Shown here: one piece after another, positions 1 through 64,000 of the stretch | Layout of the letters: every line of letters begins with the position of its first letter | Numbering within the stretch: position 1 is the first letter of the stretch | From: Eledone cirrhosa | Lineage: Eukaryota | DNA length: 64,000 nt | Direction: 5' to 3' | Assembly: GCA_964016885.1 (NCBI GenBank) | Contig: OZ024741.1 | Coordinates: 364,932,001 to 364,996,000 of the forward strand | Program-made: the position numbers and the translations under genes | Notes under the pieces: generated by a model | Seen by the model: only the letters and a program-made list of their open reading frames with translations | Databases searched by the model: none | What the model was told of the DNA's origin: nothing

Positions 1-72
1 CCCAGGTGAGTGGACTGGAGCAACGTGAAATTAAGTGCCTTGCACAATGACAGAACGCGCCACCGGGTATCG
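1..72 (-). mobile_element. SINE fragment (family also at 9488-9772, 10322-10815, 59605-59826, 60227-60480)
   Basis: tggactggagcaacgtgaaa...aagtgccttgcacaatgacagaac matches the other copies in the window. Confidence 0.7.
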
Positions 73-93
73 TGTATGTATATATATACATAC

Positions 94-131
94 AAGTAAA
101 AAACAAAAACAATAACAAGGAGTGCAGTTAC

Positions 132-165
<34 letters not shown>

Positions 166-203
166 GTAACTGCACTCCTTGTTATTGTTTTTGTTTTTTA
201 CTT
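94..203. repeat. Perfect ~110 bp palindrome centred on (TA)n
   Basis: aagtaaaaaacaaaaacaataacaaggagtgcagttacgaa-(TA)n-ttcgtaactgcactccttgttattgtttttgttttttactt. Confidence 0.95.
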
Positions 204-205
204 TG

Positions 206-233
<28 letters not shown>

Positions 234-239
<6 letters not shown>

Positions 240-990
240 ATTAAATAAATGGAAACTATATTTATAAAACCATATTTATTTCGTTATATATATTTCAGGG
301 ATATCATATTAACAATATGTTATGCCATCTTCAGACAAAATACAATATAAACAGTCTTATAAATAAATAAATAGATACGACATACCTTTCAATCACCTTG
401 CATTTGGGAGGTTGATTTGGTAGTAAAAAATATTGTGGACATCTCTCTTTACATTAATACTAGAGCTAAATAAATAAATAAATAAATAAATAAATGTATC
501 AACCGATACTCAACTTCCAAATTTCTCTATCTATCTCTTTCTTTTTTCCTCTCTCTATATATATTTCTCTCTGTTTCTTTACATGAAGTTCTTCTCTTTA
601 TCTATCTTTCTATATCCCTCTATTTAGTCACATGCATTTCTTCTTTTTCTTCGTTTCTCTTTCTTTCTCTCTTTATCTCTTTCTTTTTACAACTATCCAC
701 AATATTTTTTACTACCAAATCAACCTCCCAAATGCAAGGAGATTGAAAGGTATGTCGTATCTATTTATTTATTTATAAGACTGTTTATATTGTATTTTGT
801 CTGAAGATGGCATAACATATTGTTAATATGATATCCCTGAAATATATATAACGAAATAAATATGGTTTTATAAATATAGTTTCCATTTATTTAATATCAT
901 AAATATACTCCAAATACTTGTTGAGTGCTTTTATATCAGTTATAAATATTTACTCGTTGTTAACCCAACAATTTAAATATAACTTTCCAT
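234..990. mobile_element. Penelope-like pseudo-LTR relic with ~205 bp inverted repeats (234-439 / 696-901), flanked by (TA)n
   Basis: Near-perfect inverted arms, each carrying a hammerhead motif; an inverted pLTR arrangement is typical of PLEs. Confidence 0.7.
794..857 (+). ncRNA. Type I hammerhead ribozyme motif (mirror copy at ~278-341, -)
   Basis: attttgt-CTGAAGA-stem II (catatt/aatatg)-GAAA-tatata-TA-acgaaat; stem I attttgt/acgaaat pairs. Confidence 0.7.
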
Positions 991-1900
991 ATATATATAT
1001 ATATATATATATATGATATGTGTGTGTGTATTCTATTATTCTATTATGTGTTCCAACCGATAGGCTAAGGCCATGCTAGGGCACTGACATATTTTTCCAA
1101 GAACATTTTTATTAAGATATAAATATTTGGTTATTTTATGAAGCCTTTGGAAATTTGAAATTTGAAAATATAGTCGCCACTACGCAGACAACTATAAAAT
1201 ATTTAATAACTACAAATAACAGTAGAATAGATCGGGTAAAGTACTCTTTTAATACGGGTAATGCAACGACACATCTCTCCTTTAAACGTGCTCATCCGGC
1301 CTTCAAAAGATGCGCAGTTCAATCCTCGCAGTTTTCTCTCCGCTCTTTCTGTCTCCAAGAGTACTTTACCTGATTCATAATTAACATCTTCTATTATAGT
1401 TACCTGCATTGTGGCAACTACATTTTAACATTTTCAACAAGGTATGTAATTAATCAATAATATCTAATGCTAGAATATTGTTTCCTGAGATTAATAAATA
1501 TCTCTCTCCCAAGAAAGTCTTTAGAATATTGATCTGATTCATATATATCTTTAGTTATGTTTCAATACATTCCAATATCGTATACACGTCACATCAATTC
1601 TGTTTATTTTATCAAAGTTTCTTGTCAGACTTGGCTGGCAGAATGCGATCTCTGACATAAAAATTATCGAATTGCTATTGTTATTTAGTTATTCAAAGTT
1701 CAATTAGCTGTCCACAGATATTGGGAGGATCTGTCATTCACAATATGGAAATAAGCTACAAAGTCAACGTTATGTCTCGTCTCGTCATGTTATTGCTATT
1801 TAAGGTCTCACAAAAGACTTCGTCTTCATTCAGTATTCCAATGATCTTCCCCTGTTTACAATATCCAAATAAACTACAAAGATAACACACACACACACAC

Positions 1901-1997
<97 letters not shown>

Positions 1998-2469
1998 TGT
2001 CTGTGTGCGTGTGTGTACATATATATGAGGATATACTGTATATAGACGTATATATGTATAAATAATCAAATAATCAAATAAATATATATATATATATATA
2101 TATAGCCGTCGAAACGGCTTGAGCTCAGCTGTCGGGGTCTTACTGGTTCCTATTACCCACTCTACTACCTCAAGTATTGAGTACTTTGGTGCGTTATGGT
2201 CCACCTGGTTCCTTACCACATTTCCTTCGTTATATATATATATATATATATATATAAATATATAAGTATGTATACGTACATACACATATGTATACAGACG
2301 TACACTATTATGTATATACATACGTACATGCACACGTATATATATGTACGTATGGGTTTACTGAACATTTATTATAATACTCGGTTTATTTGTAAACAAA
2401 CAGCCCGAATTAGTAGCCGTACAGTGTTCGGCAACCATCGTTGCCCTTTTGTTCAACACTGACAAAGGA

Positions 2470-2512
2470 ACGATGAACTAGTTTCTAGCTTATTAGCTGT
2501 CATCAGTATCGT
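2470..2512 (-). ncRNA. Minimal type I hammerhead ribozyme, copy 1
   Basis: acgata-CTGATGA-cagctaataagcta-GAAA-ctag-TT-catcgt; one stem I mismatch next to the core. Confidence 0.75.
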
Positions 2513-2897
2513 ATACCTTCCTGTCAGTCGATTGAATGTTTGAAAGTATATACTTTCCTTATGCATATTAACGGCTGAGCAGCCTAATTTGCATATCGAG
2601 TGAGTTAGTTGGCCGGGTGTACTGAAAACGATAAATGGAAAAAATGAAATTTCATTTCTCACTCTTAGTACGGCTGATACTTAAATATAAGTATGTATAC
2701 GTACGTACATATATGTATACAGACGTACACTAGTATGTATATACATACATGCACACATATATATATATGTATGTGTACGTATGGGTTTACCGAACATTAT
2801 TATAATACTCGGTTTGTTTGGAAACAAACATCCCGAATTAGTAGCCGTACAGTGTTCGGCAACCATCGTTGCCCTTTTGTTCAACACTGACTAAGGA

Positions 2898-2940
2898 ACG
2901 ATGAACTAGTTTCTAGCTTATTAGCTGTCATCAGCATCGT
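2898..2940 (-). ncRNA. Minimal type I hammerhead ribozyme, copy 2
   Basis: acgatg-CTGATGA-cAGCTaataAGCTa-GAAA-ctag-TT-catcgt; perfect 6 bp stem I; palindromic stem III AACTAGTT. Confidence 0.85.
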
Positions 2941-3046
2941 AACCTTCCTGTCAGTCGATTGAACGTTTGAAAGTATATACTTTCCTTATGCACATCGTTC
3001 CTTAGTCAGTGTTGAACAAAAGGGCAACGATGGTTGCCGAACACTG

Positions 3047-3428
3047 GCAGCATAGTGATATGGCCCTTTACGTTCTGAGTTCAAATCCCGCCGAAGTTAG
3101 CTTTGCCTTTCATCCTTGCTGGGTCGATAAAATAAAGCACCAGTAATTCACTGGGGTAAGAGCTGGCCTTGTACCAAAAGTAGAAACATTGTTATTATTA
3201 TTATTTGAGGGCGGTGAATTGGCAGTATCGGTAGAGAGTCGGACACCATGCTTCGCCGCACAGAGTTACGGCCCTTTACGCCCTGAGTTCAAATCCCACC
3301 GAAGTTAACTTTGCCTTTCATCCTTAAAGGGTCAATAAAATAATGTACCAGTAATGAACTGGGCTCGATTTTAATTGACTTTTCCTTCCCTCTTCATATT
3401 GCTGGCCTTGTGCCTAAAGTAGAAGCAA
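3047..3428 (+). mobile_element. Two adjacent tRNA-derived SINE copies (core gcctttcatcct...ggtcgataaaataaagtaccag, Meta-domain-like)
   Basis: A/B-box-like tggcagtatcgg and gagttcaaatccc; (TAT)n tail; more than 12 related copies in the window. Confidence 0.85.
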
Positions 3429-3720
3429 TTATTATTATTTTTTCATTTATCTAGCTTTCTGTTCATACGAGTTTTTACCAAGTCACAACCAGTCACCTTA
3501 AGAGACAATAAGGTCCGTCATTTTCAAGAAAAAAACACATACATACATATCTTTTGGTGTTTACGCTTGAGATGTACTTATATTGATAGAATCTTCCTCA
3601 GTATCTGGGCAGTACCCATTAGTACTATTGTATTGCTTCTGTATGTGGCTTTCCTGGGATTTGAGATAAGTAATCATTAGAGCCTTTAGCTGTCATTCCT
3701 AGCCAACACTAGTGTTGTTG

Positions 3721-4429
3721 TATATTATTTAGAAAACGTAAGAGAAACATAAGCAGAAGGACATTTCCCACTCACCGGCTGTCTTCTGTGGATCACTGAT
3801 GTTTCCAACGCAATGAAGACATCTCACCACAGTACTTTGGTAACTATCCGGGGGAAAAAACAAAAAAACAAAACAAAAACAAAACAGAGACGATAACGAC
3901 GAGAACTACAAAAAAAAAGAAGAAAACACAAAGGAGAAAAACACCGACTGAGAAGGGAAAAACACGAAACAGCAGTACATGTAAGTTGCAGTAACCGGAG
4001 AGAGAGAGAGGGTGAGAGAGAGAGAGAGAATATAATGCAGAGACCGAACATAAGTCCTGACTAACAGCACGAGGGAGAGAGAGAAAATCGACGTCTGATC
4101 ATAGCGAGAACAGGAGCAAAAAGGAAGCGACGAAGGAAAACAGAAGTAAGTGGGAGGGGGATTGGTAAGGGAGCAGAGAGAGGGGGAGAAAGGAGTTAGA
4201 TGGTGAGAGAAAAAGAGAATGGTTCTTTGTTTTTTTTCCCGGATAGCTAGCCCTCTTAGTTATCAACGCACTGTGGTGAGATGTAATGTCTTTAATGTGT
4301 CCGAAACATCAATAATCCATAGAAGACAGCTGATGAGTGTGAATTGTCCTGGTGTTTATGTTCGTGTTTCTCTTAGTTTTTCTAAATAATATATATTAGT
4401 TATCACACAGCGCCTTTGTCACTTTTTAA

Positions 4430-4435
<6 letters not shown>
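3721..4435. mobile_element. PLE-like non-autonomous element with diverged ~150 bp inverted arms; partial second copy at 5477-6004
   Basis: 3721-3870 is a diverged reverse complement of 4225-4395; purine-rich spacer; ends in (TA)n. Confidence 0.6.
4271..4337 (+). ncRNA. Candidate pseudoknotted (strand-scrambled) hammerhead with K-turn; further copies at 3771-3832 (-), 5477-5546 (-), 22365-22429 (-)
   Basis: All three core strands present (GATG-TA-ATGTCTT; GAAA-CATC; AAGACAG-CTGATGA) in non-circular order, with covarying helices between copies. Confidence 0.6.
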
Positions 4436-4505
<70 letters not shown>

Positions 4506-4512
4506 TATATAT

Positions 4513-4652
4513 ATATATCCAAAATTAAGATTAAGGGTTGTCATGTCTGATAGACATGCACCATATCCACCGTAGAATAAGCTCAAAGATTAGATCCGAG
4601 CATTACATGTCTCTCAGACATGACAACCCTTAATTTTAATTTTGGATATATA
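4513..4652. repeat. ~48 bp inverted repeat (hairpin element) next to (TA)n
   Basis: atccaaaattaagattaagggttgtcatgtctgatagacatg / catgtctctcagacatgacaacccttaattttaattttggat. Confidence 0.85.
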
Positions 4653-5086
4653 TACAGCCCCTTAATTGTTGAGCTAATTCAGTTGAATAGGCTCGGCTGC
4701 TATTTCTGGCTGTCGATGGTCCTATTCACACCACTGGGATGACGTTGTTCAACGAGTGTATTTAAAAAAAAATGCAACACGTGGTTCGAATCATTCACAG
4801 ATTTGCATTTGCTGTGTAAACACAGAAGGTTATTTTCTTCTACTTTGGTGAACATCCAAGAATTTAACTGCTGTGATTTACGGATTAATAGGTGAAATAT
4901 ATTTCTTACTTAAAGAAATATATACAAAGGAGATTAATCACTTTAAAAGGTATCTATATTTGAAGTTCTAGTCAAACTTTAATTAGTTACCTACCTAGCT
5001 ATGTGTGCTTACATTATTTACAAATTATTCCCTGTGATTGTTTCATGTATTTATTTTATATATATATATGTCAATCTATTTCTAGT

Positions 5087-5136
<50 letters not shown>

Positions 5137-5261
5137 CGTAAGATAAGAAAATTATAAAATTATAAAAAGATTATAAAATTGACTTACTTACTAAAATATC
5201 ACTTTCAACTAATTAGTTTCTGGAATGGAGTAAATATATTTTCCGAAGAACATATAGAAAA

Positions 5262-5302
<41 letters not shown>

Positions 5303-5406
5303 TAAAAGGAATTCCAACTTTGTATGATTAACTCGTTTTATTTACAATCCTTTAAAATTATAATGATATTATAATTAAATAATATGGTAGAATATTAAAT
5401 GTTAAT

Positions 5407-5445
5407 TGAACAAGTACTTTCATGCTTTCGCAATCTTCAGGTTCA
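5407..5445 (-). ncRNA. Minimal type I hammerhead ribozyme
   Basis: tgaac-CTGAAGA-tTGCgaaaGCAt-GAAA-gtac-TT-gttca; palindromic stem III AAGTACTT. Confidence 0.8.
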
Positions 5446-6121
5446 TATTCAGTGGTGACAGTCAAGTTTGCAATTTTCATCGGCTGTTTTCTGTGGATCG
5501 ATCACTGATGTTTCGAACGCAATAAAGACAGTACATCTCACCACAGTACTTTGGTAACTATCCGGGGAAAAAACAAAAAAAAACAAAACAAAAACAAAAC
5601 AGAGACGATAACGACGAGAACTACAAAAAAAAAAGAAAACTCAAAGGAGAAAAACACCGACTGAGAAGGGAAAAACACGAAACAGCAGTACATGTATGTT
5701 GCAGTAACCGGAGAGAGAGAGAGGGTGAGAGAGAATATAATGCAGAGACCGAACATAAGTCCTGACTAACAGCACGAGGGAGAGAGAGAAAATCGACGTC
5801 TGATCATAGCGAGAACAGGAGCAAAAAGGAAGAGACGAAGGAAAACAGAAGTGAGTGGGAGGGGGATTGGTAAGGGAACAGACAGAGGGGGAGAAAGGAG
5901 ATAGATGGTGAGAGAAAAAGAGAATGGTTCTTTGTTTTTTTTTCTAAATAATATTTATTAGTTATCACACGGCCCCTTTGTCACTTTTTAACTCATATAT
6001 ATATATTAATAAAAGGAATTCCAACTTTGTCTGATTTACTCGTTTTATTTACAATCCTTTAAAATTTATAATGGTATTAGAATGAAATAGTATGGTAGAA
6101 TATTAAATGTTAAGTGTTAAT

Positions 6122-6160
6122 TGAACAAGTACTTTCATGCTTTCGCAATCTTCAGGTTCA
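6122..6160 (-). ncRNA. Minimal type I hammerhead ribozyme (identical to 5407-5445)
   Basis: Same 39 nt, unchanged although the flanking repeat has diverged. Confidence 0.8.
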
Positions 6161-6199
6161 TATTTTGTGGTCACAGTCAAATTTGCAATTTTCAACTGC

Positions 6200-6740
6200 A
6201 TCGAATGGATTTAAGTAAAAAAATATTTAGAACATGTTTTCATTTAATGGAAACAAGGCAAATCAGCAACAAATATCATTGCACAATTGATGGAGAGTGG
6301 AATTAACAACGTTCCAGCAAATTCAACCATTTATCATAGGATGAAACAATTCAAAGATGGCAGTAGATCATCACTTATTGATGCTCCTCGTTCTGGCCAT
6401 CCTTTCATAACCACTATCCATGCCAACGTTCAACTCATTCAAAGTATCATTGATGCAGAACCAAAACAATCACTGCGTTGCATTGCACATGTTACGGGAA
6501 TAAACAAAGAAAATTTGTTTTCGCTTCATTAGAAGAAGTGGTAGATGAATCGTTGCACTGATTTCAGCAATTACCGAAATAACGGTTCCAGAAAGAGTTA
6601 AATGCTTTGTATAAACACTGTAAAGATGTTATTGCATTCAATGGAGATTATGTTTTGCAGAATGAATAAATTTTAGTTTCAATATGTTGTGCATCTTCAT
6701 TTAACGGGTTATTCTAAAGACTTTATTGCCACACCAAATA
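6200..6740 (+). pseudogene. Internally deleted mariner/Tc1 transposase relic
   Basis: STIYHRMKQFKDGSRSSLIDAPRSGHP (mariner HTH/GRP-like linker) and C-terminal CKDVIAFNGDYV. Confidence 0.75.
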
Positions 6741-7566
6741 TATATATACGAGAAGATAAATTAAATTAAATTTCGTTTGTGTAGATCAAATGGGGAAGCA
6801 AAATAAGTAAGGAAGATTGCTTACCAAATAGTTTTTTCTCAACGTGTTCCTTGTAGTGCGTATTATACGTATCGACCCCCCCCCCCACACTCTGACGGGG
6901 AGATCTCCAACCCACTTTGGGGTGGCTAAGAGATGTGTTCTCTTGTGAAAATGGGTATAGCTTTCATTATGTAGAATCTCCCTATTTTGCCTCATTTCTC
7001 CCAGTTTTGGGGCACTTTTTTTCATGGTATTCCCCATTTCGGTTTTTAGAGGTTGGCAGGTCTGCTTAAGGGTACGCATATCTACCGAATACTCAGTCAT
7101 TGATCCGTTAACTTCACGAGTACGTTGTTCCGTTGATCCAATAACTAGAACAGTCATTGTCGAAACCGACAGAGTTCCAGCCATCGATAATGTCATATGA
7201 AAGAATGACATAACAGTGTTATGCATGATATAAAAGTTTTATATTAGAACTGATAATGATCTTATGGACGACTGGATAACGACAGGTGACGGTTTGTTGA
7301 TAACATTTCTATTTAGGGTTGGTGCCATGTAGCTTAATTTAATTTATTTCCAGAAGCTCTCCGGATCGTGTTGCTTAAAGCAATTAATACAAATGTTACA
7401 CGGTTAAAACTCAATGATATTAAAACAGTTATCTTCATAAAATCTCAAGGAACGAAGATTCTCTCTCTGGTAATATTTTGCACGCCGTGCCAACGCAGGG
7501 GCTTCTACGTGGTCGCTCGACCTGTAAGAAATAGAAACCGCATGTTCGTTATCTTACATTCTAACT

Positions 7567-7856
7567 CAGACATGGGCAACCATTCTCGAAAAGAGGGCCG
7601 AATGAGATTTGGCTGATGTTTAGGCGGGCCGCAAGCGCTAATTTACATTAGTCCCCACATTAAAAAAAAGGCGTTAACTCAGGTTGTTTGGATTTTCTTC
7701 TTCAGAATTCGTACACGTTGTTTTCCTCGATCGTAAAAAAGATAGAAAGATAAATTACGACTGAAAAGTTTGGGTAAAAAAATCAGAACGATTTCACTTA
7801 GGTGACTTAGGCGAGCCATTTAGAAAGCTTCGTAGGCCGCAGGTTGCCCTTGACTG
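7567..7856 (+). mobile_element. hAT-type MITE, copy 1
   Basis: TIR cagacatgggcaac/gttgcccttgactg; 8 bp TSD ttctaact/ctctaact. Confidence 0.85.
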
Positions 7857-9063
7857 CTCTAACTTCTTAGAAAGAAGTAGGACTGACTGGATGATGTTTT
7901 TCTAGTTACAATATATCTGAATAGAAAGACAGGAAGGGCATGGCCATGGGGAAAACCTCTACGTAGTCACTGATCTGCGAGAAAAAGCAGCTAAATCTCC
8001 CTGAAATCACACCCTACTTTCTGAAAAAACAAAACAAAAACGAAGGCTACATTGAATAATGTAATCCTAGATACAGTATGTCGTGATAAAAAATGGAAAA
8101 ATGTTAGATGCAGTAGTAGTAGTAGTGTTAGTAGTAGTAGTAGTAGTAGGAGGAGGGGGAGGAGGAGGAGGGAGAGGAGTTATAACATTGTAAATAGACC
8201 CTGTCCTAGCAGATCAATGATTAAAGGCATTCCGGCTTTTCTTAATAAACAGAATAAATTGAGGGAAACAGGAGCTTCCATTTCTAGCAAGTCAAAAAAC
8301 CGCGCAGGGGATCAATTTTCTGTTTTTAGTGTTGTTACACGCAGCATTTATGTTGTTGTTTAGCTACAAGTGAACTTTGTTTGAATACGCCTTTGATAAA
8401 TTGCTTCCAGGCCCCTATCAACCCGATATGGACACAGCTACATTGTCCAGTCACGTTAGTTTTATGGAGAAGGTATAGTAGGGTGAAGGTTTAGTTTATA
8501 CTTCCGTGCCTATTGCGTGGTTGTGGTCAAGACGCTTAGCTGTCAAATCAGTAAATCTATCTTATTTGTTGCTGCTGCTGCTGCTGCTGTCGTTGGCTTT
8601 GTTGCTGTTGTTGTTGTTGTTGTGTTATTGTTGTAGTTTAGTTCTAAATTTTCTCTAACTGTACTATGATATTAGGTATATAAGACGTGAACATCTTACT
8701 TTTCCCTCTGAAACTGTGTATCAGAGGAGTAGATTAGCAGAAGATTAGATGTTTTTTAAGTGAGATTTGCTTACTATATCCAGCAAATCGATCAATGACG
8801 TACTTGTTTCTACGTCGGCTCCTTTGTCAAATAGTTTAGTATATCGGAGATGTTGTTAGTGTTGCAGATTAGGCCCAGGCCAGTTTTGATCGAGTAAACA
8901 GATTATCAAATGCGTCTTAACTTTGGCTATCCCGCCTGCTTGTTGAGTTTATACACATTCAGGCCTTCATTATCCAATGTGTCCTTCAGTTTTTAAGACG
9001 GTTGGTTGTGATTTGAAAAAAGATTTGGTTGCTATTACTATCAGGTCGTGTGTGTACCTAGAA

Positions 9064-9353
9064 CAGGCATCGGCAACCTTTTTCGAGAAGCGGGGCGCAT
9101 GAGATATGACTCATCATCAGGTGGGCCGCAAGCGCTAATTTACATTCGTGCTCATATTAAAAGAAGAGCGGCAACTCAGGTTGTTTTGATTTGTTTCTTC
9201 AGAATTCGTACACGTTGTTTTCCTCGATCGTAAAAATGATAGAAAAATAATTTACGACTGAAAATTTTGGGTAAAAAAATCAGAAAGATTTCACTTAGGT
9301 GACTTAGGCGAGCCATTCAGAAAGGTTCGCGGGCCGCAGGTTGCCCATGACTC
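9064..9353 (+). mobile_element. hAT-type MITE, copy 2
   Basis: Same family as 7567-7856; perfect 8 bp TSD acctagaa. Confidence 0.9.
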
Positions 9354-9487
9354 ACCTAGAAGCTCATTTGCTGACCCATAATGCAATGAAATATTAATAG
9401 TTTTATGTTTTAATAATTCTATTTTGGAAGGTGTCTTATGTATCTAAATGCGGTGTATTCTATGTGTGTATAATAGTCTAAATCTAA

Positions 9488-9772
9488 TGTCCGTCTCAAG
9501 TCCGGAGGATCATCAGGCCGGTGTTTATCCCGGTTTCCATGGCGTTAAGAGACTGAGAGTACAATACGGCCCCCAACCGCTAGAAAGGATGCCAGTCCAT
9601 CGCAGGGTTAAACTCCCAGCTATTACTGGTACTCATTTTCAGTTGAGTATACTGGAGCAACATAAAATGAAGTGTTTTACTCAAGAACACAACACACAAC
9701 CCAGTCCAGGAATTGAACCCACAACGTTATGGTCATAAGTCCAACACCTTTACCACTAGGCCACGCGCCTCC
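9488..9772 (-). mobile_element. tRNA-headed SINE
   Basis: Minus strand ggcgcgtggcctagtggtaaaggtgttggac...gggttcaattcc (A and B boxes). Confidence 0.85.
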
Positions 9773-10430
9773 ATGTATGTATAATAGGCACAGGCATGAA
9801 TGTTAAGAGTTTTGCTTCGCAGTCATTAGGTCTGGGATTTGAACGTACTGTAAGGTATTTTGAACACATATCTGTAACATAGGCTCGTGTCGAACATTAG
9901 GAGTATGTAGTGTGAATGTATGCTTCTGAATTAATAAGAAATAAGGGACAAGTCACTCCACACGGTGAGCAAATTAAACAGATGATATCAAAATTGTCTT
10001 ATACATTTTTGTTAATTTAAAGCTGTTATCTAAATAGCAGTTTAAATAATGCACACAAGAAAACAACAAAAATGCAACATGTAACCATTAAAATATAGCT
10101 AGTAAATAGTGAACGGTGATTGGCCAGTTTTGAGAACGCCTATTTTAATCACCAAGTTTGCAAATAATTAAATATTTAACATTTTCATATTTCTATGTTA
10201 TCAGTTTAAATTGTTCAGTTCATTTGAGGCAGGAACATTACGCGATGATTATTGTTGCCTTTTGACGTGGCAGCTGCCGTCGGAATATGGTGGAATGGAA
10301 TGAAAAGAAATGGAAATGGATCCCCGTCTGTTTCGGCGATGAGTTTTGGAGTCTATGGATCAACAGAATAGTTTGCTCGTGACACTAACGAGCAAATGGC
10401 CGAGTATTCCGCAGACACGCGTACCCTTAA

Positions 10431-10651
10431 CCCTTTAGCATTTACATTACTCTATATTTACTATTGTATTTTCACGGTAAAGGCTTTATCTCACATAATT
10501 ATCTCACATAATATCGAATGTATGATATTTTGAAATTATTTGTTTTGAGAACAATACCTTAACATCAGTATGAGTGGTCAGTTACGGAGGATTTCAACAG
10601 AAATACATGACTGAATTCTGGCTGGATACAGCCAGTTTAAATACTAAAGGG
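10431..10651. mobile_element. piggyBac-type MITE nested in a SINE (10322-10815)
   Basis: TTAA-ccctttagcattt...aatactaaaggg-TTAA; the empty site gtacccTTAAcgtag is seen in the SINE copy at ~60325. Confidence 0.9.
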
Positions 10652-11306
10652 TTAACGTAGTTCTTTGGGAGATTAAATGCGACATTATGTGTGACAGGAC
10701 CAACCCTTTGAGTTACAAATACAACCCATTTCGTTTCAGTTGAATGAACTGGAGCAACGGAAAATAAAGTGTCTTGCTCAAGGACACATCACACTGCCGG
10801 GAATGGAAATCACGACCGTTAGCTGTATTTAGAAATATGCAATATGAGGGTTCTATTCCGAGAAATTTCCTCAATCTAAGAATCTACAAAAATGTGTAAC
10901 ACTTTAGAGTAAAGTGAAAACGAAGGAACATCTAATCGATCAATGTGAATGAGAAGTAAAGTAAAAAACAGCAATAAATACTACTTATAGAGGGGAAATT
11001 AAATATTTCTCATTTTTTATCGTTTAGTCAGACGACCATTACTTGTCACTATTACTTGTGAGAAATAAGCCACAAATATATAAAAAAAAAAAAAAAAATC
11101 AAAACAAATCATCTACCAAGAACTATCACTCACTATAGTGATTACAAATGAATAAAAGTGAGTCACAATAAAATATTCGAGAACATTCTACCAAAATATA
11201 TTGTAATTTGGGCCATTTAAGAATAGTCTGCAGGCAAGCAGAATCAGAGGAGTGCGTAGGCGAAAATATAGAAAATATTTATACAAACAGGACACAACCT
11301 GTCTTT

Positions 11307-11363
<57 letters not shown>

Positions 11364-13129
11364 CTACTTGTTTTCTTTACCCATAACGTTTTATGATTAT
11401 ACGCTGTTTTTCTCCGCGTACATAATTAAAATTGCATTAAAATAAATATTTACTGCTACATTTGAATAAAAGTCGATGACCATTTATCCCATAAAATTGC
11501 ATGTCCCTTTATGATAATAGATTTAACAAATTGTATCTCTCTCGCTGAGCTTTAATCAATGTCGTCGTCGAATACTACCTCTTGCTGGAAGTCCAACGAT
11601 TCTAATTCGATTACTACTTCGAATTACAAATACCTGGCATGTGTGTCATGAGGCTATAATCCACTTTTGGCACTGAGTTGTGTTCCTGGCAAAAACACTT
11701 AACATTTCTTATTTAATAAGCCTACCTAATTGGAAAGTAAGTAGTTGTTTGATAGGGAAGTGAAAGAGGGGGGGGGGGGATAATGTAGTATCGTATACGG
11801 TACAAATTTGATTTGATTTTACCACTTTCTAGTGACAAAAATAGATATTTTTCAAAGTGAAATTGAGGACTGAAGGGGTGTTACCCTTTCTATGGTTCAA
11901 TGTCATTACAAGTTCATTAGAAGGACATAAAATGAGATTAGACTGTGAAAATCATTTCAGGATAATGTATAAGCTGGCCTTGATTTAGAAGCTATCGTTC
12001 ATTTCAATATTAGAATAATGTAAGGGAAACGTGTTGGTAAAAAAACATTAGAACCTCGGACGAAATGCCTTGCAGTATTTAGCTGTCAATTTGTATTCTG
12101 AGTTCAAATCTTGCTGAGGTAAACTTTACCTTTCATCCTTCTGAGGTGAATAAAATAAAGTAGCAGCTAATTACTTGCTAATTACGTGACACTCTGCCAA
12201 TGGTAGAAATCAATATTAAAATAAGGCCTTTTAATTTTACAATGAATTTCTCTTTTATAGGAAGATGGTGGATTGACAGAGTCGTTAGGGCGCTGGATTA
12301 AAAATGCCTTGGTATTTATTCCAGATCCTATACCAATAATGTTTTCATCAATTTCTCTCTATGTATTTCTTTCTTTTCCTGGAAGACATTGGCTGTCTTG
12401 CAAACTGGAACATTGGAGAGGGGATGGGTTCCAATGGCTTTAAAATGCCTATGACACGCCTTATATTAAGGCGGCGCATCTACAACTTTCTGTACCTCGG
12501 ATATATTGGTATCTACCTATTTTATTTATTTGAATGTCAATGAGTACAATTTATAAGATAACGGAGACGTAGACACGGCTGAATAATCAACAAGTTCGCT
12601 TCCCCTGCGTAACATCTTGGGCCAGTGTCTTTAACAAAGCCTCGGGCCGATCCAAGCCTTGAGTAGATGGAAACTGAATAGAAATCCGTTGGATGGATTG
12701 TATCAGTAATTCAAAGATTCAGCGTTGTTACATATTGTATCCTGCTGATTTAGAGTGGAAATTTTAATGATATACGTTTAGTTCACAAGCGTTCAGTTGA
12801 TCAACCGATTGAATGCTCATTGTTGAAACCGACACAGAATCCATCATACCGTAAAGGACAACTATCCAAGAAGGTAGTGTTCCTTATTAACGCTGCTACG
12901 TGATTGTAATTAAAACGCTTTTCTCTTATTTGAGACAGCCTATATAGCTAAAAAGGCGGCGAAATGGCAGTCATTAGAACGTCAGATAGAATGCTTTATG
13001 GTTTTCATTTCGGGTCTCTGATCTCTGAGTTGAAATACCACCGAGGTCAACTTTGCCATTCATCCTTTCGAGGCCGATAAAAAAAAGTACCAGTCTAGTG
13101 CTGATGTCGATCTCTCTCACTTTCTTTCT

Positions 13130-13252
13130 TTGGAAGAAATGCGCTGTACTCAGGCCTAGAGAGGAGAAGGGCTCCGCCAGGTTTTAAATGCCCAAGAAAC
13201 GCCGTATATCAATACGGCGCCCTTACGACTATATCAGGAGTTACGGGAGCAA
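13130..13252 (+). repeat. Dispersed ~120 bp retroelement 3'-end-like repeat (also 36760-36880 +, 12370-12500 -)
   Basis: ggaagaaat...ggttttaaatgcccaagaaacgccg...caggagttacggga shared between copies. Confidence 0.6.
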
Positions 13253-14419
13253 ACATACATACATACACACATACACACATACACACATACATACACACAT
13301 ACACACATACATACATACACACACACATACATACACACACACATACATACATACACACACACATACATACATACACACATACATACATACATAGTTAGGA
13401 AATTACAAGTACAATCCATTAATGGAACAGTAAAAATATGTAAAACACTCCCCAAATTCTGCATCTAATAACTGCATATACTTGTACAGATACAAAGCAT
13501 ATACACATGCACACATACAACTCAAAACATACACATGCACACATACAATAACATGGATACCTGCACACACATGCATGCACGCAGGCATGCATACATATTT
13601 GATGTTACCTAGTTGATGTTGTGTAAATTCCAATGCGAGTTAGAAACCGACTCTCTCTATTGGCAAAAATTTGTGAAATTATAAAACCAGAAAAATATAC
13701 ATACATATAACTAAAATAGAAATCGTAAATGGAACAAATAACTTTTGTAAGTGATGTAGAGCTGCTAGAAATAATAGCCAATTCCCCCTGAAATTAAACT
13801 TTACCTTCTCAAAAATAAGAAAGATATATTGAATAATGGTACTCCTAGATACACTATGCTTAGGTTAAAAAAATAGGAGAAGATCACAGGCTGGAATGCT
13901 TTTGATCAAAGGTTTGCTTGGTGAGGGCTGACCTATGAGAAAGCCACAACAATGATAACAACAAAAACAAAACAGCAACAACGACAAATTATAAATGTAA
14001 ACAGGAACGGCAATGTAAGGATGGATTGATTTCTACAGCTTATAATAGTTTCTGATTTAGGCACAAGGCCAGCAATTTCGGAGGAAGGGAAAGTCGATTA
14101 AACCAACCCCAGTGCGTTACTGGTACGTTATTTTATATACCTCGTAAGGATAAAACGAATACCGAGTTATTTTTAAATGTTGGCAGATAATATAATCTAC
14201 TGAATCCATATAAGGTGGATGATGCTCCTGCTTGGCCGCAGTCAAATTACTGAAACCAGTAAAACTATCAAAGAACATATATAAGAAAAGAACAAACAAA
14301 ACATTTCCTTTTCTATATCCTTTGTAGTTTCTGACATGAAACAACTAATTGCATAGTAAGCTTCTTCTGAGACAATTCATCTCACTGAGGGATATTTTTA
14401 AAATTTAATTCTAGTTATG

Positions 14420-14600
14420 CTTAAGACAACTCGTTGTCGAGTTTCAGCAAGGGCCTTGGACACTACCTCCTGAGAATATGAGCAGTACTTTAAAGGAGCA
14501 TTTTTGAATGGAGGTCAATTTTGTTAAGGTACTTCTCAGTGTTGGTGAGGGCGAGCCCAAAGCTTCGACGACAACTGGAATTAACTCTTTCGTTACTATA
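14420..14600 (-). pseudogene. R4/Dong-like RLE endonuclease C-terminal fragment
   Basis: Translates to IPVVVEALG...STAHILRR. Confidence 0.6.
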
Positions 14601-14601
14601 A

Positions 14602-14727
14602 TTCTTCTTCTTCTTCTTCTTCTTCTTCTTCTTCTTCTTCTTCTTCTTCTTCTTCTTCTTCTTCTTCTTCTTCTTCTTCTTCTTCTTCTTCTTCTTCTTC
14701 TTCTTCTTCTTCTTCTTCTTCTTCTTT
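14602..14727. repeat. (TTC)n microsatellite
   Basis: Pure trinucleotide run; another at 17855-17925. Confidence 0.98.
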
Positions 14728-15084
14728 ATAATGTCATTGTTCCTTTACTTAGTAAAAGCAGAACTATTATGTTTTAGCCGCCATACTTTTGATGAGACAC
14801 GACAATGTGTAATGAAAGATATAAAGATATTTTCCAGTAAGCTAGTTTTATAATTAATCATAGAAAAGTAGTTTGAGGGCAATGATGATGAAGATGCGTT
14901 AATAATATTCATTGAAACTACTTACATATATATGGCTGTCGATCTGCACACATATATATATATATTGAACAAATAAAACAAAACAAACGGGAATGCAAAG
15001 ATATAAAGTCTTATTAGGTGCACGCTGTATGTATACGTGTATGTACGTAGTATGTACATGTATATATATATATATATTTATTTA

Positions 15085-15134
<50 letters not shown>

Positions 15135-15551
15135 CATATATATATACATGTGAGTTTGTGAGTATCTCTGTGTGTGTATGTGTATGTGTGGATATGTGTC
15201 TGTGTGCACATGTAACTAAGGCTTTTTGCGTGCTTTTTTTTCTTTCTCTGTGCAGGTTTTCCTTTCTTTATAAACGTTACTTTCGAGATTGCATCGTTAG
15301 TAGCATTTGTTTCATAGTGAAAACGTCTACCAATCTGCACGTGATTATAACTATGTATTAACATTGTCAAGACAATAAGAATCGTTAGTCATGTAATAGT
15401 AGGATATTGAACAAAAGAGAAAGTCCCAGTGATAGCATTCGTTGAAGATATCTGGTGCAGTAGTAGGCATCATTTCTCTTTTGACTAAGTACGGTACGTA
15501 GTCAACATTTACAGCTGATGTGTATAATCGACTGTTTTGATTTCCATATGC

Positions 15552-15762
15552 TATGGTGGCCCAAACGTCACTAGATCTTTAGAAAGAGCCCACCACTGCC
15601 AAGAAGAAAATGGTGATCGTTCGTAGAAAGTAATTTTAAAACTCATTAAAAAATGTTTTCCAAGAAAGGTATCTACTTTTTATAGAAGAATAAATGTGAA
15701 TATTAAATAAATAAAAGGGTTTTAAGATTTTGAAATGGTCTAGTGACTTTTAGGCCAATCTA
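15552..15762. mobile_element. Tc1/mariner-type MITE
   Basis: ~24 bp imperfect TIR tatggtggcccaaacgtcactaga / tctagtgacttttaggccaatcta with TA ends. Confidence 0.7.
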
Positions 15763-16235
15763 TATTACTGTTTATATATTCTCTCCCTAAAACATCGGGT
15801 TATGTACTAATATAAAATAGTGTGCTATGTGTGTGTTGGTCCTCCGTCGGTTCCGACGGCGGCGTCCAAGTTCATCGAACAATTCAACAGACGGCTCGTA
15901 AAATTAATTTACACGTCACTGTACATTCCCCAGACACATGTACTCATAGCTTAGTTCTCTGGGAGATTTAGTGTGACACTGCGTGACACATTTGATCCTT
16001 TGAGTGACATGTTCTCATTCTACCAGTTCAGTGAACTGGAGCAAGAGGAAATAAAGTGTCTTGCGAATTCAGCACTATGCTGAGGACGTTTTAATTTATT
16101 CTACTCTTTTACTCTTTTACTCTTTTACCTGTTCCAGCCATCCGGCCGAGGCTATGCTGGGGCACCACTCCTGAAAATAATTGTCATCCCTGTTGTAAAT
16201 ATTTCTTTTTTACTTAAGAGAAGAAATGCTTAATA

Positions 16236-16585
16236 AATGTTTCTACTCTAGGCACAAGGCCAGCAATTTGAAGGAGAGGGGAAAGTCGATTAAATCGACC
16301 CCAGTGCATTACTGGTACTTTATTTATCGACCCCGTAAGGCAAAGCGAACCTGGGCGGGATCTGAACTGAGAACATAAAGGGCCGCAACTCTAAGAAATG
16401 CTTATTAATTGTTTCTACTTTTGGCACAAGGCCAGCAAATTACCCAGTGCATTACTGGTACTTTATTTTATCGACCCCGTAAGGATGAAAGGCAAAGTTA
16501 ACCTCGGCCGGATTTGAACTCAGATCATAAAGGGACGTAACTCTATGCTTCAAAGCATGGTGGCCGACTCTCTACCGATACTGCT
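16236..16585 (-). mobile_element. Two tandem SINE copies (family of 3047-3428)
   Basis: tttctact..ggcacaaggccagc...actggtactttattttatcgaccccg occurs twice. Confidence 0.85.
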
Positions 16586-16694
16586 AATAATAATAATTGT
16601 GCATATGTGTAAGTACACTCCACCCCCACACACACAGACACTAACACGCATACATATTTCTGAGTTTGTTTAATAACACTGACTTATATCGAAT

Positions 16695-16957
16695 AACCAC
16701 CGCCACCACCTTTACTATTGCCACCACCAACACCTCCATCTCCATCACCACGAAGAACACCACCCCCGATCATCATCACCACCACCACCACCACGAACAC
16801 CGCCCCCATCATCAGCATCATCATCATTGCCATTGCTATTACCATTTAATAACAACCATAACAATCACCACCATCATCACATCACCATAACGAACACCGC
16901 GCTCATCATCATCTTCATCTTCATTGCTGTCACCATCACCATGACGAACACCACCCA

Positions 16958-17007
<50 letters not shown>

Positions 17008-17225
17008 CCACAACTATCATCATCACCATAACCATCATCATCATCATCACCACCATCACCATCACCATCATCTCATCGTCATCATCACTATTACCATGTA
17101 ATAACAACCATAACAATCACCACCATGATCACCATCACCATCATCACCATTATTATTATCATCATCACCATTATCATCATTACCATCATCATCATCATCA
17201 CCACCATCACCATCACCATCACTAT
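16695..17225. repeat. Compound (CAT/CAC)n low-complexity tract
   Basis: Degenerate trinucleotide repeat. Confidence 0.95.
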
Positions 17226-18109
17226 AACTAAAATTACTATCGCCGTCACCAACAAGTAAGTGCAGATAAATAATTCCTTTATTCGTTCCAAAACCGTGAC
17301 TACGGAACCTAATGTAATGCATTCTTTTATGCGCCTGTCTATCTCTCAGCAATGCAATCCAACAGATTGTTCATTCAACTGTGCGCTAATCCATCCATCA
17401 ATTCGTTTATCCATCAATCTATCCATAAAGCCCGTACAACCCGCAACACGCAACCCGTCGATATAATCCATTCATCTACCTATCCATTTATTCATTCGTC
17501 TAACTAGTTATCTATCACTTCCTCCTTATATCAGTCAACCAGTGAAGCAAAGCAGCCAACCAAAACTGCCATTTTGTTTGACCATGAAGCTGACATATCT
17601 TCAAAGTATCTCGGCCCAGTCGAACGTTGTTTCTCACAGCAAAGAAAATTAATTACTATTTAAACTGAAATGATACTGATAGTTAGCTGAGTTGTAATGA
17701 TATTGAACTGGTAAGCGAACAACTACCGGTTCAAATCTTACCAACGTTTTAGCACAGACGAAGGTTATTTCTCATAACAAGAAGAAACATTACTATCTAA
17801 ACTGCAATGGTACTAATAATTGTAAAGGCACATGGCCTAGTGGTCAAGGCATATTCTTCTTCTTCTTCTTCTTCTTCTTCTTCTTCTTCTTCTTCTTCTT
17901 CTTCTTCTTCTTCTTCTTCTTCTTCATCGCTCACTTATTTCTATTAGGATCGTGGTGGCAGAGTTCTCAATCACTCCTTCCAGTGTGTCCAGCTAGGAGC
18001 AACCGTCTCCTACTGATACGGTTGAATTTCCTGAGACATTCTAACCACATGCCTATAATACCGGAGCTGTGAACTCTCAATTCGGAAAAGTAGCGGCTCT
18101 ACCTGGAGT

Positions 18110-20450
18110 GATTATTATTATTTTATCCCCGAGCTACGCACTCAGTCGAGTAAGGTTACTCCAAAGACCCTTCGGAGGAATCCCATTTCGACCACTTGTA
18201 TTCGCAATCGTATTCTTTCGGTCATTACACAAGATTCATGACCATGGGTAAGGGTTGGCAAATACCGAATTGAAGATAGCGAGTTTTGCTTTTACACCTA
18301 CCTCCCTTCTGTTTATTGAATACCAAAGCTGGCACATTACTGCTCCAGCTCCTGCAATTCTTGCAGTTGATTCAGCCTTCTGTCTTCAATTACTCGTGAA
18401 CACGGCTCCCAGATACTTGAACTTTTCCACCTGCTTCAGTGGAACTCCATTCACAAGTAAAGTGAAGTATGCAGGCTTCCTTGAGAGGATGAGTGTCTCA
18501 CTTTCACAGCACTGATTTTCATTCAAGCCATGGAGCACTTGGCATCAAACCTATCAAGTGCTAGTCGGAGATCACCTTTTATCGAGTTAAGTAACATCAT
18601 ATCATCTGGAAATTCCAGCTGACTGATTTTACACCAGCCAGTCATGATACCACTTCCAACTCCTTGGCGGAGTCCGACTCCCACATTGAATGGTTTCTAT
18701 TTAGACCCATTTATCCGAACAGAAATACTCAGACATTCATATAGAGACATTAGGGCAACAAGAAGCTGATCCGAGGAACGCATTCATATGCCTTTTCGAC
18801 GTCTACAAAACAAGAATATACCTCTTGGCAGTACTCCCACGATTTCTCAAGGCCCTGTCGCAGTGTGAATATTTAGTCGGTTGTGTTGCATCCAGGACGA
18901 AAACCTCATTGTCACCAGCTAGCTTGGACTCGACAATCTCGTAGCATCTCTTTGCGAGACACTTAGCATAGACTTTACCGAGATGGCTTAACAATTGAAA
19001 TACTCTCTCTTGTATCTCTTTTTGAAAATTGTGATTATCTCTCCCGATTGCCATTGCTTAGGTGCCATTCCAGGCGTCCTTCTGTCATCATGACTGTCAA
19101 AAGATGCGTGAAGATTGTTCTGCAAATTTTGAATGTCTCTGATAGAAGCAGGAAAGGTTTCTTTTCATTAGCATTAGTAAACTTAAGAGGAGAAATGGAT
19201 TTTTGTGGAAATAGCTCAGCACCGACGCTGTTGACAAGAGATAAAGTTTGTGTAATCATGATTGCTAGGAGGAAAGTGTCGAACTGAGAAGATATGACAT
19301 TGTCAATACTGTCAGTGAGTTTAGGGCCAGTTACAACAGCACGCCAGAATAGGTTCTTTTTAGAAGGTTTTGAAACACGAAGGATCCGTTTTTGTGTTGT
19401 TGTAACTACATGGTGATCACTACCAATTGGATTTGATGTGGTGAAGAGTTGGCAGTCTCTGATGTTGTTCCGCCAATGTTTGCGATAAATGACAAAGTCT
19501 ATCTGGAGAAGATCGTTCCTTTGAGACCTGTAGGTTCATAGTTTGGGCATGTGTATCTGAAATTACAGGTTACCGATGATAAGACTGTTGCTGATTAAAA
19601 TCGATTAGATACTGGCCAGTTCTGCTGCTTGACTGTTGAATACAGAAGACACTTTTCACATTAGCATTCATGTCTGTCACAATGAGTAGCATAGTTTGTG
19701 GCGGCACTTCGTCAATGATGTTGCTCAACATTTGATAGAGATTTACAATTTCTTTTTCCGGCATGACATTGTGAGGAGAATAACAAGAAATCACTGCTGT
19801 TTTCAGATTAAAGGTGGCAACAACAATGCCCTCGTCAACTCTTAAGATGTACAAAAGAAGAGGTATCAGTTTAGCGTAGACAGCAAGGGCTACACGCCAA
19901 ATAGAAGCTCCACAATTGTTTCAAAGAGCAGACGTAAAAAGGGTTGTTTCAAAGTTATGGAGGACTTCATCAATACCTGATTCCCCTTGCACAGGCGATG
20001 TTCTTGGGTGCAAGTAATTGATATGTTGTAATCCTGCATCATTTTGTCGAGTTCAGCTCGTGGAAAGTCGGATCGAAGTGACCAGCACTTTAGAGTGGCC
20101 AATCTGAAGGAATGTTTTGGCCTAGATAGGCCTTTCTGCGGTTGGGTTCAGAGCAATGGTATCCAAATGGGTTGAAGTGAGGCTCACCCTCTAATGTAGC
20201 ATCTTACTGACCCTTTGAAGGACTGCAAATCTATGGCTTGAACCTTGGTGCTAGTATTGAACTTCATTTAGTTTTTTCTAATGGCTAAAATATATGCGGC
20301 TCACCACACCTGCATACTCATAGGTTTATCCGCTAATTGGAACAATTGTCAAATTAATAGTGGATCATCTGTGAAGCCACTGGCGTTCACGACGTCGAGG
20401 TCATCTAATTAAACTGATGGTTGCCGCATGAACTACTGCTTACTATGAGA
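18110..20450 (-). pseudogene. Degraded RTE-clade LINE (APE endonuclease + RT), internally deleted or chimeric
   Basis: APE motifs TQEHR, CYSP, TDMNA, QIDF, SDH; RT motifs WQSGEIITIFKK, DVEKAY, FPDD; (TAA)n tail at ~18110-18122. Confidence 0.8.
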
Positions 20451-21319
20451 CAAGCAGGATTCTGTAGTAAGGCAAGGGATTCTGTAGTAATATAACAAAC
20501 CTTATTATTTAGCTGATATTATTTAAAACTAAATGAACTGAAGCATTGAGTATGATATATATTGACCATGGAGACACTGTTGACTGAAACTGTATTTCCT
20601 ACCAAACGAAATCACCCATAACAAATTTACTCGTAGCCAAACCTTGTCAACCTACAAATCCTCACCACCGTTTTTTTTTTATTCATGGAAATAACATGAA
20701 GCGTTCTTAATTACCGTGAATTTCTATATTTGTAACTGTTCCAGAAACAACAAATGACATTTAATTTGCTTTAAGACTTGTCTCTCACGCCAATGAGTTT
20801 TTCTTTTTTTTTTTATATATTTTTTTCACTTTCCCGAGGTTAGTAACAGATATACTCTAGCATAGCACATGATGATATCAGTATGTAGTATGCTTTGAAA
20901 ATAAATTGAATGTACAAGATTATAGGATTTTGTTACATTGACAGAAGAAAGCTTCAAACATATATAAGTGGAAATCGATTCATGTGATGTTCTTATATAT
21001 TTTCCAACAGTATTCATTATTTTCTTTATATTTTCTCTGCTCTACTTTTTTCTCCCCATTACTTTAGCTTGCTACCTTCAACATTCTAACGCTATTCTTT
21101 CTGTCTCTATGTCTTATTCCACACATACACATCTATCACAACTCTACCTATTTCAACAATTCTACACACTTCTTATTTCTTCAAGGAAGAGCTATATACT
21201 AAAACCGTTAGTAATGCTTTTCTCGTGTTAGATATGAGACTATTAAACTGATTATTTGTAGATGCAAGACCAACACGGTCACATTAAGTTCTTTTTCTAA
21301 TTTATCATAATTATAACGT

Positions 21320-21632
21320 TGTTGTATTTTGGGAAGGTCATAATCATAAGATTGTTGTGTTTTAGGAGGGTCATAAACATATTGTTGTATTTTGAGAGGG
21401 TCATAAACAATACTATTGAATTTTGGGAGGGTTAAAACATGATGGTTTTGTATTTTGGGAGGGTCATAAAGATAATGGTTTTGTATTTTGGGAGGGTCAT
21501 AAGCATGATGGTTTTGTATTTTAGGAGGGTCATAAACGTGATGGTTTTGTATTTTGGGAGGGTCATAAACGTGATGGTTTTGTATTTTGGGAGGGTCATA
21601 AACGTGATGGTTTTGTATTTTGGGAGGGTCAT
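21320..21632 (-). repeat. 33 bp minisatellite (~6 full plus ~4 shortened units)
   Basis: Unit atgaccctcccaaaatacaaaaccatcacgttt. Confidence 0.95.
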
Positions 21633-21976
21633 GAAGCCAATCAAACTTGACGAAGAAGGGACACAAAAGGAAGAGTAATCGATAAAGTAACAGGGGCCAA
21701 TAAAAGGAAATTGATAATTGATAAATTTGTTGAGTAATCAACTAATAAAACTGAAGTGAAACCCAACTGGTATGTGTGATTTGATTGGCAGTATAGCCGA
21801 CCAAACATAGTGCAATATCTGTTTCAACACATGATTTTACATCAAGAATCTTGCAGAACAAATACACAAATTCCTGGACTTTATGCGAAGCTAATACTTT
21901 AACCACACAGCTATACCTGAGCCAGAAAATTGTCATCGATCTCATAGAATAGCACTGATCTACACAATAAGTAAGA

Positions 21977-22093
<117 letters not shown>

Positions 22094-22239
22094 AGGAAGA
22101 CCACAAATCAGAGTAGTACTCGATACATGGTATGATGTAGAGTGGGTGTATTAGCGAAGTAGAGGATTGACCGCGAGGTTAGGCACTTTCGGCTACTAAC
22201 CTCTGTCACTCTCATTCCCACTCTCTCTTTCTCTTTTAC

Positions 22240-22327
<88 letters not shown>

Positions 22328-22364
22328 AAAATAAAAAGTTACGGGCGAAAGAGGGTAATATCCA

Positions 22365-22429
22365 TCATCAGTTGTCTGCTAGGAATCATAGATATTTCTT
22401 TGCGTTAGAGACAATATACCTCAACCTAG
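22365..22429 (-). ncRNA. Divergent copy of the candidate pseudoknotted hammerhead
   Basis: ctaggt-tga-GGTA-TA-TTGTCT-ctaacgcaaa-GAAA-TATC-tat-gat-tcctag-c-AGACAA-CTGATGA. Confidence 0.6.
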
Positions 22430-22718
22430 TGCGATCAATCACTAAAATAAGTTATTGGGATAAAAAAGGAGGGGGGGGGGGGTAAAAACGTAAACAGACA
22501 CGAAAAGTGTGGCAACGTAAAGATATATATATAAATATATTTATATATATACATCCAAAATCTAAAATAGAAATGGCTTCTACAGGACTAATCCTCATTT
22601 GAATGTAATAGTTCTAGTTCTGTAGAAGCCATTTATATATTACATTTTATATATTTCCTACTAATGTATTGAGTACCTTATTTACTGTGGTTACCACCGA
22701 TTGAACCCGGCACTGACG

Positions 22719-22757
<39 letters not shown>

Positions 22758-22888
22758 TCATGCAATAAACACCTGATGATGTCACCAGGATCTTACGGGG
22801 CTGGGCCATTAAAATGTACATAATGTTGGCTATAATAAGTCTTTGAAAGAATGTCACCAGTCCGGCCTCCTGTTATTTTACTCAATAA

Positions 22889-22943
<55 letters not shown>

Positions 22944-23001
22944 GCATATATATATATACACACATACATACATTTATATATATATATATACATACATACA
23001 T

Positions 23002-23037
<36 letters not shown>

Positions 23038-23141
23038 GCATTGACAAATATATCAATATGCCAGACACGCAGATATATTGCCCTTGGTATGACAGTGTGG
23101 TTTTAGCTCAATGTAGGATAACTAGTATACTACAGAGCCGT

Positions 23142-23895
23142 TATAGTTATAGGAATAACCAAAGAGTGCTTAGAAATACATTGTTTTATCAGCTAACAGT
23201 GTTTCATCCATACTCCATGGCAGGAATCTTCAGAGCCTATAAACAAGAGTATATCAATAGTTGCATGCTCCATCGAGCTGCGTCACCCGAACAAGGTTAA
23301 AAGTCCAGCAGGGGGGTCCCGAGGCCAGCGCTATATGGATAAAGACAGAATACATGACGCACATAATGTCATAAAATATCTTTAAAAATTACATCAAAAA
23401 TTAAAAATTACACCACAAATGTATCTCTTAAATGGTGCAATAGATGATAAAGAGGTTGGGAGAGGGTAGCAAGAGATGAGGAAGGTATTATTCAGCATGA
23501 TCAGAAACAATAAAAAAATAATAAAAAAGTACAAAAATACAGGGATAACAAAAGAGATAAATATAAAAATACAAAACAATAAAGGAACAAAAAGCCCTAA
23601 AACTCCCACAAAATATAAAACAAAGCAAAGCATAGATACATCAAAGCACAAGTAGTGCAAAAACAGGATGTACAGACAGATTAAGAGAGTTTGCAAGCAT
23701 GAGTCTGTGAGAAGAATAGTTGGTTAGCAGTGGTGCAGCCTTACATGTATGATAGTCCGTATGAGGGATGGTGTACTCCAATTATATCGCCTTGTAACAG
23801 GTCGATTCTCCTTATCATATCAGTGTTAGCTAATAACACTGTTAGCTAATAAAACAATGTATTTCTAAGCACTCTTTGGTTATTCCTATAACTAT
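23142..23895 (-). mobile_element. PLE pseudo-LTR relic with partial inverted end
   Basis: 23835-23895 is the reverse complement of 23142-23203; contains a hammerhead. Confidence 0.7.
23181..23246 (-). ncRNA. Type I hammerhead ribozyme motif
   Basis: ggct-CTGAAGA-tTCC...GGAt-GAAA-cactg-TT-agct; stem I extended by ttgttt/aaacaa. Confidence 0.75.
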
Positions 23896-24001
23896 ATATA
23901 TATATATTCACACACACACATAGACACACACACACACACACCCACACACACCGGCACCCCCCCCACATATATATGAAGAATAAAGCTAACAAAGATGCTG
24001 T

Positions 24002-24061
<60 letters not shown>

Positions 24062-24067
24062 TATATG

Positions 24068-24098
<31 letters not shown>

Positions 24099-24740
24099 GA
24101 ATATATGTATATATATATACATATACGCGCAAGTATACACACACACTCATACACATATGTTAACTACCTTTCCACCAACACAATTTCCTTATAACGATGT
24201 AATGTTTAATGCATTAAGTGACAAGTAATCCGATGAAAATGAAAATTTTACTATATCTTTCTCATAGTTACCGAGCTACAAATATCGTAGGATTAACGGA
24301 AGAAGTGATTATTAATTCAAAAGTCATTAGACGAAAATTGTATTCCATGCTAGACAAGACAAGATAATATTAGATAAGAGCTGATTATTCCATGATTGTT
24401 CTATGAAAGGAAAGTTTAAAATTTGATGGATATAGTAATATAATATCCATTCCATCATCGATTTTTTTCTCCCTCCAATAGAAAATGTATGTATGTATGT
24501 AATTATGTATGTATGTATGTGTGCGTGTCTTTGTGTGTGTGTCTGTATGAATATATGTATGTATGTGAGCGTGTCTTTGTATGTGTGTGTGTGTGCGTGT
24601 GTGTGTGCGTGCGTGTGTGTGTGTGTGTGTGTGTGTATGAATATATGTATGTATGTAAGTATGTATGTGTGTGTGTGTATGTATGTAAGTATGAATGTAT
24701 GTATGTAAGTATGCATGTATGTTTGTATGTATGTATGTAA

Positions 24741-24948
24741 GATCTGGAGATCTCTCTGCACTTGTCGTCACATGGTACCATGGGCCCAGCACTATGTGTC
24801 AATAATTGTCACAAGTGTAGTGTTTGTACCAGAGTTTTCAAGTCGCTGGCTGGACTAAAAAGTCATACTCGTTCAGCCCATTGGTAGGGTTCTCCTACAT
24901 GAATATAAAGTAGTGGCCATACTCGAAAACGAGTTGGCAGCCACCATG
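24741..24948 (+). mobile_element. 5'-truncated RTE-like 3' end
   Basis: Same family as 30407-30725 and 35652-35965; C2H2-type tail CSVCTRVFKSLAGLKSHTRSAH. Confidence 0.75.
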
Positions 24949-25002
24949 TATATATATATATGTATGTATATGTATATATATGTATATATATGTATATATA
25001 TA

Positions 25003-25032
<30 letters not shown>

Positions 25033-25040
<8 letters not shown>

Positions 25041-28000
25041 TGATCGAGTATCGAAAAATCGGCGCACGAGTTCACGATAAACAAAATTCGAAATGAGCGG
25101 CAGAGGGCTCAATAATTCAGATGAATCAGAGCTATAACTATCGTTAAAATACCGTCACACATAGAACAAGTCTAAAATCAACCATACGATAAAAAATCGA
25201 TAATAGAAGATTCGGGACAATCAGATAAAAAATATCAATAAATCAATAAATCAATAATTTAAATGAATGTAAAATCATACCCGGACCCACTAGAAAGGTG
25301 TTAAATCTAGCTTCTTGGGTTTCTGTAAATCCTTAGACTGTACTCTATCAGCTCACATATAAATATATAAGACTTCTGGAATAAGCGGACTGGAAATTTA
25401 CTTCATCAACGAGCTTCGTCCTAGCGGATAAGAGGCTAACTACAAGCAAAATACGCACATGGAATCCGGCAAGGGAGATAACCTCTACATCCGCGAAAAC
25501 TATTCGAGGAAATGTGGAAATACACATATCGAATAAAAGTGCTCAATAGACATGTTAAAATAAAACAGGAGCTATTCATCACTCAATAGAATCGACAAAA
25601 AATGAGCAATAAAATTAACTGGTGGATAGCTATGTCCAGAGCTAAAAATATTAGAATGATCGAGTATCGAAAAATCGGCGCACGAGTTCACGATAAACAA
25701 AATTCGAAATGAGCGGCAGAGGGCTCAATAATTCAGATGAATCAGAGCTATAACTATCGTTAAAATACCGTCACACATAAAACAAGTCTAAAATCAACCA
25801 TACGATAAAAAAATCGATAATAGAAGATTCGGGACAATCAGATAAAAAATATCAATAAATCAATAAATCAATAATTTAAATGAATGTAAAATCATACCCG
25901 GACCCACTAGAAAGGTGTTAAATCTAGCTTCTTGGGTTTCTGTAAATCCTTAGACTGTACTCTATCAGCTCACATATAAATATATAAGACTTCTGGAATA
26001 AGCGGACTGGAAATTTACTTCATCAACGAGCTTCGTCCTAGCGGATAAGAGGCTAACTACAAGCAAAATACGCACATGGAATCCGGCAAGGGAGATAACC
26101 TCTACATCCGCGAAAACTATTCGAGGAAATGTGGAAATACACATATCGAATAAAAGTGCTCAATAGACATGTTAAAATAAAACAGGAGCTATTCATCACT
26201 CAATAGAATCGACAAAAAATGAGCAATAAAATTAACTGGTGGATAGCTATGTCCAGAGCTAAAAATATTAGAATGATCGAGTATCGAAAAATCGGCGCAC
26301 GAGTTCACGATAAACAAAATTCGAAATGAGCGGCAGAGGGCTCAATAATTCAGATGAATCAGAGCTATAACTATCGTTAAAATACCGTCACACATTGAAC
26401 AAGTCTAAAATCAACCATACGATAAAAAAATCGATAATAGAAGATTCGGGACAATCAGATAAAAAATATCAATAAATCAATAAATCAATAATTTAAATGA
26501 ATGTAAAATCATACCCGGACCCACTAGAAAGGTGTTAAATCTAGCTTCTTGGGTTTCTGTAAATCCTTAGACTGTACTCTATCAGCTCACATATAAATAT
26601 ATAAGACTTCTGGAATAAGCGGACTGGAAATTTACTTCATCAACGAGCTTCGTCCTAGCGGATAAGAGGCTAACTACAAGCAAAATACGCACATGGAATC
26701 CGGCAAGGGAGATAACCTCTACATCCGCGAAAACTATTCGAGGAAATGTGGAAATACACATATCGAATAAAAGTGCTCAATAGACATGTTAAAATAAAAC
26801 AGGAGCTATTCATCACTCAATAGAATCGACAAAAAATGAGCAATAAAATTAACTGGTGGATAGCTATGTCCAGAGCTAAAAATATTAGAATGATCGAGTA
26901 TCGAAAAATCGGCGCACGAGTTCACGATAAACAAAATTCGAAATGAGCGGCAGAGGGCTCAATAATTCAGATGAATCAGAGCTATAACTATCGTTAAAAT
27001 ACCGTCACACATAAAACAAGTCTAAAATCAACCATACGATAAAAAAATCGATAATAGAAGATTCGGGACAATCAGATAAAAAATATCAATAAATCAATAA
27101 ATCAATAATTTAAATGAATGTAAAATCATACCCGGACCCATTAGAAAGGTGTTAAATCTAGCTTCTTGGGTTTCTGTAAATCCTTAGACTGTACTCTATC
27201 AGCTCACATATAAATATATAAGACTTCTGGAATAAGCGGACTGGAAATTTACTTCATCAACGAGCTTCGTCCTAGCGGATAAGAGGCTAACTACAAGCAA
27301 AATACGCACATGGAATCCGGCAAGGGAGATAACCTCTACATCCGCGAAAACTATTCGAGGAAATGTGGAAATACACATATCGAATAAAAGTGCTCAATAG
27401 ACATGTTAAAATAAAACAGGAGCTATTCATCACTCAATAGAATCGACAAAAAATGAGCAATAAAATTAACTGGTGGATAGCTATGTCCAGAGCTAAAAAT
27501 ATTAGAATGATCGAGTATCGAAAAATCGGCGCACGAGTTCACGATAAACAAAATTCGAAATGAGCGGCAGAGGGCTCAATAATTCAGATGAATCAGAGCT
27601 ATAACTATCGTTAAAATACCGTCACACATTGAACAAGTCTAAAATCAACCATACGATAAAAAAATCGATAATAGAAGATTCGGGACAATCAGATAAAAAA
27701 TATCAATAAATCAATAAATCAATAATTTAAATGAATGTAAAATCATACCCGGACCCACTAGAAAGGTGTTAAATCTAGCTTCTTGGGTTTCTGTAAATCC
27801 TTAGACTGTACTCTATCAGCTCACATATAAATATATAAGACTTCTGGAATAAGCGGACTGGAAATTTACTTCATCAACGAGCTTCGTCCTAGCGGATAAG
27901 AGGCTAACTACAAGCAAAATACGCACATGGAATCCGGCAAGGGAGATAACCTCTACATCCGCGAAAACTATTCGAGGAAATGTGGAAATACACATATCGA

Positions 28001-30406
28001 ATAAAAGTGCTCAATAGACATGTTAAAATAAAACAGGAGCTATTCATCACTCAATAGAATCGACAAAAAATGAGCAATAAAATTAACTGGTGGATAGCTA
28101 TGTCCAGAGCTAAAAATATTAGAATGATCGAGTATCGAAAAATCGGCGCACGAGTTCACGATAAACAAAATTCGAAATGAGCGGCAGAGGGCTCAATAAT
28201 TCAGATGAATCAGAGCTATAACTATCGTTAAAATACCGTCACACATAAAACAAGTCTAAAATCAACCATACGATAAAAAAATCGATAATAGAAGATTCGG
28301 GACAATCAGATAAAAAATATCAATAAATCAATAAATCAATAATTTAAATGAATGTAAAATCATACCCGGACCCACTAGAAAGGTGTTAAATCTAGCTTCT
28401 TGGGTTTCTGTAAATCCTTAGACTGTACTCTATCAGCTCACATATAAATATATAAGACTTCTGGAATAAGCGGACTGGAAATTTACTTCATCAACGAGCT
28501 TCGTCCTAGCGGATAAGAGGCTAACTACAAGCAAAATACGCACATGGAATCCGGCAAGGGAGATAACCTCTACATCCGCGAAAACTATTCGAGGAAATGT
28601 GGAAATACACATATCGAATAAAAGTGCTCAATAGACATGTTAAAATAAAACAGGAGCTATTCATCACTCAATAGAATCGACAAAAAATGAGCAATAAAAT
28701 TAACTGGTGGATAGCTATGTCCAGAGCTAAAAATATTAGAATGATCGAGTATCGAAAAATCGGCGCACGAGTTCACGATAAACAAAATTCGAAATGAGCG
28801 GCAGAGGGCTCAATAATTCAGATGAATCAGAGCTATAACTATCGTTAAAATACCGTCACACATTGAACAAGTCTAAAATCAACCATACGATAAAAAAATC
28901 GATAATAGAAGATTCGGGACAATCAGATAAAAAATATCAATAAATCAATAAATCAATAATTTAAATGAATGTAAAATCATACCCGGACCCACTAGAAAGG
29001 TGTTAAATCTAGCTTCTTGGGTTTCTGTAAATCCTTAGACTGTACTCTATCAGCTCACATATAAATATATAAGACTTCTGGAATAAGCGGACTGGAAATT
29101 TACTTCATCAACGAGCTTCGTCCTAGCGGATAAGAGGCTAACTACAAGCAAAATACGCACATGGAATCCGGCAAGGGAGATAACCTCTACATCCGCGAAA
29201 ACTATTCGAGGAAATGTGGAAATACACATATCGAATAAAAGTGCTCAATAGACATGTTAAAATAAAACAGGAGCTATTCATCACTCAATAGAATCGACAA
29301 AAAATGAGCAATAAAATTAACTGGTGGATAGCTATGTCCAGAGCTAAAAATATTAGAATGATCGAGTATCGAAAAATCGGCGCACGAGTTCACGATAAAC
29401 AAAATTCGAAATGAGCGGCAGAGGGCTCAATAATTCAGATGAATCAGAGCTATAACTATCGTTAAAATACCGTCACACATAAAACAAGTCTAAAATCAAC
29501 CATACGATAAAAAAATCGATAATAGAAGATTCGGGACAATCAGATAAAAAATATCAATAAATCAATAAATCAATAATTTAAATGAATGTAAAATCATACC
29601 CGGACCCATTAGAAAGGTGTTAAATCTAGCTTCTTGGGTTTCTGTAAATCCTTAGACTGTACTCTATCAGCTCACATATAAATATATAAGACTTCTGGAA
29701 TAAGCGGACTGGAAATTTACTTCATCAACGAGCTTCGTCCTAGCGGATAAGAGGCTAACTACAAGCAAAATACGCACATGGAATCCGGCAAGGGAGATAA
29801 CCTCTACATCCGCGAAAACTATTCGAGGAAATGTGGAAATACACATATCGAATAAAAGTGCTCAATAGACATGTTAAAATAAAACAGGAGCTATTCATCA
29901 CTCAATAGAATCGACAAAAAATGAGCAATAAAATTAACTGGTGGATAGCTATGTCCAGAGCTAAAAATATTAGAATGATCGAGTATCGAAAAATCGGCGC
30001 ACGAGTTCACGATAAACAAAATTCGAAATGAGCGGCAGAGGGCTCAATAATTCAGATGAATCAGAGCTATAACTATCGTTAAAATACCGTCACACATAAA
30101 ACAAGTCTAAAATTAACCATACGATAAAAAAATCGATAATAGAAGATTCGGGACAATCAGATAAAAAATATCAATAAATCAATAAATCAATAATTTAAAT
30201 GAATGTAAAATCATACCCGGACCCACTAGAAAGGTGTTAAATCTAGCTTTTTGGGTTTCTGTAAATCCTTAGACTGTACTCTATCAGCTCACATATAAAT
30301 ATATAAGACTTCTGGAATAAGAGGACTGGAAATTTACTTCATCAACGAGCTTCGTCCTAGCGGATAAGAGGCTAACTACAAGCAAAATACGCACATGGAA
30401 TCCGGC
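25033..30406. repeat. Tandem array, 8.7 copies of a 617 bp unit
   Basis: Unit starts at 25033, 25649, 26266, 26883, 27500, 28117, 28734, 29351, 29968; copies differ at only a few sites. Confidence 0.98.
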
Positions 30407-30725
30407 GTTGACTTGTTCTTCTTTTTGGTAAATATCATCTTTGTTAAGAGAGTGGGACTGGCTTTGTGCAGTGCCTTTGCTCACTATAAAAGCTTCACGG
30501 CACAGGCATTGCTTTATATCTGGAGATCTCTCTGCACTTGTCGTCACATGGTACCATGGGCCCAGCACTATGTGTCAATAATTGTCACAAGTGTAGTGTT
30601 CGTACCAGAGTTTTCAAGTCACTGGCTGGACTAAAAAGGCACACTCGTTCAGCGCATCGGTAGGGGGTTCTCCTACATGGATATAAAGTAGTGGCCCTAC
30701 TCGAAAACGAGTTGGCAGCCACCAT
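30407..30725 (+). mobile_element. RTE-like 3' end fused directly to the array, followed by (TATG)n
   Basis: Near-identical to 35652-35965. Confidence 0.8.
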
Positions 30726-31120
30726 GTATGTATGTATGTATGTATGTATGTATGTTTGTATGTATGTATGTATGTTTGTGTATGTATGTATTATGTAATT
30801 ATGTATGTATGTATGGATGGATGTGTGTGTGTATGTGTGTGTATGAATATATGTATGTATGTAACTATGAATGTATGTTTGTATGTATATATATAATTAT
30901 GTATGTATGTATGTTTGTATGTATGTGTATGTATGTATTATGTAATTATGTATATATGGATGCGCGTGTGTATGTATGTGTGTATGTATGTATGTATGTA
31001 TGTATGTATGTATGTATGTATGTATGTATGTATGTATGTGTGTATGTATATATGTGTATGTATGTGTGTGTGTATGAATATAAGTATGTATATATGTGTG
31101 TATGTATGTGTGTATATATG

Positions 31121-34100
31121 TTATCTCTTTCTCTTAATTTCGAGTATATTTTTTTGACCGGCCACCTTCCTGGCGGCAAGGTTGTAAAAGAAAAGAAATT
31201 GTCATCCCTTGAATCGCAAGAATGTTTTGCAAATTTTGACGGTGCCAGCTATCGCAGCCATTTGTAGACTATGAATTAGGGAGCTGCGCTTTTTGTCCGC
31301 AAGTTCAGTCATACTTTGGTCCAAGCGGGTTGGTATATAACGCGTAGCTCCAATAATGATGGGTATGAAGTTAAAGGTGTATCTTGGATACTGGATTTGT
31401 AAACTCCTCATCAATGGTCCGTAGATGTCCTCCTTCTCCTGTATTTTTCTGACAACGTTTACATCAAGTGGGAAATCTGATCTCCACAACAGAACACGTT
31501 TTCAATGTGTGGTCCCAAACAACAATATCAGGCCGGTTGTGCTTTAATTTGGTGGCAGTTTATATTTTAAGGTTCCACCAGTATTCCTTAGTGTCATCTG
31601 TCTCAATATATTCTTCCTCGTTTGTTGTTAATTTTGTTTTCCGAAGTGCGTTCCCGATGGTTCTAGCTATCCCATCGTCTCTCATGGGGAAGTAGTAGCG
31701 AGATGACATTCTTTCGCAGCTGGCAACAATGTGGCTTACATCCTCGATCTTTGTTTTATATAGCCTACACTTATTCTCAGCTGCTGGCTCTCCCCATTTG
31801 TGCAGCATATATTTGGTAGGGAGTTCTTGTTCCTGTATTGCATAGAGATATCCCTCAAGGTGTGATGTCATAAACTCGTCGGAACTCCATGCCAGGCTTT
31901 TTGAGTGGTTTATTCCCTCTATGGTCTGTGTTTTACGTCTCAAGTATCCATGCACAACTTTTTCTGTAAATTGGTCAATTTTTTCATCTTGTTTGAACAT
32001 TGAATAGGATCTTCCGATTTCTCTGAGTGAGAGATTTATATCAGGCTTTATTCCATATCTCTCCTCCAGATCAGTCGCTATTCTAATGATTTTTGTTTTC
32101 ATGCTCATAAACCTGGGCAAGATGGTTGCCAACCTTTTTCCTCTGTTGAAGGTGTTGCTTCAGTGTTACTATCCGGGTCTCATATGTTGTTAATATGGAT
32201 TTTAGACCCCGGCCATCTTCCTTGCGTGAGAAGTATAGCCTATCCACATCACCATTTATGTTAAAGTTCCCAGTAACACTGAGAAGTTTGCGAGTTCTAA
32301 CATCCATCTCACTTAGTTCTTGCAATGACCAGTTCAGCAGGCCAAATGTTGGCGTTAGAATTGGCACAGCATAAGTATTGTGGGCAATGTATTTGTTGTA
32401 CGCTGACAATTCTAATGACCATATTTTCTTTACTCTTCTGAGGTATTCAGTTCTGGTTCTCTCCTTATTTATGGGTCCATCATATCTGACATTCTCATCC
32501 TGTCCAAGATATCTGTAGTTGTCACCTGACTGTAGAGGTTGTATTGTCAGGCCGTTCATCACTAGATTTCTAGAGGAGAGCACAGCTCTTCCACGTTTTA
32601 CTGCCAAATATGCACACTTGGACTCACCAAATTTCATTTTGATGTCTGTTGAAAATTGTGTAATGAGGTCCAATTGTTTCTTGATGTCATTGATATTTGG
32701 CCCATACAACTTCAGGTCATCAACAAAGAAAAGATGGGAGATACTTCTGGACCCACGTCTTTGTCCACCTTGTTTCCTGAGTAGGTAAGATAGTGGATTT
32801 AGTGAGAGAACGGAGAGTAGCACTGACAAGCTATCATCCTGAAAGATGCCCTTCTGGTAATGTATCTTATCAGTCTTAACTTGCTCCTTCTCATGTCTAA
32901 GGATCAAACTGGTGTACCAGTTCTTGGTCAGGCGTTCAACAGCAGCTACCAATGGTTGTGGGACTTTGGCTAACTGTAAAGCCTTAATAATCCACCCATG
33001 AGGTACACTATCAAATGCTTTTTGATAGTCCAGCCACACCACAGTCATGTTTCTGCGATTCTTTGTTGTTTTTTCCTGAATCATTTTATTAGTTAGTAGG
33101 TGATCTATGCAACCCCACACCTCCCTATTTCCACCAGCTTGCCCAGGTGTTATGATGTTGTTGGTAGCACAGTGATCCTGTAAGAACAGGTTAAGGCACA
33201 TAGTATATAATTTATACATGATGTTTTGGCAGGCTATTGGGCGGTAATTTTAGCAAGGGTGGTTTGGCTATTTTGGGGAATGAGGAGAGTAGTGGCAGTT
33301 GATAACCATCTCGGCAGTTCTTGTGTGCCTTTAATGGTTTCTGTAAACAGCCGTATGAGATCTTGCCGATAGAAAGTGAAATTCTTCAACCAGTATCCTG
33401 TAATGACGTCTGGGCCTGGTGATTTCCTATTCGACATTTTCTGTAGAGCTGTTTCCAGTATGTCATATTGTTTTTTCTGGACATGTTGGCAGTAGTCCTG
33501 TTCCAGTTCTTTTAGCCAATTAGTTTGTCTGTTGAATCCGTCATCTGTTTCCCATACAGGTCTCCAGTAGCTCTCAACCTGTTCTTTTGAAGGGGTGTCA
33601 TTTACAGGGATTGAGCTTTTGCCACCGAAGCTGCGATAAACTGATTTAGGATCTCTGGCAAACAATGTATTTAGCACTTGTCGTTTATGTGTTGTTGACT
33701 TATATTTTAGTATTTCTGTTGTAGCAGTGAGCTGTTGTTTCAACTGGTGTAATTTGGAGTTCAAAGTTTTAAATTTTGTATCTCCAAATCGTCTCTCTAA
33801 CTTTTCTTTTAGGTCTTCCTGGTGTCGTGTGAAGTTGCTCTCTATGTTGCATTTCATAACGACTGCGATGTATGAGATACTTCGTCTCAGGGACAAAACT
33901 TTTGCTTTTTAAATTTCGCATCCACGCTGGTTCAGGCTTTTTGTTTGTATCTTGATTGCGTGGTTTTAGATGTGTGTTATATGATAGCAATCTGACAGCT
34001 GAAACATATAACAAAATATTAAGCGTTTCAAATGTTGTTTCTACACCTTTAGATAATTGCCAGCTATTTCATTCACCGCTTCCAATTCCAATTTAGTGGG

Positions 34101-35317
34101 TTCTTTACTGATTCTGGTGTTGTATGGTCTGTCACTCACATTAAGGCTGTGTATCTCTTGAAACATATCGTCCCATATCACTTGTAAGGTGTCCACAAGT
34201 TTTTGGTGTTCTGTTTGTACAGTAGAGTCATGAATTTCAGCCTCGTTGTTGATGTGGTGACAATTACTACTAGAGTTAGCTGACCTTTCTCGCTGTTCTT
34301 CAGTGGAAGTGGGATGTATTTCAGCAAAATTGTTGGTGAGCTGTTCACTGTTAGATTTAGCTGGCCATTCTCTTTGTCTGTCAGTGGAGGTGGGGTGGTT
34401 GTCTACAAGGGCTGTATTTGTAGTATCACTCAATTCCGTTAGATGTATCAATTTACATCTAATGATACGTTTTGCCTGTTCATTTTAATGCTATGGAGAA
34501 AAGTCTAATTCTGGGTGTTTGGAGTTCCATAAAGTTTTTAGCCTTTGCATAAAACCGAACTTTTGGGGTTCAGATTGTTTGTATGCTTCATATAATTCTT
34601 TGTTAAGCTCGTAGCTCTACTGTATACAACGGTTGTAGTTGCGATTTGGTCGAAGGAGACTTGTATGTTTTGCCATGATGAGTTCGTCTATTCACTAATA
34701 TTTCGTATTTATTTTTCAAAATAGTCGATGATCTTCTTTAAAAGTTTCGACAAAGTTCTGTCAGAATCAAATTTAAAGTTATTCACAGATTGGGTAATAT
34801 TTCTTTTCAGTTAGTTTTTAATTCTACAACTGTGTTTTAAACGTTGTTCTTGAATCGTTTGAATCGAGAACAAAAAAACAAAACAAAAAAAAAACACCGT
34901 TACTTAGTATATTTCTTTATGAATGTAATATAATATAACAACGCTGTATTTATATGTTAAAGTTTATGTATCATTCATATAAATAGGTGTTCTACAAGTT
35001 ATTCACAGTTCAAACACTTATGTTTTTGTTTCTGAATCGAAAACGTTACATGTATATTTCTTTATAAATGCAATATAACAACGTTGCATTTATATGTTAA
35101 AGTGTATGTATCGTTCATATATCATAAGTGTATGTATCGTTCATATAAATAGGTGTTTTACAACACACTTACAGTTCAAACACTTATGTAGAATTATTGT
35201 ATGTAATCTTACCGCGTAATGTAGCTCAACTTTTTCCAATATATGGTATGTTGCCTTCATGTAAGCCGTAATTACACACGTCCGATTATCGGACACTGAC
35301 CACAACGGTCGCCATTG
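31121..35317 (-). mobile_element. Near-full-length R4/Dong-clade non-LTR retrotransposon (RT + CCHC + PD-(D/E)xK endonuclease) with frameshifts and stops
   Basis: ORF from ~34676 to 31202: N-terminal ELNKELYEAY..RLKTLWNSKHP, WLDYQKAFDSVPH, HLFFVDDLKLY, CRLYK..SHIVASC, HNRPDIVVWD, IPIIIGA; flanked by (TATG)n. Confidence 0.92.
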
Positions 35318-35367
35318 TATGTATGTATATATGTAAGTATGTATGTATGAATGTATGTATGAATATG

Positions 35368-35965
35368 TCAGGTCACCAGTTGGTGCTACTGGTAACATGT
35401 ATCCCAGTACAACCTGTTTCATGGTCGGGTCGTTGGCGACTAAACTGGCAACCCCACCAAGGTTTCTTGGTGAGGAGGGTGACTTTGGACATCCTGCAGG
35501 ACTAAAAACAAAACCTGTCAAAGGAGCTCTTAAGAGTCAATGGCCATCCAAAATCACCGGGAGAGATGACCCCTTAGCCTTTGTCAAGGCAGAATTCTAG
35601 GAGAAGGAAAACTCTGATATAACACCTGCAACCCTGATGGTATCCAATGATGTTGACTTGTTCTACTTTTTGGTAAATATCATCTTGGTTAAGAGAGTGG
35701 GACTGGCTCTGTGCAATGCCTTTGCTCACTATAAAAGCTTCATGGCACAGGCATTGCTTTATATCTGGAGATCTCTGCACTTGTCACATGGTACCATGGG
35801 CCCAGCACTATGTGTCAATAATTGTCACAAGTGTAGTGTTTGTACCAGAGTTATCAAGTCGCTGGCTGGACTCAAAAGTCACACTCGTTCAGCGCATCGG
35901 TAGGGGTTCTCCTACATGGATATAAAGTAGTGGCCGTACTCGAAAACGAGTTGGCAGCCACCATG
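35368..35965 (+). mobile_element. Bipartite non-autonomous RTE-derived element (5' UTR joined to 3' end)
   Basis: RTE-like 5' UTR motif ctaggagaaggaaaactctga; 3' C2H2 CHKCSVCTRVIKSLAGLKSHTRSAHR*; duplicated tatgtaagtatgtatgtatgaatgtatgtatgaatat on both sides (TSD-like). Confidence 0.7.
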
Positions 35966-36129
35966 TATGAATATATGTATGTATGTATATATATATGTAA
36001 GTATGTATGTATGAATGTATGTATGAATATATGTATGTATGTATATATATATGTATGTATGTATACATCTAGATATACGAATACATGAATGTATGTAAAT
36101 GTGGCAATGGATGTATGTATGCGTAGATT

Positions 36130-36545
36130 TCTTAAAGTCACAAGCGGTTAATCATATATAGGCTTTGTTGGAGTTTTCATCAATCCTATATCGGCTTTGT
36201 TGGAGTTTTCAACAATCCTATGTAGGCTTTGCTGGAGTTTCCAACAAAGCCTATATAGGATTAACCGCTTGTGACTTTAAGACTCGGCTCTACCAACACC
36301 GACATACATTCAGAAACCCAGCCCGGCGACATGCCACTACACTTTCGGGCTACATCTGGGACCGCCAAGATAATAACACCACATACCATCTTACTTGGAG
36401 CTTACTTTCCAGGGCTAACTCCTACACGGGACCACGCCGTCCGTGTAACTTATGTTCGGAGGAAACAATACAAATGCTGTTTACGAAGGACCAACTCCTA
36501 AACAAAAAAGACGAACTTGTAACCGCATGTAAACACCGATAGCGT
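36130..36545 (+). pseudogene. Penelope-like GIY-YIG endonuclease C-terminal fragment with inverted 5' junction
   Basis: YIGLTACDFKTRLYQH..LSGYIW..CNLCSEE..LLNKKDELVTACKH; 36130-36172 is inverted relative to 36240-36282. Confidence 0.85.
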
Positions 36546-36887
36546 AGGACTTACGGTGAATTAGCAGAGTCGTTGAACGTTGGATAGAATGCTTCATGGT
36601 ATTCGTATCAACTCTCTGTTCTCTGAGTTCAAATGCCGCCGAGGTCAACTTTACCTTTCAACCTTTTTGAGGTTGATAACAAAATACCAGTCTAATACTG
36701 GGGTCGATTATTCCTCTATATCTCTGTCTCATTTCCTTTCTCTCACTTTCTATCTTTCCCTGGAAGAAATCTTCTGTACTTAGGCCTGGAAAGGGATAGG
36801 CTCCGCTAGGCTTAAAATGACAAAGAAACACCGTATGTCAATATGGCGCCCCTACCACTCTATCAGGAGTTACGGGACCAAAGGAAA

Positions 36888-36952
<65 letters not shown>

Positions 36953-36954
<2 letters not shown>

Positions 36955-37105
36955 CGAAGGAAGTGTAGTAAGGAATTAGGTGGACCATAACGCACCAGAG
37001 TACTCAATACTTAGGGTAGTAGAGTGGGTAATAGGAAAATGTTCAAGGCTATTTCTGGTTCCTTCCAGAAATAGCCGTCGAAACGGCGTGAGCTCTGCCG
37101 TCGGG
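36953..37105. mobile_element. PLE pLTR fragment with half-hammerhead (same family as 2103-2232)
   Basis: Hairpin ggctatttctgg/ccagaaatagcc followed by GAAA-cggc..gccg-TC; the CTGAnGA strand is lost at an inversion junction. Confidence 0.6.
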
Positions 37106-37119
37106 GTGTTGAACATTTT

Positions 37120-37158
<39 letters not shown>

Positions 37159-37709
37159 CAAAAATTCCCAAGGATTTTAATTGAAGCATTTAATTGATTT
37201 TCGACCGTTTTGTTAGACTAACAAAAATATTCTATTCCTGTTAGAATAACTCCCCAGAATCGATCAAATACAAAATATTTATACCTTATATGTTCCAGTG
37301 AAGAAATAGAGCGAAAAACGTAAAAAATAGCATTTGTGTACTGTTGGCAAAATGTTAGAAATTATGGTAGCCTAAAAACGAAATTAAATGTTATTAGTGA
37401 TAAAAAATAAAATATAACATTTAGTAACTATAGATATTTTACGAACTACCACGAACTGATACATATATATATTAAACAGTAAAATAGAGCTAGATGTATA
37501 CAACTAGAACATATAAGTTCAATTACATTTAGTAATTAAAGTAACATAATTAATATTAATAGAATATGTTAAGAAAAACCAATAGAAATATATGGAAGCA
37601 TACAACGGTAATAACCATATCTATAATAAAGGGAAAATTTAGTGACTAAAAAATTGCTAACAACACTTATAAGTTATAGAGTAGATAGACTATATTTAGA
37701 ATAAAATAA

Positions 37710-37893
37710 TTGTTTCTACTTTTGGCACAAGGCCAGCTATTACCCCAGTGTATTACTGGTACTTTATTTTATCGACCCCGTAAGGTGAAAGGAAAAGTTA
37801 ACCTCGGCGGGATTTGAACTCAGATCATAAATGACTGTAATTCTATGCTGCAAAGCATGGCGTCCGACTCTCTACCGATACTGCCAATCCACC
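37710..37893 (-). mobile_element. SINE (family of 3047-3428); similar copies at 39413-39595, 39911-40098, 42086-42288, 51663-51849, 59940-60116
   Basis: Conserved core and B-box (ggatttgaactcag on the + strand). Confidence 0.85.
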
Positions 37894-37989
37894 ACCCTTA
37901 TAATGATTATAATATAGTGTATGTTGAAAAGTCTAACGAAACGGCCATAAATCAATTAAATGTTTTAATCAAAATCCTTACTAATTTTT

Positions 37990-38245
<256 letters not shown>

Positions 38246-38375
38246 CTATTAGATTGTAACACTGTGTCTGGAAAATTTACCTATTGAACTGTTTTTTTTA
38301 CCTACGTTGCTGTGGACTATAATATCACATTGAGCTTAAAAGTTTTTTTGCCTTATATCGTGTAAAGGTAATCGA

Positions 38376-38705
38376 TCTCTCGGACTTTTACAAAGGCCGA
38401 GAAGATAAAGTTCATATGAAGAATGTTCTGCTCATGTGTGGAGATGCTATAAAATAGCTTATGGTATAGGGGGAGAGCCTTTAATAGATGGGAAAAGTTG
38501 CCATTGGCCGCTATGAGGAATCAAACACCATATCTCCCCGATACCGGCTAGATACCAAGAGACTGTACTCAAACTTTTACAAAGCGCCGAGACCATAAAG
38601 TTAATATAAAGAGTGGTGTGCTCATGCGTGGGGATACTTTAAAATAACTTATAAAATAGGGTGAAGAGCCTTTTATAGATGGAAAAAGAAATAGCCATCT
38701 TGGCG
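38376..38705. repeat. Diverged ~190 bp-period tandem duplication
   Basis: acttttacaaag..gagaa/ccataaagtt..tgctcatg..gagcctt..atagatgg occurs twice. Confidence 0.7.
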
Positions 38706-38739
38706 AATGAGCACATCATTCATTATATTAACTTTCCGG

Positions 38740-39290
38740 TTTCTTTCCTCCTCCTTAGAAAAGTATAATAAAATAGGCTCGTTCAACTTCGTCCATCACG
38801 CCGTTCTGACCCATCCTTCATAAAACGCACAATAAAGCAACAGCCCCTTCCCTGTCATCACCCTTCAAGTGGTACTTGAAGAGGCTGGTGAGAGCTTGGC
38901 AGGAAAGGATGATTCCTGTCCTTAAACTCTGTAGACTTGTTTCCCATACAGCTTCCTTCGCTATAGCTACCAAGCAGAGGAAGACTTACCACGCTTCACT
39001 TCTAAATGAAGGCGGCGGTTCAATGTCCACCATTGACCCGACTGGTAGTCGGATCTGTCCTTCATGCCATATCAGTTATTCACTACAAACATACAAGTCT
39101 GCAATGTACGGATAGTCTGCGATAGCAAGCATGGCGGCTTCGTTGCCCTGCGTGTCTCGCGGATGGCTCCAGCTGTAGGTACTTTCGTGCCTGGAGAGTT
39201 TCTCAATAACAGGTAGTACCTCTCTGTAGCATCGCAATGCCAAAGATGTTTTCAAATTGTTCATAATCCCCGATCTGAAAATCTCCCAGA
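38740..39290 (-). pseudogene. Old Tx1-like ORF2 C-terminal fragment
   Basis: MNNLKTSLALRCYREVLPVIEKLSRH aligns by eye with MDNFQKSLAWQCYRGALPVRERLYRH of the 61381 ORF. Confidence 0.8.
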
Positions 39291-39312
39291 AGTGTCTGTT
39301 CAGACTGTCTTG

Positions 39313-39403
<91 letters not shown>

Positions 39404-40454
39404 CAGCAATAATAATTGTTTCTACTTTTGGCACAAGGCCAACAATTATCCCAGAGCATTACTGGTACTTTATTTTGTCGACCCCGTAATGATGAAAGGC
39501 AAAGTTTACCTCGGCGGGATTTGAACTCAGACCAGAAAGGGCTGTAACTCTTTGCTGAAAAGCATGGCGTCTGACCCTCTACTGATACTGCCACTCCAGG
39601 TTTCTAATTTTGGCCAGTTACTTTTCAGAGAGGGAAGAGTTGATAACATTGGCCCCAGTTCGTAACAGGTACCTTATTTTAGCGATTTATGAAGGTTGAA
39701 AGGCAAAGCTGACCGCGGCGGGATTGAAACTCAAATAAAAGTCAAACGTTTATCTACAAACGTGAATTTCCCCAACCTCAAGCACAATGATGAATGTAAA
39801 ACTTGGTGAAGAAATTATCGATTTTGTTTTTTCTAACTATAAAGCCATGTATATAAAATTGAAACAAGATAGCATGAATTGAAATTACCATCATTATTGA
39901 TGTACATCAAGGGCAGTGGATTGGCAGTATCGGTAGTGCGTCAGACACCATGTTTTGCAGCATAAAGTTATGGCCCTTTGCGTTCCGAGTTCAAATCCCG
40001 CCGAGGTTAACTTTGCCATTCATCCTTATGATGTCGATAAAATAAAGCACCAGTAATATACTGGGGTAATTGCTGGCTTTGAGCCAAATGTAGAAACAGT
40101 TATTAATGTACATTTGAAACCAGTAGATTGGAAGCGCGCTGGACAAAATACTTTGCGGTATTTGTTCTGGCTCTTTACCTCCTGGGATCAGATCTAGACG
40201 CAGTCAACTTGGTCTTTCATTCTTCCGAGGTTCGATAAAATATTGTAGTAATCAAGTACTGAAGTTTATATAATCGACATTTCTCTCCATTCAAATTGTT
40301 GGTCTAGTGCCTAAATTAGAAAGCATTATTGATGTTTATCTGTAATCGTCAATATAAAGTTAATTATCAGTATATTGGTTTATAGAAAAAATGTCTAATG
40401 TTAATGATTAACAGTTGAAATGCATTAGTTGATTAAGATAACCGTTTGCAGGTC

Positions 40455-41470
40455 ATAACGAAAAGATAACCGTCGAGAGACTAGTTGGAATATTGAAGGG
40501 AAGATCAAATTCAAGACAGGTTGGTCTTGGGAAATCAACTTAAAAGATTATAATCTATATACAATAATAAGTTTTATTTGCTTTCACAGAATAACTTACA
40601 TATAAGCGGATAGAAATGGTATTGGAAAATAAACTTAATCCGTTTCAAATGAACAGAAGTATTCAGTGAGCCATCACTTATCCATATTCAACTACTGTGA
40701 GCTGGATTTGAGATAATTTTCTCCTACATAAGGCACATTTCTATAGTATATGATATTACTATAAAAGGATTTGTGTCACGTCCTGTAAGTTAATGAATCT
40801 CTAATCAAATAAAATGTTTCTGGTGTTTGAAATGCTTACAGGTGACTCTTCAAGTAATATCGATAAGAGAATTGTGCCAGTGGCAGTTAAACGTCATTTC
40901 CAGAGATACCATGCATTAATTATGACACGTTATGATTAAACTTTCGGCTCTTTGAACAGATCTTAATTGAATACTACTTATGACACTTAAATTATATCAT
41001 ATTGAAATGGAATGTAAAACGGAATGACATTTTAATTACCCATGAATTTTCCTGTTTCAAAGGACTACGATCCCTATCATTAAATCACTTTAGAAATCTC
41101 CCTGACATGCAACTTCACAGGAGGCTGTCCGAACCTACGAAGATGTGAGCTATACCAACATTCTTTTGAAGAATTCAGCCATGATCGAGAAGGCTTCAAC
41201 ATAATTTCAGATACAGCTGATTTTTTTTACAGTCGCACAGCATTTCAAATTACCTTTTGTTGGAGTGGGCCAATATAAACTACATCTGAATAACTAAACA
41301 TCAGCACTTATTTTCTCAACACCGGACGCAACTATATATAGTTTGATATTTTGTCTGTCGTTCAACTGATTCTGTCAATCCATGAAACATATTCAAAACA
41401 AAATATTGTTTTCTGTCTTCAAAGAAGCCAACAAATTCTAAACAGAAGCTGAATTAACAGATGAGGAAAT
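40455..41470 (+). pseudogene. Possible decayed leucine-rich-repeat (LRR_CC/F-box-like) gene remnant
   Basis: FKGLRSLSLNHFRNLPD and GGCPNLRRCELY in neighbouring frames; candidate splice signals; many stops. Confidence 0.3.
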
Positions 41471-41481
41471 TAAGAAAAACT

Positions 41482-42030
41482 CATGGCGCGTTTCTGGCTA
41501 AGAGTGTCCACCCTGACCATTACCTCGTCTCAGTTCCTATCCACCTGGAGGTCTAAACCGAACCAGAACTTAAGCAACGTGACGGGTCTGTCAGTCCAGT
41601 GTCCAAAAACGTTGTTGAATTGCATGCATTTGCCTATCTAGGTGCCGAGCTGGAAACCCATCGAATTTTCGGTTTGATTTTTGCTCCCATCAACGTTTCG
41701 TATCCCTTTAAGTCATCGCTGACCACCTCTATTTCATTTCCGAAGTGTTTCACATCATCATGGTGACGTCGTCCGAATATGTATAAACAAACGTTCCACG
41801 TCCCGGTTTAAGCGGGAAGTACAGAGGTCATGATCGTAAACGGTTCTGATAGGTGGCCATTTAAGTTGACAACCGAGCAGATGCCGCTAAAGAGAGCACT
41901 GAAACCAGCTGCCTTGAGGACAACCGCCAGGTATTGGTGGTCGACCCTATTAAAAGATTTCGGTTGATCTAAATTGATTAGAGCCCCACCGAAGCCAAGT
42001 TTACTCCCTACCCTCTCGATGATATAATGA
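41482..42030 (-). pseudogene. Old Tx1-like RT fragment
   Basis: GFGGALINLDQPKSFNRVDHQYL and WTDRPVTLLKFWFGLDLQV match the 63005-64000 element. Confidence 0.85.
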
Positions 42031-42849
42031 TAACACCCCCACCACCACCACCACCACCAACAGCAACAACAACAATAATTATAATGATTTCTAGTATAGG
42101 CACAAGGCCAGTAATATAGGGAGGGGGAGGAGAAAGTCGATTAAGTCGACCCCAGTGCGTGACTGGTACTTTATTTTATCGACCCCGTAATGATGAAAGG
42201 CAAAGTTTACCTCGGCAGGATTTGAACCCAGACCTTAAAGGGACGTAACTCTATGCTGCAACGCATAGCGCCCGACCCACTACTGCCATAATAATAATAA
42301 TCTTCCTCCACAAAAACCCCTAAAACGAAACAAAACAAACAAAAACATATAGACGAAATATAATTGATTACTCAATGACGTTAAATAATAATTGGCAGCA
42401 TTTCAAAATTTTGGCTTACAACATGTAGTTCGACTAGATAGAATAATACTTTTTTTTAATTAATATTTTATTTCAATTCCTCGTAGCCTTGTTATTGAAG
42501 AGAACTGAAATATCTTGCTTGGCAGTAGACTAATTGAGAGAACCAATTAATTGATTAATTAATTAATTTTTTTAAATTTTGAAAATTTTTTACCCTAGTT
42601 TTTTTTTTAAATATAAAATCACCACAATCACGATCATCATTCTCATGAATGTAATTTATTTCTTCTTCCTCCATTTTATCACCACCACCACCACCACCTC
42701 CACCACACCTGCTGATATCATCACGATGACCCTAATCGTCATCGCTACACTACAACTATTATCATCATCATTAAACGTCATCAAACATCGTCATCATTGG
42801 CATCGTTCCACCGAGTTGGTACATCAAAAATTCCACGGAACCGCTGTTG

Positions 42850-43825
42850 TTGGAAGTAAGAAGGACAGAGATGTGCAAAATAGAAGATTGGAAAGAAAAA
42901 ACACAGTACAAGCAATTAAAGATGGATGAAACGGATAGTAGATGGACAGAAAAATATATGTATGGACAATTCTATAGAGATGTTAAAGATAGGACAAACA
43001 GAGAAAAAAAGTAATCTAAACGTAATCTAAAACCGGCAACAGAAGCCTTAATCTGTGCTGCTCAAGGACAAGCACTAAGAACTAATTACACCAAGCATAG
43101 AGTAGGCTACACAACAGAAAGTGGTAAATGTAGAATCTGTGGCATGAATGGAGTAACTGTATGGCATATTACCAGTCAATGTACACCACTAGCTCAGAAA
43201 GAATGTAATAGACGTCACGACAACATAGCAAGGATTGTCCATTGGGCACTTTGTGGGAAATATACACTTGACAGAGAACAAAAGTGGTACGAACATAACC
43301 CTGAAGGTGTTATCGAAAATGATGCTGCTAAGATCCTGTGGGACTTTGTGATACAGTGTGACTATGAGATTGAGTATAGGAGACCAGATATTGTATTAAT
43401 TGAGAAAGAAAGCAAACAGTGTTGGATCATAGGTATAGCCTGTCCAGCTGATAACAAGGTATGCGATAAAGAAGGAAAAAAACTGATATTACAAGTTAAC
43501 TTGGGAGATTAAGCAGTTGTGGTCACTGAAAAAGGCGGTGGTAATAGCAATAATAGTTGGAGTCTTGAAAAGAGACAGTAAAGATCTTGGAAAGTACATT
43601 AAACAAATTGTGTTGCAATACGGATGGAACACATACGAAAAAAACAAAAAAAAAACAACAACAAAAATCACTCCAAAGAACAAAACAAAACAAACAGACA
43701 ACATTGCTTGGAACAGCTCGAATACTCCGGAGGGTTCTCGAAAAATAAGGGTTGTTACCTCAGTTCACAACCGTTAGAAGCTGAGCGAAGAAACAATAAT
43801 AGTATTAATGATAATAATAATAATT
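42850..43825 (+). pseudogene. 5'-truncated Dong/R4-clade element (CCHC + RLE) ending in (TAA)n
   Basis: TEALICAAQGQALRTN, CRICG..WHITSQC, RRHDNIARIVHW, RRPDIVLIEK. Confidence 0.88.
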
Positions 43826-44061
43826 GAAATAATGATAAAGATGGTTATCTATCGGAAAGGGTCATAAAGTTATTAATCATATTAAGATACAGTATTTTGT
43901 TTCCCAAGAAAGTGAAGTAGAATATATGCGTACATACAAACATACATACACACACAGACACACACACACACACTCTCTCTCACACACACACACACATATA
44001 TATATATATACGAGCGCACGCACACACACATATATATATATGTAAACACACAAGCACATAT

Positions 44062-44110
<49 letters not shown>

Positions 44111-44114
44111 GACA

Positions 44115-44179
<65 letters not shown>

Positions 44180-44273
44180 GATTTCCTTCGAATGAAACAG
44201 TTCTATTCCTGAAGAAGCCATTTCTATAATATATATATATATATATTTGTATATATATATATATGTATATATA

Positions 44274-45060
<787 letters not shown>

Positions 45061-45062
<2 letters not shown>

Positions 45063-46598
45063 ATTTAGGGCCCTTCTAAATTTGTAGGCTAGTTCGCCTC
45101 TAGGGGTTGTATCGATGAACATTACACTCTGGTATTTATTGCTATCATACCATGAGTTTATTATATTGGCCTTGTTCCTAGTTCATTCAATTCTATTCCA
45201 AAATTTGCTCCTATACAAGGGGCAGGTCCCATTTATGTCATTATTTACCATTTTTTCCCATTTGGTTCTGGCTCCTCTATACACTCTGATTCTATCTCTC
45301 TGATTGTAGCCAGAGAACGGATTTGGTACGGGTGATGAGAAATGTGTTCCGCATGTGCAACCCCGAAGAACTAGAGAGACACATACAACACTTCATCCAC
45401 CGTATGCAGTTCTCTGGCTACAATCAGAGAGATAGAATCAGAGTGTATAGAGGAGCCAGAACGAAATGGGAAAAAATGGTAAATAATGACATAAATGGGA
45501 CCTGCCCCTTGTATAGGAGCAAATTTTGGAATAGAATAGAAAGAACTAGGAACAAGGCCAATAGAATAAACTCATGGTATGATAGCAATAAATACCAGAG
45601 TGTAATGTTCATCGATACAACCCCTAGAGGCGAACTAGCCTACAAATTTAGAAGGGCCCTAAATAAACATAAACTCAATATTAAGATAGTAGAAAGACCA
45701 GGTACCTCCGTAAAAACACTTATTAGCAAGACATACCCGTTCCAAAGACCCTCATGTATAGATAAGAAATGTATAACCTGTAAAATAAGCCCCCATATTA
45801 ACTGTAAAACTAGAAATGTAGTGTATAGCATAAGATGTACTGAAGGACAATGTAGAAGCAAAAATATAGTGTACATAGGTGAGACAGCTCGTAGTATAGG
45901 GGAACGGATAAATGAACATGGGGAGACCTTCAAGATAATAAAGAATCATCTGTACTCTACCAACATGCTAAGGTAGAACACAAGGGTAAATTAGAGAACT
46001 TAGAAATAAAAATAGAATCTACACACAGAAAAGATGCAATGTTTAGACAAATTACAGAGGCAATAAACATAAAAGAATTACAACCAAAATTAAATAGAAA
46101 ATATGAGTGGAACAGCAACATCACAACTTACAATTAAGGACAAAATGAAAACACATACACACATAGAACAAACAACCAACCAATAACATGTAAATAAATA
46201 AACAAATAGATAAATGAACACAAACACACACAGACACCCGGATGTGGCGCATGCGCAAACTGAGCACACAACACACACACAGAAACAAAATGGCGTAGGA
46301 CAGAAGAAAGGAAAGGCACAGAAACAAAGAAAGGAATCCCCAGTCACTGAAGAGGTCACAGAGTGTGTGACGAAAGGACTATGACTATATATAAACAACT
46401 ATCTGGTTGTGGAACCAACCAACCAACCAGATATTTATAAATTTGTAGATTTGTAAATTTATAAATATATAATAAATTGAAGTGAAAGCAACTGGTGCGT
46501 GTGTTTCTTATTGGCAACATGACCCTCCCAAAGTATAACAATATCGGTTTCAACACACGATTTCAGATAAAGAATCTTGCTAAACAAATTCAGAAACG

Positions 46599-46600
<2 letters not shown>
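45061..46600 (+). mobile_element. Naiad-type Penelope-like element: 3' ORF (RT thumb, Zn linker, GIY-YIG; 45323-46137 with one frameshift), pLTR, and 258 bp inverted 5' piece
   Basis: RMQFSGY, PLYRSKFW, VERPG, CIDKKCITC..C..VVY..C..C..YIGETARS..R..EH, LNRKYEW; 45061-45318 is the reverse complement of 45409-45666. Confidence 0.88.
46342..46386 (+). ncRNA. Type I hammerhead ribozyme in the Naiad pLTR
   Basis: agtca-CTGAAGA-gGTCACAgagtgTGTGAC-GAAA-ggac-TA-tgact. Confidence 0.85.
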
Positions 46601-46696
<96 letters not shown>

Positions 46697-46772
46697 TATA
46701 TGTATATATATATATATATTTATGTGTGTATATATGTGTATTTTTATGTGTATGTATGTATAAATATGTATG

Positions 46773-46824
<52 letters not shown>

Positions 46825-47617
46825 TTTATATGAATATAAGTATGTATATTTTATGTGTGCATATGTTTTATATATGTATGTATTTTATATATATATATAT
46901 ATTTTTATATATATAGATATTTTATATATATGTATGTTTTATGTGTATATGTGTATTTTATATATATATATATGCTTGTGCGTACACATATATATATACA
47001 CACCTGTCTGGATTTGTGTGTGTAGATGTGTGTGTGTCTGAGGGTGTAGGTGTGAGTGTATGTACAAGCCAACCAACATAAGCCTTTTATTTCTAAATTT
47101 TCTAAACTATCTAAGTATTTGACTCTAACCATTATTTTAAGTATTACCACCCCACATTAATTCCTCAATTTGTATGTGTGAATGTGTGTGTGTGTCTGTG
47201 GATGTGGGTGTGAGTGTACGTGCAAGCCAACCTAAATAAGTCTTTTTATTTGTAAATTTTCTACTCTAACCATAACTTTCAGTAGCACCACTCCACATAA
47301 ATTCCTCAATTTAAGAATAACCTGTAGTATCTATTCCTACTATTAACCTTAATTCAATATATATCTGACCAGGAATGCTTTTTGTGAAAATCAGTCATAT
47401 GGAACTATTGTCATCTTGCCTGACGGTTTGAACTTTACAACACCACCTGCCTCCTTGAGGTCAAATACCAACTCCACTAGCATCTACAAACTGACCAATG
47501 AGAATTAAGACTATTCCCGCTGACAACATTAAATTGTTCCTAAGAAGCTCATATGTCCCAAGGCTCTGATACCATCAGCACTATAAACACGTAGCTGGCA
47601 TATCTAAGAACTGACTA

Positions 47618-47675
47618 ACTGCCTGATGAGGTCATAGCCATTCAATGGCTATCATCGAAATATATATATAGCAGT
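47618..47675 (+). ncRNA. Type I hammerhead ribozyme downstream of a PLE C-terminal relic (..PDGLN at ~47420)
   Basis: actgc-CTGATGA-ggtcATAGCCATtcaATGGCTATcatc-GAAA-tatatata-TA-gcagt. Confidence 0.88.
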
Positions 47676-47806
47676 AAATAAAGGATTACGAGTTCATGCA
47701 ATTGACTTATATTTCGTCAGTATATATATATATATATATATGTATTTGATATATATCTATCCTTATCGAGCCCTCTTTGGATTTTAGTCTTGAAATTTAT
47801 TATTAT

Positions 47807-47867
<61 letters not shown>

Positions 47868-47874
47868 TATCGTG

Positions 47875-47935
<61 letters not shown>

Positions 47936-47984
47936 TGTATATATATATATAAATATATTTTATATATATATATATATTTATTTA

Positions 47985-48411
47985 TTAAAATAACAGATTA
48001 AAGTTTAAGCAAAGAATCGCTGCTTTCACCCTTAACGGGATCTTCTGAAACTAACAAAGTCAATCTGTAAACGCAGAAGTGAATATTTCAAAAAACGTTG
48101 CAACCGGAGGAAGACAAGAAGACGATACTTTGTTTCGTGGAAACGTTCACTGGCAAAGAACGGGAAAAACGAATATAATACGTCCTTAGTTGGAGCGGTG
48201 AAACACAATTACACGCAAAGACAGAACCACGTATATGGTATAAAAGAAGCCGTAGACTAATATTCTCTTAGGTAGTTCATAGAGACGTTCTCAGGTAATG
48301 AACGGAAAAAACGAAGATAATACGTCATATGTGGAGCGTGGAGAACAATTGCACGCAAAGACAAAACCACGTAAATGTATATATATATATATATCTATAT
48401 CTATATATATA

Positions 48412-48446
<35 letters not shown>

Positions 48447-50824
48447 TATCTCTTTGTCTCCTTTTCTCTCACTTCCTCTGTATTCCTTATTTTAACTTTC
48501 TAACTTCCATAGTGAGAATAAAAGCGAAAGGTGGAAAAACATATGTATGGAGAGAGGAGAAACAGTAATAAAACTGGTATAAATTAAGCTAACTATATAA
48601 AATATAATAATTCATTGGTGAGACTTACGTCGTTTATATTTCTAAACATTTCACATAGAATAATCTCATATGAACGTTCCCATAAACAATTTTATAGACA
48701 CCAACAGTGGAAATATTGTGGATACTAATAATACTGAATGAATATGTATACACACTCTAATTCTGGGGAGGAGCTGAAAGACCAAGTGTTTCCGAACTGA
48801 CAGAAAATTACCAAAATCACAATTGGCTGTGCGAAAGAGCAATAGTGGCTCCAAAAAATCTCGGATTACAATGAAGTGGTGAACTATCCTCCAGAATTTC
48901 TTCATTCATTGGAGCCTCCAGGACTACCTAACCACATATTAGGACTTAAAGTTGGAACTCCTGTAATGCTGCATAGGAATCTAGATCCGCCAAGACTGTG
49001 CAATGGGACACGACTGGTTGTAAAGAAAATGATATCACATCATATCGAGGCAACAATTCTTGCTGGATGTGGAAAAGGTGATGACGTTTTCATTCCAAGA
49101 ATCCCTGTCATTCTATCAGGAGCAGAAATTCCATTTTCATTCAGACGTCTGCAATTTCCAATTCGTGTCAGCTTTGCAATGTCCATTTACAAATCCCAAG
49201 GTTAGACCCTGTCTGTGACCGGACTTCTCTTGGAAGAGACATGTTTCTTACATGGACAATTGTACGTTGGATGTTCGCGAGTGGGAAGCAGAGGAAACGT
49301 TTTCGCATTTGCACGACGCGGAAAAACAAAGAACATTGTTTACAACGAGGTGTTATAATACAAAATACGAGGACGAAGGTAAGTATATACCTTATTTCCC
49401 TTGCTAACCCAAATCAGTTTCTTTTGTCTTACATAAAAGCCGTCAAATAAAAGATGCTCCAATGGTTAACATACGATGAGACAGTGAAACGAGTAGGACC
49501 AAGTCATTCTCAAACGCGAAACTACAAAATGTTTTCTGTTCAGTGACTACTGATTCGTTATCTGTACGTAATAAATAAAATAGATGACTCGATGGCTTAT
49601 TCCATCCTAGCATTTCTTCTCATTTGGGTTTTTCCTACCAATCTCGAGCAACGCGGGGATTCAGCTTCGTACGGACTCATTACATTTTCAAATTTGTGTC
49701 TACTGCGCCCTCTATAAGAGAAAAACCGACTTTAAAAAAATCATTTTTGTCAATAACTTCTACAGTTTACATCCGATTTCCTTCAAATTTTGAACTAACA
49801 TACATTTTGTTCCCGACTTTATTTAGGACCCATAACATTTTGTTTAGTATACCCACTGGACTAGAAAAAATGAATCGAAAAAATCCGCATCGTAATAACA
49901 CCTATAATTTGTGACCGATTTTTTTCAAATTTGGAACAACTATGCCTCATGTACCAAACATTATTTGGACTAACCGATTATTCGAGTTTTTATGTGAGAA
50001 AAACTAAATTTTAAAAAGTATCGACGTCAATATCTACACATACAGATACATATGTGATGAGAGACAGGTGTGCGTGAATGTATGTCTGTGTGTGTCTGTA
50101 TATGTAAGTGAGTGTATGTGAGAGTGTGTATGAGTGTATGTGACAGTGTATGTGTGTGTGAGTGTATGTGTGTAAGTGTGTGTGTGGGAGTGTGAGTGTA
50201 TGTGTGATCATTTTTATTTTAACGTTAGGCCTCAGAGAATTAAACACACACATCTTCACATACATATAGCGTTAGTAAGTTGCATACACATTATCTTCAC
50301 ACACAGACAATTAAATACACACACACACATCTACACATACATATGTGGTGACTGACAAGTAATAGGTTTGCGTGATTGTATGTTTGTCTGTGTCTGTCTT
50401 AGTATATGTATGTGAGTGTGTAGCTGTGCGTGGATGTATGTATGTCTGTGTGGCTTAGTATACATATGTTGAGTGTATGTGTGATAATTTTTATTTTCAT
50501 TTGCATTAAAACAATAGAAAACGACACGCCTTTGTCAAATTTTGTATATGAATATGAGAGTGTATGTGTGTGAGTGTGTAGCAGCAATTTCTTCATTTGG
50601 ACAGCAACAAAAAATTGCACAATGAATATTGTTTACCGTAAGGTGCTTCAAAATTGACAGATTTTCATTTTTAAATTTTATTATCATTACAATTTTGATA
50701 TTTTAAAAATAAAATATAGATATTTTGAAATAATTATGGGGAAAAAAAACATATCTTCATACTTATTGTTTACTAATGTGAATAAGAACAACAGTCACCC
50801 GGGCAACGCCGCGTAATTCACCTA

Positions 50825-50825
<1 letters not shown>
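47985..50825 (+). mobile_element. Internally deleted Helitron with PIF1-helicase C-terminal fragment (48876-~49360)
   Basis: LKVGTPVMLHRNL..LCNGTRL..RLQFPIRVSFAMSIYKSQG..HGQLYVGCSRV; 3' hairpin-like cccgggcaacgccgcg followed by CTAG-t; 5' boundary uncertain. Confidence 0.88.
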
Positions 50826-50868
<43 letters not shown>

Positions 50869-51879
50869 GTATGTATGTATGTATAAATAAATAAATAAAT
50901 GAGTATATATATATATATACGTATGTATGTATAAATAAATAAATAAATAAATGAGTATATATATATATACATGTGTGTGTTTGTGTGTTTATACTTGTAT
51001 ACAAAAATACATACATATATACATATATCTTCAATTTATTTCCGTTCTTCCTCGTAAGATCTTGTAGCAATGTTTTTACGCCATCTTTGTTTAGTTATAT
51101 CTTAATTTCTTCTACCTTCAAGCCATCCCTGAAAGCATAACTTCGGTAGACTTTAGGTGTGTAAACATATTCAGTTGTCATACATTGTACTATGTCGATT
51201 GAATCTACTATACGCCTCACCAAAGCAGATGTGACTGTGTACCATTGTCAAAAATTATCCTAAAATACAATATTTATTAAAACATACGATTCAGATCGAT
51301 TATAAGCTTCTTACCTCGACAATAAAAACAAAAACAAACAAACACTTTTATTGATTATAAAATGTCAACGGATACTTATTTCCATATATGGATTATAGGT
51401 ATAAATATTGAAATTATGCTAATTGGTTGAAATATTCTAGCTAAAATGGTTATATTTGAATAAAATAAACGAATCTAATAACAGAAATTGTTTACAATCG
51501 TAATGGTATGTTCCACCCACCCCTCAAAGGAAGTTCTATTAATATTCCTCTGCTTAGCTTTAACTTCATGAAAACTACGCATGAAATGGGTGGATTCTTA
51601 CTTTTACTTGGTAGATTTGGAAGAAGAGCTAATAACCATAGTCTTTCAGGAGTAGAAAAAATAATTGTTTTTACTTTTGGCACAAGGCCAGCAATTACCC
51701 AGTGCATTACTGATACTTTATTTTATCGACCCCGTAAGTATGAAAGGCAAAGTTAACCTCGGCGGGATTTGAACTCAGATCATAAAGGGCCGTAACTCTA
51801 TGCGTCAAATCATGACGTCCGACCCTCTACCAATATTGCCAATCCACCGCAGGAGTAGAAAAAATAATGCCATTGACGT

Positions 51880-52320
51880 TCTGTTTAAATTATTTCAAGC
51901 CCACTCCTTTGGTAAACACTTGAGCAGTGAGGCAAGACTAGGCATAGTAGCTTGTGCGGGACCTGTGGGCGTTGGATATAGCATGAGTAATGAGAGGATG
52001 ATAGGCAAGTGAAGCGGGAGTATCTGAGTGGAGGTGGCATGCGTGCAGCAAGCTCCTGGGAGCGGAGACCATTTTAGTTACAGTGGAGGAGGCAGAGGAA
52101 GGAAATTGCATATCTGTGAGCTAGTGAAATTGTCAGAGGATGACTTTAAATCAATTAGGTGAGTGGATTTCCTCAGGGTGTGGTCTAGGATGCCAGTGTG
52201 AACAACAGCAACACCAATCCTGATATGGGATACTTTCAAAATTATAAAAGTTCTGATGTTGCTGTAGAGATTTCCGTTGATCTTTGGCATGTGAACAAGT
52301 CCATCTATTTTGCATGGATA
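51880..52320 (-). pseudogene. Highly degraded CR1/Jockey-like RT fragment; a CR1-like 3' end also at 53330-53540 (+)
   Basis: Weak GV..GILDHTL-type motif; LWNSF..NFQQFKQNIN. Confidence 0.4.
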
Positions 52321-52347
52321 CTCAGTTGTTGCTTATTTAATTGACCA

Positions 52348-52711
52348 ACTCTCGGGTCTCGAATAAGGCCTCCCTTCACACACTTATTTATTTTTCAGAT
52401 TCCCCCCACTCTTATTCCGCGCCCCTCGCTTATTAAATTTTGCTAATCTATCTCCCGCGAAATTTTACTTTAAGTGGTAGTATTCCTGCGACAATTAAAT
52501 TGCTTTAAAAAATTAAAAAAACATTATACATGACAAACAAGTACATTACTAGAAATCCCATACGTTATAAAATAAATAGGATAGTTGGGGTAAACTAAAT
52601 GAATAATTCTGGCTTTTAAAAGATCAACAGAGACAATCTTGAAAAATTACCGATTTTCCAACCCCACTCCCGCTTATTCTACCCCCCTCTATTATTTGGG
52701 ATCCGAGAGTA
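52348..52711. mobile_element. MITE with TIRs (Tc1/pogo-like)
   Basis: actctcgggtctcgaataa / ttatttgggatccgagagta. Confidence 0.7.
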
Positions 52712-52980
52712 TAAATGATAATTTCATTAAAATTTCAATTAAATAGTGCTAGATCTAAACAATGCGACACATCTAGTCCAATGCGCTTCTACTGTCGTCA
52801 AAGATATCAACTCTTTTCTTACCAAACCACCTGAAAACACCAGTGTTTATATTTATCTAAAGCCCTTCCATCATAATTCCATGTTATGTTACAAACACCA
52901 GTTTAATAATGGTAAAGTTAGTTATATTACTAATTGCCACCAAAGTTTTGACTGCTTTCAAAATATTTTGAAAACTATAT

Positions 52981-53167
52981 CAGACCTGCCAACCTCTAAA
53001 AACCCAAACGGGGAGTACCATGAAAAAAGTGCCCCAAAAGGGGAGAAGTGAGGCAAGTTGAGGAGATTCTACATAATGAAAGCTATTTTCACGAGGAAAG
53101 ACATCTCTAACCTATCCCAAAGTGGGTGGGAGATCTCCCTGTTGGACGAGGAAAGTTGAAAGGTCTG
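52981..53167 (+). mobile_element. Short TIR element (hAT-like ends); second copy at 6893-7063 (-)
   Basis: cagacctgccaac...gttgaaaggtctg; internal sequence shared with 6893-7063. Confidence 0.7.
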
Positions 53168-53697
53168 TTATAGACAGTGACTTTCTTTATCGAAAAGATT
53201 CAACTTCAGATTTTGGTTGGGCAGTTTTTGCTGGGGTAGTTATGTAAACATTGTTAATGAAACCAGTTCGAAAAAGAAATGTAAATAATTAACTAAGTCT
53301 AACTACAAGCCACCTTTTCTACCACTTGTATAACATCATCTTACTCCTCTCATCTATCCTCTTGCACTTAGGCCTTGCACAACCATCTATGCCCAGTTTT
53401 TCTTCCTCAAAACTTTGACCCTCTGGAATTCCTTCACGGCACATCCCTTTTCTACAGGAGTCAACTTCCAACAGTTTAAACAGAATATCAATTGGATCGA
53501 TCTCTTCGGTCTCAGAAGCTCTTTGAAAGCAATGGGCACTTCCCTTTTTTTTAACCCCCTCCGAAATAATAAATTAAATAATCAGAAAGAAATACGCCCC
53601 ATAGATCAGGATAATTATAAAGTGTAAGCAGAACCGAAGATGTAACATACCATAACTTGGACGTTGCCCTTTAACGTTATTAATTAGAATCCTTCTA

Positions 53698-53881
53698 TCT
53701 ATATACTACTAAAAGTCAGTGGTTGCTTGCTTATCTGTAATGTAATACAGCCAAAAACAGCGCATAATGGGAAAATACTTTGAAAGGATGTTTACCCTGA
53801 AATGGGGATAAAAATGGAATAAAACAAGTTTCACGTAAATTGAGTTCCCGAGATATGGCGTTTTTCCGGTTACCTTCATAA

Positions 53882-53928
<47 letters not shown>

Positions 53929-54306
53929 TTGTGAGAGAGTAGATTGAAAGAGAGACATAGAGAGAAGGAGATTGAGAAGGAAAATAGAACAGAGAGAGAG
54001 AGAGATAGAGCTGGTGTTGTGTATATATATATGTGAGTGTGTGTGTATATATGTGTGTGTGTGTCTATGAACTCTGTATATAGATCACAGACACCCACAT
54101 ATATACACACACATATATATATGTATACAAACACACACATTTATATATATACATACACCCGCGTATATATGAGCCTTCCAGTTTCATTTCACATTATATA
54201 CATGTCTGTGTATATTTTAATAATTTAAAAATTAATTTTTAAGTGAATATGAATAAAAAAAGATATTTTGAAATGAACGTGACCCAACGGGTCACGGGGG
54301 TCTATT
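53698..54306 (+). mobile_element. Non-autonomous Helitron-like repeat; related copy at ~60510-60950
   Basis: TC start, 3' hairpin gtgacccaacgggtcac followed by cta(t); shared gttcccgagata..ttttccgg.taccttcata block; second copy ends in CTAG-t. Confidence 0.6.
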
Positions 54307-56956
54307 ACATAATAAAAGTGCAGATCATTTTAGCGTCGGATTAAATACCCTGGTATTTTTTCTGGGTTTCTTGGATCTGAGTTCAAATATTGATGCGGTC
54401 AATTTTGCCTTTCATCCTTTCGGATTTGTGGAATCGTTAAGGAGTCGGACGTGATGCTCTGAAGTATTCCTGCTCTGTGCGTTCTGTGTTCAAATTCTAC
54501 GCCATGTTACTGGAAAACAATGACGCCCTTGCAAGAAATTACAAACAGCAGATAGTACACCAATTTCCCAGTACGCTGGCCTCCCGCAGGAAGTAAATAG
54601 CGTAAAACAAAACAAACGAATAACGACCATGAATATTATTAATTGGATGTTGAAATATAGACATGGCGTGTTGTACTCTGTGGCAAGTTGAAATGGCGAT
54701 TACAAAAAAGAATGCAGTAAAAAATAAAAAGTTTAAAACATAAACAAACAAATAGACACAAACGTAGATACCACTAGCCACCTTTGTGATTATATATTCC
54801 TTTTTCTGACAAACTGCGTTTAAAAGCCGAAACAACATGACTGCCGTTGGAAATAACCAATAAATACCTAATAAAGTGATCGACACTTAAAGCAGTAGTA
54901 AAAGATGGAAACATTGAAATAAAACAGAATATTATGTTCTGTACAGAGAAGGAGACAACAACAATAGGAATAAAAAACAACAACGCCAACAGCAAATTCT
55001 ACAGCAACAACAACAGCAACAACAATATCAACAGAAGCTTCAAAAACAGCAACGACAACAACAACAATAACAACAACAAAATAGTATTCCTCTTGAAAGC
55101 ATAAGAAACTCTATTTCTCTCAGGTATGATGCACGTAAATACACACACATACAAAAGCATACACTTGTTGTAAGACTTCCTCAACGTAGTTCTGAAGGAG
55201 CTTTAGCGTATCACACTGTGTATCAAACCTGGTCCTTTGAAATAGATACAGCTCCTTTTTAGCTGAGCTGTCTAGAGCAACGTGAAAGAATATGAGAATA
55301 TGAGAATATGCGTTGTTCAAGGACAGAATGCACAGCCAGGAATCGAACAATCTTAATACAAAATCACACAACTTCTCTATACATAAACATAAACACACAT
55401 GCACATGAAAACGAACCCTCACTGAATTAATACATATAAAGCAAATAGAATATATATATATATATATATATATTCTATTTGCTTTATATGTGTGTATATA
55501 TTTGTATATATATATATATATATATGAAACAAACAAAAGGATAAAAAGAAAAATAAAGACCAAAAAATGAAAAAGTTAAAATTCCGAAGAGAACAAACAT
55601 TGTTTCACAGATAATTCTCAAAGAGGAGAGAAATCGGTAAAAAAATCACAACCAAAACAAAATGGGATTGAAGATGAATCAAAACCAATCAACATTAATT
55701 GTGTGGATTTGAACGTCTGCTATTATTATAGACTTCCATTATCGTTACTGTTCACCGTTGATGATTTGAGCAAAAACAACGCCCAGGTTATCGAAAGCAG
55801 ATTATGAATTTAACACGAGGAGAGACTGAAGCAGATATAATTCTATTTGTATCTATTCGTTTGCATGAGTTCCTAATTTATTCATGTATTCATTTATTTC
55901 ATGAATGGGCCGTTTATCGTTTCTCTATATCACACATACGGCGTAGTAGAGAAAACAATAGGAACTAAAGTCAAAATAATGGGGCAGATTGTTTCATATT
56001 TCATATGATTAGATCAGCTACATGATTCAATTCAGCAAGGGGAATTAAAATAGTTCACTCATTAACATCTATTTCTCACCTTCTATCATAATAGCATTCA
56101 CAACTTGAAAGTTCAAACGTTTTATCACTAATAAATTAGTTTCATCTCTTATAGACCAATTCACATCACTTTGTTCTCACTACGTGCTTCGTTGGAAAGC
56201 TCTTACCGAATGACTGGATCATTAAACTATTTATCGATATTCTAAGTTCTTGTAGACGGGAATCAGCTGATTGAGAAACTTTCATTCAAGTTGTACTTTA
56301 TTTCTGCTTTAATTGATATTCAGATCGATCGAAGAATATCGAAGTAGGTTACGTCACGTTTTAAAGAAGTAGGATAGATGATTTAATCAGCTAGCAGTCA
56401 CGCATATACAAGTTGGCTACCATCTTTAGATATTTCGCAACGAATGCGATGAATGAATTCCAATCTGGCGACACATTACACTGATATAAGAAGCTATTAT
56501 TGTTATTTTGTGTATCAGTTCAGCGCGGCTATAAACTAAACAGATTAATTTAAATCGATTTTCATTCTTTTTGCAACAGAAGTGAATTTTACTCGCGGAA
56601 TCATGTTTGAACGCTATTTTATTTTCTTACATAAACTTTTTGGTCTTTCTTTTAGAAAACAAAGGAAGCGCCATTGAAGCGATAGAGCGATATATCTTTT
56701 CTTGTTCACACATAAAGCGTCATTAGATACTGCCTCAATGTTTCTTCAATCTTAAATATTTCTTATCGTATGAAATTGTATTGGCTGAAGCAATCTAAAG
56801 TAAAATGAAATATTGTGTTTACAATAGATACTTCGTCAGTGGTTCAAATAGGAACGCCCATATAAACAATGATATATTATTTCTTTTTACAGGCATATGT
56901 AACTATTTTCTCCACTTAATCCAATGAGATCCCAACCTTTATGTACAAAAAATATA

Positions 56957-57132
56957 TACGATATTTCCCGGCGCTGAAGACGCTTCGTCCTCGAGGACGC
57001 ACCCTAATTTTGACAACCAAAAATTTGAAATAAAATAAAAAACAACCTTCGGCCTCCAGGACGCACGGTAGGTTTTTTTTAGAATTAATTTAGGAAGAAA
57101 AAAGTAGCGTCTTCGATGTCGGAAAATACGGT
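56957..57132. mobile_element. pogo/Tigger-like MITE
   Basis: tacgatatttcccggcgctgaagacgc / gcgtcttcgatgtcggaaaatacggt. Confidence 0.8.
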
Positions 57133-57399
57133 GTGTTAATATACAAATCGACTCAGAAGGCTGACACCCTTACATCTTCAAACAAGTGGGCCTTGGATTC
57201 CCATCAACTGGGAGCGAATTTTCTACATTGCTCCACTCGCACGCGGTCTCCTTAACACTTGTGCCGATTGAGGCGGCCTACCACTAACGACGTTATTCCA
57301 GCCTTTGGTCAGCACTCATTCCAAATGAGTCCGACCATGTTATCGTCAGTCCAAGCATGTTCCCGTAGTCCTCCACTTTTGATGAAGGTTCAAAATATT

Positions 57400-58800
57400 T
57401 TCACGACCACGTAAATACTAACTAATCGAAGCCGATATCTCAGCCGCAAACATAGTAATTGCCTTTGACGACACTGCCCTTCAGCCCACCAAAGGGGTTT
57501 TGACAACTCTTCAGTTGAAACCTAGTCAACCACCTCTGACAATTAATTCCACCCGACACTATGTCACCCGAGGGTCAAATTTTGTCTCTGCCATGAAGTC
57601 TTTTTCTGCTAGTAATAGCGGAGGTACTGGTGGTCTACGATCTGGTGACCTCAAACACTTGATATCTTTTCACATTGCTGGGATTGAGTGCCAGCTGCTT
57701 AGTGTGAGTGTAGTATTCACAAACAGCTTCATTCACGTTGGATCGGACTTCTATATCCGAAATCTTCACTTTTCGGCTAGCTTGACCTACGAAGACAGAT
57801 GGCTGCATAGGTTCTTTTGTTGTGAGCAATATCTTCAGGATGTTGATTCGCCAAAGTTATCTGTGTATTTGTCGTCTTTGAACTGGGCAAGGAACTAGTC
57901 ACGGCTTAACTTAGGGCTGGCGTCACTGGCGACTGTGTGGGCGTCCATCCACGCCATCAGGCAGTTCACCAATGACTACTCACCCGAACGGGCGTCGACA
58001 GATTATAGGAATCTCATCATCAATCTCGATATGAGAAATGTATATAACTATTTAAACCCTGACCACTTGCTGGAAGCTGCCTTCATTCATTCTCAATCAG
58101 TCTACCCAATGGCCGAATCATCACACGGATTTCTGCCGCAGATACTGTCATTTCATTCGCTATTGGCGTCTAGTAAAGTTATCCCTTAGACCACAACACA
58201 TTAGAGTCTACTATGAACAAATATCTTGAGGCAGAATAGAAGCCGATACGGCCTCCAGTCCTAACTCGCGGTCCACCAGTAAGCAACTGGAAAGCACCTG
58301 TCTGCGCATCAGTTTTTTCCTGAGGCACGGCCTCAGTATCTGGGAGCAACACAAATCCCACTGAGGACCAACGTTGAAAACTTTCGGCCTTCATCTACGC
58401 CATGCTACTCTCAACGAGATAACTAAGCATTTCATGAACGTCGATGGCTTCCCACCACAGCTCCAACTGCCGAGGTAAGACCGAGGGGACAACAGAAACG
58501 AAAAATGGTATTACAATCTCTCCGTTATGCAGTGGTAAATTGTCGTCTGTGACGTGACATACAGTGGCACTTTCTGGCTCTCAGCCGCAACCTCGTGAAT
58601 CGATAACAGACCGAGGTTTTGTTGAAATATTAGCAGCTTTCCGATAGATTTGTTGTTGGACTTATAACGGCGGAGATCTCTGGCTTCCTGGATCTCCGAA
58701 CCACCTATGCACTCGCTTCTATCGGGACGGAGTTGGCCACCTACATGAGTGAGCCTCGCGAGTTGGAATGGTTACATGAACGCGTCTTCCTCGTTATCAT
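57400..58800 (+). pseudogene. Degraded CRE-like non-LTR RT relic
   Basis: AMKSFSASNSGGTGGLRSGDLKHL; SIHAIRQF..NLDMRNVYN. Confidence 0.55.
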
Positions 58801-60597
58801 CCAAGGTAGCGTTTTCTCTCTTCTGTCCGCTGAGACCATGAGCAACAAACGCGTGGGGTTCTGCATGTCAAGGAAAGTTTCTTCCACATATTTCGCACAG
58901 ACATACACACACACATACACTCACGCACAAATAATGTTCTTCCACAATGTTTTCCATTGTGGTAGTGATGGCGGTGGTTTGTGTACTCTCTCTCTCACAC
59001 ACACACAGTTACACATGCACATACACAGACATACACACACATACACCCACACAAACCCAGACATTCACACACACTCTCTCACACAGATAAACACATACAC
59101 ACACCCTCTCACACACACATATATATATACACACGTACACTGACACACACACACTCACACACGTCTACATTTTCAAGAAAAAAATTATAAATCAGTAAAT
59201 CAGTAAATGGAATATAAGCTAGACACTGAAGACTACTTACATTTAGAAACCTTCATAAGTATTATTGCAATTGTGTTATTTTATGTATTTTCAATTCTTA
59301 TACAAATACCAAGTGTTGACCCCACAGTTCAATCGACCTCCTGGGTAGTGCTATCTATCATTGGTAGTCGATATCAACAACTTTGGGATCGCTGACGTAA
59401 TCAAACAATATATGGAGAATCATCTGTTAAAGCCAGCACGGAGACATTTGTCTGCAAACATTCTTCCAAATTGAATATCAGGAAAATCAGAAAATATATT
59501 TGTGCGATCTAGTCCTTTTCAACTGGTATTCAACATTAATTCTGCTACCTTACTAAACTACTATCGCCCAAGAGAGCTGGTCCCTTATTTTTACCTAAAG
59601 TCTAAAGTCTGTCTTAAGCCAGAAGACTCATTAGGCCAGTGCTTATCCCGGTTTCATGGCGTGAAGCAACTGAGAGTACAAGACTATTGCTGGTACTCAT
59701 TTTCAGCTGAGTATACTGCAGCAACGTGAAATGTAGTGTTTGGCTAAAGAGGACAACCCAGCCCAGGAATCGAACCCACCGCACTATGAACGTAATTCCA
59801 ACACCCTTACCACCAGACCACACGCCTATACTATATCATATTATTTCTACCAGCAATCATCAAACTAACTTTAAATTGCTTTAAAGCAAAATCTTTACGT
59901 TGACTCATAGATGTACTTCCAACAAACTAAATATGGGCTAATGTTTCTACTTTTGGCACAAGGCCAGCAATTATCCCAGTGTATTACTGGTGCTTTATTT
60001 TATCGACCCCGTAAGGATGAAAGGCAAAGTTAACCTCGGCGGGATTTGAACTCAGGCCATAAAGGGCCGTAACTCTGTGCTGCAAAGCATAGCGCCCGAT
60101 CCTCTATCAATACTGCCTTGATAATAAAAAAGGGAGAGGGTCAAATAACTATAAATAACAGCTGAGAAAATCTGGTAACTCTTGGAGATGGAAATAACGG
60201 GTTTACACCTACAGGATTGTACTGACGCTCCGTCGGTTACAACGAGTGTTCCAGTTGATCCGATCAACGGAATAGTCTGCTCGTCAAATTAACGTGCAAG
60301 TGATTAAGCATCCCACAAACACGTGTACCCTTAACGTAGTTCTCAGGGAGATTCAGCGTGAAACAGAATGTGATAAGGTTAGCCCTTCGAATTACAGGTA
60401 CAACTCATTTTTGCCAGCTGAGCGGACTGGAGTAACGTGAAATAAGTGCCTTACGATTGTGAGCCGCTACCCTAACCACAAAACCACACACCTTCAGCTA
60501 CAGGCGTACTCTATATAGTACTTAAACCCTGTAATTGTGTGATTTCGGAGCACGGGTTCCCGAGATACTGGGTTTTTCCGGGTACCTTCATACATAC

Positions 60598-60634
<37 letters not shown>

Positions 60635-61162
60635 AAGACAGAAAGAGACAGTGGTTCTGAGAGAGTAGATTGAAAGAGAGTCATAGAGAGATGGAGAGGA
60701 GACAGAGAAGTAAAATGGAAGAGTGAGAGAGAGCGAGAGAGAGAAATAGAGAGAGAGCTGGTGGTGTTGTTGAATGAAAGTATACACACACACACATATA
60801 TATATATATATGTATGCACATACACACACATAAATATATGGGCCTTCCAATTTCATTTTACATTATATACATATCTGTCTATATTTTAATTATTTAAAAA
60901 TTATTTTTAAGTGAACATGGTTAAAAAAAATTTGTCTAGTATGGTCTAGTATCTTATAAAAAGGACGAAGCTTTGGCCAACGGTTCTTTAGTGTGTTCTT
61001 TAACATAGTCGTCTTGCATTAAACAGATGCGGGGTTCGATTACTTACCGACGCGTCCCTCCTCTCTCAAGGTAATAATTCCCGATTTTCTCAACTATTAT
61101 TTATGGTGATCAACCATTCTATTCCCAAATCTTCTTAAGTCAACGGTTATTCATATACACAC

Positions 61163-61216
<54 letters not shown>

Positions 61217-61248
61217 TATATATATATATATATTTATATTTTGCATAG

Positions 61249-61290
<42 letters not shown>

Positions 61291-62906
61291 GGTGTCGACG
61301 AAATCGAGGCGGTCGGCACCTTACTGGAGGAGTACGAAAAGTTCACAGGGGCTAAGCTGAACCGGGACAAGTCGATCGGTTTGCAACTCGGCACGTGGAG
61401 GGGCAGACCGATGCCCTCCGATAGCGTCGTCGGACGCTGGACGGAGGGCCCGGTGAAGTTGCTCGGGGTCTGGTTCGGACCGGACCTCCAGGTGGAGAAA
61501 AACTGGGCGGAGGTTACGAACAGGGTGTTTGCACTGACCCAGAAGTGGGCCAGTTGCAAACTATCCCTGAAAGGTCGGGCGGAGGTGGCGAACACCTACA
61601 TAGCGTCCGTCATCTACTACCGCCTGACCGTAGTGCCCTGCCCAAGGGAAACCCTCACCAAGATGGAGCGCGCACTCTTCCAATTCCTTTGGAAGAGGCG
61701 GGCTCCTATGGTGAGGAGATCCATCTGCTGTCAACACCCTTCGAAAGGAGGGCTGGGGATGCCGTGGCTAATGATGCGTAAACACGCATTAAGGCTACGG
61801 CACCTCTACGTATTCCTCACCGGACAACCGGTGTGGGCCTCGTTTGTGAGACGAACCTTTCCCAGACTCGTCTCACTCACCGAGCTGCAATCCTGGGTCA
61901 AGCAAAGACCGAGAAAACTGGGCGCCTGGCACACTGAGTGTGCCCAGGCGCTCACCGCCCTCTGGCAGGCGGATCCGGTTATCAGTGGAGACTCCACCGC
62001 AACATTCTATAGAGGGCTGGTACGCAGCAGGTGCGACGACGCCCTCGGAGAAGCCCTAGACATGGAGGAGGACGAACTGGCCAGCCTGTTCGGTAGGACA
62101 TTCAGCCCGGGACCTATGGACAACTTCCAGAAGTCCCTGGCCTGGCAGTGCTACCGAGGGGCTTTACCCGTTCGAGAAAGGCTCTACAGACACGGGCGCC
62201 CGGGTAGGGACCCCGCCAAAAAGATCTGTCCCAGATGCGTGTGCGACGAGGAAACCGTTGCACACGCATTAGTACACTGCTCGGGCGTAGCCGATCTGTG
62301 GGGCTATGTCGAACAACTGCTGTCAAGGGTGGGACCGATCCGGTTGACCACCGAGTCTATTGTAATGATCAAGCCGCCTCCCCCCTTCAAAGATGAAGCA
62401 GAGGCGGTGTTTCTGTGCGTAATAGCCATGGCGAAAGAGGTTGTATGGTGGACGCGTCTGAAAGGACTGAGGTCGGGCACCTTTCTCTCTGGCCAACAAC
62501 TGGTCCGTTTCTTCCGATATCATTTCGGAAGAAGGATCAGGATGGAGAGAGAGGTGCTGCACCCCAGCCGTTTCTATGAAAGATGGGTGAAAGTGGCGAG
62601 AATGGCCCGTGTGAATGGGCCTTCACTCTACATCAGACTATAGGTGAGGAAGATGAAAGACCAAGGGAGCACCCCTTCTCTGTGCTCCTGAGGAGTAGGG
62701 TTGCACACTTTTTTCGGGGGTGTGTGCGACCCCCCAAGGCGCCTCCTCTCTATTCAGGATTTTGTTAAAAATTTTATTTTTTGTTATATCTTATTTTATT
62801 TTTATATTTTGTTATTGCCTTCTCCTTATTGAGGACGCCTTTTTGTGTAAACTCCCCCCTTTGTACTTGTCCCACTTTTGATGCCCTAGTGGCAAATAAA
62901 AGAAAT
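61291..62906 (+). mobile_element. 5'-truncated Tx1/L1-clade retrotransposon; open ORF2 C-terminus to stop at 62643; inserted in (TATC)n
   Basis: LGVWFG, LSLKGRAEV, GGLGMP, CPRC..ETVAHALVHC; aataaa near the 3' end; GC-rich. Confidence 0.93.
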
Positions 62907-62907
62907 A

Positions 62908-63004
<97 letters not shown>

Positions 63005-63005
<1 letters not shown>

Positions 63006-64000
63006 CGCTAGTGAGGAAGGACGAGAACAAGGGGGACGAAATAAGTAACTTCAGGCCCATAACACTGCTAAATACAGAGTTACAGATTTTGGCCAAGGTG
63101 CTAGCAAAGAGGTTGGCGCTTGTCGTGGGCAACCTGGTGGGAGATGCGCAGACATGCGCTATCCCGTCCAGGTCCATCCATGACAACCTCCACCTCATGC
63201 GATACATCATAGAGAGGGTTGGGAACGAACCCGGCTTTGGTGGGGCTCTGATCAACTTGGATCAATCTAAGGCGTTCGATAGGGTCGACCATGGTTACCT
63301 GGATGCGGTGCTAGCGGCGGCAGGCTTCGGACCCGTTTTCAGGGGCTGGATCACTGCTATGCACAGCAGCCGCATCTGCTCTAGGGTCAAGGTGAACGGC
63401 TACCTCTCGGAGCCGTTCAAAATCGCGCGGTCCATCCGACAAGGGTGCCCTCTCTCCTCCCTTCTGTATGTATTGACTCTCGAGCCACTACTGCGGAAGT
63501 TGGAGTTGTTGCAGGGCATCCCTTTGGAACCGGGATTGCGGAAAGCGGTGTCGGCCTACGCCGATGACGTGACAGTAATGGTGTCGACGGCCTCCGAAAT
63601 CGAGGCGGTCGGCACCTTACTGGAGGAGTACGAAAAGTTCACAGGGGCTAAGCTGAACCGGGACAAGTCGATCGGTTTGCAACTCGGCACGTGGAGGGGC
63701 AGACCGATGCCCTCCGATAGCGTCGTCGGACGCTGGACGGAGGGCCCGGTGAAGTTGCTCGGGGTCTGGTTCGGACCGGACCTCCAGGTGGAGAAAAACT
63801 GGGCGGAGGTTACGAACAGAGTGTTTGCACTGACCCAGAAGTGGGCCAGTTGCAAACTATCCCTGAAAGGTCGGGCGGAGGTGGCGAACACCTACATAGC
63901 GTCCGTCATCTACTACCGCCTGACCGTAGTGCCCTGCCCAAGGGAAACCCTCACCAAGATGGAGCGCGCGCTCTTCCAATTCCTTTGGAAGAGGCGGGCT
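63005..64000 (+). mobile_element. Second 5'-truncated Tx1 copy; open RT frame, runs off the window
   Basis: NFRPITLLN, LDQSKAFDRVDH, RQGCPLS, AYADD; nearly identical to the first copy over ~400 bp. Confidence 0.95.

Follow-up and report, generated by a model that had tools for sequence, protein, structure and literature searches.

Fixed ends of a hammerhead repeat family in Eledone cirrhosa suggest Penelope-type insertion, with no excess of breaks at the predicted ribozyme cut site

Does a DNA junction that lies exactly at a predicted ribozyme cut site record the end of a cleaved RNA? The question is raised by a tandem hammerhead repeat in Eledone cirrhosa (AT-rich genome, 3.0 Gb), in which an inverted segment at 2993 starts exactly after the predicted GUU cut. 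The initial annotation had noticed this coincidence, and it is accurate: 2903 is the first base past GUU. We studied the locus within a window of 64,000 nucleotides, meaning the whole stretch of contig OZ024741.1 from 364,932,001 to 364,996,000, and compared it with other copies of the family. Positions below are those of the window, and q1 denotes the base that immediately follows the predicted cut (window 2903, minus strand) in a unit of 428 nt. The locus contains the following features:

2231 to 2256, no strand: (TA)n microsatellite, the likely insertion target, abutted by the 3′ end of the forward arm
2257 to 2992, minus strand: forward arm (locus L001), 736 nt or 1.7 units, from q339 through two cut sites to q219–222 (site A)
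2464 to 2520, minus strand: hammerhead copy 1, predicted cut between 2476 and 2475
2631 to 2682, minus strand: 51-nt "tail" bounded by the fixed 3′ ends of the family at site B (q273, 2631) and site A (q222, 2682)
2892 to 2947, minus strand: hammerhead copy 2, predicted cut between 2904 and 2903, CUGAUGA at 2934
2993 to 3046, plus strand: inverted arm, 54 nt (q1–q54), identical to 2850–2903, its outer end at neither site A nor site B
3047 to 3155, plus strand: flanking dispersed SINE-like repeat (possibly a SINE); where it meets the inverted arm, roughly its first 55 nt are missing

In RNA orientation, the insertion runs from inverted q1–54 across the junction into the forward arm, which starts at q339, passes two cut sites, and reaches q219–222 and then (TA)n. 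The tandem period of 428 proposed earlier holds, over 1.7 units rather than two full ones. The unit copies at 2260–2568 and 2685–2995 are 91.8% identical over 317 columns, with 7 mismatches and 2 gaps in 213 columns once the microsatellite-like part is left out. The inverted arm is the reverse complement of 2850–2903 in 54/54 positions and of 2422–2475 in 53/54. Apart from a microsatellite frame that ends at 2357, the unit lacks any ORF of 120 aa, and GC is 0.375 in 2001–4000; the repeat is thus noncoding and under 50% GC, as in retrozymes, and its short tandem units (428-nt period) each carry a predicted type I hammerhead. Other loci hold arrays of 3–7 units of about 430–530 nt each. The subfamilies that dominate are younger, carry GUA at the cut site, and are built of longer units (about 465–530 nt); the GUU subfamily to which this window belongs looks older and rarer.

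The predicted motif is likely a conserved hammerhead of canonical type I form. On the minus strand, CUGAUGA starts at 2934 and at 2506, 428 nt apart, with a 4-bp helix II and GAAA, and the cut triplet GUU is followed by CAUCGU. The palindromic stem III that had been pointed out is present, as the palindrome AACUAGUU, and would favor dimers. Copy 2 has a helix I of 6 bp plus a distal helix, a helix II of 4 bp with a C·A at its base, and a helix III of 2 bp with the palindromic loop. Copy 1 is probably impaired, to judge from an A·C mismatch at the core-adjacent helix I pair (2507/2475), a place where 94% of 247 instances have G; because of this mismatch by the core, a relaxed scan requiring five pairs detects copy 2 only. 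Consecutive motifs that are both intact occur at other loci (L083 and L088).

The name "minimal" hammerhead, given to these motifs earlier, does not fit, since their helix sizes (helix I 6 bp, helix II 4 bp, helix III 1–2 bp, with a palindromic loop and a conserved core) are those of the canonical metazoan type I hammerhead. The minimal hammerheads of Penelope pLTRs, as described in the available text of PMC4209133, share with the family the type I topology, a palindromic helix III region, and predicted dimer action. They differ in a helix II of 7–8 bp rather than 4, an extra base after A9, a G10.1–C11.1 pair, and the absence of helix III, none of which is found here; the family fits the class that the same paper calls "canonical" in metazoans.

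Two departures from the canonical motif are seen, C·A or U·U at 10.1–11.1 and U at position 17. U17 and the missing G–C pair would slow cleavage. Rfam yielded no hammerhead match at the gathering threshold or at E ≤ 10, and neither single motif adopts a hammerhead fold at minimum energy. The Rfam miRNA matches lay far below gathering and were set aside as microsatellite and hairpin noise. Across 247 gap-free instances from fetched loci, core bases are 94–99% constant. Subfamily changes in these instances fall at N7 (U/C), at position 17 (U/A, never G), in loop II, and in the distal helix; there is also a G·U/A–U wobble in helix I, and the 10.1/11.1 pair switches between C·A and U·U. Helix cells pair in 93.5% of cases (41 of the 247 instances), as against 33–50% with partners slid. 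Covariation is weak, its score being reached in 14/500 shuffles, and in 53/500 for pairs changed on both sides. We regard a conserved hammerhead as likely because of the core constancy, the helix pairing, the canonical helix sizes, and a precedent in the axolotl, where a family described in the available text of PMC7229834 has U·U at the base of helix II and its dimers cleave better.

Breaks in copies of the family are no commoner at the predicted cut site than at neighboring positions. The initial annotation proposed that the junction marks a ribozyme-made RNA 5′ end and suggested mapping breakpoints relative to the cut site; counted genome-wide, they show no excess of ends there, and the proposal is not supported. 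A whole-genome pattern count finds 16,191 places with an exact −6 to q29, i.e., intact through the cut site. Design 1, which demanded two mismatches just upstream with q1–29 intact, gave 94 matches at the cut site, compared with 76 at a control 7 nt upstream and 122 at one 6 nt downstream that has a shorter core. By eye, 30 of the loci matched by design 1 comprised 14 true junctions and 16 point or indel variants. The background stop rate predicts 84–138 matches at the site for this design (0.41% per base, an overestimate because alignments break in the microsatellite part, with 0.25% as the lower guess). Because design 1 misses the window's own junction, we ran a second design, which finds 35 matches at the cut site (window included) vs. 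44 at a control seven bases downstream, where the core is shorter and about 11 of the 44 are one-base deletions by eye. The upper bound on passages that stop at the site is 0.83% in a 3-nt window, i.e., under 1%.

Individual loci give the same picture. The search pattern for this set lay downstream of the cut site, and among the 100 of 777 matches listed it yielded 85 loci with 136 passages through the site; 3/149 arms stop within 3 nt of it, where about 2 are expected. A first homology search had a query that spanned the cut site, which selects against arms ending there, and was left out of the breakpoint test. An early tally by eye (100 of 737 matches listed), with a flat spread over −2 to q13, was superseded by the whole-genome counts. 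The forward arm of the window's own insertion passes through two cut sites. The inverted start at the cut site is likely a coincidence because copies break there no more than at neighboring positions; by simple arithmetic the chance is 1/428 per junction per base, or about 3% with three breakpoints and a 2-nt tolerance, in a family of more than 16,000 copies. Contigs of four runs from one study over 2780–3420 are short repeat fragments, and none of the pieces listed spans the junction, so that they speak neither for it nor against it. Elsewhere in the genome, a perfect palindromic head-to-head junction of the family lies at q4 (G000:C1:125888380–125888429); PMC3846280, in its available part, ascribes such junctions to self-priming.

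Microhomology and chance are enough for the position of the junction. The forward arm ends ATGCA and the inverted arm begins CAT, so that a CAT overlap of 2–3 nt plausibly placed the window junction, which has two extra bases (CA) relative to a clean overlap. The join of q338–341 to q1 occurs at three places genome-wide, once with a clean CAT overlap, once with an extra A, and once with the extra CA of the window. Among 45 inversion junctions, as judged from rough BLAST ends, the overlap is 1–7 nt in 19 and longer in 7; another 2 are blunt, and the other 17 contain additional or unaligned bases.

The ends of the family suggest how it was pasted in. In the 85 loci among the matches listed, 114/149 arms end at site A (about q222) or site B (q273), while 5′ ends are scattered. 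The end classes were given wide windows (210–227 and 260–275), as alignments of other subfamilies break off near q262. Each site ends with UAU, and the tail between them lies within a predicted stem-loop at 2612–2676 (fold of 2612–2700, z = −3.45). TA repeats occur within 14 nt of 55/61 site-A ends and 35/53 site-B ends, again for loci among the matches listed. Of 45 head-to-head pairs, 26 have both ends at the sites, and 24 of these 26 use one site per arm (P = 5e-6); at least one end lies off sites A and B in the remaining 19/45. Two other sets show one site per arm in 13/13 (17 pairs) and 12/13 (25 pairs), for a total of 49/52 inverted insertions with both ends readable. In a further 20 loci, six young insertions whose ends could both be read likewise use one site per arm, one of them read by eye. 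One arm ending at each site suggests coupled priming of both target strands. With two fixed 3′ ends, a tail that is one-sided in inverted insertions, a microsatellite target, and 5′ truncation, the family was likely pasted in by the enzyme of a Penelope-type retrotransposon. The initial assignment to hammerhead tandem repeats of the non-LTR retrozyme kind, linked to Penelope-like elements, is supported.

On balance, we favor reading the locus as one insertion of a high-copy, noncoding hammerhead family of the non-LTR retrozyme kind, in which a Penelope-type reverse transcriptase/endonuclease likely acted on (TA)n, using an RNA whose ribozyme site was either still uncut or sealed again, and the inverted start is likely coincidence plus the CAT overlap. 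The enzyme would nick both strands of the TA tract and prime two cDNAs inside the RNA, one from each of sites A and B. At either site, the UAU could anneal to a few TA bases of the target, the exact junction being ambiguous in TA. Two incomplete cDNAs would then be joined head to head at a few shared bases. In the window copy, the forward arm would be the site-A cDNA and the 54-nt piece a remnant of the site-B cDNA, left by a deletion that also removed the start of the neighboring repeat. The hammerhead may act earlier, as a dimer, with multimeric transcripts cut to monomers that are then circularized, and it would leave no 5′-end mark in DNA.

Because the cDNAs cross the cut site, the RNA template would be an uncut multimer or a sealed circle. 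In favor of a circle, the unit folds compactly (z = −6.7); in young insertions, all units and both arms differ by 0–3 bases in about 300, and 9/22 multiunit loci share variants found in ≤3% of other units. Neutral or contrary to it, young loci are also mutually close (median of 5 differences in 305 nt, 3/55 pairs identical). In older copies, the distance between units of the same insertion is smaller than that to the nearest other locus in just 3/58 tandem and 1/23 inverted pairs, a comparison that is biased by order statistics and by the overlapping loci L092–L094 and does not separate circle from multimer. The window's own two units differ at q12, with both states present in other copies, a less than neat fit to one circle. 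A tentative extension, which we consider possible though not the better bet, has one dimeric Penelope enzyme and one ribozyme-made RNA circle per inverted insertion, the subunits priming both strands 51 nt apart by TA/UAU pairing in the manner of telomerase and rolling through the sealed cut site. If true, it would be direct genomic evidence for mobilization of animal retrozyme circles and would explain Penelope tails on one end only.

Since the forward arm of the window copy ends at site A, a site-B end would be expected for the other, 54-nt arm; that arm instead stops at q54, next to a repeat without about its first 55 nt. We connect this stop with the lost start of the flank because one deletion would explain both, and we infer a site-B origin for an arm that now has no site-B end. 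The main rival to a deletion is fold-back copying of the adjacent unit, which strikes us as rather unlikely: The end of the first cDNA would have folded back over 89 nt, annealed at CA/CAT, and been extended along its own strand for 54 nt before it joined the target, at a position unrelated to cleavage. Such copying accords with the 54/54 identity to the adjacent unit, which includes the rarer A at q12 that is absent from unit 1 and is found with ACGATG in 5 segments of the GUU group. Also in its favor are the two extra bases at the junction, an outer end that falls at the border of a short inverted repeat (q15–21/q48–54), and other short inverted pieces with odd outer ends (L032, L043, L201, and L100). 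However, zero differences in 54 nt have a probability near 0.17 at the unit-to-unit rate of 3.3% (simple arithmetic), a second arm from the same RNA would carry the q12 variant too, and the start of the flanking repeat is lost, as a deletion would cause.

A second rival, the model of the initial annotation, is improbable. It supposes twin priming on a ribozyme-cut linear RNA, with a second primer at q54 copied to the cut 5′ end. In L1, 5′ inversion by twin priming leaves a short inverted 5′ piece with microhomology, as here. L1 twin priming uses a free internal priming point, whereas the arms of this family normally both end at fixed internal RNA sites. The junction exactly at q1 is what the model predicts, a few family arms run exactly q1–q222 or q1–q273 (L095, L106, and others), and a rare event of this type is possible at one locus. 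Yet the missing excess of ends at the cut site, with the upper bound given above, largely refutes it at the family level. Here it would also require that 284 nt were lost where the inversion begins and that two ribozymes farther downstream on that RNA stayed uncut, for a junction whose place the CAT overlap already explains. The in vitro data in the available text of PMC11167929 argue against it as well: Uncut RNA was the main substrate, no reads ended at the cut site, and cleavage was unnecessary. A satellite-like repeat that spread at the DNA level, with a dead or accidental hammerhead look-alike, is very improbable, because although Rfam has no match and the base of helix II is noncanonical, the fixed 3′ and scattered 5′ ends, the TA targets, and the dispersed arms in head-to-head orientation point to reverse transcription, and subfamily changes spare the catalytic core.

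The family itself has no reverse transcriptase plus GIY-YIG ORF between pLTRs. A point against the preferred reading, insertion by a Penelope-type enzyme, is that no autonomous partner with the unit sequence appeared among 30 loci of one Penelope-type family or next to 121 free 5′ ends. An autonomous Penelope-type family is abundant in this genome (54,750 first-look candidates); its ORF is 790 aa long, its 3.5-kb tandems end in (TA)n, and we tentatively label it "Neptune-like" by its motifs. A GIY-YIG-like C-terminal fragment of this family, after a 32-bp tandem, lies at window 36162–36542 (plus strand), and the family was rejected as the partner for want of any sequence in common with the unit. 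Protein matches near L087 and L165 proved to be unrelated neighbors, and recurrent 5′ flanks proved to be other subfamilies or nested repeats. Pfam found no match in the 790-aa ORF or in two endonuclease-like frames of the window.

Other Penelope-type remains were seen as well. The left neighbor of the locus, 2102–2230 (plus strand), corresponds exactly to the 3′ terminus of an autonomous element of Penelope type found at locus L150 (133/134 bases), and ends in the same (TA)n tract from the opposite side; a diverged inverted copy lies near 36890–37120. Within the element itself (L150:6700–6810, minus strand), about 100 nt upstream of its 3′ end, there is a hammerhead-like three-way junction with a U3–A8 core variant, missed by the CUGANGA scan; it is the minimum-energy fold, yet has z = 0.28. 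A second Penelope-type ORF fragment, at 45290–46390 (plus strand), has an end that looks GIY-YIG-like by its motif and is followed by a minimal-type hammerhead motif at 46347.

The window holds further repeats. Two more hammerhead-like motifs with palindromic helix III, at 5440 and 6155 (minus strand), lie 715 nt apart in a direct repeat and possibly represent another retrozyme-type family. The segments 3746–4449 and 5288–6199 belong to a local duplication with a period of about 1.7 kb (92–97% identical), and 228–439 and 696–907 form a 212-nt inverted repeat, 99% complementary and nested in a larger inverted arrangement with (TA)n flanks. Non-LTR retrotransposon fragments occur at 31560–34484 (minus strand), 43015–43512 (plus strand), and 61249–62643 (plus strand), with an RVT_1 match at 32083–33249 and a weak zf-RVT match at 61249–62643.

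Published metazoan non-LTR retrozymes resemble the family closely. As the available parts of PMC7229834 and bioRxiv 10.64898/2026.07.22.740005 describe them, they too are noncoding tandem units of low GC and a few hundred bases (about 150–450 bp, up to ~1 kb in vertebrates). Every unit bears a canonical type I hammerhead whose helix III is short and palindromic, copies run into the thousands, and the predicted fold is compact. Both papers already propose Penelope origin and mobilization, from co-occurrence and pLTR similarity. In their available text we found no mapping of fixed ends, tails, or inverted arms, unlike here; conversely, no partner pLTR turned up among the loci compared here. The supplements of the bioRxiv paper could list related families.

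Penelope-like insertions offer the second comparison. According to the available text of PMC8557442, PMC3846280, and PMC11167929, they share with the family partial tandems, a head-to-head inverted copy, a one-ended tail, two reverse-transcription start sites, (TA)n targets, and microhomology at 5′ junctions. The first two papers describe incomplete tandem copies, a truncated copy in inverted orientation, insertion at microsatellites, and a tail that is often confined to one end, and the in vitro work of the third has a tail spanning two internal start sites, both strands cut and extended, AT-rich targets, and a protein that is a predicted dimer. Differences are the family's lack of a reverse transcriptase–endonuclease ORF, its tail of 51 nt vs. 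30–40, and the UAU at the end of its start sites, which could anneal to the target; priming by the anole element, by contrast, involves no homology. Penelope expansion in coleoids is covered by PMC8967140, whose available text does not contain the word "ribozyme." Our search of mostly open-access literature found nothing on a cephalopod hammerhead repeat, on cut-site breakpoints, or on site use per arm.

Had the proposal held, this locus would have carried the first genomic footprint of hammerhead cleavage in Penelope-type mobilization. The counts remove that claim and bound cut, linear templates under 1%, in agreement with the in vitro data on the anole element. What the locus provides instead is a family with more than 16,000 copies, very young ones among them. 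Its ends link a retrozyme with insertion of the Penelope type, and they put a figure on a rule of one site per arm (49/52). The role of the hammerhead and the route of retrozyme mobilization are stated to be open in the available text of PMC8557442, PMC7229834, and bioRxiv 10.64898/2026.07.22.740005, and this family makes both testable by counting.

Follow-up and report, generated by a model that had tools for sequence, protein, structure and literature searches.

The window analyzed here is a stretch of 64,000 nucleotides from the 3.0-Gb, microsatellite-rich genome of Eledone cirrhosa. Its minus strand carries, at 22326..22522, a 5'-truncated copy of about 200 bp of a subfamily-B repeat unit, with (TA)n on either side. 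A hammerhead core lies within this copy at 22359-22462 (-), and its parts follow one another in a non-circular order, from the cleavage site through GAAA to CUGAUGA, which is the order of the type-SGC hammerheads. Read 5' to 3' along the minus strand, to which all positions in this and the following paragraph refer, the motif begins with the 5' strand of a closing helix, P0 (UAUCC, 22458..22462, paired with GGAUA at 22359..22363). There follow P0a, a 7-bp hairpin with an 8-nt loop (22436..22457), and the 5' strand of stem II', UCGCA (positions 10.2-10.6, at 22430..22434, partner 22400-22404), which is displaced to the 5' side of the ribozyme. The 5' strand of the outer helix, corresponding to the NC helix of a kink turn (k-turn), occupies 22424..22429 (partner 22379-22384), and the non-bulge strand of the k-turn, U3n G2n A1n, occupies 22421..22423. 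Block S (22409..22420) comprises the 5' strand of stem III, U16.1, A17, and the 5' strand of stem I, with the predicted scissile bond between 22415 and 22414. Block G (22391..22408) contains a 4-nt linker, CUAA, the 3' strand of stem II', A11.1, GAAA, and the 3' strand of stem III; it is followed at 22378..22390 by the bulge strand of the k-turn (3-nt bulge UAU, then G1b A2b U3b) and the 3' strand of the outer helix. Block C (22364..22377) supplies the 3' strand of stem I, the CUGAUGA core, and U10.1.

Every segment of the scrambled hammerhead claimed in the original prediction was found on this strand: stem III as GGUA/UAUC with one G.U pair (22417-20 / 22391-94), U16.1 and A17 (22416 and 22415), stem I as UUGUCU/AGACAA (22409-14 / 22372-77), the outer stem as CUAGG/CCUAG plus one U.U (22425-22429 / 22379-22383), the GA/GA of the k-turn (22421-22 / 22386-87), GAAA (22395-98), CUGAUGA (22365-71), and A11.1 (22399) opposite U10.1 (22364). 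The compensatory changes that it listed are present as well, five of them double-sided and one to G.U, when the window copy is compared with the family-A consensus. Its description of stem II did not survive. The linker said to be conserved at 10 nt, which runs from the 6-bp stem I to GAAA, measures 10 nt in the window copy and 11 nt in family A; it is not a single strand but pairs with the 5' flank as the remainder of stem II, which is not a lone pair but continues with that flank as a nicked helix. Thus the proposed pairings hold, but the structure was incomplete, three helices having been overlooked. The window copy has two breaks relative to its subfamily, one in stem II' at 22401, where the 3' strand reads CGCAA rather than the CGCGA of subfamily B, and one in the hairpin, a mismatch at 22440. 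Selection has most likely acted on the source elements and not on the window copy.

Three copies of the 4271 family could be located in the window, as predicted, all of them in subfamily A: a decayed copy at 4236..4350 (+), with its motif at 4257-4350, in which the k-turn GA and pair 1.1-2.1 are broken; an inverted copy with a damaged core at 3758..3846 (-); and a copy with a CCGAUGA core variant at 5477..5560 (-). The copy described above had been counted as the fourth, but it belongs to a subfamily for which a DNA search of the genome gave 1,427 first-look candidates, of which 40 were scored; the search with the 4271 family gave 321. An Rfam scan of the window returned 111 weak matches, nearly all microsatellite look-alikes, and no match to the hammerhead models. 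The abundance of the motif is better seen with a 34-place pattern for its 3' half, which has 11,346 matches genome-wide versus 7 for the reversed control. When N7 and 3b are freed, the numbers are 18,596 versus 35, and a variant barring the stem I of A and B gives 121 versus 5.

Fourteen subfamily consensuses were drawn from 227 copies, with singletons and clusters of fewer than three copies omitted; 47 of the 227 had been picked by exclusion and were omitted from the consensuses wherever three others existed. The original prediction had been made to depend on the consensus of the window copy's own subfamily, and subfamily B keeps all of the pairings. Among the 22 of its 32 copies that could be parsed, stem III is GAUA/UAUC in 10, GGUA/UACC in 4, and GGUA/UAUC in 3, the last being a G.U intermediate and the form present in the window copy. 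In family A (31 copies, L031-L060) the core reads CUGA in 14, CCGA in 14, CCAA in 2, and CAAA in 1; CpG decay alone (21.5%) is insufficient to explain the split between CUGA and CCGA. Some family A copies have G-C instead of U.U at 3n-3b of the k-turn. Per-copy decay in families A, B, and F amounts to 5.3, 1.4, and 6.0% in the core versus 6.0, 4.5, and 10.7% in the helices, but these rates are set aside as evidence because they are confounded by profile selection and subfamily variation.

The hammerhead core is kept across the consensuses, with CUGA in 13 of 14 (CCGA in family A) and G8A9 and U16.1 in all 14, an invariance that is partly built in for C, D, E, and G, since those copies were fetched by core patterns. 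Variation in the consensuses is limited to the positions that are free in hammerheads, N7 being occupied by U, G, or C and H17 by A or C but in no case by G. Chance matches to the core carry few of the stems; in viral contigs (n=45) they form a mean of 5.6 of 16 stem pairs and a maximum of 9, versus a mean of 15.2 of 16 in genome copies (n=98). A metagenome scan yielded no locus with full stems I and III among the 117 listed.

Around this core the chain takes an unusual path. The nucleotides preceding GAAA pair with the segment immediately 5' of the outer helix and thereby constitute stem II, interrupted by a nick after 10.1. Beyond 10.1 the chain enters P0; the 5' strand of P0 leads into P0a and then, over 0-2 nt, into stem II', so that the closing helix and the hairpin create a four-way junction right after pair 10.1-11.1. 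In all, seven helices are recognized. The pairs of stem II' differ from family to family (AACGCA/UGCGUU in A, UCGC/GCGA in B-D, UUGCA/UGCAA in E1, GUGCA/UGCAC in F), as do those of P0 (UAUCC/GGAUA, GUCC/GGAC, UCCCG/CGGGA). P0 forms 4-5 of its 5 pairs in all 12 families having the hairpin, and P0a forms 7/7 pairs in 11 families and 6/7 in one, being absent in F and H. The linker between stems I and II is 4 nt ending in AA in 14/14. A k-turn signature, a 3-nt bulge with tandem G.A/A.G, links stem III to the outer (I-II interaction) helix, with the GA retained on the bulge side in 14/14 consensuses and on the other side in 13/14. Its letters resemble those of box C/D RNAs (L3=U in 14/14, U.U at 3b.3n in 11/14). 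A box C/D snoRNA was rejected as a reading of the motif, since the CUGAGGA and CUGACGA variants found here break the box C consensus while stem I covaries.

Covariation across the 14 consensuses provides the main evidence for the fold. Anchored on GAAA, stem III is paired in 56/56 cells and stem I in 84/84, and both show a double change at every position. The outer helix is paired in 79/84 cells as parsed and in 82/84 after the register of D2 is corrected by hand for a 1-nt insertion. In stem II, pair 10.1-11.1 is found in 13/14, as G-C, U-A, A-U, or G.U; stem II' is paired in 59/70 cells as parsed, and after the same correction its first four pairs are present in every consensus. When halves were swapped between families, the observed total was reached in 0/20,000 permutations. 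With D2 corrected and the distal II' pair (7/14 paired) excluded, 291 of 294 helix cells are paired despite 89 changes inferred by parsimony (44 plus 45), whereas a tree-aware neutral simulation, in which an equal number of changes was placed independently on the tree, gave 194 +/- 15 and reached the observed value in 0/1,500 runs. The covariation anticipated from a single divergent copy thus extends across subfamilies, as does the selection on structure that it was taken to indicate. Twenty real copies aligned without regard to structure gave a similar picture, with 88.4% of 698 cells paired and a double change in 28 of 35 pairs, versus 26-49% paired for controls with slid partners; on these copies one of five measures, the number of further pair types, was no better than shuffles (188/500). 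RNAalifold, unaided, finds the outer helix and stem III.

It might be argued that an ordinary repeat would show such pairings simply through shared ancestry and the post hoc picking of helices. P0, P0a, and II' were indeed first spotted by eye and tested afterwards, and single-sequence folding is unexceptional: nested folding gives weak z-scores (-0.8 to -1.7), and the minimum-energy fold of the window copy misses the outer helix and stem III. Such unremarkable folding is expected of an RNA in which two helices are pseudoknots. The tree-aware simulation, the slid controls, and the failure of chance core matches to bring the stems with them make an origin by ancestry and selective picking extremely improbable, and we regard it as nearly certain that the fold is real and was selected in the source elements.

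The blocks occur in the order S, G, C from 5' to 3', as in type SGC. In the canonical hammerheads (types I-III), which are related to one another by circular permutation, the cyclic order is the opposite one, and tandem repetition therefore cannot interconvert the two forms. In Eckert et al. 2023 (PMC10085705), type-SGC hammerheads (HRIMA-1 and variants) are reported from metatranscriptomes only and from no genome of a known organism, with cleavage in vitro at 0.007-0.13 per minute; weaker cases are mentioned besides the environmental RNA, and the origin and three-dimensional path of the non-circular permutation are left open. The motif described here shares with those RNAs the S-G-C blocks and the same core letters, and its outer helix, formed by the strand before the 3' strand of stem I and the strand after the 5' strand of stem II, is the topological equivalent of their I-II interaction helix. 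The link between stems I and II is short in both, 3-4 nt here and typically 3 there. Unlike the type-SGC RNAs of that study, this motif is chromosomal, with more than 18,000 matches, and the k-turn connects both strands of its interaction helix to stem III; the words "kink" and "k-turn" have 0 matches in the supplement of PMC10085705. A three- or four-way junction also divides block C after 10.1, an arrangement that those authors assumed to be impossible. Of the 5' strand of stem II only 10.1 follows the core; positions 10.2-10.6 are found at the 5' end, after P0 and P0a. Since block C is interrupted, the motif is better described as a variant of type SGC than as a plain member.

The predicted k-turn has the 3-nt bulge and the succeeding tandem G.A/A.G of standard k-turns such as those of box C/D, U4, and Kt-23, as described in PMC5061560, and subfamily G has the 2n=U variant that the same source gives for Kt-23. 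Its location at the tip of hammerhead stem III sets it apart from the standard examples. A bend at the k-turn could return the arm of stem III to the tip of stem I and so allow the pseudoknotted strand path to close. We infer that the kink solves the distance problem left open by Eckert et al., and it would provide a concrete answer to the question of how the interaction helix reaches stem III. On the other side of the molecule, stem II' may stack on pair 10.1-11.1 and P0 on P0a.

Judged by its sequence, the SGC motif is predicted to self-cleave, and we consider this very likely. Templates that end at the cut, if there are any, should leave 5'-truncated copies concentrated at this point or just 3' of it. 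Patterns for 5' ends in families C-E, with three mismatches demanded before the start and with laxer upstream filters, gave raw genome-wide counts of 70 at 2 nt 3' of the cut, 51 at the cut, 29 at 3 nt 5' of it, and 10 at 5 nt 5' of it. On inspection 13/20, 29/30, 14/21, and 5/10 of these, respectively, were true 5' ends, which corresponds to an estimated ~45, ~49, ~19, and ~5. The genome-wide profile is a step with no spike at a single position (70 at -2 versus 51 at 0). A sharp spike at the cut had been considered and was dropped; a first pass gave 7/196, one of them an artefact of an inverted copy. A set of 156 young copies, selected by their 3' half, has 13 ends within the 17 positions that lead up to the cut, compared with 10 over the 40 positions that follow (p=0.007). 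The step is an indirect sign of cleavage; stalling of reverse transcriptase (RT) in the structure, or TA microhomology, could also yield it. At locus L448 (C1:29084750-29085550), two copies form a head-to-head palindrome whose center is exactly at the predicted cleavage site. Loss of H17 was examined as a possible ligation scar and rejected, being seen in 1/30 copies and in 0/159 others.

One might also suppose that the fold, though derived from a ribozyme and selected, no longer cleaves and serves as a protein-binding or priming signal, for instance as a k-turn for 15.5K/L7Ae or as a loading site for the RT. The box C/D-like letters of the k-turn are compatible with such a role, as are the 3' ends of the repeat, which follow the motif at a short, constant distance. 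Most young copies, moreover, read through an intact site (129/156 run at least 46 nt beyond the predicted cut), and about half of the family A copies carry U4C. It is harder to see why a noncleaving signal would keep all of the catalytic positions and let N7 and H17 vary in the manner of active hammerheads, why stem I, which positions the scissile bond, should pair in 84/84 cells, or why 5' ends should fall off just past the predicted cut. We consider a purely binding or priming function improbable. The self-cleaving reading is preferred, and with good confidence the window copy can be regarded as a decayed genomic copy of an S-G-C hammerhead, likely cleaving itself after NUH, in a repeat that is likely of retrozyme type and copied by a Penelope-like element (PLE).

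The units themselves are non-coding (18 of 90 listed open reading frames were scanned against Pfam, and the units were judged by eye), pyrimidine-rich, and low in GC, and stand head to tail at spacings of 445-637 nt with one ribozyme per unit; arrays at locus L083 contain at least five. No recognizable RT or endonuclease is encoded in them, and whole units follow one another without RT-like sequence. An inverted 5' copy is common beside them, and insertions lie in (TA)n, with (TA)5 within 81 nt of the core in 23 of 27 terminal copies. Tandem and inverted 5'-truncated copies, a tail, and a microsatellite target, that is, the insertion signature of PLEs, are all seen.

In Cervera and de la Pena 2020 (PMC7229834) and in Li et al. 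(bioRxiv 10.64898/2026.07.22.740005), animal non-LTR retrozymes are likewise tandem units a few hundred nucleotides long, non-coding and low in GC, with one ribozyme per unit and PLEs alongside. These elements, however, are there defined and searched for by type I hammerheads only, whereas the units described here carry the SGC form. Lacking both the intact block C of type SGC and the type I ribozyme of animal retrozymes, the motif represents a new variant in a new setting. No earlier report of SGC hammerheads in animal retro-repeats was found in the literature searched, most subscription papers lying outside it. Craig et al. 2021 (PMC8557442) and Frangieh et al. 2024 (PMC11167929) describe for PLEs, with Neptune and Naiad as examples, the same partial tandems, 5' truncation, and adjacent inverted copy, together with a short tail, a microsatellite bias, and internal RT start on AT-rich targets; Naiads, according to the former, prefer (TA)n and are without ribozymes. 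Unlike PLEs, the units here have no recognizable RT or endonuclease. On indirect evidence, we think it probable that the SGC repeat is mobilized by a PLE.

A candidate partner emerged from an RT fragment beside the L211 copy, which led to an RT/GIY-YIG family with 35,097 first-look candidates in the genome. Its open reading frame is similar (score 0.98) to HTH_animal/GIY-YIG clusters of the Atlas and has no match in a Pfam search; by motifs and domain order we assume the family to be Neptune-like. Its pseudo-LTR (pLTR) carries an ordinary type I ribozyme and is homologous to the units only over a nested copy and CT repeats, a point against the preferred reading. Three junctions fuse SGC sequence directly to this element with no TA repeat between them, at L243 (5950-6300), L211 (1900-2200; the same junction as in L099), and L230 (3050-3405), whereas the remaining SGC neighbors of the element are separated from it by TA. 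The L211 junction was the starting point of the partner search. At L243 the type I ribozyme of the element is cut off and continued by the 3' half of the SGC motif. Such junctions are the pattern that template switching would give, and we put the chance that this family is the partner at about even. As to the autonomous PLE partner that the original prediction proposed to identify, the junctions point to this abundant family, but no autonomous element with the SGC ribozyme was found in the one PLE family searched.

That result bears on the further suggestion that the units are not free retrozymes but the pLTRs of an autonomous PLE that itself carries the SGC ribozyme. The tandem and inverted 5'-truncated structure, the short tail, and the (TA)n bias match PLE insertions as described in PMC8557442, and a pLTR origin of animal retrozymes is reported in bioRxiv 10.64898/2026.07.22.740005. 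Behind 42 RT-bearing loci of one PLE family, however, no SGC motif stands in the pLTR position, and whole units stand head to tail without RT-like sequence. A pLTR origin of this kind seems unlikely, although less so than a noncleaving signal.

For the retrozyme-type repeat that we prefer, a reaction cycle can be proposed. Read-through transcripts of tandem units would be cut into monomers, and these might be circularized by the host RtcB or by self-ligation, with about 20 bp clasping both of the cut ends. The reverse transcriptase of a PLE could then start 15-80 nt downstream of the core at a nicked (TA)n. Circles would yield tandem copies, and linear cleaved RNA would yield copies ending at the cut. 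We lean, by a small margin over even odds, toward this account in its entirety: an active hammerhead with two pseudoknots, present in more than 18,000 copies, in which a k-turn closes the strand path and a junction splits stem II, with the ends clasped, the RNA circularizing and riding on a PLE RT, and the truncated copies recording the cut.

The genome of E. cirrhosa offers a chromosomal setting, at very high copy number, for a permutation reported earlier from environmental RNA and a few weaker cases. Its subfamilies, at least 14 in number, amount to a natural mutagenesis series that is open to assay. Because retrozyme surveys with type I descriptors would miss the SGC class, other genomes may hide it.

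Ordinary hammerheads and other repeats are also present. A second PLE-like family with a GIY-YIG end and a Cys linker, seen at L158 (2426-3031, +) and L212, has a minimal type I hammerhead. Within the window, two related type I hammerheads at 2470-2520 (-) and 2898-2948 (-) have a stem III that is a palindrome (CUAG), which is the dimer-type form found in PLE pLTRs, and an inverted pair at 290-340 (-) and 790-850 (+) matches the pLTR ribozyme that accompanies the RT/GIY-YIG element at L244. A further type I hammerhead, at 47615-47680 (+), has a palindromic stem III and a long stem II. LINE-type RT fragments (RVT_1, zf-RVT) occupy 31563-33908 (-) and 61249-64000 (+). An array at 25191-30726 consists of nine 617-bp units, eight of them identical over the 300 nt compared, and is without CUGANGA. 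At 45061-45973, a 258-nt inverted repeat overlaps an unassigned 228-amino-acid frame that is found in L151 as well.
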